The notes: a model not told the origin generated them from the letters alone. A stretch of 45,864 bases of DNA from a virus (IMGVR_UViG_3300037483_000175), one strand, 5' to 3'; numbered from the stretch's first letter, positions 1 through 45,864 are shown. Numbers and translations are program-made.

Positions 1-127
1 GTATCCCTGCAATATAGAGCCGGGCGGTTCTTTTTCCCAATAACTTTCCTATTCCGCAGGGACCGCATCCTGCTGGGCGGCGAGACGCAGTACAGTTTAC
101 AAATAGGATGCTGGCGATTTTTATTGG
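1..127. repeat. 127-bp terminal direct repeat, identical to 45738..45864 (closure overlap of a circular or circularly permuted genome)
   Basis: Bases 1-127 (gtatccctgcaatatagagcc...ggcgatttttattgg) recur exactly as the last 127 bases of the window. Confidence 0.95.
96..124 (+). promoter_or_regulatory. Weak candidate sigma70-type promoter upstream of the Sak4-like gene
   Basis: TTTACA (96-101), 17-nt spacer, TTTTAT (119-124). The -10 is poor and the site lies inside the junction-spanning ORF. Confidence 0.2.
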
Positions 128-154
128 CCCTAGTATATGTAAAAGGAGAACGAA

Positions 155-1039
155 ATGACAGCAAGACCAACAGTACCAACGCTTAAGCCGCCGGGCAAAC
201 CGGTGCAGCCGACGCGGCGCCCAGCCGCGACTAAGAAAACGTTCAGCATCCAGCCGTTCGACGCCTCGACTGTGGGGCAGAAGATTATCCTATACGGCAA
301 AAACGGGCGCGGCAAATCTACTCTAGCCGCGCTCGCTCCACGGCCTGTGTTTATCCCTGTGGACGCCGGAGCGCAGAATATACGCCACCCGGTTACCGGT
401 AAGCGAATGAATTGTCTTCCCGGTGTTGAGAACTTCGACGACATGCGGGAAGCGATTCGGCAAGCCGCCGATTTGGATTTTGGTACACTTGTGATAGACA
501 CGATTACGAAAACAGAAACCTCGTTCGCCATACCGTGGACACTCGACCACGTTACCGGGCCGAAGAACAGCCGCGCTTTGGACATTGAAGCGTACGGGTA
601 TGGGAAAGGCTTCCGCTACCTGTTCGACACAATGGGCCTCTTACTGCCCGACTTGGACCGGCTTGCGGAGCGAGGCAAGAACATCCTGCTACTGGCCCAG
701 CAGGAGAACCACCGTATAGCAAACGCGGCAGGTGACGACTACGTATGTGCCGGGCCTAACTTAAGCAGCCGCAACCCCTCTACCCTTAGCCTGTATTGCG
801 AGTGGGTCGACCACATTCTTCGTGTCGATTACGCGAACCTGATCGTCGATAAAGATTCGCCCCAGGCTCCAAAAGGTAAAGCCGTAGGCGATACGACGCG
901 GGCAGTCTTCGCCGACGCGGAGGTTCACTTCATGGCCAAGTCGAGACAGTTGCCGGACGGGTCGTTTCTCCCGCCGGTTATCTCATTCGAGAGTAAAGAG
1001 GATTCCAGCGTTTGGGACCTCATGTTTGCTGGAAACTAA
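155..1039 (+). CDS. RecA-fold P-loop ATPase, AAA_24 / Sak4-like recombination protein
   Basis: Walker A KIILYGKNGRGKSTLAA and a hydrophobic strand plus Asp (GTLVIDTITK). SD aaaaggagaacgaaATG. Sits next to the Cas4-like exonuclease across the circular junction. Confidence 0.7.
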   Translation: MTARPTVPTLKPPGKPVQPTRRPAATKKTFSIQPFDASTVGQKIILYGKNGRGKSTLAALAPRPVFIPVDAGAQNIRHPVTGKRMNCLPGVENFDDMREAIRQAADLDFGTLVIDTITKTETSFAIPWTLDHVTGPKNSRALDIEAYGYGKGFRYLFDTMGLLLPDLDRLAERGKNILLLAQQENHRIANAAGDDYVCAGPNLSSRNPSTLSLYCEWVDHILRVDYANLIVDKDSPQAPKGKAVGDTTRAVFADAEVHFMAKSRQLPDGSFLPPVISFESKEDSSVWDLMFAGN

Positions 1040-1052
1040 TTTAGGAGACAAA

Positions 1053-1943
1053 ATGCTTATCAATCAAGAAGGTTACTATCGTGGAGTTATCCAGGCGGGC
1101 GGTATGGGCGAGTCCTCGGGCGGGTTCCCGCAGGCGGTACTGTCGCTTCGCGCTGACGAGATCCACAGTGAAGGCGGCGCGTATGTAGCCGCCGATCCAG
1201 CCGCTAACGAGATCATGTACTACGGGGTGCTGTTTGACAGCAATGACAAAGAGACCCTGAACTGCAAACAGATAAAGAAAATTGTTGAGTGGGACGGAGC
1301 AGGGTTCGACAGCCTTGACATCCTGCTTGATGCGGGTGAGGTTCCCATCCAGTTCCGCGTAGAGTGGCGCGAATACGACGGGAATACGACGCTACAGTGT
1401 ACGTGGATCGACCCCATTGGCGCGCCCCCGGTACGCGGCGTATCCAAGCTCGACGCCTCTGCTATGCAAGCGCTGAATAAGAAATACGCTGCCTTGCTCT
1501 CTAAGACAAAAGCCCCGGCAACGCCCGCCAAAGCCCCTGCTAAAGCAAAGGCGCCCGCCAAAGCGAAGGCCAAGGCGCCCGCTGCCCCGGCTGCTCCTGT
1601 GGTTCCCGCACCTACGGAAGACGACCCTGGGGACCCGGCAGACGCGCCGTGGAATCAGGCGGAAGAACCGGCCAAGCCAGCATCGCGCCCTTCTGTCCCG
1701 AAACCAGCGGCGCCTAAGCTGCCTGCGGCTCCAAAGCCTGCCGCCGGTAAGTGCACGGCGGACGAAGCCTGGGAAGCGGTAACAGCGGCGCGCCGTAACG
1801 ACGTTACCGATGATGACTTGGCCTCCGTGTGGCTCAACACGGTGAAAGAGATAGCCCCCAACGGCATCGAGTCGATGCTGCTGCCCGAGGGGTGGTTCAA
1901 AGTAAAGGAAGCGGTTATCGCTGAGGTAGGTATTCCGCTCTAA
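1053..1943 (+). CDS. Replication-module protein, possibly DUF669-like ssDNA-binding, with a long Ala/Pro/Lys-rich linker
   Basis: ATG at 1053 behind ttaggagacaaa; the track start at 1026 is TTG. Lies directly after the Sak4-like ATPase. Low-complexity PAKAPAKAKAPAKAKAKAPAAPAAP... separates two globular parts. Confidence 0.4.
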   Translation: MLINQEGYYRGVIQAGGMGESSGGFPQAVLSLRADEIHSEGGAYVAADPAANEIMYYGVLFDSNDKETLNCKQIKKIVEWDGAGFDSLDILLDAGEVPIQFRVEWREYDGNTTLQCTWIDPIGAPPVRGVSKLDASAMQALNKKYAALLSKTKAPATPAKAPAKAKAPAKAKAKAPAAPAAPVVPAPTEDDPGDPADAPWNQAEEPAKPASRPSVPKPAAPKLPAAPKPAAGKCTADEAWEAVTAARRNDVTDDDLASVWLNTVKEIAPNGIESMLLPEGWFKVKEAVIAEVGIPL

Positions 1944-1976
1944 CTACGACTCGTTTTCGTTCTCCTTTCTCGTAGG

Positions 1977-2004
1977 CCCCCCGGCTAAACAGACAGCCGG
2001 GGGG
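1977..2004 (+). terminator. Intergenic GC-rich stem-loop (possible terminator or attenuator, no clear U-tract)
   Basis: ccccccggc (1977-1985) pairs with gccgggggg (1996-2004) around a 10-nt loop, between two plus-strand genes. Confidence 0.35.
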
Positions 2005-2016
2005 TTAGGGTTGCAG

Positions 2017-4284
2017 ATGAAGCAGAAGCCGCTTACAAAATCACAGATACAAAAGCTGTACGCCGCCACGCTGGCCAATGTAAAACGGTTTCCAGGACTC
2101 GCCGGTGCGTTAGCGGAGCAGCTACACGTCTCACAAGAGGCTATACTTGCTACCGAAATCGGCTACTACCCCGCGAAACACGTATGGGTGCTCCCCGAAC
2201 GGGACGAGTACGGCGAGGTAATAGGGCTTACCACCAGAACGATGGACGGCAAGAAGTTTATGGTTCCAGGCTCCAAGCGGGGCCTATTTTACTCGGTCGC
2301 CCCCGAGGTTGGCGATATATACGATAGAAAGCGGTGGACGCGCACGAACGAGGCGCATCCTTGCCCGCTGTGCGGTAAGCCTGATGGCTGCCTCTATCCC
2401 GAGGGCGAGTACGAGAATCCTGCGGCTATTATCTGTCGTGTAATATCAGAAGGTGCTGTTCGGCCTATGAAGTTAGGCCACTTGCATATATTGGACGCGG
2501 AGCGGAATGCTGATCGTACAACTAACATGTCGTCCCTGGCCGTGTCGAATCGTCCGACTCTAATTGTAGAGGGAGGGTCGGATGTTTGCGCCGCGTACGA
2601 TCTTGGGTTTGTTGCAGTAGGGCGCCCGAACGATAAGGCAAAACTTGATTTACTGGCGGCAGTAGTAGCAGGCAAAAAGGTGTGCATTATAGGAGAGAAT
2701 GACGCGGGGGCCGGTGTAGCGGGCATGGAGGCTACCTTTGCAAAGCTGTATACGGCGTGCCCGGAGTGTACTAAACTAATGCCGCCAGCAGGGATTAAAG
2801 ACCTGCGCAAGTGGCTACATGCGGGGCTAACGCCCGACGAGCTACTAAGCCAAATAGAACACGGCGGAAGCTCGACGTTGGACCCTAGCGTATTCCCCAC
2901 TGATATAGCCTTTGATATAGCTAATCAATGGCTACGTGAAAAGTACTACGATGGCGGGACGCTTCTGTTGCGTACGTTCCGCAACGGGTATATAATGTTT
3001 AACGGCCACTGTTACCAGCCTATAGACGACGAACTAATCCACGGGCGGCTATACGAGTTCCTTCACAAAAAACAGTATGCTGACGGAGCAGGTACAATAA
3101 AACGATATAAGCCCACCCGCACTAAGGTGCGAGACATACTGGACGCGTGTAGCGCATACTGCCCTATTGACGCGGACCCGCCAGTATGGCTCACCAAAGA
3201 GGATAGGCCAGACCCCACTAGATTAATTGCGTTTCAAAACGGCATATTAAACGTAGACGAATACGCCGCAGGACACTTGTCGCTGGCCAATCCAGACCCG
3301 GCGTTATTCTCGTTCAACGTGCTACCGTACGCCTTTGACGAAAATGCCGAGTCCCCTATGTGGGAAGACTTCCTCGACGACATATTTAACGGGGACCAGG
3401 ATAAAGTACAGCTTATGGCCCAATGGTTGGGGTACAATTGCGTACCGGATATGTCGTATGAGAAACTTATGATATGGCAAGGACGCCCGCGCTCGGGAAA
3501 AGGTACCTGCTTGGAGGCGATACAGGCTATGCTAGGCAAGCAGAATTGTACGGTGGCCAGCTTCACCCAGCTAGCCACCCAGTTTCCATACGAGACGTTA
3601 GTTGGAAGGCTGTCCGCCGCCATAGCAGAAGCGAAAGCCGTTAGACAGCGCGACTCAGACATGGTTTTGGACAAGTTACTTACCATAGTTGGAGCGGATC
3701 AAGTAGGGGTAAACCGTAAAAATATAACCGCGCTGCCGATAGTGCGGCTGTTTTGCCGGTTTACCCTGGCTATGAATGACTTGCCGCCGTTTACCGATCA
3801 CTCAGGAGCGTTCGAGGCGCGTACCTGCCTGCTCACTTTCGACAATTCGTACATTGGTCGCGAGGATAGAAAACTGAAACACCGCATATATAAGGAGGCC
3901 GCAGAGGGAAGGCTAATAAACTTTGCACTACGGGGGCTCCAGGACTTATACCAGCATACAGATTTCGTTCTGCCGCGCTCTTCGGCGATGGTTATGCGAA
4001 CGTTCCGCGAACTCGTATCTCCAATATCCACCTTCGCTGATCGCTGTTTAAAGGCCAATCACGAAAGCGCTGTGCCTCTTGCCTACCTATACGCGATGTG
4101 GCGGTGGTGGTGCGATAGGGAAGGGCTGCACGTTACGGCGAAGAGTACTTTCGTGCGCAACCTGCTGGCCACTATGCCAGACGCGGTTCACGTGCGCGAG
4201 GGCGAGATAGAGAATCAAGAACAGGTGATGGCCGGGGTCGAGGTATTAGACTGGGCGTCCAAGGAAATGATGAAAGGAGCGTAG
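2017..4284 (+). CDS. Bifunctional DNA primase / SF3 helicase (zinc motif + TOPRIM + D5/P4-type NTPase)
   Basis: CPLCGKPDGC zinc motif; TOPRIM-like LIVEGGSDVCAAYDLGFVAVGRPN ... IIGENDAG; P-loop WQGRPRSGKGTCLE in the C-terminal half. Confidence 0.8.
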   Translation: MKQKPLTKSQIQKLYAATLANVKRFPGLAGALAEQLHVSQEAILATEIGYYPAKHVWVLPERDEYGEVIGLTTRTMDGKKFMVPGSKRGLFYSVAPEVGDIYDRKRWTRTNEAHPCPLCGKPDGCLYPEGEYENPAAIICRVISEGAVRPMKLGHLHILDAERNADRTTNMSSLAVSNRPTLIVEGGSDVCAAYDLGFVAVGRPNDKAKLDLLAAVVAGKKVCIIGENDAGAGVAGMEATFAKLYTACPECTKLMPPAGIKDLRKWLHAGLTPDELLSQIEHGGSSTLDPSVFPTDIAFDIANQWLREKYYDGGTLLLRTFRNGYIMFNGHCYQPIDDELIHGRLYEFLHKKQYADGAGTIKRYKPTRTKVRDILDACSAYCPIDADPPVWLTKEDRPDPTRLIAFQNGILNVDEYAAGHLSLANPDPALFSFNVLPYAFDENAESPMWEDFLDDIFNGDQDKVQLMAQWLGYNCVPDMSYEKLMIWQGRPRSGKGTCLEAIQAMLGKQNCTVASFTQLATQFPYETLVGRLSAAIAEAKAVRQRDSDMVLDKLLTIVGADQVGVNRKNITALPIVRLFCRFTLAMNDLPPFTDHSGAFEARTCLLTFDNSYIGREDRKLKHRIYKEAAEGRLINFALRGLQDLYQHTDFVLPRSSAMVMRTFRELVSPISTFADRCLKANHESAVPLAYLYAMWRWWCDREGLHVTAKSTFVRNLLATMPDAVHVREGEIENQEQVMAGVEVLDWASKEMMKGA

Positions 4285-4286
4285 GC

Positions 4287-4484
4287 ATGTTTCGGATTGA
4301 ACTGCTGTCTTTTGGCGTAAGTAAGGGCGCCGCTTATTTTTTAGTCGGGTGCGCAAACCGCGGTCTATACTCTTTGGACCGCGCCTTATTCGGGCTCCAC
4401 TACTACGGGGGGAGGTCGGGCACAGGCGGAAGGCTGTGTGTACATGTTTTATACTTTAGGTTTGTGCGGGGAGGACGAAAATGA
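4287..4484 (+). CDS. Hypothetical 65-aa protein
   Basis: SD aaaggagcg lies 7 nt before the ATG, and its stop overlaps the next start (ATGA at 4481). No recognisable motifs. Confidence 0.35.
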   Translation: MFRIELLSFGVSKGAAYFLVGCANRGLYSLDRALFGLHYYGGRSGTGGRLCVHVLYFRFVRGGRK

Positions 4485-5050
4485 ACGAACGCGAACTATG
4501 GTTTCTGAATATGCTACTGGCTATAGCGGTAGGGCTGATGCTTTTATTGGGCGGCTGCCTAGGCGGCGGTAAAGGCGTAGCCCCCGATAGCGCCGCCGCT
4601 TCTCCAGCAGGGCAGCTAAACAAAGTAGTTTCTCGCGTCGGGTGGGCGGCCCCGTTTACCGCGTTGGGCGTAGGCGGCGGCGTATTCTTAGTATTTATGG
4701 GCATGCAGAAGATAGGCTTGGCTGTACTTGCGGGGAGCGTAGCGGCTACAGTGCACGCCCTTGTTACCGCCCGGTACGCGTGGCTACTCGCGATCATAGG
4801 GCTTATCTCCTACGCCGCTACTATGTACTTGGGCTTCAAGAAGAAGCAGCAAGAGAAAGAGAGCCTAGCGTCGGGATTCGTGCTGGGGTTTGAAGGAGTA
4901 AAGGAGTTTCTAAAGGCCAAGGGAGCATACCTGAGTGACGGCCAGTTGCGAGAAGAGCTAAATAAGGTGATGGGCGCCGCCCTTCAACCAGAGGCAGAAG
5001 AGATTGTCAAGAAGGTGAAAGCCGATGCCGCACATACGAACGAAGCATGA
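4481..5050 (+). CDS. Membrane protein with a lipobox-like N-terminus and about 3 further TM segments (holin-like or exclusion-like; function unknown)
   Basis: LLLGGC lipobox-like motif; hydrophobic stretches VGGGVFLVFMGM, IGLAVLAGSVAATVHALV and AWLLAIIGLISYAATMYLGF; charged C-terminal tail. Confidence 0.6.
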   Translation: MNERELWFLNMLLAIAVGLMLLLGGCLGGGKGVAPDSAAASPAGQLNKVVSRVGWAAPFTALGVGGGVFLVFMGMQKIGLAVLAGSVAATVHALVTARYAWLLAIIGLISYAATMYLGFKKKQQEKESLASGFVLGFEGVKEFLKAKGAYLSDGQLREELNKVMGAALQPEAEEIVKKVKADAAHTNEA

Positions 5051-5387
5051 CCTGATTGAAGCGATTCTTGCGAGCACGGAAGACCGGGCGATGAAGCACC
5101 GCATACATAAGTATGGAGTCGACAACCTAGGCCGGTTCGCGGGCGGATGGGTGATAAAGCTATGCCGCCCAGCATGGTTTACCGACGTGTACGCCAGCCC
5201 TATTATAGGCGTAAAAGTAGTAGGAGTCCCGCCAAGAATCGTTACCGGCTACCTGTCAAGAATACCGCATGAAGATTATATCGGCGGCACGCACCCCGTA
5301 GATGCAGGAGATTTTCCAGAGCATTTTACGACAGCGCCGCGACCCATCTCAGAAAGCTCGGAAGAACCGACATCACAAAGCCTATAA
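5025..5387 (+). CDS. Hypothetical protein, last gene of the plus-strand arm
   Basis: 120-aa ORF. Its 3' end overlaps the converging minus-strand ORF by 62 nt. Confidence 0.4.
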   Translation: MPHIRTKHDLIEAILASTEDRAMKHRIHKYGVDNLGRFAGGWVIKLCRPAWFTDVYASPIIGVKVVGVPPRIVTGYLSRIPHEDYIGGTHPVDAGDFPEHFTTAPRPISESSEEPTSQSL

Positions 5388-5511
5388 CGCACCCGGCGCT
5401 AATCGTAAGCAGCCAACGAGTAAGCCTGTCGTGCTGCTTTATATGGTCGCACAGCAGCACCTCTAACCGGGCCAGACGCTCTCGTATGGTTCCTGATTGT
5501 AACTCACTCAT
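5326..5511 (-). CDS. Small C-terminally membrane-anchored protein, last gene of the minus-strand arm
   Basis: 61 aa. Charged helical N-terminus followed by TM segment LLTISAGCVIGFVMSVLPSF. SD aaggagg upstream. Confidence 0.55.
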   Translation of the reverse strand: MSELQSGTIRERLARLEVLLCDHIKQHDRLTRWLLTISAGCVIGFVMSVLPSFLRWVAALS

Positions 5512-5523
5512 AGTAGGCCTCCT

Positions 5524-8500
5524 TTAAGGGGCGGATCTGTCTACTTTAGTTTTACGCTTTTTCCTGCTCGGCGTGTACGGAACGTCTTTTCCTTTTTCCA
5601 AGTGTACGCCAAGGCTCGTCATAACCGCGTCAAATCCTGAGAACTCTCCGGACAAAAATCCTATGCCCTGCTGCACCTGTATAGGGGTACTAGATTTTGC
5701 CTCGTACAATAATATAGACGGCATCTGTGTTATTTTTAGCGGGTCGGTATCAGTAGTGTACGACCAGGCTGATAACTTCCTGTCAGTGATAAGTTCCTGC
5801 ATAGAAGTAAACTCTCGTCCGGCCCAATCGGAACCCGTAACAGCATCGGTTAGCATACGAGTAGCTACGCTGCCCTTATATTGCCCAGACTTAATCAAGC
5901 TGCTTACAGGGTCGGGAAAGCCTTGAAGCAGCCCATCCTCTATTTTATTCCTTGCGACAAACTTATACGGGTCCTTAAAGTGTCCGAGGATAGAGAAATA
6001 CCGCCTGCTACTGCTGTCGCCGCCTAGCGCCCGGTATATCGGTGTTATGTCTACGTCGAGCCATCGCAAGTTTCCATTCGCCCAAGCCTTCCTATACCGC
6101 TCTATAAAGTCATCATCGGCGTCACCCAGGCTCAGCAAAAAATTAGCGACAACAGAAGCAAGGACTGTTTTGGCTACGATCCGGCCCCAGAAGGCTCGGT
6201 AAACAGCACCCTCGTCGCCCAACTTGAATGCCTTGACTGCCGACCGTACGTTAGATTCTGTCCAGTCCGGGGCAAGCGCAAGCAAATGGAATACGTGCTG
6301 TACCGTTGGGTTGCGCCCCATGCGATCTAAGTTTAGCCCGCCAAAGTCGTCGTTTATAAGATCGGCGGCCTGTTTGGCTAGTTCGTCCGTCGTTACTTTG
6401 CCGCTCAATATATTGCTCTGGTGTTTGTGCATCAAGTTCTTAAACTCGACCAGGTAGGCTTGGGCCTTCAAGTACGGCCCCATGCGCCCGAATAGCACTT
6501 GCTCGTTCCACTTTCGCAGGTCGGCTATTTTTTGCATCGGCACGCCCGCAGGGCCGGCAGCGTTCGCTATACGCGACCATACAGAACTCGGCGCGTCCAA
6601 GGCTTTGGCGTCGTAGTCCTGGATTTTCCCCAGAGTAAGGCCGTTACGAACTCCCATGCGTAGCTCTGGCGTAAAGTTTAAGTACGCCTGCTTACCCGCT
6701 TTATATGCGGCAACGGGGCTTAATTCGCTCCCTTTAGCATTGGACCCAAGAGTGTAGGACCGGACGAACGCTTGATGATGGAAGAAGCTGGTAAACAGTA
6801 CTGCCTGCTTTATTAAGGCGTTTAACTTGGTAATAGTATCGACGCCGGGCAATCCTTTTATCGCGGACTGGCCCAGTATGTTATTTAAATGCTTACCAAG
6901 CTGGGGCGAGGCATATACGGCCCGCCGTTCCATCACTATCCCGCTATCGGTTACATACGCATTGCGGCTACGCTTGAGGTTATTTATTCCTTCCGCGTCA
7001 CGCACTTTACCGGCCGCCTGCCAGGTAGTAAAGTTTGGGTGATTTACCTGTACCCATCCTTCGTTTTGCTTTGTAGCGAGCAGCCCGTGGCCCATGGCCG
7101 TGCTTAATAGCCCTCGATCCGCTATCGTGTCGTATACCTGCTTACGGCTTATTTGGTGCGCCGAAGTAAGCCCTTTAACTTGTAGCTCTTTTCCCAAACT
7201 CCAGCCATGTAATACGCCCTCTAGCGTACGTTGCCTGGCTCGTTCCGTTTTAGTGCCGAACTTTCTTCCCCTACGCCGGGCTGTTTTTTTAGATGGCTGC
7301 CATATACGGGCTGTGTAGCTTTCTTGCGTATCCTGTAGTACCCCGGCCTGTTCTGCGGCGCGGCCTATTTCTTTGTTCTTCGCCACGATCTCATCGGCTA
7401 CAGCTTTGACCGGCTCCGGAAGGTCTATCGCCCGATCTACAATCGCTTGCTTGTCGGAAGGCAGAGCGTCGTAGTATTTTAATTGGTCCGGGTTATTCTG
7501 AAGATCGACGTACACCTGCATGGCTTCATCGGCTTCTGCAAACGCGGGCTTTCCTACTTTGCCGCCTATCGCTTCCGCTAATTTATTGCGGTATACTTCA
7601 GTTTCGCGATCCGCATCTACCTGCTGCTCTTGTTTATCGGCAAGGTAGCTATCAAGCACTGCGGCGGTATCACGACTAACTGTATCGGGGTCCGCCGGAG
7701 CGGTTTGAGTCGCCGCAGCTACCGTCGCCGCAGCTTCTTGCGGGACCGGGTTAGGCGTGGTTACAATATCGAGAAGCTCTATCTCGTCCGCTGATAGCGA
7801 CTCGTTATTTAATAGTTTCTCATTGATGCGGTTTACGGCTTTTTGGCCTTCTTCCGTAAGCTCAAATTCTTCAGGCGTTATAGCCTGTTTCGTACTATCG
7901 GCTACTTCGCCTTTTGCTACTTTAGCACGAAGGGCCGTATACATGGAGGACGTGGCCTCGGCTGTAGTTCCTGGCGCTGCCGCCAGCCCGCCTAGCGCTC
8001 CCCCGACCAGGGCGTTTTCGGGTACGGCTTTTAGCCCCTCTTTAAGGCCCGCGTTTACAGCTTGCTCTATGGTTCCGCCTGCGGCTATTGTTTTCCCAAA
8101 GGTATTTGTGAACCCTTGGGAGAACCCAGTTACTCCTTCCTGCCCCGCGTTCTCCGCAATAGTGCTTACCAAAGCGCGTAAAGACATGGGAGAGGTAACA
8201 CCTTTAACTAGTTTCGGTAAAACAAGCTGCTCGCCTGCCATTTCCGCTACTTGGGCCAGATCAGCGTACACTGATGCGGCCAGCGGCGTATTGCCCGCCT
8301 TAAGTTGGTCGGCGAATTCCGCGCCGCCGGTAGTCTCTCCCAATAAGGCCACACCCGCCCCCGGCTGTCCCGTCAATAAGCTCACCCCAAGAGCGGCCGC
8401 AAGGCCGGGCACATTCTGCCACACTGCCCGATTTAACTTAGTTACTGGCGCCTCCTTGTAGGTAAGCGGCCGTTGACGAACCGCCTGCTCGGCCTGCTTA

Positions 8501-8916
8501 CCGCGAAGGACCGCTGCCGCCGTACCTGGTGCCCGCAGTATTGCCCCGGCAACAGCCCGTCCCGGCGACTGCGACCGCTGCATTTCTTGTATCTGCCGCC
8601 CGCCGATAGGGGCGAGCCGATCACTCGAACGACTGGCAGGAGCGGGCTCGCCGCGTATTGGTTTGAATTGTTCCGCGAGATCGGGGAACACCAGCGGCAG
8701 AACGGCCGCCTGTGCCGCCCGCCGCTGAACTGCCTCCGCGGTAGATGCGGCTAGGCCAGTAGTGCCGATCTTTAAATTCTGAGGTATTTCACGCAGAGCA
8801 GTTCTAAAATCCTGGGAAAGCGGAACGCGGCCTGGTGCGATAGGCGCGTCTGGGATAGAATCGAGTCGCACTGGACCCGCCGTATCGTCTGGGATGGAAT
8901 CAAGCCGAATAGCCAT
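5524..8916 (-). CDS. 1130-aa virion-associated protein (internal/ejection or tape-measure-like; function not assignable)
   Basis: Largest ORF, at the distal end of the structural operon. Ala/Gly-rich hydrophobic segments. N-terminal duplicated RLDSIPD motif. Confidence 0.6.
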   Translation of the reverse strand: MAIRLDSIPDDTAGPVRLDSIPDAPIAPGRVPLSQDFRTALREIPQNLKIGTTGLAASTAEAVQRRAAQAAVLPLVFPDLAEQFKPIRGEPAPASRSSDRLAPIGGRQIQEMQRSQSPGRAVAGAILRAPGTAAAVLRGKQAEQAVRQRPLTYKEAPVTKLNRAVWQNVPGLAAALGVSLLTGQPGAGVALLGETTGGAEFADQLKAGNTPLAASVYADLAQVAEMAGEQLVLPKLVKGVTSPMSLRALVSTIAENAGQEGVTGFSQGFTNTFGKTIAAGGTIEQAVNAGLKEGLKAVPENALVGGALGGLAAAPGTTAEATSSMYTALRAKVAKGEVADSTKQAITPEEFELTEEGQKAVNRINEKLLNNESLSADEIELLDIVTTPNPVPQEAAATVAAATQTAPADPDTVSRDTAAVLDSYLADKQEQQVDADRETEVYRNKLAEAIGGKVGKPAFAEADEAMQVYVDLQNNPDQLKYYDALPSDKQAIVDRAIDLPEPVKAVADEIVAKNKEIGRAAEQAGVLQDTQESYTARIWQPSKKTARRRGRKFGTKTERARQRTLEGVLHGWSLGKELQVKGLTSAHQISRKQVYDTIADRGLLSTAMGHGLLATKQNEGWVQVNHPNFTTWQAAGKVRDAEGINNLKRSRNAYVTDSGIVMERRAVYASPQLGKHLNNILGQSAIKGLPGVDTITKLNALIKQAVLFTSFFHHQAFVRSYTLGSNAKGSELSPVAAYKAGKQAYLNFTPELRMGVRNGLTLGKIQDYDAKALDAPSSVWSRIANAAGPAGVPMQKIADLRKWNEQVLFGRMGPYLKAQAYLVEFKNLMHKHQSNILSGKVTTDELAKQAADLINDDFGGLNLDRMGRNPTVQHVFHLLALAPDWTESNVRSAVKAFKLGDEGAVYRAFWGRIVAKTVLASVVANFLLSLGDADDDFIERYRKAWANGNLRWLDVDITPIYRALGGDSSSRRYFSILGHFKDPYKFVARNKIEDGLLQGFPDPVSSLIKSGQYKGSVATRMLTDAVTGSDWAGREFTSMQELITDRKLSAWSYTTDTDPLKITQMPSILLYEAKSSTPIQVQQGIGFLSGEFSGFDAVMTSLGVHLEKGKDVPYTPSRKKRKTKVDRSAP

Positions 8917-9812
8917 TAGTTAGCGGGCTCCACTAAAGGTGTGCCGTCTGTGTCTACGCCTACTACGCGCCATCGCCTTCCGCCGCGAGTAAGCGTACTC
9001 CCAATAATAGACTCCTGCGGCTTCGGTCGCTCTTTCTTCTGCGCCTGTTTCTGCTGGGCCGCGAGACTGCGGGCCATGGGCGATACCTTGTTCGCGGCGG
9101 CTTGGAGTACCGGGTCGCCGTACGTGCGCAGGGATTTTATTTCCGGGGCCGTCGGGTCCCACTGGTGCCCTTCGGTACGCATTACGGCGTCCCATTCAGA
9201 GTCCAGTTGTCTGCGCTCAGCGTTCGTTATCTGGGACGAGTCATCATATCCAGTATTCTGGCGGAAGGCCAGATACTGCCGTATCTGAAGGTTCTGCCGG
9301 GTAACCGGATCGAAACCTCTCCGCCCGTCCTTGGCTCCCGCGTCCGCAAACTCCTTGGCAAGTTCGCGGTAGTCCGTCAAGGTGTTTGGCGTAAAGGGCC
9401 TACGTGTAGGCCCCTCTTGCGACGCATCTTGCGGCTTAGGGTACATAGCCGCAACCACGTCCTTCGGTAGCACCAGCCCGTACATCGCTTTAGCCCCGGC
9501 GTCCGGGTCGATGTGGCCGGACGCGATCCCGCTCTGGATCATGCTTAAAGTATCGCGTACCTGCATAATCTCCAACTTGCGGGCGTCGGATTCTTGCTGG
9601 AGCTTGGTAACGTAGTAGTTGTGTTCCTTCGCATCCTTGAACCCAAACTCTTCAATCCGCCGGGCTCGCTGCTCGAACGAGGTCCGAAGGAGGTTAAGCT
9701 GCCCATCTAATACCGAAATCGGATCGGGCAGCGCCGACTGCTCAACTGGGGCTGCGGGCTGCGTCACCGCTTGCTGTTGTTGCGCTGCTGGATAGCCTAG
9801 TGCTTGCGGCAT
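8916..9812 (-). CDS. Putative virion protein
   Basis: 298-aa ORF whose stop overlaps the next start. Lies in the structural operon. Confidence 0.6.
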   Translation of the reverse strand: MPQALGYPAAQQQQAVTQPAAPVEQSALPDPISVLDGQLNLLRTSFEQRARRIEEFGFKDAKEHNYYVTKLQQESDARKLEIMQVRDTLSMIQSGIASGHIDPDAGAKAMYGLVLPKDVVAAMYPKPQDASQEGPTRRPFTPNTLTDYRELAKEFADAGAKDGRRGFDPVTRQNLQIRQYLAFRQNTGYDDSSQITNAERRQLDSEWDAVMRTEGHQWDPTAPEIKSLRTYGDPVLQAAANKVSPMARSLAAQQKQAQKKERPKPQESIIGSTLTRGGRRWRVVGVDTDGTPLVEPAN

Positions 9813-9823
9813 GGTATTTGTCC

Positions 9824-10075
9824 TTACTTATATCTCTTGGGGTCGCGCTTGTAGATGTCGCTCTTCTTGTAAGTCGCGTCAAAGTCACTCTGTCTCAACC
9901 CGGCTAGCTGCTCCTGCATCTGTCGGCTCCCGCCAAGTTCTTTCTGCTTCTGCTTGCGGACCCACTGCCCCCAGGTCGGGGCTTTCTTCGGCCCGAGCCT
10001 GCGGAACTCTTTAAGGTACGCTTCCTTACGTTTCGTAACTTCTTTGAGCGCTTTAATTTCTGCATCGGTTGCCAT
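9824..10075 (-). CDS. Small basic Lys/Arg-rich protein
   Basis: 83-aa ORF with SD aaggagaaatc before the ATG. Confidence 0.6.
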   Translation of the reverse strand: MATDAEIKALKEVTKRKEAYLKEFRRLGPKKAPTWGQWVRKQKQKELGGSRQMQEQLAGLRQSDFDATYKKSDIYKRDPKRYK

Positions 10076-10170
10076 GATTTCTCCTTATTGGTTTTAGCTT
10101 GCAGCTGTGATAATTCCGCCTACAATAGTAGTTGGACCCGATTTCTATTCCATTCATAGTTTCCCCTAAA

Positions 10171-12015
10171 TTATACAAAAGCAATTTCATGTTCTGTTCC
10201 AGAGCCATCCTGAAAGTAAACTTTATTATCTGACTTGGTATAAATTTTTCCGTAATTAGTTACAGCTGATGGAGTGGTGCTCTCCTTTAGACACAAAACA
10301 CCAGCCTCCGAAGTGATTCCAGAACTATTAATAGCCACTTCTAAAGTTGTTCCTAATTTGAATTCATATGAAGAAGCACGTTCTTCCATGATACAATAAA
10401 CGGCTCCAGAAAGGTTATATTGCTGAAATAAATTTCTATTTGTATCAAAGCCAGAAAAAGACATAATACTTTCGGCACCAGCATTACTAACAGACATATC
10501 GGCCCCAAAAGTCACACTATCAGTTGTAAGTAAAGACTGGTTTAGTCCTATTACAGTTCCTCCCTCGGTACGGAAATACGGACAAGCATTACCGGCAGCA
10601 AAATCTTTGGAGTACATCACAACACCGTCTGTTAATGACCCGGTGGGGGCAGTTCCCGTATAAAGACCGAAGGAGTTAGTGGCCGTTGCCGGACTTGTGG
10701 TGCCGCCCAATAACATATTTGTGGATTCTGTAACCCGTAATAACTCTGTGGAACTGGATATATAGGCCGTATTCTTTACCACGGCAAAATAGTTAGCCGT
10801 ACTGTTATTGTTAGAGTCTATAGCTACAATAGCGTTACCTCGGGAGAACATACACATTTCCTCTCCCAGGGTCCCAAATCGCGAATTGTTGGAATCTGAT
10901 CTAAATTCGGCAACGGGGTCTGCCCCCGTGGCTTGAATGTTAACAGCCCCTGACGTGACTCCTAAGAATGTGACGCTATCGCCCGTCCCTAATCCCAGAC
11001 TGGTCCTAGCCGTGTCACCAGACTCAGCCACCCAAGTCGTACCGTTACCTACAATAAAGTTGCTGTCCGCTCTTGACAGTCCAGCAATGGGAGCCAACCC
11101 CTGTGTGAAGTTTGTCGTAGTGGTACTGCCGCCACTAGTGAGGGACTGTATAATAAGATCGCCGTCATCCCCTGTCTCTGTGCCGTCAGAGTGCCAAATG
11201 CCAGTCGCGCCATTAGCGGTGGTAGGATCAGCGGAAACCGCAAACATCCCCAGAGTCCCTGCGACATTCACTCCATACGGCCCCGAATCACACAAGAGTC
11301 CGATACCGTCTGAACTTATTCCTATGCCAGCCTCACCGGCTGTGTACCGCAAAATTAGCGGACTACCATCTGATAGAATATATGGCGGGTTTACGCCCGT
11401 CCCCGTCAGGTTTATATTTTCCCACGTTGGGCTATCACCCGTGCCAAGACCGAGACTGGTCCGAGCTGTGTCCCCCGATTCGTAGGCAAAGGCCCCGGCA
11501 CCCGTACCAACAATAAACTGACCGTCCGAAGCTGCCACACCGAGTGTGTTCAAATCATCCAGAACGGCGCTATATGCCTGCGTAACGGAGCCGACCTTCA
11601 AGTCCGCGCCGTCTACGCTCGTCCACGAGTAATTATGCAGATCCGTATCGACCGTGAAGGTTATCGTGTCGGACGCAGGCGTCCCAACCACCGTTAGACG
11701 AGCGTTGGCAGACGCAAGAGTGAGGGTATCGTTCGCCGCGTCTGCGACCACATCGTCGGCTATACCGGTTATCGTCTTAAACGCATGGTTACTCGCGACC
11801 GCCGATCCGACATACGTGGCGATAGCTTTCTCCGTGGGCACCGCCGAATCGGAGTTATCCGCAAACGTACCGTCCGTGGAGAACTCGGTTATAGTGTTGA
11901 CAAGGGTCAAGCTCTCTAGGTTAGGGTTGTGCAGTACCCGGAAAGCAAGGTCATTAATAATGCCTTCAAGCTGAATCCAGTCATGCGCAACTAAATTATA
12001 GAACTGGCGAGCCAT
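10171..12015 (-). CDS. Tail fibre / receptor-binding protein
   Basis: Gly/Thr/Ser-rich 614 aa. Duplicated (Y/A)ESGDTARTSLGLGTGDS junction motif, of the R..LGLG type seen in phage fibres. The distal third is clearly more AT-rich. Confidence 0.65.
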   Translation of the reverse strand: MARQFYNLVAHDWIQLEGIINDLAFRVLHNPNLESLTLVNTITEFSTDGTFADNSDSAVPTEKAIATYVGSAVASNHAFKTITGIADDVVADAANDTLTLASANARLTVVGTPASDTITFTVDTDLHNYSWTSVDGADLKVGSVTQAYSAVLDDLNTLGVAASDGQFIVGTGAGAFAYESGDTARTSLGLGTGDSPTWENINLTGTGVNPPYILSDGSPLILRYTAGEAGIGISSDGIGLLCDSGPYGVNVAGTLGMFAVSADPTTANGATGIWHSDGTETGDDGDLIIQSLTSGGSTTTTNFTQGLAPIAGLSRADSNFIVGNGTTWVAESGDTARTSLGLGTGDSVTFLGVTSGAVNIQATGADPVAEFRSDSNNSRFGTLGEEMCMFSRGNAIVAIDSNNNSTANYFAVVKNTAYISSSTELLRVTESTNMLLGGTTSPATATNSFGLYTGTAPTGSLTDGVVMYSKDFAAGNACPYFRTEGGTVIGLNQSLLTTDSVTFGADMSVSNAGAESIMSFSGFDTNRNLFQQYNLSGAVYCIMEERASSYEFKLGTTLEVAINSSGITSEAGVLCLKESTTPSAVTNYGKIYTKSDNKVYFQDGSGTEHEIAFV

Positions 12016-12665
12016 TAGAAGCTATACGCCTTTCTCGAAGTGGCGCTGCTTCCGCTACTCGATGCAGCGGCCAATTGTTGCTTCTGTAAATCAAGCTGCT
12101 GTTGTTGCAGATCTAGTTGCCTCTTTGCGTTAGCGGCGGATTGCTGCTGGCCCTGCTGCTGTAGCTGGAAGTTACGCGAGGCGTTCGCAGCGTTTATATT
12201 CTGCCCACGAATATCAGCGGCGTACCCGAGATCCTGCCCCCGCTGTGAAGTGCTGGCCCCGAGATACGTATTGAAGAACGGGTCCTGACTGGCGGCTGTC
12301 GTACCCGCCTGTTGAGCCTGGAGGGCAGACAATGCCTGTAGGGCCTGATTCAAAAACTGCGTTCTCGTATCCTCTACCCCGAGTAACCCCTGGGATAGGT
12401 CCTTATTCACCCGCAACCCGGTAGCCGTAGCGAGCGACCCGCTACTCATACCCGACGCGACCTGGTTCGTCAAAGCCTCCGCCTTAGCCTGCTTTGCCTG
12501 TTGTTCCAGTAGACTACGCTGCCCGGCCCCATAGCCGCCGCCTACAGCGAACATACTTGCCGCCTGCTTTAAGGGCTCCGCAGCCGTTCTGAATTGCTGC
12601 TGGGCTGTATTCTGCGACTGAAGCCATCTATCTAGGGCCGTATTATATTCATTCTGAAGAGCCAT
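12015..12665 (-). CDS. Gln-rich coiled-coil virion protein
   Basis: 216 aa with QLQQQGQQQ and LDLQQQQLDLQKQQL tracts. Translationally coupled on both sides. Confidence 0.6.
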   Translation of the reverse strand: MALQNEYNTALDRWLQSQNTAQQQFRTAAEPLKQAASMFAVGGGYGAGQRSLLEQQAKQAKAEALTNQVASGMSSGSLATATGLRVNKDLSQGLLGVEDTRTQFLNQALQALSALQAQQAGTTAASQDPFFNTYLGASTSQRGQDLGYAADIRGQNINAANASRNFQLQQQGQQQSAANAKRQLDLQQQQLDLQKQQLAAASSSGSSATSRKAYSF

Positions 12666-14179
12666 TATTTTACCTTTCCTGTTTCAGCGGCTTCTACCGC
12701 TACACTCTCAACCGTCCAGCCCGAACTGGCCGACGTATTCGACAAGACGATACCGACCGCCCCGGCATGCGCCACATTACGCATGGACGGGTTGCTGCCG
12801 TGCGTGGTGACGGTACGGGCTATTTTAGGGGCGGCTCCGTTCTGTACAGCTTCGACTACCTCAGACGCGGTATCTTTTGCGAACACACCTACCGTTACAC
12901 TATCCGTATCTTCACCAACTTCCACGGACATCTCTCGTATCTTGACTTTCGCCTTAACGTTTTGCGAGGTTAGCGGCGAGTACAGGGCTAGGCTTTCTAT
13001 CGTCTCCCCGTCATCACCGGTATTGCCCTCGTCCCAGGTACGTACGTATCCATCCTGGCACCCAAACAGCAGCTTACGATCAGAGGCCCGTCGAGCGTTA
13101 AGGTAAAGCATCGACGTTGCGTAGTGGCTGGAGTTAAACACGTCGGGGAATACGCCGCCGGTACGCAGATCCAGCCAGAAAGAGGCGTTCCAGGCGCCGT
13201 CAAGTTGAGTAGCGGAGATCGCGATACCATAGCGATCTTTATCGTAAGCCATCGCCACGCGGTCGGTCCTGCGGTTTAGCCCCATCGCGGAAAGCAGTCT
13301 CGGTACATTCTCCTTGGTTATATTCTGCGGGGCGTTTCCGTCAATAATATCACTCGCCGACATTACGTAAACGCCGTCCGAACCGATAAAGAACAGATTG
13401 TTCTTATCGTCCCAGCAGTACGACGTGTTACTGAAGATACCGGTAGTATCAGAAAGCGTCGTAAACGACCCGCCTTTCGCCGGATCAGCACGCATTACGT
13501 ACATCGTATTGAGGCACCCGAATACCTGCATGTTGCCCTTGTACGGAATCAGCGCGATAAGCTGATCGCCAACGAGCCCGGCGGACGTGGTGGCTTGACT
13601 ATTCTGGGGAGACGCGACATCGTCCGCGACTAGCAACAAATCAAGCGGATCGCCCACCCGCGTACAGAACCACTGATGCGGATGGTCTACGCTGTTCATA
13701 AACACGCGGCCCCAGCACAACGATAGTATGTTCGACCCCCCGTCGGGAAACTCCCCGTCGGTAAGTGTCCAGTTCAACCAGTGCGGCGGGGCTGCAACAG
13801 CCGACGGCGTGAGCGTCTCGCTTGAGTCGGAGCCGGTAACTACGTTGGTCGCATCGAACTCGGTCGTACTGGTTCGGTACACCATGTGCCAATAAATCGG
13901 ACCCGCTCGCGTTACCAGTTCGCCGTAAATACCTGTCGCTCCGGAGGTGGCCTGCGTAACTACTTCGCCCGCAGTAAACGCGCCAGACGCTACACCTACC
14001 AGGCGAGTATTAATCATATCGAGTTTATGATACCCGCTGTCGGCTATGGTAGCGGAATACTCGCGACCATCGGCGAAATACATACGCTGATAAGCAGCCT
14101 GTAGCGCCACCTGGCCCGAGGTATCGAGATCCCCAGATACAAAGCCATGCGACGCGGATAGCGCGGTTAAGGTAGCCAT
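12665..14179 (-). CDS. Tail-associated structural protein
   Basis: ATG at 14179 lies just after the upstream stop (14181). 504 aa, beta-rich. Confidence 0.6.
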   Translation of the reverse strand: MATLTALSASHGFVSGDLDTSGQVALQAAYQRMYFADGREYSATIADSGYHKLDMINTRLVGVASGAFTAGEVVTQATSGATGIYGELVTRAGPIYWHMVYRTSTTEFDATNVVTGSDSSETLTPSAVAAPPHWLNWTLTDGEFPDGGSNILSLCWGRVFMNSVDHPHQWFCTRVGDPLDLLLVADDVASPQNSQATTSAGLVGDQLIALIPYKGNMQVFGCLNTMYVMRADPAKGGSFTTLSDTTGIFSNTSYCWDDKNNLFFIGSDGVYVMSASDIIDGNAPQNITKENVPRLLSAMGLNRRTDRVAMAYDKDRYGIAISATQLDGAWNASFWLDLRTGGVFPDVFNSSHYATSMLYLNARRASDRKLLFGCQDGYVRTWDEGNTGDDGETIESLALYSPLTSQNVKAKVKIREMSVEVGEDTDSVTVGVFAKDTASEVVEAVQNGAAPKIARTVTTHGSNPSMRNVAHAGAVGIVLSNTSASSGWTVESVAVEAAETGKVK

Positions 14180-14180
14180 A

Positions 14181-15365
14181 TTATAAACTTCCGAAATAAA
14201 TAACCTTGTGCCCAATCACAACGATCTGGCTCTGTAACGATCCGCCACCGGCTACATCTAAATCGCCTATAGGCGCCCACTCGCCGTTGGGTACGTCCCA
14301 GCCAGCGTCTTCGTCGTAGTCGAGGGGTCGCGGCTCGGCAGGAGAGTACTTGAATCCAGTCGTAAACCCCCAAACATCGCCCACCGTTTCGCCGTGGACG
14401 TTCTTTGCGGTGACGCTCCAAGCGTAATAGGTGCTGCCGGAAAGCGGCCAGTAGGCGTATGTATTTAAGTCGTAATACTCGTTAGTCGTGTCTTCCTCTA
14501 CTAACTCGCCGTTTACATACACGTCAAAAGTCTGATAGAGCTTTCCGCCGTCCCAGTACAGGCGGCTCTGTGTAGTGCTTACGCGCCCCCGCCCGTCACT
14601 TGGCGTCGGGTTAGTCGCTATTCCCGGCGATGGGTCAAAGTACCATACATCACCCTCGGTTGTCCCGGCATCGTTATTCGAGTCGATCCGCCAGTACACG
14701 GCAGAGTTAGTCGGAAAATCTTCTTCGGATACTGTATACGGATTGTCGGTTGTACCGCTCGCTATTAGCGATAGCGTTCCGGCAGAGGTACCTATATACA
14801 CGTCGTAATCATCACCATCACCGCTCCACGATAGTTTATTATCAAAACACCCATCGATCTCTGTTTCGTTTGCTGGCGAGGGATTCGAGGCTTTAGATGG
14901 GGGGCTACCCGCCTCGGCGTATACATCAAAACACGAAACCGTCTTATTTGTCCACCCCCAATCGATGCGGTGGTCCGCACGCGGGCCGGCAATATGGTTC
15001 CCAGTTTCGACGACCTCAACCATTATATATCGCCCGGTTTTTGGTGTGGTAGCTTCCTCCTGCCACGAAGTAGTAAGTTCCCAGGAAGAAATCCCTGTTG
15101 CTACAGCCGCGCCCCACGAACCAACTGTATCGCTGACGTAGATATTTACATCATACGGATTATTGCTCGTGTTAGACCTTCCACGAACTGCGGAAACTTC
15201 GACCGAACTGCCGAGGTCCAAAATAAACCAGTGGGTTTCGTTTGTTAGGTGCATCCACCCGTACTGAATGCTGCCGGACGCGAGCATGTCGTTTACGGTA
15301 TTCCCGCCATAACTTCCACACGAACTGTGGAAGTTAGCTGGGCTAACTTCTAGCCAACCCGCCAT
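14181..15365 (-). CDS. Putative tail fibre / adhesin with FN3-like and carbohydrate-binding-like modules
   Basis: ATG at 15365 overlaps the upstream stop (TAATG). Repeated P(S/T)P...W...Y.V segments such as NPTPSDG...YWDG...FDVYVNG and SNPSPANETE...LSWSG...YDVYIG. Confidence 0.5.
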   Translation of the reverse strand: MAGWLEVSPANFHSSCGSYGGNTVNDMLASGSIQYGWMHLTNETHWFILDLGSSVEVSAVRGRSNTSNNPYDVNIYVSDTVGSWGAAVATGISSWELTTSWQEEATTPKTGRYIMVEVVETGNHIAGPRADHRIDWGWTNKTVSCFDVYAEAGSPPSKASNPSPANETEIDGCFDNKLSWSGDGDDYDVYIGTSAGTLSLIASGTTDNPYTVSEEDFPTNSAVYWRIDSNNDAGTTEGDVWYFDPSPGIATNPTPSDGRGRVSTTQSRLYWDGGKLYQTFDVYVNGELVEEDTTNEYYDLNTYAYWPLSGSTYYAWSVTAKNVHGETVGDVWGFTTGFKYSPAEPRPLDYDEDAGWDVPNGEWAPIGDLDVAGGGSLQSQIVVIGHKVIYFGSL

Positions 15366-16549
15366 TACACAACCTCGTAGTAGTAAATTTCGCCCTGCTC
15401 GCCGATAAATATCGCGTAATCGGCTCGGCTCCCTGCGGCAGTCACACGAGTATCCGACCACGTAGCTGTTTCCTCATCCCAGTATAGATCGGGGTCGTAG
15501 TCCGATATGCGCAGTGTTGGCCAGCCACTTGCATCCTGGTACGCCTGGCGGCTCAAATCAGCAACTACTGCCGCTGCTACTTCCAGTAATTCAGTTAGGG
15601 CGACTGTCTCGGAGGCCAACAGGACCGCTCCGGTAACCGATACCTGTAGTACTTCCGAGTGCCCGATAGTCTCTACGGCTATCCCTACCGCCCCTGTACC
15701 GGACACCGCGAGCGCCCCTTCGTTGTACCCGACACCAGTCTCGTATATCGCGACCGAGCCGCTACCTGAAACGGCTAATGTTTCGGCCGCCCAGGCTACC
15801 ACTTCTGAACTAATCGCTGCTACTGCTGCTGCGGCAACCGCTAACGTTTCGGTTATAGCTACTGTCTCGGAAGCAAGCAGTACTGCTCCGGTGCCGCTTA
15901 CCGCCAGTGTGCCCTCCGCGTAACCGGGGTGCTCAACAGATAGGGTGACCGCCCCGCTACCCGCTACGGCAAGTGCGCCCTCTTCGTACAGCCAGCCTTC
16001 TCCAACAATCGCTGCCGACCCGTCACCAGAAACGGACAGGGTTCCCTCGTCGTAGTTAGCCGCTGAGCTACTGTAGACCTCAAACATGAAGTCGTAACCG
16101 GCGTTGGTTGTCCAGGTGGACCCGCTATCAGTAGAGTAGACATACATGCCGCCAGCATAGGTGGGCGACGAAGAGTCCGCACCCCAATAGGCACCTGTGG
16201 TTTCATTAGAACTATACACCAATAGCGCATACTGGGTGGTATCAACTATGGCGTAGGAGGTCATGCCTATTTCTTGAAACTCGCCTAGCTGATTTACTTC
16301 TGTTATACTAGTTTTGGCTATAGACCCGGTCGACAGAACCGGCCCGGTAGGTTTCCCATCTCCGTCAACGGCTTTAAGTTCAACTACAACGTTACCGGTA
16401 GGGGTGCCAGACCGATACATTTGTAGTTTCACAGACCCGAGAGAGTAGGAGCTTTCTGCGGTAAAAGTCTGCGCCCTTATCCGTATGGCGTAGCCGTATA
16501 TAGTAAGCGCTCCATTTGCGCCAGTATTGTAGTATTCTTGCAGAGCCAT
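15365..16549 (-). CDS. Virion protein with about 6 tandem EG(A/T)LAVSG(T/S)GAV-type repeats
   Basis: ATG at 16549 lies after the upstream stop (16551). Internal repeats can be read in the translation and in the DNA (e.g. 15595-15640 vs 15862-15900). Confidence 0.6.
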   Translation of the reverse strand: MALQEYYNTGANGALTIYGYAIRIRAQTFTAESSYSLGSVKLQMYRSGTPTGNVVVELKAVDGDGKPTGPVLSTGSIAKTSITEVNQLGEFQEIGMTSYAIVDTTQYALLVYSSNETTGAYWGADSSSPTYAGGMYVYSTDSGSTWTTNAGYDFMFEVYSSSAANYDEGTLSVSGDGSAAIVGEGWLYEEGALAVAGSGAVTLSVEHPGYAEGTLAVSGTGAVLLASETVAITETLAVAAAAVAAISSEVVAWAAETLAVSGSGSVAIYETGVGYNEGALAVSGTGAVGIAVETIGHSEVLQVSVTGAVLLASETVALTELLEVAAAVVADLSRQAYQDASGWPTLRISDYDPDLYWDEETATWSDTRVTAAGSRADYAIFIGEQGEIYYYEVV

Positions 16550-16550
16550 A

Positions 16551-16967
16551 TTACCCGGCCAAAGTAATCTCAAAAGCAAGGGTCAACGTGTCACCATCGT
16601 TTAGCGTTCGCGTTTCGCTTAACTGCTGCGAAGCAAGCAATTTGCCGGTGTCGTCAACCGTTGTACACAGAAACGCGGTTACCGCCCCGTCCCACGTGCC
16701 GCCAGCGGTGAACGTTACTTCGGCCGTGGTTACCTTGCGGTCGGCCGTGCCTGCTGTTGCCGACGTAATATCTACGTTATCAGACGCGACCGTTTGCCGG
16801 GCATAGCCAGTCCCGGTTACCTCTGTTTGATCGCCCAAACTGGCGTCCTCCGCGAGCGCTGCGTCCGTGCAAAGCCCTACATAAAAATTAGCGGGGGCGC
16901 TTTGTTCCTCAGTAAATGCCACTTCAAGAAGGTACTGTAGACCCTCGGTGTGTAGTTCTGCCGCCAT
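16551..16967 (-). CDS. Putative virion protein
   Basis: 138-aa ORF with SD aaggagccggagg upstream. Confidence 0.6.
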   Translation of the reverse strand: MAAELHTEGLQYLLEVAFTEEQSAPANFYVGLCTDAALAEDASLGDQTEVTGTGYARQTVASDNVDITSATAGTADRKVTTAEVTFTAGGTWDGAVTAFLCTTVDDTGKLLASQQLSETRTLNDGDTLTLAFEITLAG

Positions 16968-16968
16968 A

Positions 16969-17181
16969 CTATGCCTCCGGCTCCTTATACGTAGTTGTAA
17001 TCACCGCCATTGCTATAACGGGATGCGTACCGCCTACCTGCGTCGTGTACGCCTTTTCGAGTCCGGGGCGCTGGCCGCCGGTGAGTTGCTCGGATTCCGA
17101 GCTTGCCTCATCGGCGGCGCTGAACGCCCTAACGTTTTGTAGAACTGGAGAGGTCGCCGGTGGCTGTTCTGCCGCCGTCAC
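16969..17181 (-). CDS. Possible small protein with uncertain start (GTG at 17181?)
   Basis: The frame is open from 17337 to 16969, but there is no ATG downstream of the previous gene's stop (17232). GTG at 17181 is the first plausible start. Confidence 0.25.
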   Translation of the reverse strand: MTAAEQPPATSPVLQNVRAFSAADEASSESEQLTGGQRPGLEKAYTTQVGGTHPVIAMAVITTTYKEPEA

Positions 17182-17231
17182 GCCCTCATGCAGCCCTTTG
17201 TAGGGAAAGGGGAGTCTAATTGTAGTACTCC

Positions 17232-17495
17232 TTAATCGCTTACAATTGTAATTACGTTGAAGTTCGGAGAGGCCGCAGTACCGATATTGAAGTATTTTAT
17301 AGACGGCCCGGCGGCTACCACCTTCGTATAGGTACATCCCGGCGCGTATACGTTAGCCTCCGCTTCCAGTACGGTATAGGCCGCAGTTCCGTAGCACTCC
17401 ATAATACCGTCTTCCGTAACGAAAGTAGCGCGTACTGTTGCGGACGCAGCCGGTGCGGGTACCATGTTTTCGAGTTTCCAGCCCATGTGAGCCAT
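17232..17495 (-). CDS. Small virion protein (87 aa)
   Basis: ATG at 17495 is preceded by taggagattaatc and lies just after the upstream stop (17498). Confidence 0.6.
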   Translation of the reverse strand: MAHMGWKLENMVPAPAASATVRATFVTEDGIMECYGTAAYTVLEAEANVYAPGCTYTKVVAAGPSIKYFNIGTAASPNFNVITIVSD

Positions 17496-17497
17496 GA

Positions 17498-18790
17498 TTA
17501 ATCTCCTAATGATCCGTTGTAGGTTACTGGATTCCACCGGCGTAATTGCGGATACTTGGATGCCCGAGAACGAATCAAGTGAGCGTTCATACGGGCGTCT
17601 TTTTCATACGCGAGCCGCAAATCTTTCTGGTGGTACTTGTCGGAACGTCCCGACGTAATGTTTTCAAACGTCAATTCGGCCATAGCGAAACAGGCCGACT
17701 TTATAGCAAAATCGAACGCGACGCCCGCTGGATGCAGATTATTCGCAGGCTCCACGGTATATACACTTGCGGTGGTTGGGTCAACGGTAAACCACGTATC
17801 GGCGGTAAACGTAAACGTGCCCGTGCTTGCCGTGTAATCGGCAACCGTAGCTGACTCACCTTTACCTGGGCCGTCTATAATCGTTACCGTCCACCCGTTA
17901 AAATAATCATCCGTTTCAGAACGCTCGCTATCAGCAAACAGGTAACTGCCCGCATCTAAACTGGTCACTACTCCAGACTCTATATCGAGCCGGTTGAACA
18001 CCGTTGCGTACGGGAAAACCAGTACATCGGCCTGCGCGGGATACGGATAAACCAATAACTCATACCGCCGTTTCGGCCCTAGACCGGTTTGCGGTTCGAG
18101 CGGGCGGATAGCGGCTTTTCGCGGATAACCGGTACTGGTTTCGTTTTGAAGGTGTTCACGTATTTCGGACTCCGATACCCACTCGATTTTCTGCGTATGG
18201 CTGGTGCCACGAGCGTAGGTCAGCTTGCCTGTTACCTCCCCGCCGAAATCTTCAGGAAGCGGATACCTGCCGGGGTCCCCGGCTACGGTTTCGTACGGAG
18301 TCAGAATGTAGCCTGAATCCGCATCGGGATCGGTTCCCCCTGCGTTACCGTACTCGTCCAACCAGTCAGCGACTGCAACCGTACCAGTCAGGGTCGTATA
18401 ATCCGTTATTACGGCGAAACTACCTGCGCCAGTTCCAGACGATATGTAGCAATACCAGCCGTTAAGATCGTCGTCTTCGTCGTACGCGGCGGATAGGGTC
18501 GAATCTACGAGCGTAGTAGTGCTCGCAGAATCAGCCGTACCAGTTACGTTTACGCTAGAAATAGGAATCTCCGCGAGTCGCTTTCTCCACTGCCACCCGT
18601 TCGGCGGGGCGTCGTTAATGAACATCTCAATAGCGTCATTAACTACATCCTTCACGTCACCTAAATCATCCTGATTGACCGGGATCATACTTCGACTCGT
18701 GCCGCTAGGCCCGTTGTATGCTAGGCTAGCCTCACGAGCGACGCGGGTACATAGCTCGGTCATTGTTACTTTACTGGTCGGTTCCGACAT
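17498..18790 (-). CDS. Putative head-tail connector or tail structural protein
   Basis: 430-aa ORF downstream of the capsid genes, with SD ggagg 6 nt before the ATG. Confidence 0.5.
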   Translation of the reverse strand: MSEPTSKVTMTELCTRVAREASLAYNGPSGTSRSMIPVNQDDLGDVKDVVNDAIEMFINDAPPNGWQWRKRLAEIPISSVNVTGTADSASTTTLVDSTLSAAYDEDDDLNGWYCYISSGTGAGSFAVITDYTTLTGTVAVADWLDEYGNAGGTDPDADSGYILTPYETVAGDPGRYPLPEDFGGEVTGKLTYARGTSHTQKIEWVSESEIREHLQNETSTGYPRKAAIRPLEPQTGLGPKRRYELLVYPYPAQADVLVFPYATVFNRLDIESGVVTSLDAGSYLFADSERSETDDYFNGWTVTIIDGPGKGESATVADYTASTGTFTFTADTWFTVDPTTASVYTVEPANNLHPAGVAFDFAIKSACFAMAELTFENITSGRSDKYHQKDLRLAYEKDARMNAHLIRSRASKYPQLRRWNPVTYNGSLGD

Positions 18791-18992
18791 CGGTAGCCTC
18801 CAGCGTTACTTCCGGTTCTTCTTCGGTATCTACTACTGGTGGCTTAGCCTGTAGGGCAAAAGATAGCTCTACGCGTCGCTGCACAGCCCGTACATCTTGA
18901 ACCAATTGCAGATGTTGCATTCGCGGCAAATTCATAGCCGCGACCACGCTATCGAGCCTGGCTAGCGCTTGTTTTATTTCCTGTTCATTCAT
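18771..18992 (-). CDS. Small hypothetical protein (73 aa)
   Basis: ATG at 18992 behind ggagagtagt. The longer track ORF would need a TTG start. Confidence 0.5.
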   Translation of the reverse strand: MNEQEIKQALARLDSVVAAMNLPRMQHLQLVQDVRAVQRRVELSFALQAKPPVVDTEEEPEVTLEATDVGTDQ

Positions 18993-19048
18993 ACTACTCT
19001 CCAAAATAAAGCCGGGGCCTCCCTGCCCCAAGCCTTATCGTAAAAGCG

Positions 19049-19828
19049 TTACGGCATGATCTGAAGCATCACGACCGGAGGCGTCTGGGTCGATCCGCGA
19101 CCTAGAACGAAGCCGATACACTGATCGCTAACGTAATCATAGGCGGCTACGTTCGACAGCACGTCGAGGGAGCCGTCGTGGCGCCCGTAGACTGCCCGGA
19201 TATGCTTCGCCGCCTGCACCGATGCTTGCGGGGACACCCAAGCGGGACCCCATGTCTGCGTCCAGTGGTACACGGAAGCAGCGGATACGACTGTGGCAGG
19301 CACTCCAGCCCACGATACGGAGCCGTCGAAGTTACCGGATCGTAGATCGCTAAACGGATTGTAGGCTACTTCTACGCCCGTAGAAGTAGTAATTGCCGCC
19401 GTTAGCGGAGCGTCCAGATAAATCGTGACCGTACTGGCCGAGGCCGCAGTGTTCCCAACGATACCGCGAAGCTGCATAGAGGATGTCGAGTGGTTTAGAA
19501 GAACCTGCCCGCCGCGAAGCTCGTCTTTGGTGAAGGTCTGGGAGGCAACCGTAATCGAACTATCTCTAATAGCCTGCGCAGCGGCTACCGTCGTGTAATC
19601 AATGGCGTTCGCGTTGTAGAACGCGGACAGCAAACCGGGATAGCAGGCCGCACCAGACAGGCCGTAGTAAAACACGCGGCTGTCAGGCAATACCACCTTA
19701 TCTCCGATATTCCATCCGGGGTCCCGCACTGTAGAGGCCCGGTACAAAAACTCCCAATCAGGACCAGTGTCGCTCTGGATTATTCCCTGGCTGCCCATAT
19801 AGTGTACTCTTGCTTTTCCTTTAGCCAT
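19049..19828 (-). CDS. Virion structural protein directly after the major capsid gene (possible decoration or auxiliary capsid protein)
   Basis: 259-aa ORF with SD aaggagc. Call rests on position only. Confidence 0.45.
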   Translation of the reverse strand: MAKGKARVHYMGSQGIIQSDTGPDWEFLYRASTVRDPGWNIGDKVVLPDSRVFYYGLSGAACYPGLLSAFYNANAIDYTTVAAAQAIRDSSITVASQTFTKDELRGGQVLLNHSTSSMQLRGIVGNTAASASTVTIYLDAPLTAAITTSTGVEVAYNPFSDLRSGNFDGSVSWAGVPATVVSAASVYHWTQTWGPAWVSPQASVQAAKHIRAVYGRHDGSLDVLSNVAAYDYVSDQCIGFVLGRGSTQTPPVVMLQIMP

Positions 19829-19862
19829 ATCAAAGCTCCTTGTTAAAGGTTAGGTGTTGCGA

Positions 19863-20954
19863 TTAGCTCGTCTTATGCAGAACGAATCCGAGCTTCTGCA
19901 TATTACGGGGTAGAATGTTGTGGGCGCCGTCCACATACGTCGTGAACGTAGTGTGCTGCCCTCGATCCACCATCGGTTTCTTCCGCTCCATCCAGTACCC
20001 GTCGTGTACGAACGGCTGCAACTGGGCCAGGTCAAACGCATAGATCGGCGTATAGCTGGCATCATCCAGCGTATCCAGCGGAATAACCGGAACGCGGTTC
20101 ATGCGGACCAAGTCGCCGTCTACGACCAACATGCCGCCTAGTGACTCTTTGGCCGTAGAAACGTGGTTATCGTCGCGAGTATCCACGAGGTCCATCAGGT
20201 CAAGAACCGTATCGGTCCCGGCGATCATACGCATCTTCTTCGCCCGCTGCATCATAATCGGGGAGTCGAGAATGATCGGATACTTGAAGTGGGTCTTAAT
20301 GAAAGCCCGGCGGGCCACCTTCAGGAAGGCGTTGTTAATCGCCGTATACGGACCGGTGTAGTTGCGCCATTTATCCTCTACGTTGGAGTCAATACCGGCA
20401 CAAATCGTGCCAGTACTGGCGTCCCCGTAGGTAACGGTACACCCGTTGAACCCGGCTGTCGTATTGATCGTTCCGGCGCTGTTTAGCACGCGAAGGAAGT
20501 ACGGCAGCGTGAACGGATGCTTGCGGTCTGTGGCAGAATCCGGCACGGAAACCATCGTTTCCTCGATCAGATCGGCGAGGTCGATATAAGCGTCGTCCAG
20601 CCGCGAATGAACCAGGTCGATAATGCGCTTGACCGCGTTCTTCTGCTGAAGGATCTCGAACTCGTCCCAGGACGCATTCGTGCCGATCAGCGCCCAGTGT
20701 ACGTTAATCGTGTGGATGTGATCGGCGATCTTCGGCGAATCAAGATCGTACATCGACCGGTACTTCGCATTGCCGGTACGATCAAACGAAACCTTCCGTT
20801 CGATACTGGTGCCGCCATCGTACTTTACTGTGTCCTTCTGGAACATCGTGGTCCAAAAGTACTCGTTGTGTTCAAGGGCATAATCCATATCGCGTTCGTA
20901 ATGATTCTGAGTCGTTGCGACAAGATCAGCAATGTCTTCGGGTTGAAATCCCAT
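19863..20954 (-). CDS. Major capsid protein
   Basis: 363 aa, immediately downstream of the scaffold-like gene and the portal. Strong SD aaggagataacc. Confidence 0.7.
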   Translation of the reverse strand: MGFQPEDIADLVATTQNHYERDMDYALEHNEYFWTTMFQKDTVKYDGGTSIERKVSFDRTGNAKYRSMYDLDSPKIADHIHTINVHWALIGTNASWDEFEILQQKNAVKRIIDLVHSRLDDAYIDLADLIEETMVSVPDSATDRKHPFTLPYFLRVLNSAGTINTTAGFNGCTVTYGDASTGTICAGIDSNVEDKWRNYTGPYTAINNAFLKVARRAFIKTHFKYPIILDSPIMMQRAKKMRMIAGTDTVLDLMDLVDTRDDNHVSTAKESLGGMLVVDGDLVRMNRVPVIPLDTLDDASYTPIYAFDLAQLQPFVHDGYWMERKKPMVDRGQHTTFTTYVDGAHNILPRNMQKLGFVLHKTS

Positions 20955-20973
20955 AGGTTATCTCCTTGTAAGT

Positions 20974-22026
20974 TTAGCTAAAGACAGCGGCCATTTTATG
21001 TTTTATATCGGCCTCTATCTGGCTTTGTGTTGGTTTCCCGCCAACAGGCTTCGCGGCGTAGGACGGCTTTAACGTGAAGCCTTTAGCCCGCTTTGTAGCC
21101 GTACTGGCGATCTTGTTACGTATACGCTGCTCCTGTAGGGGAGCAACAGCTACCAGGTGCGCCCGCTCGAACGCCTCGGACAGGGGCATATCGATCCCCT
21201 GCTGCTTGGCCCCCTTAACAATTAGATTAGCGTCTTCGATCACGCGCATCCGCGCCCGCACCTGTGATTGCGTGAGCGTATCCCAGGATTCGTCTTTCGT
21301 CGCGTCCCCATAGGTATCCGCGTACGTTAGCACATCAGGACTATTGAAAAATCCTGTAATTTGCTGCTCAATAGCGTCCTGCTCCTGCTGCTCGGCGGCG
21401 CCAATAACATCCTCGTTATAGTTGGCGCCCGTCTGCGCTATCTGAGCCGCCAGGGCTGCGTTTTGCTCGGCCAACTGCTTCAACACCGGCAAAATCGGAT
21501 CATCGCCGTAATCAGCTTCCAAAGCGGACAGGTCTACGCCTTTACCAGGTGCGGAGGCCGACGGAGCAGCCGTCTCGTCGACGGGCTTATTACCGATTCG
21601 CGACAGCACTGTCGTAGCGGTATTCATGGCCTTTAGCGCGGCCTGCCCGGCCCGCTTGGCCATCCCTGGGTTTGCCTTGGCCAGACCGCCAAGATCCTCA
21701 TCGCTCCATCCGGCGTATTTCGCGGCGCGAATCTCTGCCGGGGTTAGAGCGTTTTCATCGTTCGGTTCATATCCTGCCGGTTCGCCCTCTGCCTCACCTG
21801 CCGGTTCGTCGCCCGCTTCACCTGCCGGTTCGCCGTCTTCGGCTTCCGGGGTAGGTTCGTCAGTTGCTTCCGGGGTAGGTTCGTCAGTTGCTTCCGGGGT
21901 AGGTTCTTCCCCAAACGCCTTATTCATCTTCTCAGCTATTTCTGCTTCCATAGCCGCGGTATCCTTAGCTTCTGAAGCCGCGTCCGTATCGGCTACTGCT
22001 TCTGCACTTACTGCTGGGTTTGGCAT
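20974..22026 (-). CDS. Scaffolding protein (acidic, with tandem peptide repeats)
   Basis: Lies between the portal and the capsid gene. N-terminal EPTPEATD and GEPAGEA repeats encoded by six 24-nt periods (21773-21916). Helical remainder. Confidence 0.65.
   Translation of the reverse strand: MPNPAVSAEAVADTDAASEAKDTAAMEAEIAEKMNKAFGEEPTPEATDEPTPEATDEPTPEAEDGEPAGEAGDEPAGEAEGEPAGYEPNDENALTPAEIRAAKYAGWSDEDLGGLAKANPGMAKRAGQAALKAMNTATTVLSRIGNKPVDETAAPSASAPGKGVDLSALEADYGDDPILPVLKQLAEQNAALAAQIAQTGANYNEDVIGAAEQQEQDAIEQQITGFFNSPDVLTYADTYGDATKDESWDTLTQSQVRARMRVIEDANLIVKGAKQQGIDMPLSEAFERAHLVAVAPLQEQRIRNKIASTATKRAKGFTLKPSYAAKPVGGKPTQSQIEADIKHKMAAVFS
21773..21916. repeat. Six degenerate 24-nt tandem periods inside the scaffold gene
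   Basis: cctgccggttcg starts at 21773, 21797 and 21821; cttccggggtaggttc starts at 21843, 21867 and 21891. Confidence 0.85.
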
Positions 22027-22044
22027 TCTGTGTCTCCTACTAGA

Positions 22045-22401
22045 TTAAATTCTTACGCCTTTACGTCGGTTACGCTGCGTTTTTTTATCGAACCCGCACG
22101 CATTCGCATATAACTCCTGCTGCCTCGGACTGGTAAACTTGGGCCTGCCGTCCGGTAATACTTCTATATGCGGGAACAGCTTGCGGTGCTCCGATATTTG
22201 GTCGGGGTGAATAGCAAGCGAATCAGAAATATGCTCGTAATCACCCGGTCGAGCCACGCTCTGTACCCTATTGGACATAATACGCCCGCATCGCGGGCAG
22301 TACGGGAACCGCAGTTCGCCGTCTACCATTCTGTAATCGGTGTATACGGGCGACTCTATGCCGAACCCGCACCCGCACGTCAAAGGAAAAACTTCCATCA
22401 A
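22045..22401 (-). CDS. Zinc-ribbon protein between the portal and scaffold genes
   Basis: CGCG ... CPRCG cysteine pairs. 118 aa. The start overlaps the portal stop. Confidence 0.55.
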   Translation of the reverse strand: MMEVFPLTCGCGFGIESPVYTDYRMVDGELRFPYCPRCGRIMSNRVQSVARPGDYEHISDSLAIHPDQISEHRKLFPHIEVLPDGRPKFTSPRQQELYANACGFDKKTQRNRRKGVRI

Positions 22402-24194
22402 ACGGCTCCTTGATTTACGCTCTGCGAGATCGCCGCAATTTGTTGCGGCATCGCGTTGGCCTCTTGCTGATTCGTCATCACTCCCTTAGCGGCAGGGTTG
22501 GCGCTGTTCGCCGCCTGCCCCTTGGCTGTTCCGGCTTGGCCGGTATCTTTCGCGCCCATCGCCATATAGGTCATCATTTTTTGCTGGTGATTGGGGTCTA
22601 TAAATAATTCGTCCACGTCATCTAGTATGTCCCATTCTGCGGCTATCTTCGTCAAATAGGCGGCCACATTAAACTGCTGCCCGATTTGCACGGCCCGTAC
22701 AGCCGTCTCAAACGCGCCGGGCATCACGTTCGTACAGAACGTCTCGATGCGCTTCGAGCGCGTCATCGGGTCGAGCCGCGACATGGATCGCTGCTTAATG
22801 CGGAAGGCGTAACTAAGAAAATCGCCCTGCCGTTGGTCAGGGGTCAGGTAAAGCTGGACGTACTCCCCGCCGGATACTCGCTTCGTTAGCGGTAAATTAA
22901 TAAGCGGGTCGGTCCAAAAATACCACGCCTTACGCCGCTGTATCTCGGCAGTCTGATCGTACAGAATATCCCGCATATCCTCAATCTGAATACTGGCGTT
23001 GCTCTGGGCCACCTGTGTAGCGGTAGCCGTAGTTCCGCCGCCTTGTCCGCCGGGGGCCACTTTACCGGAAATCTGATCCGGGTTGCCGGACAGATAGTTG
23101 TACCAGGTCTGAAGCTGCATTACGGCGGCTTCGTTACGCTGGTTCTGCCCGCCGAGCGAGACGATATTAACACCCTTGGGGTCCATCGTTGGAACCCAGT
23201 CGCCCGTACGGGCCTCTTCTATCTGATCTACTGTATCTGCCATAGCGGGGTTATATAGTCCCACATCCTTTTGCTGGCGTACCTGCTCCAATATTTTACA
23301 GAATACAGCGTTCGTTTCTTTAGCCAAGTCGTACCATACGCTAACCGGGGCTACCGGGAACGGGTTACCCTCTACTGGCGGCGTAAACGATAGCGGAACG
23401 TACGGGCCTTCCTTCGGACCGTTAAACTCACCTAATTTCAAGTATCCCGGCTGCGAACCATGCACCGGATCGCACATGGTTACCAGCGATTCGATCTCTG
23501 GGATATACGCCTCGACAATATCGACCTCGTCCTGCATGTGCGATACGGCGTCCTTCGCCTCATTCGAGATCGTCATACTGGTTATATCATTCTGAATATC
23601 CGACCGGGTACGCGGAAGCTTACGAACCAGATCGTGATCGTAACCATCGGTATCGAGCAACCACTGACGGGGGAGGGTTGTACGGTGGAATAGAATCTTC
23701 GCCTTGTTTATATCGGTACAAGCGGGATCAAAGCCCCAATCCCACAGCGGAACGTTCGTCGCATACACCTGGCCGGGATCGATAAGCATATTATCTATTT
23801 GCACAAGATCGCCTTTGGCCGCTATGCCAACCTTCATCATACCCCAGCCGAACATCGCGTTCGTCACCCAGGCTCGTAGCTCCTGCTTCATGCCGGTTAC
23901 TTTGGCGTCCTCGTCTAAAGCCAAGCCGAGCAATTCCGCCGACTGGCGCTGCTGCACAAAGCGAGTAGATACTTGCGTTACCGGGTGCTGCATCACAAGA
24001 TTTGGCACAAAAGCGCGAATCGTATTAAACACCAGATTAATCGGCTCGGACCCCTCAATGCCATAGTTCTCGTAGTAATAATGCGATACATAAGACTTAA
24101 ACAGCATGGCGCGCACTTTGCAAAACCGTTCCATCCTGGAAAATCCCAAGCGTACTATATTCTGAACTTTTCCTGGATCTACATACTCAGCCAT
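22398..24194 (-). CDS. Portal protein
   Basis: 598 aa, immediately downstream of and overlapping the large terminase. Size and position are typical of a portal. Confidence 0.7.
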   Translation of the reverse strand: MAEYVDPGKVQNIVRLGFSRMERFCKVRAMLFKSYVSHYYYENYGIEGSEPINLVFNTIRAFVPNLVMQHPVTQVSTRFVQQRQSAELLGLALDEDAKVTGMKQELRAWVTNAMFGWGMMKVGIAAKGDLVQIDNMLIDPGQVYATNVPLWDWGFDPACTDINKAKILFHRTTLPRQWLLDTDGYDHDLVRKLPRTRSDIQNDITSMTISNEAKDAVSHMQDEVDIVEAYIPEIESLVTMCDPVHGSQPGYLKLGEFNGPKEGPYVPLSFTPPVEGNPFPVAPVSVWYDLAKETNAVFCKILEQVRQQKDVGLYNPAMADTVDQIEEARTGDWVPTMDPKGVNIVSLGGQNQRNEAAVMQLQTWYNYLSGNPDQISGKVAPGGQGGGTTATATQVAQSNASIQIEDMRDILYDQTAEIQRRKAWYFWTDPLINLPLTKRVSGGEYVQLYLTPDQRQGDFLSYAFRIKQRSMSRLDPMTRSKRIETFCTNVMPGAFETAVRAVQIGQQFNVAAYLTKIAAEWDILDDVDELFIDPNHQQKMMTYMAMGAKDTGQAGTAKGQAANSANPAAKGVMTNQQEANAMPQQIAAISQSVNQGAV

Positions 24195-26122
24195 TAGTGC
24201 CCCGCAAAATTAAATTCCCTGCGCCCACGGGCCGCTTCCGCCCGTTTACGCATCGCTTTAATCGCCTGCGTAAAGCGGTATCCGGCGCTGTTTGCCGGAA
24301 TCTGCGGCTTCTGCTTCTCTACCGTATGCGGCAGACAACAATCGTCTACCGCGAGCGCATCGGCAATAACTCTGTCGCCATGCGTAGCCCGCGCAGTCGA
24401 GCTTTCTTGAATAAAGCCCGATGGGCCTACCCCGCCGTTCGGCAGATTAACGTAATCCAGTGCCTCGTCCAGCGCTTCGACTGACCGGTTAACAAATTCT
24501 CCCCGATCAAGGGCCGAAGCGTAGGCCGACATTAGCTCGAACTTGGCCCGCGTGCTTGCGTGATAGCCGTACCCGCTTTGCTTGCGGGTTACGACCTTTC
24601 CTGTCGTCTCGTGGGTCGCGTAATTCGGGTAGAAGTACTTCTTAACCAGTATCCGCCCGAGATCCCAACCGGGACCGTTATCTTCCCACCGCAGGTACGG
24701 CAGCCCGCCGATAGCCTTCTTTCCAGCCACCGCGCCGCCGACCCAAAGGGCCAGGGCTACGATAATCGGGGCGAACTCGTACGACGGATACAGAGCGCTG
24801 GCCCACTCACCTATTTTCTCCCCGGTCTCTATACACTTAATAGCCACGACCGAGTTAGAGGCCCCCATCCCTTTCGATACGTCGATGCCGAAAAGGTAGT
24901 GCTTCGTCTGGTCCGGCCTACCGTCGATCAGCGGGCACCACAAACGAAGCGGCCCCCGCGTGTTGGGCACGGCGCGTACTGCGCCGAGGTCCTTCTCTTT
25001 TATTGCCTGACGTACTTCGTCATAGCCAAGGTCGTTCCTAAACTGAACATCGTACACAAACGACGGCTTCCGGCCAAACATCGCCTTGTGCAATTCGATA
25101 CTCTCGGGTTTGAAGAACGAGATGCCAGGCTCCAGGTCTTCGCGGTCTACTTCCGTAGCCATATATGCGGCGCCGCGGACCGCCTCTTCCTTATCGTACC
25201 ATGGAGAGCGTACCTTGTACCGCTCGTCCTTCTCCTGCTTTACATACCGTCCGCGCCCCTTATCGGGGTGCTCCCAGTACGGCATCACAAATACCTTGAT
25301 CGTCTTATCTCGCCGCCATTTGTTGTACTCGCTTCCCGGTTGCGAGGTCGAATTAATAATACGAACCAACGCCGCATCACGAGACTTTGTTCGGACCGAT
25401 TTACCGTGCTGGTGTAGCCCGAACTCGTCGATAAGCATCAGCTTACGCCGGTCGCCTACAGCTACCACCTTCGTCGTGGATTCGCCGTCCAGCGTCGTAT
25501 TCATCAGCGGGTTATACCAGTGCATGTGCTGGCGGTTCTTTTGCCCCACAAAACAATCCGGCGGGCGCATCCACTCAGGCAGATTTGTATTTATAAAATC
25601 ATGGCGCTGAAACAGGGCTTTCATGTTGCCCGTTTTATCGACGTATTCTTCGTTACGGCTTACCTCAAGCGCGTCTACATCCGCGTTGAACAATAGGTTC
25701 CAGTGAATAAACCCAAGGCAGCACCAAGACGCGCCCATATCGCGTGCCTTATCAATCAGGACATCCTCACCGAGTTCTACGCACTCCTCGAAAGTACGCA
25801 GCAGCCTGTCCTGAATCTCCCACGTTATCATCGGCTGATTCGGATATTTCGACTCTATACGGCTGCCGTCCGGCCCCACATCAAACTGGTGCCACGTGGA
25901 CATGAAAGCGTTGAACCAAAACAACTGAGACACCGCGCACGCCGCAAGAAGATCCTTCTGCAAACCGGTGTCGCCCTCGGCCCGCTTCTGCATGGCGATG
26001 CGCCATTCGATATTGGGGCGCAATCGCTTCGGCACGGATAGCCCGGTAATAGGGTCTTTCCACACTTCCGGCGTATTGGGAAAAGGACTGGCCAGTTCGG
26101 GTTTTATATGCACCGTCTTCAT
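24194..26122 (-). CDS. terL: Terminase large subunit
   Basis: Terminase-type Walker A variant LIDKARDMGASW; Walker B KLMLIDEFG; 642 aa; followed by the portal gene. Confidence 0.8.
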   Translation of the reverse strand: MKTVHIKPELASPFPNTPEVWKDPITGLSVPKRLRPNIEWRIAMQKRAEGDTGLQKDLLAACAVSQLFWFNAFMSTWHQFDVGPDGSRIESKYPNQPMITWEIQDRLLRTFEECVELGEDVLIDKARDMGASWCCLGFIHWNLLFNADVDALEVSRNEEYVDKTGNMKALFQRHDFINTNLPEWMRPPDCFVGQKNRQHMHWYNPLMNTTLDGESTTKVVAVGDRRKLMLIDEFGLHQHGKSVRTKSRDAALVRIINSTSQPGSEYNKWRRDKTIKVFVMPYWEHPDKGRGRYVKQEKDERYKVRSPWYDKEEAVRGAAYMATEVDREDLEPGISFFKPESIELHKAMFGRKPSFVYDVQFRNDLGYDEVRQAIKEKDLGAVRAVPNTRGPLRLWCPLIDGRPDQTKHYLFGIDVSKGMGASNSVVAIKCIETGEKIGEWASALYPSYEFAPIIVALALWVGGAVAGKKAIGGLPYLRWEDNGPGWDLGRILVKKYFYPNYATHETTGKVVTRKQSGYGYHASTRAKFELMSAYASALDRGEFVNRSVEALDEALDYVNLPNGGVGPSGFIQESSTARATHGDRVIADALAVDDCCLPHTVEKQKPQIPANSAGYRFTQAIKAMRKRAEAARGRREFNFAGH

Positions 26123-26523
26123 TACGAGAGCGTCGGCCTCGGCGGTCGTTTTTTCGCTTCTTTTTCGTCGGCCTGTTGTAGCACTTCCTCAAGCCGCTTG
26201 CGGGTATCAGCGCTGTATCGCCCGGCCTTCTGCTTCGGGTTCGGGTCCTCGGTTACGCTCGTACCGGCCTTCCCTTCGGTAAATTCGCGCAGGATCTTCG
26301 CCGCGGCTACTACCGGCTTTATGTACACCTGAATCAGTTCGCCGGTCTTCGGGTCTACCACGTCAAACAGCCCGCCGGTCGCCTGCTGGTACAGCGTTCG
26401 GGCAACAGCTTCGGCCTTACTAACGATGCGCTTCTCTCCGTTTATCGCAACGGTTTCGGTTTTTTCTTCGCCTACGGATTTAAGGTAATCCGATAGCAGC
26501 TTATTCGGAGCGGGTTTCGGCAT
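26122..26523 (-). CDS. Putative terminase small subunit
   Basis: 133 aa, overlaps the terL start. Charged N- and C-termini. Called from position only. Confidence 0.4.
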   Translation of the reverse strand: MPKPAPNKLLSDYLKSVGEEKTETVAINGEKRIVSKAEAVARTLYQQATGGLFDVVDPKTGELIQVYIKPVVAAAKILREFTEGKAGTSVTEDPNPKQKAGRYSADTRKRLEEVLQQADEKEAKKRPPRPTLS

Positions 26524-26526
26524 AAA

Positions 26527-27051
26527 TTAGCTCTTCAGAGGTTCGCAGCGGTTCGTCAAACGGGCCAGGTCTACATCTACCGTTTTATCCTCCGTGAGCG
26601 TGGTTGCCAGGAACACGTACCGCCCGTAGCCGTTCGTGTTAAACCGAACCGACGCTATATAGTCGTTCGCCGGAGATACGGCGACTATCTCCTGATCGGA
26701 GGCATCGTTACTTACCACAGCGGTATCTATGAACGTGTACCCGGTATCGGCGGTCTGCTGGCCAACAGTAAGCGTAATCGTACACGCCCGCGTGTAATGA
26801 TCCTGGCCTAACCGGTGGTCCCTGGCGTGCAACGCGTCGATCACAATCGAGCCATTATTCGCGTCATTCGCACGAAACCTCAACTCGAACCCTGGCAAAC
26901 CTACCTCAACCTGGTGAACAATCACGTTAGACAAGGCTTCGACAGTTGCCGCATCGCGGGCCCCGACGGCTGGGGTAGTAATAGCAGCGGCGATAGAACC
27001 TATCTCCTGAAACGGTTCGGGGGCCTCAAAAGGTGTTCCGTAAATAGCCAC
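26527..27051 (-). CDS. Hypothetical beta-rich protein
   Basis: 174-aa ORF tightly packed in the minus-strand operon. Confidence 0.55.
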   Translation of the reverse strand: MAIYGTPFEAPEPFQEIGSIAAAITTPAVGARDAATVEALSNVIVHQVEVGLPGFELRFRANDANNGSIVIDALHARDHRLGQDHYTRACTITLTVGQQTADTGYTFIDTAVVSNDASDQEIVAVSPANDYIASVRFNTNGYGRYVFLATTLTEDKTVDVDLARLTNRCEPLKS

Positions 27052-27055
27052 GATA

Positions 27056-27346
27056 TTACCCTTTCTTTTTATTATTTTTCGTCGTTTCGGCCTTAACAGG
27101 CGGTATAAGCTCGTCTTCGCGGGGCACAGGTCGCGGGGGAGTGGGCGGGTTATGCGTGCGGCCCTCTATCTCCGTCTCGGCAGTAGCAGCTACGCCGTAA
27201 ATCGCGGTAGTCGTGGCCGGATCGAACCCAAAAACACGGCATATCATACACCAATTTGTCTTAAACCCTGCCCCGTACCGGGCTTTTAGGTCCGCGAATA
27301 CCGCCGTTCCGTCTGTTTTACCGGCCAACTCTTGTTCATCGTCCAT
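27056..27346 (-). CDS. Hypothetical protein
   Basis: 96-aa ORF. Its start abuts the stop of the upstream mini-ORF (TAAATG). Confidence 0.55.
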   Translation of the reverse strand: MDDEQELAGKTDGTAVFADLKARYGAGFKTNWCMICRVFGFDPATTTAIYGVAATAETEIEGRTHNPPTPPRPVPREDELIPPVKAETTKNNKKKG

Positions 27347-27496
27347 TTATTTACCTTTCGTGTAGCGTTTCCAGTGAGAATACGCCACTGCGACTCTCTG
27401 CGCGGCCCTCGGATAGCGGGCTCTCATGGCGGCGTCGCCCATAAACCGGCTAACGTACTGACTTCTGGTCTTGTCTCGCGCGGTAGGCTTAGGCAT
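27347..27496 (-). CDS. 49-aa basic mini-protein (not in the ORF track)
   Basis: Read by hand: MPKPTARDKTRSQYVSRFMGDAAMRARYPRAAQRVAVAYSHWKRYTKGK. AGGA lies upstream, and it sits about 35 nt downstream of a near-consensus promoter. Confidence 0.45.
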   Translation of the reverse strand: MPKPTARDKTRSQYVSRFMGDAAMRARYPRAAQRVAVAYSHWKRYTKGK

Positions 27497-27531
27497 TATC
27501 GGTGTCCTGTGTCATGTATCTTCACTTGCAT

Positions 27532-27560
27532 ATTATACTAAATCCGGCTGGGTAGGTCAA
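27532..27560 (-). promoter_or_regulatory. Near-consensus sigma70 promoter facing the terminase/structural operon
   Basis: The minus strand reads TTGACC (27560-27555), 17 nt, TATAAT (27537-27532). Confidence 0.7.
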
Positions 27561-27579
27561 CATTATTTTATACATTTTT

Positions 27580-27927
27580 TCAGAAATCCCAAATCAGATC
27601 GCATATCATCTGTGTCAGCCACCCCAACAGATACGCATGGGCTTCCTCGTCTTTAACTCCAGTATACGCGAGCACGTCGGTCGCGGTATGAAAACACTCG
27701 TGGGCTACGACACCCACATCCACCGTGGCTTCGTCCAGCCATATCACAAACCGGCGGAACACCATATCGCCGTCTTCTACGTCGGCCCAGCCGGAAAACC
27801 CGGACGCGGGCGTGTCCCCGAAATCAGAAAACTGCCTACCTATTTCTGACCGCTGAAACGCCGTACCGTCGTCTACGAACACCTCTAACCGGAGACTGTA
27901 CGGCTGTATGAGCAATCGCTTACGCAT
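27580..27927 (-). CDS. Small HExxH zinc-metallopeptidase-like protein (115 aa)
   Basis: VVAHECFHTATD motif plus a downstream EEAH. ATG at 27927 behind gggaggg. The 5' extension in the track overlaps the upstream gene out of frame. Confidence 0.5.
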   Translation of the reverse strand: MRKRLLIQPYSLRLEVFVDDGTAFQRSEIGRQFSDFGDTPASGFSGWADVEDGDMVFRRFVIWLDEATVDVGVVAHECFHTATDVLAYTGVKDEEAHAYLLGWLTQMICDLIWDF

Positions 27928-28123
27928 CGCAGTCCCTCCCAAACTCAACCGGTACGGCAGCCCAAATACCCAGGTTAAACAGGTGTACGACCGCCTCGTC
28001 GTCGCTTCCGGGCTCGAAGGCGGCTGTCCTCCACTCAAGAACGTCTGAATCTTCGAGATCATCGCGACCCAGAATTTCACGAAGGGCCAGTAGGACTTCT
28101 TTATCAAGTTCGGCAAAGTTCAT
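27920..28123 (-). CDS. Acidic 67-aa protein
   Basis: Its stop overlaps the next start by 8 nt. Contains DDLEDSDVLEW and EPGSDDEA. Confidence 0.5.
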   Translation of the reverse strand: MNFAELDKEVLLALREILGRDDLEDSDVLEWRTAAFEPGSDDEAVVHLFNLGIWAAVPVEFGRDCDA

Positions 28124-28125
28124 AG

Positions 28126-28287
28126 CTATTTGTTCCTCCGACCCGCTTCGGTACTCTTCTCCGCGTAGAGTCTGAGGCTATTAGCTACGTGATATGCGAT
28201 ACCGAGGATCACTACGGTTACGCTCGCATGCCACAACACCGCTATTACCTGAACGAGAATAAAAATTGCTAATTGTCCTGGGCTCAT
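28126..28287 (-). CDS. 53-aa single-pass membrane protein (not in the ORF track)
   Basis: Read by hand: MSPGQLAIFILVQVIAVLWHASVTVVILGIAYHVANSLRLYAEKSTEAGRRNK. SD aaaggaacaaac upstream. Confidence 0.5.
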   Translation of the reverse strand: MSPGQLAIFILVQVIAVLWHASVTVVILGIAYHVANSLRLYAEKSTEAGRRNK

Positions 28288-28295
28288 GTTTGTTC

Positions 28296-28325
28296 CTTTC
28301 GATTACATACCTTTCGATTACATAC
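28296..28325. repeat. Perfect 15-bp tandem duplication
   Basis: ctttcgattacatac occurs at 28296-28310 and again at 28311-28325. Confidence 0.9.
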
Positions 28326-28437
28326 CATCCAGATTCGGCAGCCAGCCCCATGTGCCGCCGTGTATAATACTACTGACGCGCGATTCGCTTACGCTGTATC
28401 GCGGAAAACCCGGTATTGCTCGTAGTTCGTAGTTCAT
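28318..28437 (-). pseudogene. 39-codon ORF resembling the NUMOD4 N-terminus of HNH homing endonucleases (likely remnant; apparently leaderless)
   Basis: MNYELRAIPGFPRYSVSESRVSSIIHGG... matches the NUMOD4-type I.GF..Y.VS..G.V.S pattern. Its ATG sits exactly 7 nt downstream of the -10 hexamer of the promoter at 28444-28472. Confidence 0.3.
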
Positions 28438-28443
28438 CCCGTT

Positions 28444-28472
28444 ATTTTACAGACCTGTAGCCATTATGTCAA
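28444..28472 (-). promoter_or_regulatory. Sigma70 promoter for the leftward arm
   Basis: The minus strand reads TTGACA (28472-28467), 17 nt, TAAAAT (28449-28444). Confidence 0.65.
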
Positions 28473-28740
28473 CCCCCTGTATCGAAAAATTTTTTCCGCG
28501 CATATTTTTCGGATCGGCTGTCCGGTACCTTCGCTCGCCACGTGTGGGTAAAAGATTTTCATGCGCAAACCTCGCCACTTATATACAACTGAGGGCGCTT
28601 TGTACGCCGCACACGACCCAGTTGAATTCACGGGGGCTAGTCGACGCTGCCCTTGGCTAATCTGGCTTATCGTCTCGCGGCCCCGTCAAGAAAAAATTCA
28701 ATAGTATTGGCGGTCCAGGTAGGGGGCGGGGGGACCCGTA

Positions 28741-28843
28741 GTCCGATAACCGAGGGTGGGTACGGGGGGGGGGGGGGGGTCCGATAACCCACCCGGCCCC
28801 CAGGTTATCGGACGCGGGATTATAGGACATATAACTATCGGAC
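28741..28843. promoter_or_regulatory. Array of four GTCCGATAAC boxes (two direct, two inverted): candidate operator cluster
   Basis: gtccgataacc at 28741-51 and 28779-89; reverse complement ggttatcggac at 28803-13; aactatcggac at 28833-43. Lies between the divergent promoters. Confidence 0.5.
28764..28779 (+). repeat. G16 homopolymer in a G-run-rich stretch
   Basis: Sixteen consecutive G, preceded by G5, G6, G3 and G3 runs between 28722 and 28760. Confidence 0.9.
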
Positions 28844-28902
28844 GTGCGCACGCGCGTTATCCTCTATAAAGGAAACAAATAAACAAAATTTTTATTTTTT
28901 TC

Positions 28903-28931
28903 TTGCAATCAAATGTAATGTGTGGTATACT
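28903..28931 (+). promoter_or_regulatory. Early rightward sigma70 promoter
   Basis: TTGCAA (28903-08), 17 nt, TATACT (28926-31) with an upstream TG. It shares TTGCAATC and GTGTGGTATACT with the promoter at 30563. An A/T-rich UP-like tract lies upstream. Confidence 0.7.
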
Positions 28932-28974
28932 CTTATTAGTCAGCAACACACTCATTGACAACTTAATAGTAGTA

Positions 28975-28999
28975 GTAGTAGCGCTTCCTCTGGTACCCC
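28975..28999. repeat. Left arm of a 25-bp inverted repeat (24/25 match) bracketing the first early gene
   Basis: gtagtagcgcttcctctggtacccc; its reverse complement recurs at 29263-29287 with one mismatch. The left end overlaps a (TAG)5 run at 28967-28981. Confidence 0.9.
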
Positions 29000-29015
29000 G
29001 GAAACGGAGGACACC

Positions 29016-29252
29016 ATGAAGACACTTACAGACAGAGAGCTATACAAACCAGGCAATATCATCTGGAGTCACTACTGGCGGCATTACAACCTAGTGCGGG
29101 ATGTCGAGTTTGAGGCGGACGGGCGTTTGCATCGGGTAAAAGTTCAGCACTGCACTCGTGAAGGGCTACCGCTGGACGAAGCCCGGTGGCACGGCACATC
29201 AGCCAGTGCAGGGGACCGAGTTGCAGGTTACATATTAGGATTCAGCCTATAA
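29016..29252 (+). CDS. First early gene, hypothetical 78-aa protein
   Basis: SD acggaggacacc before the ATG; roughly 80 nt downstream of the early promoter. Confidence 0.6.
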   Translation: MKTLTDRELYKPGNIIWSHYWRHYNLVRDVEFEADGRLHRVKVQHCTREGLPLDEARWHGTSASAGDRVAGYILGFSL

Positions 29253-29262
29253 CAACTGACCA

Positions 29263-29287
29263 GGGGTACCAAAGGAAGCGCTACTAC
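29263..29287. repeat. Right arm of the 25-bp inverted repeat
   Basis: ggggtaccaaaggaagcgctactac. Confidence 0.9.
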
Positions 29288-29368
29288 ACTGTTGGGAGAA
29301 CATCATGGAACGTTGCGTATGGATATTGACAGTACTTGCTTATATCGCGCTTTGTTAGGAGAACGATC

Positions 29369-29605
29369 ATGCCGCTTACGAAAATTGCCAGCATCAAACA
29401 CAACGACAACAGCAGAACCGACCGGGTCATCCTGTACCGCAGTGACGAGTCCGATTATGTCTACGCGGGAGCCGGTGACGAGCAACCGTATGAAACAGAC
29501 TGCCTGTGTGCATATCACTGGATCAATTATGTATGGTCCTCACCAAACTGGGATCTGACCTATGAACCGGACGTAGACCTAGAGGAATTGGAGATCGAAT
29601 CATGA
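29369..29605 (+). CDS. Hypothetical 78-aa early protein
   Basis: ATG at 29369 behind ttaggagaacgatc. The longer track ORF (29336) has no SD. Confidence 0.55.
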   Translation: MPLTKIASIKHNDNSRTDRVILYRSDESDYVYAGAGDEQPYETDCLCAYHWINYVWSSPNWDLTYEPDVDLEELEIES

Positions 29606-29763
29606 GCAGAAAGAAACTACACACAGTAAACGAGATAATCGAGAAGATCAAGAAGCACAGTATGACCAAGGATCATGCCGTTCGATTCGTCGACGTGTCA
29701 CGACGCGACGGGTACCTGACCGGCGAAACGTATAACCGGCTAAAAACACTCTTGAATTTCTAG
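29602..29763 (+). CDS. Hypothetical 53-aa early protein (not in the ORF track)
   Basis: Read by hand: MSRKKLHTVNEIIEKIKKHSMTKDHAVRFVDVSRRDGYLTGETYNRLKTLLNF. ATGA overlap with the upstream stop; followed by a terminator. Confidence 0.5.
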   Translation: MSRKKLHTVNEIIEKIKKHSMTKDHAVRFVDVSRRDGYLTGETYNRLKTLLNF

Positions 29764-29793
29764 AATATCCAGAACTCATTGTTTCCTCCGATT

Positions 29794-29823
29794 GCCCGTC
29801 GCCTCGTTGGCGGCGGGTTTTTT
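29794..29823 (+). terminator. Rho-independent terminator closing the first early operon
   Basis: gcccgtcgcc / tcgtt loop / ggcggcgggt (one G-U pair), followed by TTTTTT (29818-23). Confidence 0.7.
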
Positions 29824-29824
29824 C

Positions 29825-30097
29825 ATAAGTTTTTCTAATACCACTATATGTAGTGGGTAGTCCACCAGTGGTCCGATAGCGAAACCGCGTTTTTAGGCCA
29901 AAAAGCGATATATAGTGTTTTCGCTATATAGCCTGTGTACTATATATAGTGGTAGGCCCTCTACTACAGTAGAGATGACTCTACCGATAGCGAAACCGCG
30001 TTTTTAGGCTGAAAACGGCATACGAGCTTACATTTTTGTAGGATTACAGTTGTAGGCGATACATTTTTGTAGGATTACAGTATAAGTTTTTCTAATA
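29825..30097. repeat. Non-coding island, part 1: nested direct repeats
   Basis: 16-mer ataagtttttctaata at 29825 and 30082. 26-mer ccgatagcgaaaccgcgtttttaggc at 29873 and 29984. actatatRtagtgg(g)tag at 29843 and 29939. 22-mer tacatttttgtaggattacagt at 30029 and 30060. Confidence 0.9.
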
Positions 30098-30195
30098 GTA
30101 TACGGAAGCGCCTACACAAACCCCCGTTTTTGACATTTCCGATTTTGAATTTGTTATACCGGCCGCCCCGTATCGGCCAAGTCTTTTTTTTTAAC

Positions 30196-30497
30196 GGTAC
30201 ACCATAAGACCTAAACACTACTAAGGTATACCATAAAAAAAAAAGAGGGGGCCTATACCGAGATCTCAAGTATTAAGTATTCAAAGTCGAAAGTTACCTG
30301 TATACATGGCGTTTTTAAAGCGGTTTTTAGGATCGTAGTACACCACGTATAAAGATATCTTCCTAGAAAATCATGGTACACCGCTTCCAGCTATAGCGCT
30401 GAATATGTACTGGTTTGCATCGTTTTGGGCCTATATTTGGCGCTATAGCTGGAATAGGTACACCATGCCGCCTAGCCGTAGCTAAGTACACCATGCC
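30196..30497 (+). repeat. Non-coding island, part 2: six same-orientation (G/A)GTA(C/T)ACC iteron-like boxes with T9 and A10 runs and a 15-bp inverted repeat
   Basis: Boxes at 30196, 30225, 30337, 30375, 30457 and 30485. T9 at 30184-92 and A10 at 30235-44. ttccagctatagcgc (30385-99) has its reverse complement at 30440-54. Confidence 0.85.
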
Positions 30498-30562
30498 AGT
30501 GATTCGTGAGGCATCTGTTGCCGTAGGCCGTCGAGCGTTAGCCTATATTTTTGTTATTTTGT

Positions 30563-30590
30563 TTGCAATCGGCGCGGGGTGTGGTATACT
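30563..30590 (+). promoter_or_regulatory. Second early rightward sigma70 promoter
   Basis: TTGCAA (30563-68), 16 nt, TATACT (30585-90), in the same TTGCAATC ... GTGTGGTATACT context as the promoter at 28903. Confidence 0.65.
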
Positions 30591-30635
30591 ATACTCAGTG
30601 ATTGATCGATTGTTGATTAACTAGAGGAGCCTGCC

Positions 30636-31052
30636 GTGCGAGTCACTGAAAGAATGCTACTAGACGGGTATCGCGGCCTACGCGTCGGCAAGTATTCCGC
30701 TTGCATAGTATCCTATATTAAAGGCCGCCGTATCACTTGGAACTACTGGGATACGGGGTGGGAGAATGACCTATCAGTGTGCGACCGGGGCGGCACACTC
30801 CCGCTAATAATCGTTACGAGTCAGTGGGCGGTCCACGGCGCTGTCGAGGCCGACGCCGGAAATAACGATCACCCCGCCCTGCTAAAGATCAAGCAAGACA
30901 TGGCCCAGGCGGAACTGGAGCGGAGGAAGTCTATTCCGCGCCCGATTTTGCCGGCGCCATCCCCGGAAGCGAGGCGTCGGGAACGGCTACAATCGCTAAA
31001 TAAGAAATACTGCGCCCTGCTCTATAGGATGAAACCAGAAACCAGTGATTGA
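30636..31052 (+). CDS. Hypothetical early protein (GTG start)
   Basis: SD agaggag lies 6 nt before the GTG. 138 aa. C-terminus ...KPETSD. Confidence 0.55.
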   Translation: MRVTERMLLDGYRGLRVGKYSACIVSYIKGRRITWNYWDTGWENDLSVCDRGGTLPLIIVTSQWAVHGAVEADAGNNDHPALLKIKQDMAQAELERRKSIPRPILPAPSPEARRRERLQSLNKKYCALLYRMKPETSD

Positions 31053-31064
31053 AAGGACTAGGCT

Positions 31065-31280
31065 ATGCCAACAGAACGAAAGGTAGCGATATTCAGCTAC
31101 GGTAAACGGCGGGAGTTGTGGGACCTGGCAGTATCCGCCGCGAACGAGATGAACGACGCGGGATGTAAGACCCCGCGTAACCGGCCATACACCCCTGGCG
31201 ACGTGATAGCCTTGTGGGCTACGCTTGGGCGCGACGTATGGCGCCGCGATGTCGGCGCAGAACCAGAAACCAGCGATTAA
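31065..31280 (+). CDS. Hypothetical 71-aa protein, paralog of the N-terminal part of 32705..33151
   Basis: About 56 aa align with the 32705 ORF, including GDVIALWATLGR encoded by an identical 33-nt block. C-terminus ...EPETSD. Confidence 0.6.
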   Translation: MPTERKVAIFSYGKRRELWDLAVSAANEMNDAGCKTPRNRPYTPGDVIALWATLGRDVWRRDVGAEPETSD

Positions 31281-31297
31281 CCAGAGGAGATTGAATT

Positions 31298-31753
31298 ATG
31301 AACGTGTTAGAGCATTATAGAAGATTGCGGAGTGACTCGCAAGGTTGCTGCGGTCGTGCGAGTTATTGCTTGGCGACGGCGAAACGGTACGCAGCAATTG
31401 ACCGTATTTGGGACGACGCGGAAACGGCGGGTCTGGTACGCCTGCGGATAGAGCCGGACGATACGTCCGAGTACGATGATTTGGCCGGGGAATGCTACGA
31501 CGTGGCGTATAACGCGGATAGCGTACCTGGTGGCGCGCGTACGATACAGGCCCAAGAGAAGGCGTTCAGGTGCCGAATAGATAGGGACGGCGTGTGGGGC
31601 TATACGGCCGAATACTGGACCGGGTGCGACGTGTGCGGGCGCGGGGAATGGGAGCATGCCTATAGTTGCTGGGGGTTTATTGGCGAAGTGTGCGAGGACG
31701 CGGTATATGACGGTAAGTATGAGGCACTAGTCGCCGCCGGACTAATTGAGTGA
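31298..31753 (+). CDS. Hypothetical Cys-rich early protein
   Basis: 151-aa ORF with SD agaggaga upstream. Confidence 0.55.
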   Translation: MNVLEHYRRLRSDSQGCCGRASYCLATAKRYAAIDRIWDDAETAGLVRLRIEPDDTSEYDDLAGECYDVAYNADSVPGGARTIQAQEKAFRCRIDRDGVWGYTAEYWTGCDVCGRGEWEHAYSCWGFIGEVCEDAVYDGKYEALVAAGLIE

Positions 31754-31869
31754 TTGAAAACTATCAACGACATAGCTTTACAATTCGACCGCCTTTGCCC
31801 GAGCCAAGTCGGCGGCAAGTGGTAATGGCACCGAGCCAGAGCGAAAATTCGAGCCGAAAGGAACAAATC

Positions 31870-32331
31870 ATGAACAATCACACCATCAACATTGAGACGT
31901 ATTACGCAGAGCAATCAATCCAACCCTGTTCCGGTGGTTATGGCGAGTACCAGACTCAACCCATGGACTCGGACTGGTACGCGGACAAAAACGACCTACT
32001 CAACGACTGTATTAATACGTGCACAGGCACAATCTACTCCCTAGACGATGCCGATCTCCCAGAATGTGTCGATGACATACGTGGACGTATCCACAATGAG
32101 GAGGGTGATATCTACGCGGTAGTGTACGACGATGACAACGTTAGCTATTTTGCGGTCGTTGAATCCGAGCGATACTATTGTCCACTGTGCAAAACCACCC
32201 ACAACGAGGACCACCTGTGCGAAAACATCCAGGAGATTATTACCGATCTATATGAGGGTGGCACTACCCAAAAATACGACGAAACAATCAAATCTCTAAT
32301 CAGCAAATTTTGCGAGGACTCAAATGACTGA
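31870..32331 (+). CDS. Strongly acidic 153-aa protein with a CxxC motif
   Basis: ATG at 31870 behind aaaggaacaaatc. My count is about 33 Asp+Glu against about 8 Lys+Arg. Contains YYCPLCKTTHNEDHLC. Confidence 0.55.
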   Translation: MNNHTINIETYYAEQSIQPCSGGYGEYQTQPMDSDWYADKNDLLNDCINTCTGTIYSLDDADLPECVDDIRGRIHNEEGDIYAVVYDDDNVSYFAVVESERYYCPLCKTTHNEDHLCENIQEIITDLYEGGTTQKYDETIKSLISKFCEDSND

Positions 32332-32440
32332 AACCGAATATAGACAAAAACTGTTGGATGTTGCCACCCTGCGGGAGCGTGCAGCACATCAACGAGAGCA
32401 GGCCCTATCCTATCGCCGAGCCATGAAATCGGCTAGATAG
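32324..32440 (+). CDS. Possible 38-aa helical mini-protein (not in the ORF track)
   Basis: MTETEYRQKLLDVATLRERAAHQREQALSYRRAMKSAR. Its ATG overlaps the end of the upstream gene. Confidence 0.3.
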   Translation: MTETEYRQKLLDVATLRERAAHQREQALSYRRAMKSAR

Positions 32441-32545
32441 ACGACTATATGTATAGATGATCGATAGTGATCGTCAGGTTGCTGGCACCGAGCCAGAGTA
32501 ACTTTTCTGCGTCCATCACGGCGCGATTTGAAAGGAGACCGAATC

Positions 32546-32692
32546 ATGAACTATGTAATAGGTATAGCGTGGAATGGAGAACGCTTGCGGTTTGAGCGGT
32601 GGGTTTATGAAGCCTGGAGGGATGGAACCTTGGGCGACCCGGACTTGCTAAGCAGTCTGCAACGATGCTACAGTTTTACGAAACTGTATTAA
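32546..32692 (+). CDS. Hypothetical 48-aa protein (not in the ORF track)
   Basis: SD aaaggagaccgaatc before the ATG. MNYVIGIAWNGERLRFERWVYEAWRDG... Confidence 0.45.
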   Translation: MNYVIGIAWNGERLRFERWVYEAWRDGTLGDPDLLSSLQRCYSFTKLY

Positions 32693-32704
32693 AGGAGAAT
32701 CCCA

Positions 32705-33151
32705 TTGAGCACGAAGCAAAACGTAGTTAGATTCAGTCACGACGACCGGTTATCGCTCTACGAGGCCGCCGAACGTGCGGCGGGTACGCGGAACAGCTTC
32801 GGTGAAACAAACTCACGCGGGCGCCCGTGGACCGCCGGGGACGTGATAGCCTTGTGGGCTACGCTTGGGCGCCGCGCTGAAGCAGGGCTGGCGAACGGCC
32901 GCGAACATGGGGTCTGTTTTGCTAAACGGAGCGCGGAAGCCCGACGGGCGATCACTAGCCTGCTGAAAGCGATGCGCGGCGCGGTGGTGCGGCTACGCCT
33001 GGCGATAGAGCGGGAGTTACCAAGGGACGCGGCGGCGGAGCTTAGCAACCTGGCGGTTTCTATTGACTCGCTGGAGCGGGTATCGCCCGGAGCGAGTGCT
33101 ATGGCATATCAGGCCGGATATAGAGCCGGCAGTAACATAAATGAAAAATAG
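32705..33151 (+). CDS. Hypothetical protein (TTG start), longer paralog of 31065..31280
   Basis: SD aaaggaga lies 6 nt before the TTG. Shares an N-terminal domain with the 31065 ORF. Confidence 0.55.
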   Translation: MSTKQNVVRFSHDDRLSLYEAAERAAGTRNSFGETNSRGRPWTAGDVIALWATLGRRAEAGLANGREHGVCFAKRSAEARRAITSLLKAMRGAVVRLRLAIERELPRDAAAELSNLAVSIDSLERVSPGASAMAYQAGYRAGSNINEK

Positions 33152-33153
33152 GG

Positions 33154-33182
33154 TTGACACGGTTGCGGCGGTTTGGTAGTAT
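33154..33182 (+). promoter_or_regulatory. Internal sigma70 promoter
   Basis: TTGACA (33154-59), 17 nt, TAGTAT (33177-82). Confidence 0.6.
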
Positions 33183-33212
33183 CGGGATGTTAAAGATAAT
33201 AGGAGTACGAAA

Positions 33213-33437
33213 ATGAAAAAGACAAGTAGCGTTTCGAGTAGCGGTTTAAGTAGCGTCGGCTGCACCGGTCTGCCCGGCTGCATGCTTACGATTGTATTCG
33301 TTACCCTTAAACTACTGGGTAAGATAACCTGGTCCTGGTGGTGGGTTCTGGCCCCGGTCTGGGGGTCCGCTATAATTGTCGCGATAAGTGTCGTGATCGC
33401 TTTAGTAGCTACCGCGATTCTGATAGATAAACGATGA
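33213..33437 (+). CDS. Small two-TM membrane protein
   Basis: 74 aa with GLPGCMLTIVFVTLKLL and WWWVLAPVWGSAIIVAISVVIALVATAIL. SD aggag upstream. Confidence 0.65.
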   Translation: MKKTSSVSSSGLSSVGCTGLPGCMLTIVFVTLKLLGKITWSWWWVLAPVWGSAIIVAISVVIALVATAILIDKR

Positions 33438-33483
33438 CACCCCCTTCTCTCCTTCTCCCTCCGCCGGAGTGACTAACCGGCTT

Positions 33484-33513
33484 GGTTAGGGGCTGTAAGA
33501 TCGGCCCCTAACC
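33484..33513 (+). terminator. 10-bp-stem hairpin after the membrane-protein gene (terminator-like, weak U-tract)
   Basis: ggttaggggc (33484-93) pairs with gcccctaacc (33504-13). Confidence 0.4.
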
Positions 33514-33543
33514 TCCCTCCTTTATACAGAAAGGTGTAGATTA

Positions 33544-34002
33544 ATGGCAAGTTCTCCGAAAGCCGAAACCACGGACTACCGGCTCGGATACGTAGCCGGG
33601 TATAATGCCGGTACGCGCAGGCTAAAAAAGGTACGGCTGGCGAACAAGACCGAGCACGACGAACTGTTTTATCGCGCGGTAAAAGCGCTTCAGCGCACCC
33701 TTAACGATCTCGATCCTGATCGCGAGTACCAATTGGGGCAGGGCGAGTTCGCTATGCTCAAGGAATACTTTATGCCTACCGCGCACGAGGTGCACCGCCG
33801 ACTAAAGAAGGGTAATACGGTTAAGCTATACTCCGCGTACGGGCGACTCGCCGGAACGGGGGTGCTTGTGCGGCAGGTGGCGTATTGCGAGGACGGGCCT
33901 AACCAGATATGGCAAGTGCTTACCCCGAACGGACTGGAAGAACTCGAAGTATCTCACCGTGACGTGATACGAAAGGATGAAAACGATGGCTGCACACTGT
34001 GA
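33544..34002 (+). CDS. Hypothetical protein
   Basis: 152-aa ORF with SD gaaagg upstream. Confidence 0.55.
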   Translation: MASSPKAETTDYRLGYVAGYNAGTRRLKKVRLANKTEHDELFYRAVKALQRTLNDLDPDREYQLGQGEFAMLKEYFMPTAHEVHRRLKKGNTVKLYSAYGRLAGTGVLVRQVAYCEDGPNQIWQVLTPNGLEELEVSHRDVIRKDENDGCTL

Positions 34003-34186
34003 CCCGCCACGAGAACATGGCTACCTTATAAAAGGATTGCTAATCGAACACAACGAGTACGCGGTACGCAAGGGCGCGTGCCGGCTCGCCGGTACAAAAG
34101 TTTGCAAATACTGCGGAAAACTTCTTGACTCCGCAGCGGCATACGGTTATTGTAGTGTTTGCTATGATAAATTTTCTACGATGTGA
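33977..34186 (+). CDS. Zinc-ribbon mini-protein
   Basis: CKYCGK ... CSVCYDKF. Confidence 0.5.
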   Translation: MKTMAAHCDPPREHGYLIKGLLIEHNEYAVRKGACRLAGTKVCKYCGKLLDSAAAYGYCSVCYDKFSTM

Positions 34187-34189
34187 ATA

Positions 34190-34483
34190 ATGAAACGACC
34201 TACGCTATTGCGACCGGCTTTAATTCGCCCGGCTATGCCGCGACCAACGGCCCTTACCGGGCCGAAAGCGTACGCAGCGGATTGGACGGCGGCGTTTAAC
34301 GAGGCGCACAGCCTGTCTCGCATAGGTATAGCTTGCGTGTATGAGCTTGACGGCTATCACGCGGTGCTGTTTGACGAGTGGGCTGAAACAAAGCCGGGCA
34401 AGCTTATAGCCTGCATTCGTAGGCTATCGCGCGGATGTAGGGTATCGAACGAACATGAGAAACTATTCATAGAGGGTGAGTAA
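34190..34483 (+). CDS. Hypothetical protein
   Basis: 97-aa ORF in the packed operon. Confidence 0.5.
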   Translation: MKRPTLLRPALIRPAMPRPTALTGPKAYAADWTAAFNEAHSLSRIGIACVYELDGYHAVLFDEWAETKPGKLIACIRRLSRGCRVSNEHEKLFIEGE

Positions 34484-34484
34484 T

Positions 34485-34913
34485 ATGACCGAGAAAGAAC
34501 GAATAGAAGAGCGAATTCTACAGAATAAACAGGACCGAGCGCGGCTGCGGAACGAGGCGGAGGCCTTAGAAAAAGCGCTGGCGGCGGCAATCGCGCCCAA
34601 GTACAAGCACGGGGACATGTTCTACATGCCGAGCGGCACCGCGCACTTATGCGTTAAAGTTGACGGAGAGGACAGAATTTTAGGAGCCTCCGGGACAGGG
34701 TCCGGCAACCCAAACCACTACCGCGGCGTATACGACGCGCCCGGCCCGGTAGTGGGTAATATACTGCGTTTGATGGAGCAGGCTGGGCCGACTGGGAGGG
34801 TTGTCGCGCTTTCAGCGCAAGACTTGGAAAGAATGCAGCACTTATGCAGGCCCCTTACGGATAAAGCGCTAAGCGCGTTCGTAAAAAGGCACATATTGGA
34901 GAGTAAGAAATGA
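34485..34913 (+). CDS. Hypothetical protein
   Basis: ATG at 34485 lies right after the upstream stop. The track start at 34476 is GTG and would overlap. Confidence 0.55.
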   Translation: MTEKERIEERILQNKQDRARLRNEAEALEKALAAAIAPKYKHGDMFYMPSGTAHLCVKVDGEDRILGASGTGSGNPNHYRGVYDAPGPVVGNILRLMEQAGPTGRVVALSAQDLERMQHLCRPLTDKALSAFVKRHILESKK

Positions 34914-35080
34914 AACGCCGACCTCCAGACGCTAGAGCCCGGATTGTTACCGGTGTAGTAGAGAAGCTGACCAACGACTGGATCATTCGGCACGGCGCGA
35001 AAAACGCGGAGTTCCTGCTGCGAGTACTGGAGGCTGAGCTACGGTCTGCCCGGTTAAAGAAAGGCAAGCGTCTCTTATGA
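34910..35080 (+). CDS. Hypothetical 56-aa protein (not in the ORF track)
   Basis: ATGA overlaps at both ends (34910 and 35077). MKRRPPDARARIVTGVVEKLTNDWIIRHGAKNAEFLLRVLEAELRSARLKKGKRLL. Confidence 0.5.
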   Translation: MKRRPPDARARIVTGVVEKLTNDWIIRHGAKNAEFLLRVLEAELRSARLKKGKRLL

Positions 35081-35298
35081 ACAATTTAAGCTTGACTAAG
35101 GACGAGCTAAGGCGCATACTTATTTCGCAAGGCAAACGATGCGCGGCCTGCGATTTGGATATATCGGCTAAAGGGACGCACGCCTATAATAAGACAGCTA
35201 AAGTGTACCTCTGCCGCAGTTGCAACCTTCTGGTGCCCCACCTGGCGAGGAAAACGGCAGAAGTGATATACAAACTTATGAAACTAAGCAGACAATAA
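35077..35298 (+). CDS. Endonuclease VII-like zinc-ribbon protein lacking the DHDH catalytic motif
   Basis: QGKRCAACD ... LCRSCNLLVPHL matches the Endo VII scaffold (Q.G.CA.C ... LLC..CN..LG), but THAYNK replaces the D-H-D-H segment. Confidence 0.4.
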   Translation: MNNLSLTKDELRRILISQGKRCAACDLDISAKGTHAYNKTAKVYLCRSCNLLVPHLARKTAEVIYKLMKLSRQ

Positions 35299-35375
35299 GC
35301 AATAGGGGGCGCCGTAGAACAGGCCGACTAATAAAGGACGGGACGGCCCCCTGTTGTTTTTATAAAGGGATACGA

Positions 35376-37322
35376 ATGCTGCAGTACGATACTCCAATTG
35401 AACAGTTGAGCCTAGGCCCGGTTATAATAGCCGCCCTACGCAAAGCTAAGTTGCGCACAGTAGGCGATGTCCTAGAGAAGATCCCGCATCACTACTACCT
35501 ACCAGAAATTACGCCGATTGCGGAAGCTAAAAGCGGGCGGCACTACATCATGGGTGGGGCTGTAGAATCCGTGCAGAACCTATCGAACGCGCGCGGTACA
35601 CGGCGGCTGTTTGAAGCGCGGGTAGCTGATCTCTCTGGAAGAATCACCTGCAAATGGTTCGGGCGGATGCGGTCGCCCGTTCGGCGCGGCCAGGAGCTTC
35701 TATTGTGGGGAAAAGTGTATAACGGCTGTCTATCCCAGCCAGAGTTTGTTACCTATGATACCAGGCAGGCGGTTAAGTTTCCATGGACGGTTGCGGGCGG
35801 GAACTACGGAGTACACAACGCCGCCGTACGGGCCGCTCTTGTCGAGATATTCTCAGACATAGCTTTTATGGAGCGTAGCGAGTGGGCCAGGTTCAGCTAT
35901 TGGCTACATAGGCCGCAGACTCACGATGATTATAGCATGGCTATGCAGGAGCTAAAGCGTAGGGAGCTATATCTGCTCCAAGTAGCCAAAAAGCTCCAAC
36001 GGCGGGCCGCAACTCGTGAGCATTCGATAATGGTGTACCCGCTGGGTGTACCGGAATCGGCTATAGCGGAGCGATTTTTCCCGTTTCCGTTTACGCCCGA
36101 TCAGCAACTAGCGTGCACCCAGATAAACGCGGACCTGGAATCGCGCCGCTCCATGAACCGGTTGTTGCATGGCGAGGTCGCGTCGGGCAAGTCCGCAGTC
36201 GCATACTGGGCGGCGCTTCGGTTGTTCCGGTCAAGCCGCCGCACGCTCATTGTATGCCCCACGACTATACTCTCACAGCAGCACTACGATAACCTACTAA
36301 ACCTCGTCTCGTCGTCCCAGGTGTACTACTATAGAGCCGGCGGCTCGTACCTGGGCGGCGAGCGAATTATAGTAGGTACGCATGCAGTTATAAACAAACC
36401 GGCCCTGGTAAAGTCGGCAACCCTTATCGTGATTGACGAACAGCAGAAGTTCGGAGTGGCCCAGCGGGCCAGGATACGGCAGTATGGTTCGCCGAACATG
36501 CTGTATATGTCGGCAACACCTATCCCTCGAACGCTCGCTATGACGGTGTTTGGGGATTTGGACGTATCGACGATAAAGCAGATACCGGGATCGCGTGGTG
36601 AGGTAAAGACGAAATGGGTGCTTCATGACGAATACCAGCAAGTAATTGACCGGCTGCACAGCACTACCAATAACGGGGAACAAGCCTACATTGTTTACCC
36701 GCGTATAAAAACGAATAAAGAGGACCTGGATGGGGCAAAAGCGGGATTCGTAAAAGCGGCGTCCGAGTTCAACGGGCCTAAGTGTCATGTAGGCATGCTG
36801 ACCGGATGCATGTCGGACGAGGAAAAGCGAATCACCATGCGGCTGTTTAATGAAGGGTATTTCTCCATCCTGGTATCAACCGTGATTGCAGAAGTGGGGC
36901 TAGATAATCCGAATGCTACGACCATGGTAGTGATGGGGGCGGATAGGTTCGGGCTAAGCCAGTTGCACCAGTTACGCGGGCGAATCAGTCGCTCAGCCAA
37001 GGATGCGGTTTGCTATCTCGTGGCCGATACAGCAAATGAGAAATCAGTAGCCAGGCTTCGCGTGATGGAAGAATGCCGCGATGGGTTCGAGTTGGCCGAA
37101 CAGGACCTTCGACTGCGGGGACCAGGCGATATGTTCTCTCCCAAGCAGCACGGGTTGCCGCCGTTTAAATTCGCGGATCTAGCCACGGACTATAAACTGT
37201 TTCAGGAAACTACTGCCCTGGCCGACGCGGCGGTAAAGAACCTGGACGCCCCCGAGTACGAAGAGACGCGCGAGATGCTGCGCATAAAATACCCGAAACT
37301 GAATTTAGCAGGAGTAGCTTAA
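35376..37322 (+). CDS. recG: RecG-like SF2 DNA helicase (branch-migration type)
   Basis: FPFPFTPDQQLACTQI, GEVASGKS (motif I), VIDEQQKFGVAQR (motif II), MSATPIPRTLA and QLRGRISRS. ATG at 35376 behind aaaggga. Confidence 0.8.
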   Translation: MLQYDTPIEQLSLGPVIIAALRKAKLRTVGDVLEKIPHHYYLPEITPIAEAKSGRHYIMGGAVESVQNLSNARGTRRLFEARVADLSGRITCKWFGRMRSPVRRGQELLLWGKVYNGCLSQPEFVTYDTRQAVKFPWTVAGGNYGVHNAAVRAALVEIFSDIAFMERSEWARFSYWLHRPQTHDDYSMAMQELKRRELYLLQVAKKLQRRAATREHSIMVYPLGVPESAIAERFFPFPFTPDQQLACTQINADLESRRSMNRLLHGEVASGKSAVAYWAALRLFRSSRRTLIVCPTTILSQQHYDNLLNLVSSSQVYYYRAGGSYLGGERIIVGTHAVINKPALVKSATLIVIDEQQKFGVAQRARIRQYGSPNMLYMSATPIPRTLAMTVFGDLDVSTIKQIPGSRGEVKTKWVLHDEYQQVIDRLHSTTNNGEQAYIVYPRIKTNKEDLDGAKAGFVKAASEFNGPKCHVGMLTGCMSDEEKRITMRLFNEGYFSILVSTVIAEVGLDNPNATTMVVMGADRFGLSQLHQLRGRISRSAKDAVCYLVADTANEKSVARLRVMEECRDGFELAEQDLRLRGPGDMFSPKQHGLPPFKFADLATDYKLFQETTALADAAVKNLDAPEYEETREMLRIKYPKLNLAGVA

Positions 37323-37861
37323 TGGACGAAAATAGAGCACCCAAGGCGCATATAGCGTATCACCGTGGACTTGGAGCGTATGCGTGCGGAAACCCAGGGG
37401 ACGTCGTACGTGGGTACCGGTTAGTTAAATTGGGATGTGGAAGCCGATGGGACCCAGTAGGCGTGCACGAGTCTGTCGGAGTAGATAAAGCGGAAGCAGT
37501 AGGAAACAAGAGCGCAACCAGAGTCTTCGATACTGGGGCAACGAGAGATACAGTTGAAGGAAAGCTGTGTTATGCGAAAGCATTGTCGTTTCGGGTCCTT
37601 CGCAGGTATGTTGAGTACTTGGGAAGCCATCGGCAACTTCCCGATGGTTCGATACGGGACTGGGACGACTGGAAAAAGGGCATACCCCAAGAAGATTACA
37701 AGGATAGTATGCTACGCCACGCCTTTGACGCCAAACTTCTGAGCGACGGGGTGCCTGTGTCAGATAATCACGGCCCATGTAATATCGAGGACCTACTGTG
37801 CGCGGTGATGTTCAATGCTATGGGGTGGCTCCGCGAGATACTGATTAGAAAGCCGGATTAA
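37322..37861 (+). CDS. dATP/dGTP pyrophosphohydrolase-like protein (DUF5664-type domain)
   Basis: FDTGATRDTVEGKL.Y...LSFRVLRRYVEYLGSHRQLPDGSIRDWDDWKKGIP...YKDSMLRHAFD resembles that family as I recall it. Confidence 0.45.
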   Translation: MDENRAPKAHIAYHRGLGAYACGNPGDVVRGYRLVKLGCGSRWDPVGVHESVGVDKAEAVGNKSATRVFDTGATRDTVEGKLCYAKALSFRVLRRYVEYLGSHRQLPDGSIRDWDDWKKGIPQEDYKDSMLRHAFDAKLLSDGVPVSDNHGPCNIEDLLCAVMFNAMGWLREILIRKPD

Positions 37862-37890
37862 CCGCGAGTGTTACTTTTTAGGAGGCCGAA

Positions 37891-38301
37891 ATGGATATAA
37901 CTAAAGCAACAACTGAAGGGTTGTGGTACTTTGCCCATCCGTATACGCGAAAAGACGCGGAGGGAAGGTACGTACCTGCTGCCGAAGCGGCGAATTTTCA
38001 ATTAGCCTGTGTTAGGTCTGGGGAGCTTATACGGCGCGGGTTCAACATATATTCGCCTATCGCCCACACGCACCCAATTCACTGCGCTTGCCCGTCTTTG
38101 CTAGCGGCTAATGAGCACGAATTGTGGTATCATCTGGATAACGAAGTAATAGACGCGGTCCGCTGGAAAGGGGTAATACTAGCCCCAGAGTGGGAGACCT
38201 CAAATGGGTGCCGGGCAGAGCGGGACCGCATCTTGGCCCAGGGAGGTACCGTTATGCTGTATCAGACGGCCATAGAAAACTACCCAACATTAAGGATTTG
38301 A
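37891..38301 (+). CDS. DUF1937 / nucleoside 2-deoxyribosyltransferase-like protein
   Basis: YFAHPYT ... GFNIYSPIAHTHPI pattern. SD aggagg upstream. Confidence 0.45.
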   Translation: MDITKATTEGLWYFAHPYTRKDAEGRYVPAAEAANFQLACVRSGELIRRGFNIYSPIAHTHPIHCACPSLLAANEHELWYHLDNEVIDAVRWKGVILAPEWETSNGCRAERDRILAQGGTVMLYQTAIENYPTLRI

Positions 38302-38304
38302 CCT

Positions 38305-39486
38305 ATGGCACTACGAGAAGACCTAAATTATCTGTTCGAGTTCTGCGATACGCCGCGACAAAAAGAAATGCTGGCCGCCTATATCGAGACGGGTAGCTCT
38401 ATTAAAGCTGCCGATAAACTAGGAGGAACAAACGACGGAGCCATACGGCGCACTATTGGGAGGCTAAGGACGCGCGCTGCGGGAAAGACTCTATCCAAAC
38501 AGGGGGTCCCGGAGCTAAACCAACTACGGGCCGACCAAAAGCGAAATATGGCAGAAATTGAAGCCCTTCGTAAAGAGCTATCTTTCTTCACCGCTATGAC
38601 CGACTTTACTCGGCACTATCAGCCAGTGAAGATATGCCCCAAGGGGGCGAAACGCGGTTCCGCTACCGCCGTACTCAACGCATCCGACTGGCACTTCGAG
38701 GAGGAAGTAAAAGCGTCGGCGGTTAACGGCGTGAACGAGTTTAATCTTGACATAGCCAAGATGCGCGCCGTCGAGTTCTTCCGGTCGGGGGCCGGGCTAA
38801 TCGACATGTGCCGAAGCCGGTCCAATATCAGCACTGTCGTACTTAACCTTCTCGGCGATTTTATTACGGGATGGATTCACGAAGAGCTACAGGCGACAAA
38901 TCAGCTTACGCCGCCCGCTGCGGTGCTAGCGGTATTCGAGAGTCTGTCCAGCGGTATCGATTTCTTACTGAAAGAAGTGAAGCCGAAAGAACTTATCATT
39001 CCCTGCGCCGCAGGAAATCATGGCCGCTTCACGAAGCGGCGATACACGAAATTGAATGTAGAAACCAACTACGATTGGTTGATTTACCAGTTGCTCGCCC
39101 GGTGGTTCGACGCGAAGAACGAGAAGCGTATCCGGTTCTTGTTCCCGCAAGGGGACTTGATTTACTATACGGTGTATGATAAGGTTATCCGTGCCATGCA
39201 CGGCGACAGCGTGCAATACGGCGGCGGTATTGGCGGCGTTCACATACCGTTGCGTAAACATTTGGACCGGCAGAATACTACTATCCGGGCGGATTGGAAC
39301 TATCTCGGGCATTTCCATCAGGATATACGCGGGGAGGACTACCGTATAAACGGATCGCTAATAGGGTACAACGAGTACGCCGTACGTAAGGGCTTGCGGT
39401 TCGCCCCGCCGTCCCAGTCGTTCGAGTTGATCCACCCGAAGTACGGTAGCACCGCCCCGTTCCCGATCATACTGCCGACGAGGTAA
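38305..39486 (+). CDS. N-terminal HTH fused to a calcineurin-like metallophosphoesterase
   Basis: HTH-like LAAYIETGSSIKAADKLGGTNDGAIRRTIGRLR. Phosphoesterase motifs SDWH, GDFITG, GNHG, MHGD and GHFH appear in the expected order. Confidence 0.6.
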   Translation: MALREDLNYLFEFCDTPRQKEMLAAYIETGSSIKAADKLGGTNDGAIRRTIGRLRTRAAGKTLSKQGVPELNQLRADQKRNMAEIEALRKELSFFTAMTDFTRHYQPVKICPKGAKRGSATAVLNASDWHFEEEVKASAVNGVNEFNLDIAKMRAVEFFRSGAGLIDMCRSRSNISTVVLNLLGDFITGWIHEELQATNQLTPPAAVLAVFESLSSGIDFLLKEVKPKELIIPCAAGNHGRFTKRRYTKLNVETNYDWLIYQLLARWFDAKNEKRIRFLFPQGDLIYYTVYDKVIRAMHGDSVQYGGGIGGVHIPLRKHLDRQNTTIRADWNYLGHFHQDIRGEDYRINGSLIGYNEYAVRKGLRFAPPSQSFELIHPKYGSTAPFPIILPTR

Positions 39487-39487
39487 C

Positions 39488-39661
39488 ATGAGCCATAAAC
39501 CTGGACGAGCGCCAAGAGAAGGATGGAGCCGCCAGTTCGAGCAGGGATGGGCTCGTAGATGCGATTCGCGGCCATGCGAGTATAGACATGGACGCTGCAT
39601 ACACTGCGGAAAGGTAAACCATGCCAATCTTACAGCCAGCAACAACACCAATAATAGATAA
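39488..39661 (+). CDS. Possible 57-aa Cys-rich mini-protein (not in the ORF track)
   Basis: CDSRPC ... CIHCG. Overlaps the next ORF by 41 nt, so only one of the two may be real in the overlap. Confidence 0.3.
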   Translation: MSHKPGRAPREGWSRQFEQGWARRCDSRPCEYRHGRCIHCGKVNHANLTASNNTNNR

Positions 39662-39959
39662 AACTCTACGATCCGTACGAATCAGGTGCAAGAAATGTAC
39701 TAGGGCTCAGTGGTGCTTGCACGGAAGCCCCTGCCACCATGAAGGATTGTGTAGCCGATGCCTTCGCGATAAGCAAGCCGTGAATGCGGTGGGCGTCGGT
39801 ACAGGAGAGTCGCGATGGTTCAACCGAGAACCCACGCCGGCACTGCGCAGTTTTCACAACCTCCGCCTACTTCGTAATCAGCCGTGCATTTGCGGCTCCG
39901 GTATTAAGTACAAGAGGTGCTGCGGCCACCCAGTAACCGGCAAGCCAGTGAGGATCTAA
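39621..39959 (+). CDS. Cys-rich protein with a C-terminal SEC-C metal-binding motif
   Basis: QPCICGSGIKYKRCCG at the C-terminus, plus CKKC ... CSRC upstream. Confidence 0.55.
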   Translation: MPILQPATTPIIDKTLRSVRIRCKKCTRAQWCLHGSPCHHEGLCSRCLRDKQAVNAVGVGTGESRWFNREPTPALRSFHNLRLLRNQPCICGSGIKYKRCCGHPVTGKPVRI

Positions 39960-39960
39960 C

Positions 39961-40146
39961 ATGAGATTACTAAGCTGTGATGCGTGTGGAGTAATTCTCG
40001 ACGGAGATAAATTCAAGTTCCCGGAAATATGGGATTGCGACGGCGAATATGTTGAGGGTGCAAGCCAGTGGAGCGGCGAAGCGGGCAGGATGGTTCCTAT
40101 CGCCAAGTGCCCAGTGTGCGGGCACATATTAGAGGATCTAACATGA
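39961..40146 (+). CDS. Zinc-ribbon mini-protein
   Basis: CDACG ... CPVCG. Its stop overlaps the polymerase start (ATGA). Confidence 0.55.
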   Translation: MRLLSCDACGVILDGDKFKFPEIWDCDGEYVEGASQWSGEAGRMVPIAKCPVCGHILEDLT

Positions 40147-42953
40147 TCCCCGAATGTCTCGCCACACTGAAGCGGATAAACTACCCGACACGGGTAGTAT
40201 GTCTGGACTTCGAGAGCTATTTCGATAAGGACTACAGGCTATACGGAAAAGACGGCAAGGGACTTTCTACCATCGAGTATGTAACGGGCGAGCGGTTTGC
40301 GCTTACCGGACTAGGCATAGGCCGTCTGGGCAAGCGGGCGGCGTTCATTCCGCCCGATAGGATACCCGCCACGCTCCAGTGGTGCAAGGCGCACGACCGG
40401 GAGTATACATGGGTCGTGCACAACGGGCGATTTGACGTTACGATCTTGCAGGTTCACTTTGATTGGGTTCCTGCGTATACCCTCGATACACTCGATCTCG
40501 CCTCGCACTATGATTCGCGCATGAGCCACAGCGTAAAAGACCTAGCTGACTACTTCAACCTTCCGATTAAAAAAGGCGACACGCAACAGTTCAAGGGGCT
40601 CCATTGGGGCGAGATGAACGCCGACGCGCGGGCAAAATTCGCGGAATATACGGCAGGCGACGTAGATATAGAACTCGCCTTGTTTGAAATACTGCTGCCT
40701 AAGTTATCAGATCCGGTAACAGAAGCCCGGCTCATGCGGCATAATCTCGATATATGGCTGCACCGTCCGGTCGCCATAAACAAGGAACTAGCAAAGGATC
40801 TCCAGCTAGCCATGCAGGTGAAGATCGATAACGCGATTGAAATGTCCGGGCTTACTGTTAAAGAGCTACGCAGCGCTAAATTTGTTGAGCGGCTGCAAGA
40901 AGTACTCCCGTCTGGAGAAAAACTGCCGCTTAAACCAGGTAAGAAAGGCATGATCCCGGCCCTCGCGAAAACGGATGCCGGCTGTCAGCAACTAGGCGCC
41001 CATCAAAAGAAAGAAGTGCGCGACCTAGTTGAGGCGAGACTTCTAGTTAAGTCATGGCCCACGCATATTAAGCGTATCGAACGTATTATCGCTCAGGCCG
41101 GCGCAAATGGCGGGCTACTGCGCGTACCCACTGGGTACTATTCGTGCCACACCGGTCGCAATGGGGGTAAGGAAAAGATAAATCTGCTCAATCTTGGCGG
41201 CAAGGGTACAGGCGGCATCAAGACCCACCCGCTTATCGCCCAGACGCGGAATATAATTTGCGCCTTACCTGATCACATCCTGGGGATTTGTGACTCGGCG
41301 CAGATTGAAGCGCGCCTACTGGCCTGGCTAGCCGGGTGCGGTACGCTGCTTCAGGGGTTCGCGGCCGGAGCGGATATTTACTCTGATTTCGTCTCGCCTA
41401 TATTCGGTACGCCTATTCGCAAACCGCGAGACACTGATCCTCCTGAGATAGCTAAGGATCTTGATATTAAACGTGGTTTCGGCAAGACGAGCATTCTAGG
41501 CTTTGGGTATGGTATGGGGGCGGACACGCAGTACAACAAGTGCCTGGCTAATCCCGAGTTGCGCCCGTTTTTTGACGCCGGTGTTTACGACAAGGGATTT
41601 GTGCGCGGCCTGGTAAGTGAGTACCGCCGCAGGTACCTAGAGATTCCTGCCCTGTGGAACCTACTCGAAGGTGCGTTTAGGCAATGTATTAGGTTCCAGC
41701 ATCTGGGGCCGGTTACTGTAAACGATAAACTAGTATTTGAAGGTAAGGAATCAGAAGTAACAATCGCGCTACCTAACGGGCGGAGACTGTACTACACAGG
41801 TTGCCGCATCGTTAACAATAAAATTAAGACCGATCACGGGTTCCTATGGGGGGGAAGTCTGTGCCTAGCCGGGTATACTAGGGTTCTAACAAATAACGGG
41901 ATTAAAAGGCTGGATACTATATCGTTGGCCGACCTAGTTTGGGATGGCCTATCGTGGGTGCGCCATTCAGGATTGAAGTATAAAGGGCGGAAGCCTGTGA
42001 TTGGGTTGAACGGCCTGGATATGACCGAGGACCACCAGGTGCTTACAGTGAAAGGATGGACTAATGCGAGTTCGGCATACGGATCTTCTTGGGCGGCGGT
42101 TCGGGAACCTAGTGGTTATAGAGAGCTTAGGGTCGAACGGGAAAAACTGGCAGTGGAAAGTTCGCTGTGCTTGCGGGAGAGAGTACACGCGACTCGGAAA
42201 AGACCTAACGCGAAAGCGCGGAACGAAAGAATGCGCGCAGTGTTCCCGGCGGCACAGCGGGGTGCCTACGCACGGCATGTCGCGTCACCCGGCTTACCAT
42301 GTGTGGCGGAGTATGAGAGACAGGTGCCGGCTATCCTCACACCAAGCGTGGAAAAACTACGGTGGGCGGGGTATAAAGGTGTGCAAGCGTTGGGAAAAGT
42401 TCGAGAACTTTTGGGTCGATATGGGGCCGAGCTACGAACGCGGGCTAACTTTGGATCGAATAAACAACAACGGAAACTATACACCAACAAATTGCCGGTG
42501 GGCAACGCGCAAGGAGCAGGCGCTAAACAAGCGTACCTCGTTGGGTATAGACCTGGCGACGCTAGCCAAAAACACAGGGATCCCTCGATCAACGCTATAC
42601 TACCGACTCGTGGGCGGGAAGCCGTTACTTCCGTCTGGGACCTAACCAACTGTGGCCCTCGCCGTCGCTTTACAGTACTCGATGAAGCAGGCGAATTGCG
42701 GCTTGTGCACAACTGTGAGAATATATGCCAGAGCGTCTGTAGGGATTTACTAGCGTACTGGGTGCTCCGCTGCGAAGACGAGGGCATAAAAGTTATCCTG
42801 ACCGTGTACGACGAAATCGTTACAATGCTTGAAAAGCCGCAAGCGGAAAAGAAATTCGCCCGGCTTCAAGAGATCATGCTCGAAGTTCCCGATTGGGCCG
42901 AAGGGCTGCCGGTCGATGCCGAAGGCCAACTAAGCGAGTTTTATTGTAAATAG
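40143..42953 (+). CDS. polA: Family A DNA polymerase with 3'-5' exonuclease domain, interrupted by a 284-codon intein
   Basis: Exo motifs VCLDFES, HNGRFDV and YTAGDVD. Pol motif A ICDSAQIEARLLAW, motif B KRGFGKTSILGFGYGMG and motif C LTVYDEI. ATG at 40143 behind gaggatctaac (the track start at 40068 overlaps the upstream gene). Confidence 0.85.
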   Translation: MIPECLATLKRINYPTRVVCLDFESYFDKDYRLYGKDGKGLSTIEYVTGERFALTGLGIGRLGKRAAFIPPDRIPATLQWCKAHDREYTWVVHNGRFDVTILQVHFDWVPAYTLDTLDLASHYDSRMSHSVKDLADYFNLPIKKGDTQQFKGLHWGEMNADARAKFAEYTAGDVDIELALFEILLPKLSDPVTEARLMRHNLDIWLHRPVAINKELAKDLQLAMQVKIDNAIEMSGLTVKELRSAKFVERLQEVLPSGEKLPLKPGKKGMIPALAKTDAGCQQLGAHQKKEVRDLVEARLLVKSWPTHIKRIERIIAQAGANGGLLRVPTGYYSCHTGRNGGKEKINLLNLGGKGTGGIKTHPLIAQTRNIICALPDHILGICDSAQIEARLLAWLAGCGTLLQGFAAGADIYSDFVSPIFGTPIRKPRDTDPPEIAKDLDIKRGFGKTSILGFGYGMGADTQYNKCLANPELRPFFDAGVYDKGFVRGLVSEYRRRYLEIPALWNLLEGAFRQCIRFQHLGPVTVNDKLVFEGKESEVTIALPNGRRLYYTGCRIVNNKIKTDHGFLWGGSLCLAGYTRVLTNNGIKRLDTISLADLVWDGLSWVRHSGLKYKGRKPVIGLNGLDMTEDHQVLTVKGWTNASSAYGSSWAAVREPSGYRELRVEREKLAVESSLCLRERVHATRKRPNAKARNERMRAVFPAAQRGAYARHVASPGLPCVAEYERQVPAILTPSVEKLRWAGYKGVQALGKVRELLGRYGAELRTRANFGSNKQQRKLYTNKLPVGNAQGAGAKQAYLVGYRPGDASQKHRDPSINAILPTRGREAVTSVWDLTNCGPRRRFTVLDEAGELRLVHNCENICQSVCRDLLAYWVLRCEDEGIKVILTVYDEIVTMLEKPQAEKKFARLQEIMLEVPDWAEGLPVDAEGQLSEFYCK
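41862..42713 (+). mobile_element. Intein (Hint domain split around an out-of-frame endonuclease gene)
   Basis: N-terminal CLAGYTRVLT (block A) and LDMTEDHQVLTVKGW (block B). C-terminal VWDLTNCGPRRRFTV ... LRLVHN followed by Cys+1. The exteins rejoin to GGSL-CENICQSVCRD, matching the conserved GGKL.EN..Q..ARD segment of family A polymerases. Confidence 0.75.
42064..42645 (+). CDS. Free-standing homing-endonuclease-like gene nested in the intein, read in the +1 frame relative to the polymerase
   Basis: Own SD aaagga 7 nt before the ATG, and own TAA. LLGRRFGNLVVIE, CACG ... CAQC, THGMSRHPAYHVWRSMRDRC, YGGRGIKVCKRWEKFENFWVDMG and LTLDRINNNGNYTPTNCRWATRKEQ. C-terminal HTH LAKNTGIPRSTLYYRL. Confidence 0.7.
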   Translation: MRVRHTDLLGRRFGNLVVIESLGSNGKNWQWKVRCACGREYTRLGKDLTRKRGTKECAQCSRRHSGVPTHGMSRHPAYHVWRSMRDRCRLSSHQAWKNYGGRGIKVCKRWEKFENFWVDMGPSYERGLTLDRINNNGNYTPTNCRWATRKEQALNKRTSLGIDLATLAKNTGIPRSTLYYRLVGGKPLLPSGT

Positions 42954-42962
42954 GGGCGAATT

Positions 42963-43484
42963 ATGCACGTAATGGTAGACTTAGAGACAATGGGTACTCG
43001 GTACAACGCGGCAATAATCGCTATCGGCGCAGTGTCGTTCGACATGGGCAGCGCTCGCGACGAGTTTTGCCGCACGGTTAGCCTAGCAAGTTCTTGTGAG
43101 GCGGGGCTATCTGTCGACGCGGGAACAATCATGTGGTGGATGCAGCAGAGTGAGGCGGCGAGATCGGCTATATGTAGGGGCGGCGTTGATTTGCGCACCG
43201 CGCTGCTCGATTTTAGTGGCTGGGCGAATGGGCAAAGACTAACTAGTATATGGGGGGACGGGGCGACGTTCGATAACGTGATACTAACCTCCGCGTACGC
43301 GGCTACCAGATTGCCCCGCCCTTGGTCGTATAGGCAGGATAGGTGCTACCGCACTTTACGGGCTATATATCCGGATGTGCCGCGCCCGCACAATCCCAGC
43401 GCCCATAATGCGCTGGCGGATGCGAGGTCGCAGGCGGAGCATTTGCTCGATATTTGCCGCGTACACGCCATAGAGCTTCTATGA
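42963..43484 (+). CDS. DEDDh-type 3'-5' exonuclease (DnaQ-like fold)
   Basis: VMVDLETMG, WGDGATFDNVIL and HNALADARSQ motifs. Confidence 0.7.
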   Translation: MHVMVDLETMGTRYNAAIIAIGAVSFDMGSARDEFCRTVSLASSCEAGLSVDAGTIMWWMQQSEAARSAICRGGVDLRTALLDFSGWANGQRLTSIWGDGATFDNVILTSAYAATRLPRPWSYRQDRCYRTLRAIYPDVPRPHNPSAHNALADARSQAEHLLDICRVHAIELL

Positions 43485-43942
43485 AACGACCGAGCTTCCA
43501 GCAACGGGCCGAGGGTATATTCGGCGTGTATAAGGCCGAACAAGCCGGGAAGCAGTTTGAGCCTGGCGCGAAGGACGGCTCAGTACCCACGCACCCTGTT
43601 GTACCGGGCGACGATCTACCAGAAGCAGAGGTACTAAAGCGGTGCCTAAAGTGGCTGCGGGCGAGGCAAATTGTAGCGGATCGCATGAATGTAGGGGCCG
43701 GGCACCTGGAAGGAACCGAGCGATTTCACACGTACGGGATACCGGGAGCCGGGGATATTATGGGGCTGCTGCCAAACGGAAAGCACTTCGAGATCGAATG
43801 TAAGGCGGGTAAAGGCGGCAGGCTTAGTAAAAAACAGCAAGAAAGACGAGAAAAGATATTGACCTCGAATGGCGAATATGTTATCGTGCATTCAACGAAC
43901 GAACTCGAATACTATTGGAAACGAATAACACAGGAGAACTAG
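43481..43942 (+). CDS. VRR-NUC domain nuclease
   Basis: GIPGAGDIMGLLPNGKHFEIECKAGKGGRLSKKQ (PD-(D/E)xK core with trailing Q). ATGA overlap start at 43481. Confidence 0.65.
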   Translation: MKRPSFQQRAEGIFGVYKAEQAGKQFEPGAKDGSVPTHPVVPGDDLPEAEVLKRCLKWLRARQIVADRMNVGAGHLEGTERFHTYGIPGAGDIMGLLPNGKHFEIECKAGKGGRLSKKQQERREKILTSNGEYVIVHSTNELEYYWKRITQEN

Positions 43943-43943
43943 C

Positions 43944-44219
43944 ATGGGGATGGAAACGAAAAGGTATTTTATCCTTTGCGGCGGAGAAATAATAACGCCT
44001 AGGGGGCCGTATACCGGGACCATGATCGGCCACGAGATAGCGGTAATTTTTGGAAAAGATTGGCATTGGTCGCCCGAGAATTGCGGCGGATCATACCAGG
44101 CGCTCGACAATAAAACAGGAACGGTTTTGGCCGAGGCTGTTAGGTATCGGGGGACAGGTATCGGGGGTAGGGATCTTAAACAAGAAACCAGTGATTTAGT
44201 AAAGGAGAACGAGAAATGA
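43944..44219 (+). CDS. Hypothetical protein
   Basis: 91-aa ORF with SD caggaga upstream. Confidence 0.5.
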   Translation: MGMETKRYFILCGGEIITPRGPYTGTMIGHEIAVIFGKDWHWSPENCGGSYQALDNKTGTVLAEAVRYRGTGIGGRDLKQETSDLVKENEK

Positions 44220-44527
44220 ACGAGTGGGGACGGGTTTCTGACGATCAGGCCGAAATGCTGGATACGTTTGCCGGGCACGTAAAAGAAATAGCCAAAGAAC
44301 TTGGCGAAACGGGCGGGCCAGAAATATCGGCGATTATACGGCCAAGCGATTCGCAGTATACGGTGTGCACCTACGTGAGCGTGCCTTCGATACGTGTAGA
44401 TTGGGACTTTGGCGAGATCGCGCGTAAGGCGGGGCGGGAGAAGCAACGCAACTTTATAAAGTGCCGCATTAAAGACGCCCTACGCGACCAAATCGATCTG
44501 GCCTTAGAGGCTCTTGACCGGCTATAA
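44216..44527 (+). CDS. Hypothetical protein
   Basis: 103-aa ORF behind aaaggagaacgagaaATG. Confidence 0.55.
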   Translation: MNEWGRVSDDQAEMLDTFAGHVKEIAKELGETGGPEISAIIRPSDSQYTVCTYVSVPSIRVDWDFGEIARKAGREKQRNFIKCRIKDALRDQIDLALEALDRL

Positions 44528-44550
44528 GAACTAGCAAAGGAGAACGAGAA

Positions 44551-45675
44551 ATGAACTTATCAGCAACTAGTATCAGATGTTTTAAGGAGTGCCCGCTTAA
44601 ATTCTACTACCGGTATATACTTGGGCTGCGCCCGGTTGTAGAGGCGGACGCTCTACGCATGGGAACCAACTACCATCGCATTCAAGAAATCTCCAGTATG
44701 CAGCCCGGCGGCACGTGCGAATGCGTAGTAGAAACGCCCGCGCCCCTTTGCGCATTGTGCGACGGCACCGGCAGATTCCCTGATGATCCTATGGACGCGG
44801 TTGTTCGGCACCTTAACCAAGCGTACGAAACGATTCCGCTTGATAAGACACCAGAGGAATGGGAGGTAGAGCGAACGATTCTGCTTTACTCGCTCGTAGG
44901 GTACAAGTGGTGGTACACTGATGCGGGCTATGAGGTGGAACATTTGGAGCACAAGTTCAAGTTCCCGCTGCTGTCCCCGGAAACCGGGCACCCGTTGCGA
45001 GCCGATGTCGTAGGGAAGATAGACCGCGTATTCTCCATCGAGGGGCGGCGGTATATTCACGAGTACAAAAGTACTTCGGCCTCGCTTGATCCTGACTCTT
45101 CGTATTGGGGACACCTGCGGCTTGATACGCAGACGCGGCTATACGCTTACGCAGCCCAACGCGAGAACCTTGGAAACTGCGGCCTGCTGTACGACGTGTG
45201 GCGCAAGCCCGCAATCAGGCCGAAAAAGCTTACCCAGGCAGATAGCAAGAAGTTCGTCGCTACCGGCGAGTACTACGGCGAGACGTTTAATGTTGGCGGC
45301 ACTGTACCTAACGGCGCGCTGACCGTAAACGGACGCGAAGCAGAAGTAGAGCATGGGGCCAAAGAGGGAACGTTCGCTATTCGAGAAACGCCACAGATGT
45401 TCGGAGCCCGGTTGCTACAGGAAATCACGACGATCCCGGAGAAGTATTTCGCTCGCCGGGAAGTAGATCGCAGCGAGGCGGATCTCGTATCGTTTGAGCA
45501 GGAGCTATTCAGCATCTATAAAACCATCAGCCACATGCGGAACGCAGGGCATTGGTTCCAGGTCGAATCAAGCTGCGAAGATAGAGGGAAATGCGATTTC
45601 TTAGACTCGTGCTACGCTTGCCATAAAATAGCCGAAGACGAAACCCCCGCCGGGTTCACGAAGTTCGGCCAATAG
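44551..45675 (+). CDS. PD-(D/E)xK exonuclease of the Cas4/RecB type with a C-terminal Cys cluster
   Basis: FKECPLKFYYRYILGL, GKIDRV ... IHEYKST, QTRLYAYA, and the terminal CEDRGKCDFLDSCYAC. SD aaaggagaacgagaa upstream. Confidence 0.7.
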   Translation: MNLSATSIRCFKECPLKFYYRYILGLRPVVEADALRMGTNYHRIQEISSMQPGGTCECVVETPAPLCALCDGTGRFPDDPMDAVVRHLNQAYETIPLDKTPEEWEVERTILLYSLVGYKWWYTDAGYEVEHLEHKFKFPLLSPETGHPLRADVVGKIDRVFSIEGRRYIHEYKSTSASLDPDSSYWGHLRLDTQTRLYAYAAQRENLGNCGLLYDVWRKPAIRPKKLTQADSKKFVATGEYYGETFNVGGTVPNGALTVNGREAEVEHGAKEGTFAIRETPQMFGARLLQEITTIPEKYFARREVDRSEADLVSFEQELFSIYKTISHMRNAGHWFQVESSCEDRGKCDFLDSCYACHKIAEDETPAGFTKFGQ

Positions 45676-45686
45676 AGGAGAACGAA

Positions 45687-45864
45687 ATGCCGAATCCCTA
45701 TTCCAAGATTTGGGTGCTGCATCGCCGTACGCCGTACGTATCCCTGCAATATAGAGCCGGGCGGTTCTTTTTCCCAATAACTTTCCTATTCCGCAGGGAC
45801 CGCATCCTGCTGGGCGGCGAGACGCAGTACAGTTTACAAATAGGATGCTGGCGATTTTTATTGG
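45687..45864 (+). CDS. ORF running off the window end. Across the circular junction it would continue to position 186 (78 aa in total)
   Basis: Strong SD agaggagaacgaaATG of the same type as neighbouring genes. The composition is unconvincing, and the ORF overlaps the Sak4-like start by 32 nt. Confidence 0.25.
   Translation, partial: MPNPYSKIWVLHRRTPYVSLQYRAGRFFFPITFLFRRDRILLGGETQYSLQIGCWRFLL
45738..45864. repeat. Second copy of the 127-bp terminal repeat
   Basis: Identical to 1..127. Confidence 0.95.

Follow-up and report, generated by a model that had tools for sequence, protein, structure and literature searches.

The question raised by this locus is how one stretch of viral DNA can be read at once as part of a DNA polymerase gene and, in another frame of the same strand, as a second complete gene. 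A first-pass annotation of the window (the whole stretch of 45,864 nt analysed here, from the virus IMGVR_UViG_3300037483_000175) had described a polymerase intein whose endonuclease slot holds a separate homing-endonuclease gene in the +1 frame. By combining alignments, structure models, profile searches and comparison with related loci, we found that the two-frame arrangement is real and under selection. All features described below lie on the plus strand.

An intein and a nested gene in one polymerase ORF

The ORF encodes a family A DNA polymerase and extends from 40068 to 42953, being open from a GTG at 40068. Its true start is probably the ATG at 40143; in the alignment, the residue that matches M26 is the first residue of the polymerase homologs. 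The N-extein (40143–41861) comprises a 3'-5' exonuclease domain followed by family A polymerase motifs A and B (Pfam DNA_pol_A and DNA_pol_A_exo1, PHROG 17), and the C-extein (42714–42953), as delimited by alignment with intein-free homologs, begins with Cys+1 (42714–42716) and continues through ENICQSVCRD and motif C (LTVYDEIV) to the stop codon. Between them lies an insert of exactly 284 codons (41862–42713), which is missing from P0002, P0003 and more than 100 other polymerase homologs of about 650 aa and occupies the identical site in the distant homologs P0004 and P0027. The earlier claim that it interrupts a conserved polymerase segment upstream of motif C is borne out by this alignment: the insertion point falls between ...WGGSL and ENICQS, where intein-free homologs read ...WGGSL/TENxxQSxxRDLL (the slash marking the site), with the Thr of intein-free alleles becoming Cys+1 in the intein-bearing polymerase. 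One intein-free allele of the GGSL/TEN type (L034) has CTATGGGGCGGGAGCCTG before the site and ACGGAGAATGTTATCCAG after it. Sliding nucleotide identity against intein-free relatives revealed no clear co-conversion tract; a single hint of co-conversion is the Ile at +4, which is common to other intein-bearing alleles where intein-free ones have Val. A megablast search with the polymerase gene gave no match among GenBank phages, and its cultured relatives were found by protein-level search only.

The insert is a class-1 intein. The residues and coordinates given in the first-pass annotation are confirmed, with Cys1 in CLAGYTRVLT at the N-terminus, the TxxH of block B as T55-E-D-H58 (42024–42035), and LRLVHN at the C-terminus followed by Cys+1; the intein also contains VWDLTNCGPRRRFTV. 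Without exception, 15 related inteins share C1, T55, H58, D260, H283 and N284, together with V258, G265 and F270 of the C-terminal Hint lobe, and the full set of class-1 catalytic residues is present. The intein gave no Pfam or NCBIfam match. A Foldseek search of the PDB with its AF2 model recovered the Hint homology proposed for its flanks: every one of the top 28 matches is an intein (probability 1.00, E from 6e-4), with gp41-1 ranking first and the DnaB, RecA and DnaE inteins also among them.

This model is confident at residues 1–85 and 243–284. The former are the N-terminal Hint lobe (41862–42116), which holds Cys1 and the TxxH of block B, is supported by AF2, Foldseek and codon-position variation, and has a pLDDT of 73–92 over residues 1–80; the latter are the C-terminal lobe (42588–42713; pLDDT 67–89), with blocks F and G and His283-Asn284 at 42708–42713. 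The roughly 157 residues between the lobes (86–242; 42117–42587) are a read-through of the nested gene in the polymerase frame and are predicted to be disordered, with pLDDT below 50, in agreement with their earlier description as a featureless linker. Residues 68–85 and 243–261 are double-coded, the nested ORF reading the same DNA. The intact catalytic residues, together with selection holding the polymerase frame open, suggest that the intein undergoes protein splicing.

Two other identities of the insert were considered and rejected. A group I intron carrying an endonuclease ORF does not fit an open host frame with Hint blocks on both flanks, and neither an intron nor any other RNA family was matched in Rfam at E <= 1 across 41000–43500. 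A split intein, or fractured gene, does not fit a polymerase ORF that is unbroken from 40068 to 42953, with no stop codons dividing the host gene.

The nested ORF (42064–42645) encodes 193 aa in the +1 frame, as first described, and is supported as a gene by its PHROG 374 match, a mean AF2 pLDDT of 89 and its family-invariant columns. Its ATG follows a Shine-Dalgarno-like AAAGGA (42051–42056) by 7 nt, inside the K-G-W codons of the intein, and its TAA (42643–42645) falls within the codons of block F. Equivalent sites are found at the matching position in two related loci (AGGAGGA in L001, CGAGGT in L002). The AAAGGA is unpaired in the predicted RNA fold, the fold around the nested start is unremarkable (z = 0.74), and a promoter and terminator scan stayed at chance level, with no dedicated promoter for the nested gene. 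These start signals are consistent with separate translation of the nested ORF.

The nested protein consists of a Zn-ribbon (about residues 11–63), a helical region with an HNH-like beta-beta-alpha core (about 70–157) and a C-terminal HTH (about 160–185). It is matched by PHROG families 374 (E = 2e-53), 3377, 2081 and 953, all annotated as HNH endonuclease, by a set of free-standing relatives that numbers more than 7,000, each about 210 aa long, and by many phage ‘HNH/HTH homing endonuclease’ structures in BFVD; all columns that are invariant in a 54-sequence family alignment are retained. No Pfam or NCBIfam family matched it, and a Foldseek search of the PDB with the whole model gave no significant match, the best nuclease being PacI (E = 0.32). 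The sole solved structure with a profile match is I-HmuI (PDB 1u3e, E = 0.008). The profile match spans the beta-beta-alpha-metal motif, including the structural Asn (N143, invariant in the family), and the model of the nested protein has strands 129–132 and 144–147 and helix 149–154. The two differ in that His75 of I-HmuI, the general base expected of an HNH enzyme, aligns with Arg132, invariant in the 54 family members and preceded by a D131 that is not conserved; in that the metal-binding Asn96 is replaced by Gln152 (Asn155 occupying the position of Asn99); and in their overall domain organisation. The nested protein may not be a conventional HNH nuclease because of this invariant arginine and the lack of a significant whole-protein match in the PDB. 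The homing-endonuclease label is a putative one, the family having Arg in place of the HNH catalytic histidine; we describe the protein as HNH-like, with site-specific nuclease activity suggested by the PHROG annotation.

Selection and distribution across related loci

If the nested protein is back-translated with random synonymous codons, the polymerase frame acquires 8.5 stops on average across the overlap, against none observed (chance of zero stops, P = 4.5e-5), and the third frame contains 11. Of the 45 nested codons followed by a codon starting with AA, AG or GA, none ends in T, as against 29 of the 147 codons elsewhere. In a crude ORF set, the longest open run in the same relative frame of the other ORFs of the window is 122 codons. 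Variation between loci follows the coding frames: the most variable codon position is the third of the polymerase frame in the Hint lobes and shifts to the first of the polymerase frame in the overlap. Nested-frame third positions are the least conserved in inteins with the gene in the +1 and the +2 frame alike, and since these positions vary most, the nested frame is under purifying selection at the protein level. Across the linker (42117–42587), relatives are 29–37% identical in the polymerase frame versus 50–63% in the nested frame, and the nested protein reaches 67% and 63% identity in relatives whose nucleotide identity in the nested region is only 53–63%. That the nested frame is conserved explains the apparent homologs of the polymerase-frame linker. 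All indels seen between the three closest inteins are whole codons. By codon-usage log-likelihood, the nested and polymerase frames could not be told apart (0.07 vs 0.05 bits per codon), and the third frame alone was clearly non-coding. Between its splicing lobes the locus holds an entire endonuclease-type ORF, on the same strand but in a different frame and with the host frame open, and it is the overlapping frame that is under purifying selection while the in-frame product is predicted to be disordered.

The suggestion that both frames are maintained is upheld: both are open in about 30 distinct relatives of the locus, which come from metagenomes, MAGs and cultured phages and include L001, L002, L005–L010 and L012 and the cultured phages APSE-1, GB2A and SFCi1. 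N-lobe motifs retrieved 33 loci, of which 15 have the endonuclease-like gene in the +1 frame and 10 have it in the +2 frame; none of these 25 nested cases is in frame. In independent assemblies, at 53–63% nucleotide identity, the nested ATG again falls at codon 68 of an intein of 284 codons. In an exhaustive profile search, matches to the polymerase-frame read-through came from at least 397 clusters of proteins (50% identity). The endonuclease-like family is also found at several adjacent polymerase sites and in SNF2 helicases. Some proteins contain two or more copies.

The distribution is patchy. The closest polymerase homologs, 78% and 75% identical, are without the element, and in phages with no more than 46% and 40% polymerase identity the nested protein is 67% and 63% identical and the Hint lobes are 52–61% identical; in this small sample, such a pattern suggests that the element is mobile. 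Other states of the locus were also recovered: a mini-intein (L021), a split relative with a GIY-YIG-like gene between its halves (L029), and an intein-free polymerase gene that is directly followed by the nested gene's closest free-standing relative (L004). One copy of the nested gene is C-terminally truncated (L005), and several other loci match the profile only partially.

A probable composite element and its alternatives

Most probably, the insert is a composite selfish element, in which a class-1 mini-intein carries a homing-endonuclease-like gene of the free-standing type, in the +1 frame, in its endonuclease slot. Ribosomes translating the polymerase would read through the nested gene and produce the disordered linker of about 157 residues, and the two Hint lobes would fold together and excise the intein, restoring an active polymerase. 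Other ribosomes would initiate at the internal Shine-Dalgarno-like site and ATG (42064) and make the nested protein, which is about 22 kDa in size and combines an HNH-like core with a Zn ribbon and an HTH. This protein would presumably cut intein-free polymerase alleles of co-infecting phages, upon which repair would copy the whole element. In the nested frame, selection acts on the amino-acid sequence, and in the polymerase frame only on the exclusion of stops and on the Hint segments at both ends of the overlap; stops can be avoided there by the choice of synonymous codons for the nested protein. A contiguous intein can accommodate an endonuclease gene that ends in its own stop only out of frame, because in frame it would split the intein, which would explain why the relatives are either out of frame or split. 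Contrary to the first-pass view of an intermediate between two intein types, the arrangement looks like a stable and widespread state. We put forward only tentatively, as the less probable side of the question, that the endonuclease-like family may live in inteins solely out of frame, which would make the arrangement a stable, highly successful design and not an accident of transition.

Several alternatives deny that the two frames are separately used. Two compensating indels, introduced by assembly or sequencing, could in principle have displaced the in-frame endonuclease domain of a canonical intein, a possibility that the first-pass annotation itself had raised. This artefact is already refuted because the arrangement is conserved across loci: it repeats in independent assemblies and in about 30 distinct loci, some of them from cultured phages with finished genomes, and no locus has the gene in frame, leaving the artefact a negligible probability. 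Equally improbable, and with nothing found in its favour, is programmed frameshifting, +1 on entry and -1 on exit, that would yield a canonical bifunctional intein, given that the nested ORFs have their own start codon, a preceding SD-like site and their own stop codon, that the existence of both +1 and +2 lineages would call for different shifts, and that the entry point has no notable RNA structure. The nested ORF might instead be a silent, untranslated relic of a recent insertion, with the polymerase and intein frame alone functional. The truncated L005 copy and the several partial profile matches favour this reading, but the coding-type wobble of the nested frame and its 63–67% protein identity, against 29–37% for the polymerase-frame linker, speak for a gene in use, and the copy in the window keeps its family-invariant residues, start codon and SD-like site; we consider a silent relic very unlikely.

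A different doubt concerns what the nested protein does. It could be a DNA-binding protein without nuclease activity (a regulator, a maturase-like factor or a relic that relies on another nuclease), with the element persisting in some other way. The invariant R132 at the position of I-HmuI His75, the unconserved D131, the lack of a significant PDB fold match and the presence of two DNA-binding modules, the HTH and the Zn-ribbon, all favour this reading. Against it stand the homing-type genomic behaviour of the family, which occupies conserved motifs of essential genes, several polymerase sites and SNF2 helicases, and the free-standing copy that adjoins an intein-free polymerase gene. The PHROG annotation is that of an HNH endonuclease, and the protein retains the beta-beta-alpha core, Asn143 and the invariant H70, H93, C88 and C144, which could form an active site. 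On balance, we judge a purely DNA-binding role unlikely, if worth keeping in mind, and retain the composite element with a homing-endonuclease-like gene as the preferred explanation.

Known relatives and significance

The architecture itself is not novel, and the first-pass statement that it was undescribed does not stand: the element family is annotated in phage APSE-1, and out-of-frame intein endonucleases are described in preprints of 2025–2026. The element is present in APSE-1 and in Caulobacter, Shewanella and Dhillonvirus phages. In APSE-1 (NC_000935), the intein of the P45 DNA polymerase contains P46, a RefSeq ‘HNH endonuclease’ CDS inside the polymerase CDS, and the polymerase host family, the Hint type, the nested gene family and the +1 frame are all shared with the locus in the window. 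By tblastn, APSE-1-type inteins cover 100% of the insert at 34–35% identity, and the nested-gene profile matches APSE-1 over its whole length in the +1 frame (300 bits). The insertion site is shared as well (GGKS/CENICQ in APSE-1, SGKL/CENVVQ in GB2A, GGSL/CENICQ here). Caulobacter phages GB2A, RW, RLK and KcrB carry the element, as does Shewanella phage SFCi1, which differs in using the adjacent EN/CTQ site. The APSE-1-type inteins are 306 aa long, compared with 284 aa in the window, and the annotated P46 starts at a late ATG, the upstream part of its ORF having no ATG. The APSE intein has been mentioned in passing as a case of differential loss (PMC7313666), and we found no discussion of its overlap in the literature searched.

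Similar arrangements have been reported in other inteins. In actinobacteriophage inteins, an endonuclease VII-like gene lies in frame 3 (bioRxiv 10.1101/2025.01.02.630785), and a cyanobacterial DnaX intein holds a LAGLIDADG gene in a +2 ORF (bioRxiv 10.64898/2026.09.14.751524, citing Gorbalenya 1998). Both resemble the present case in their disordered in-frame region, a confident endonuclease-like model of the overlapping ORF with a preceding SD motif, purifying selection on the overlapping frame and a patchy distribution, and the same origin has been proposed for them, namely that a free-standing endonuclease gene invaded a mini-intein. Unlike them, the locus described here has an HNH-like protein with a Zn ribbon and HTH that is not in Pfam, in the family A polymerase of an uncultured phage; and whereas those preprints call the architecture rare, the family here amounts to hundreds of 50%-identity clusters. 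Fractured genes, including gp41-1 (Dassa et al. 2009, PMC2677866), likewise carry, at the point of the intein where endonucleases insert, an endonuclease gene that has a start and a stop of its own, but here the host frame is stop-free and the intein contiguous and presumably cis-splicing. The methylase of phage ShiLan (PMC11855218) also hides an HNH endonuclease out of frame in a stop-free host frame; it has no detectable splicing domains, such that its insert stays in the host protein, whereas complete Hint lobes flank the nested gene here.

The locus indicates that an intein can take up a free-standing endonuclease gene whose product does not turn into a fused domain, and it supports an order of events in which the splicing element came first and the endonuclease gene invaded later. 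If inteins do harbour the family exclusively out of frame, a large group of mobile inteins would have escaped notice, since all that a domain search shows is a ‘mini-intein with a long featureless linker’. The overlap itself might be adaptive: it could couple translation of the endonuclease to the mRNA of the polymerase, and losing the endonuclease gene could come at a cost to the host gene. The long-known cultivable relatives, especially GB2A with its CB15 host and also the APSE phages, offer test systems for overlapping-frame translation, splicing and homing. Gene callers and domain databases mis-annotate such loci by missing the nested gene and splitting the polymerase into separate genes, and in the record of Sodalis phage SO-1 the insert is mislabelled as a group I intron.

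The polymerase intein and its insertion site

The family A DNA polymerase ORF of the window (961 codons, 40068-42953, plus strand; Pfam PF00476 and the 3'-5' exonuclease domain PF01612; PHROG 17, E = 2e-56) probably begins at the ATG at 40143, judging from homolog alignment. Its residues 599-882 are missing from most of the 120 best-scoring homologs, these being about 650 aa long, and both of the closest polymerases, P0002 (78% identical) and P0003 (75%), are without the insert. The 284-codon insert (41862-42713, plus strand) begins with Cys, carries T55-x-x-H58 and ends VWDLTNCGPRRRFTV...LRLVHN, followed by a Cys that stands where intein-free alleles have Thr. Alignment with intein-free homologs, which read ...LWGGSL/TENxxQSxxRDLL here (slash, insertion point), confirmed the placement at GGSL/TEN, just upstream of motif C, that the first-pass annotation had proposed, and its sequence statements on the intein and the nested ORF were all correct on re-reading the window. 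When the window was compared with L001 and L002 (loci of the distant polymerases P0004 and P0027) and with the intein-free relatives L034 and L035, the C-extein start (window 42714-42731) was C-E-N-I in the intein-bearing alleles as against T-E-N-V in the close intein-free ones; apart from the Thr-to-Cys exchange, which is obligatory, the difference may reflect a short co-conversion tract or a need of splicing.

To this the predicted structure adds that the insert is a Hint-type intein, as had been proposed. An AF2 model built with 15 aligned relatives is confident for residues 1-85 and 243-284 (pLDDT below 50 for 86-242), the top 28 PDB matches are inteins without exception, at probability 1.00 (gp41-1, MchDnaB, Ssp DnaB, DnaX, Mtu RecA and Npu DnaE), and C1, T55, H58, D260, H283 and N284 are invariant in the 15 relatives.

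Two open frames across the overlap

The nested ORF (193 codons, 42064-42645, plus strand, +1 frame) has AAAGGA 7 nt upstream of its ATG, and its TAA falls within the block F codons. The double open frame exceeds chance: in 200,000 back-translations of the nested protein that followed the codon usage of the window, the polymerase frame had a mean of 8.5 stops and was stop-free in 4.5e-5 of trials, and the real sequence has 0 stops in the polymerase frame across the overlap and 11 in the remaining frame. A polymerase-frame stop needs a nested codon ending in T followed by one starting AA, AG or GA, and T-ending nested codons occur in 0 of 45 such contexts as against 29 of 147 elsewhere. Other window ORFs (a crude ORF set) stay open in that relative frame for 122 codons at most. 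The simplest model for putative translation of the nested gene would have ribosomes start internally on the polymerase mRNA, at the SD-like site and nested ATG. Promoter signals did not rise above chance, the RNA around the nested start showed no unusual structure, and no Rfam family matched, group I introns included. Long ORFs of 103-173 aa on the antisense strand also span the dual-coding region in the window (41967-42278 and 42266-42787, minus strand) and in relatives (L001 2382-2885; L002 6826-7176 and 7272-7622, minus strand), probably as a by-product of constrained composition in a two-frame region.

A 284-codon intein occupies the same site in P0004 (46% identical, L001) and P0027 (40% identical, L002 and L003, two independent assemblies). 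The nested ORF is intact in these loci (193 and 204 aa), starting at intein codon 68 in the +1 frame after AGGAGGA or CGAGGT, and indels among the inteins of the window, L001 and L002 are whole codons. A sequencing or assembly artefact is ruled out by this recurrence across distant loci and independent assemblies. Further loci were fetched by peptide motifs taken solely from the N-terminal Hint lobe, a choice that leaves the frame downstream unbiased, yielding 25 IMG/VR loci and 8 from species-representative genomes (all MAG contigs). The nested-gene homolog lies in the +1 frame in 15 of these 33 loci, in the +2 frame in 10 and in frame in none, leaving 8 loci without it (the mini-intein L021, four split inteins, L023, which ends before the relevant region, and two others). 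Among the nested cases, L043 is the only one whose host ORF does not stay open over the inner gene; the proposal that both frames are maintained holds for distant relatives too.

Codon periodicity, compared across the overlap, agrees with the earlier view of the nested frame as a coding gene, its third position being the most variable. In both Hint lobes (window, L001 and L002) the polymerase-frame third position is least conserved, with 17-40% identity compared with 57-78% for positions 1 and 2; across the overlap, conservation is instead lowest at polymerase-frame position 1, which coincides with the nested frame's third. Identity between relatives is 49-63% for the nested frame without gaps (67% and 63% when the window is aligned with L001 and L002) and 29-37% for the polymerase-frame linker. 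The same holds for nine +1-class loci (0.55/0.60/0.38 at nested codon positions 1/2/3) and eight +2-class loci (0.58/0.65/0.36). Since the nested third position is least conserved, purifying selection acts on the protein of the nested frame, and the polymerase frame is kept open across the overlap. The polymerase frame also encodes real Hint structure at the overlap ends (intein residues 68-85 and 243-261).

The nested protein, mobility and origin

The nested protein model (54 sequences, mean pLDDT 89) has a beta-rich Zn-ribbon region at the N-terminus and is helical in the middle; a beta-beta-alpha unit (residues 129-132, 144-147 and 149-154) precedes the C-terminal HTH. Free-standing relatives of about 210 aa gave more than 7,000 matches in a saturated search. 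The family has no Pfam model; PHROG 374, 3377, 2081 and 953 name it HNH endonuclease, and a BFVD comparison gives as structural neighbours phage proteins bearing the names HNH homing endonuclease, HTH homing endonuclease or AP2-domain protein. The sole solved-structure profile match was I-HmuI (E = 0.008, over the beta-beta-alpha-metal motif), whose catalytic His75 corresponds to Arg132, invariant across the family, and whose Asn96 corresponds to Gln152. Because the catalytic His is replaced by an invariant Arg, and a whole-protein fold search of solved structures with the model gave no significant match, we call the nested protein HNH-like, a putative nuclease.

The distribution of the element is patchy, in that the closest polymerases lack it and distant ones have it, and the element is better conserved than its host (identity 63-67% for the nested protein and 52-61% for the Hint lobes, polymerases 40-46%). 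The polymerase-frame insert, used as query in an exhaustive profile search, matched 2,748 cluster representatives at E <= 1e-3 (397 at E <= 1e-30); among the 150 matches listed most span Cys1 to Asn284, and many single proteins hold two to four matching stretches. Sampled hosts included SNF2 helicases and family A polymerases at several adjacent sites (...L/CEN, ...EN/C[VTI]Q, ...GK/CxE), and the same intein in SNF2-family helicases indicates that the element has moved between host genes. In P0372 and P0379, an intein with the polymerase-frame read-through signature lies between the SNF2 and Helicase_C domains. At a second polymerase site, motif B (GFGKDAILG/C), the inteins of P0040 (L032 2452-3126) and P0093 (L033 2545-3111) hold the same gene family nested in the +2 frame, and a conserved polymerase-frame 'linker' motif there, GLSPSNVVAPVVESLLRQE...NLHAVMSVLKK, is read-through of that gene.

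Dassa et al. 2009 and Gosselin et al. 2025 proposed that a free-standing endonuclease gene invades a mini-intein, and a free-standing homolog by an intein-free polymerase, a mini-intein and split relatives fit this model. The closest free-standing homolog is P0121 (64% identical), whose gene in L004 comes straight after an intein-free family A polymerase gene and shares its final codons (the pair at 119-784 and 724/763-1347), possibly a precursor state with the endonuclease gene beside its target. The mini-intein of L021 (659-~1060, about 135 aa, same Hint type, motif B site) has no nested gene, and its contig bears a free-standing homolog elsewhere (3095-3718). In L029 (2056-5217), as in L026, L030 and L031, the N-lobe of a related Hint domain terminates at a stop codon. 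In L029 there follow a 305-aa gene whose N-terminal motif is GIY-YIG-like and a C-terminal intein piece, YDIVNAGPRNRFMANGRIVSN/S, leading back into a family A polymerase; this is a fractured-gene or split-intein form of the same kind of element. A gene with its own stop codon would leave the intein contiguous only if it landed out of frame, and in frame would give a split intein, which may be why only out-of-frame and split forms were seen.

Relation to described systems

The first-pass finding is real and was correctly interpreted, and the element belongs to an already described architecture and is not new in kind. That it was undescribed is refuted by published out-of-frame intein endonucleases and by the annotated P45 and P46 of APSE-1. 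[quoted passage not shown] Phillips et al., citing Gorbalenya 1998, described a cyanobacterial DnaX intein with an out-of-frame LAGLIDADG gene and the same evidence pattern as the window intein (bioRxiv 10.64898/2026.09.14.751524), and Arsenault et al. 2025 a hidden out-of-frame HNH gene in a methylase with no intein (PMC11855218). The scale and regularity seen here (hundreds of divergent clusters, several host sites and genes, both alternative frames) may be under-appreciated, a reading drawn from a limited DNA sample of about 30 distinct loci and polymerase-frame protein matches; the nested gene was never in frame in this sample. Recent literature terms such architectures rare.

A protein-level search of GenBank phages (tblastn) placed the same element family in cultured phages. 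In APSE-1 (NC_000935) the P46 CDS ('HNH endonuclease' in RefSeq) lies wholly inside the P45 DNA polymerase CDS; the intein is at the same site as in the window (GGKS/CENICQ), with a full-length homolog of the nested gene in the +1 frame. The annotated P46 (141 aa) starts at a late ATG, about 80 codons downstream of where the homologous open frame begins. Rouil et al. 2020 reported that the polymerase intein is differentially lost among APSE phages (PMC7313666). Caulobacter phages GB2A, RW, RLK and KcrB and Shewanella phage SFCi1 share the arrangement, the nested gene being missing from annotation, and in Dhillonviruses the motif B site holds the +2 variant. The +2 variant is annotated 'intein-containing DNA polymerase' in phage Pubbukkers, and in Sodalis phage SO-1 (NC_013600, gp38/gp39) the insert is labelled 'type I self-splicing intron'; public annotations are inconsistent across the SO-1, APSE-1, Caulobacter and Shewanella phage records. 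In the same search 143 Salmonella phage records, none of them among the 25 records listed, matched the insert in part and may carry related inteins with a different nested gene or none.
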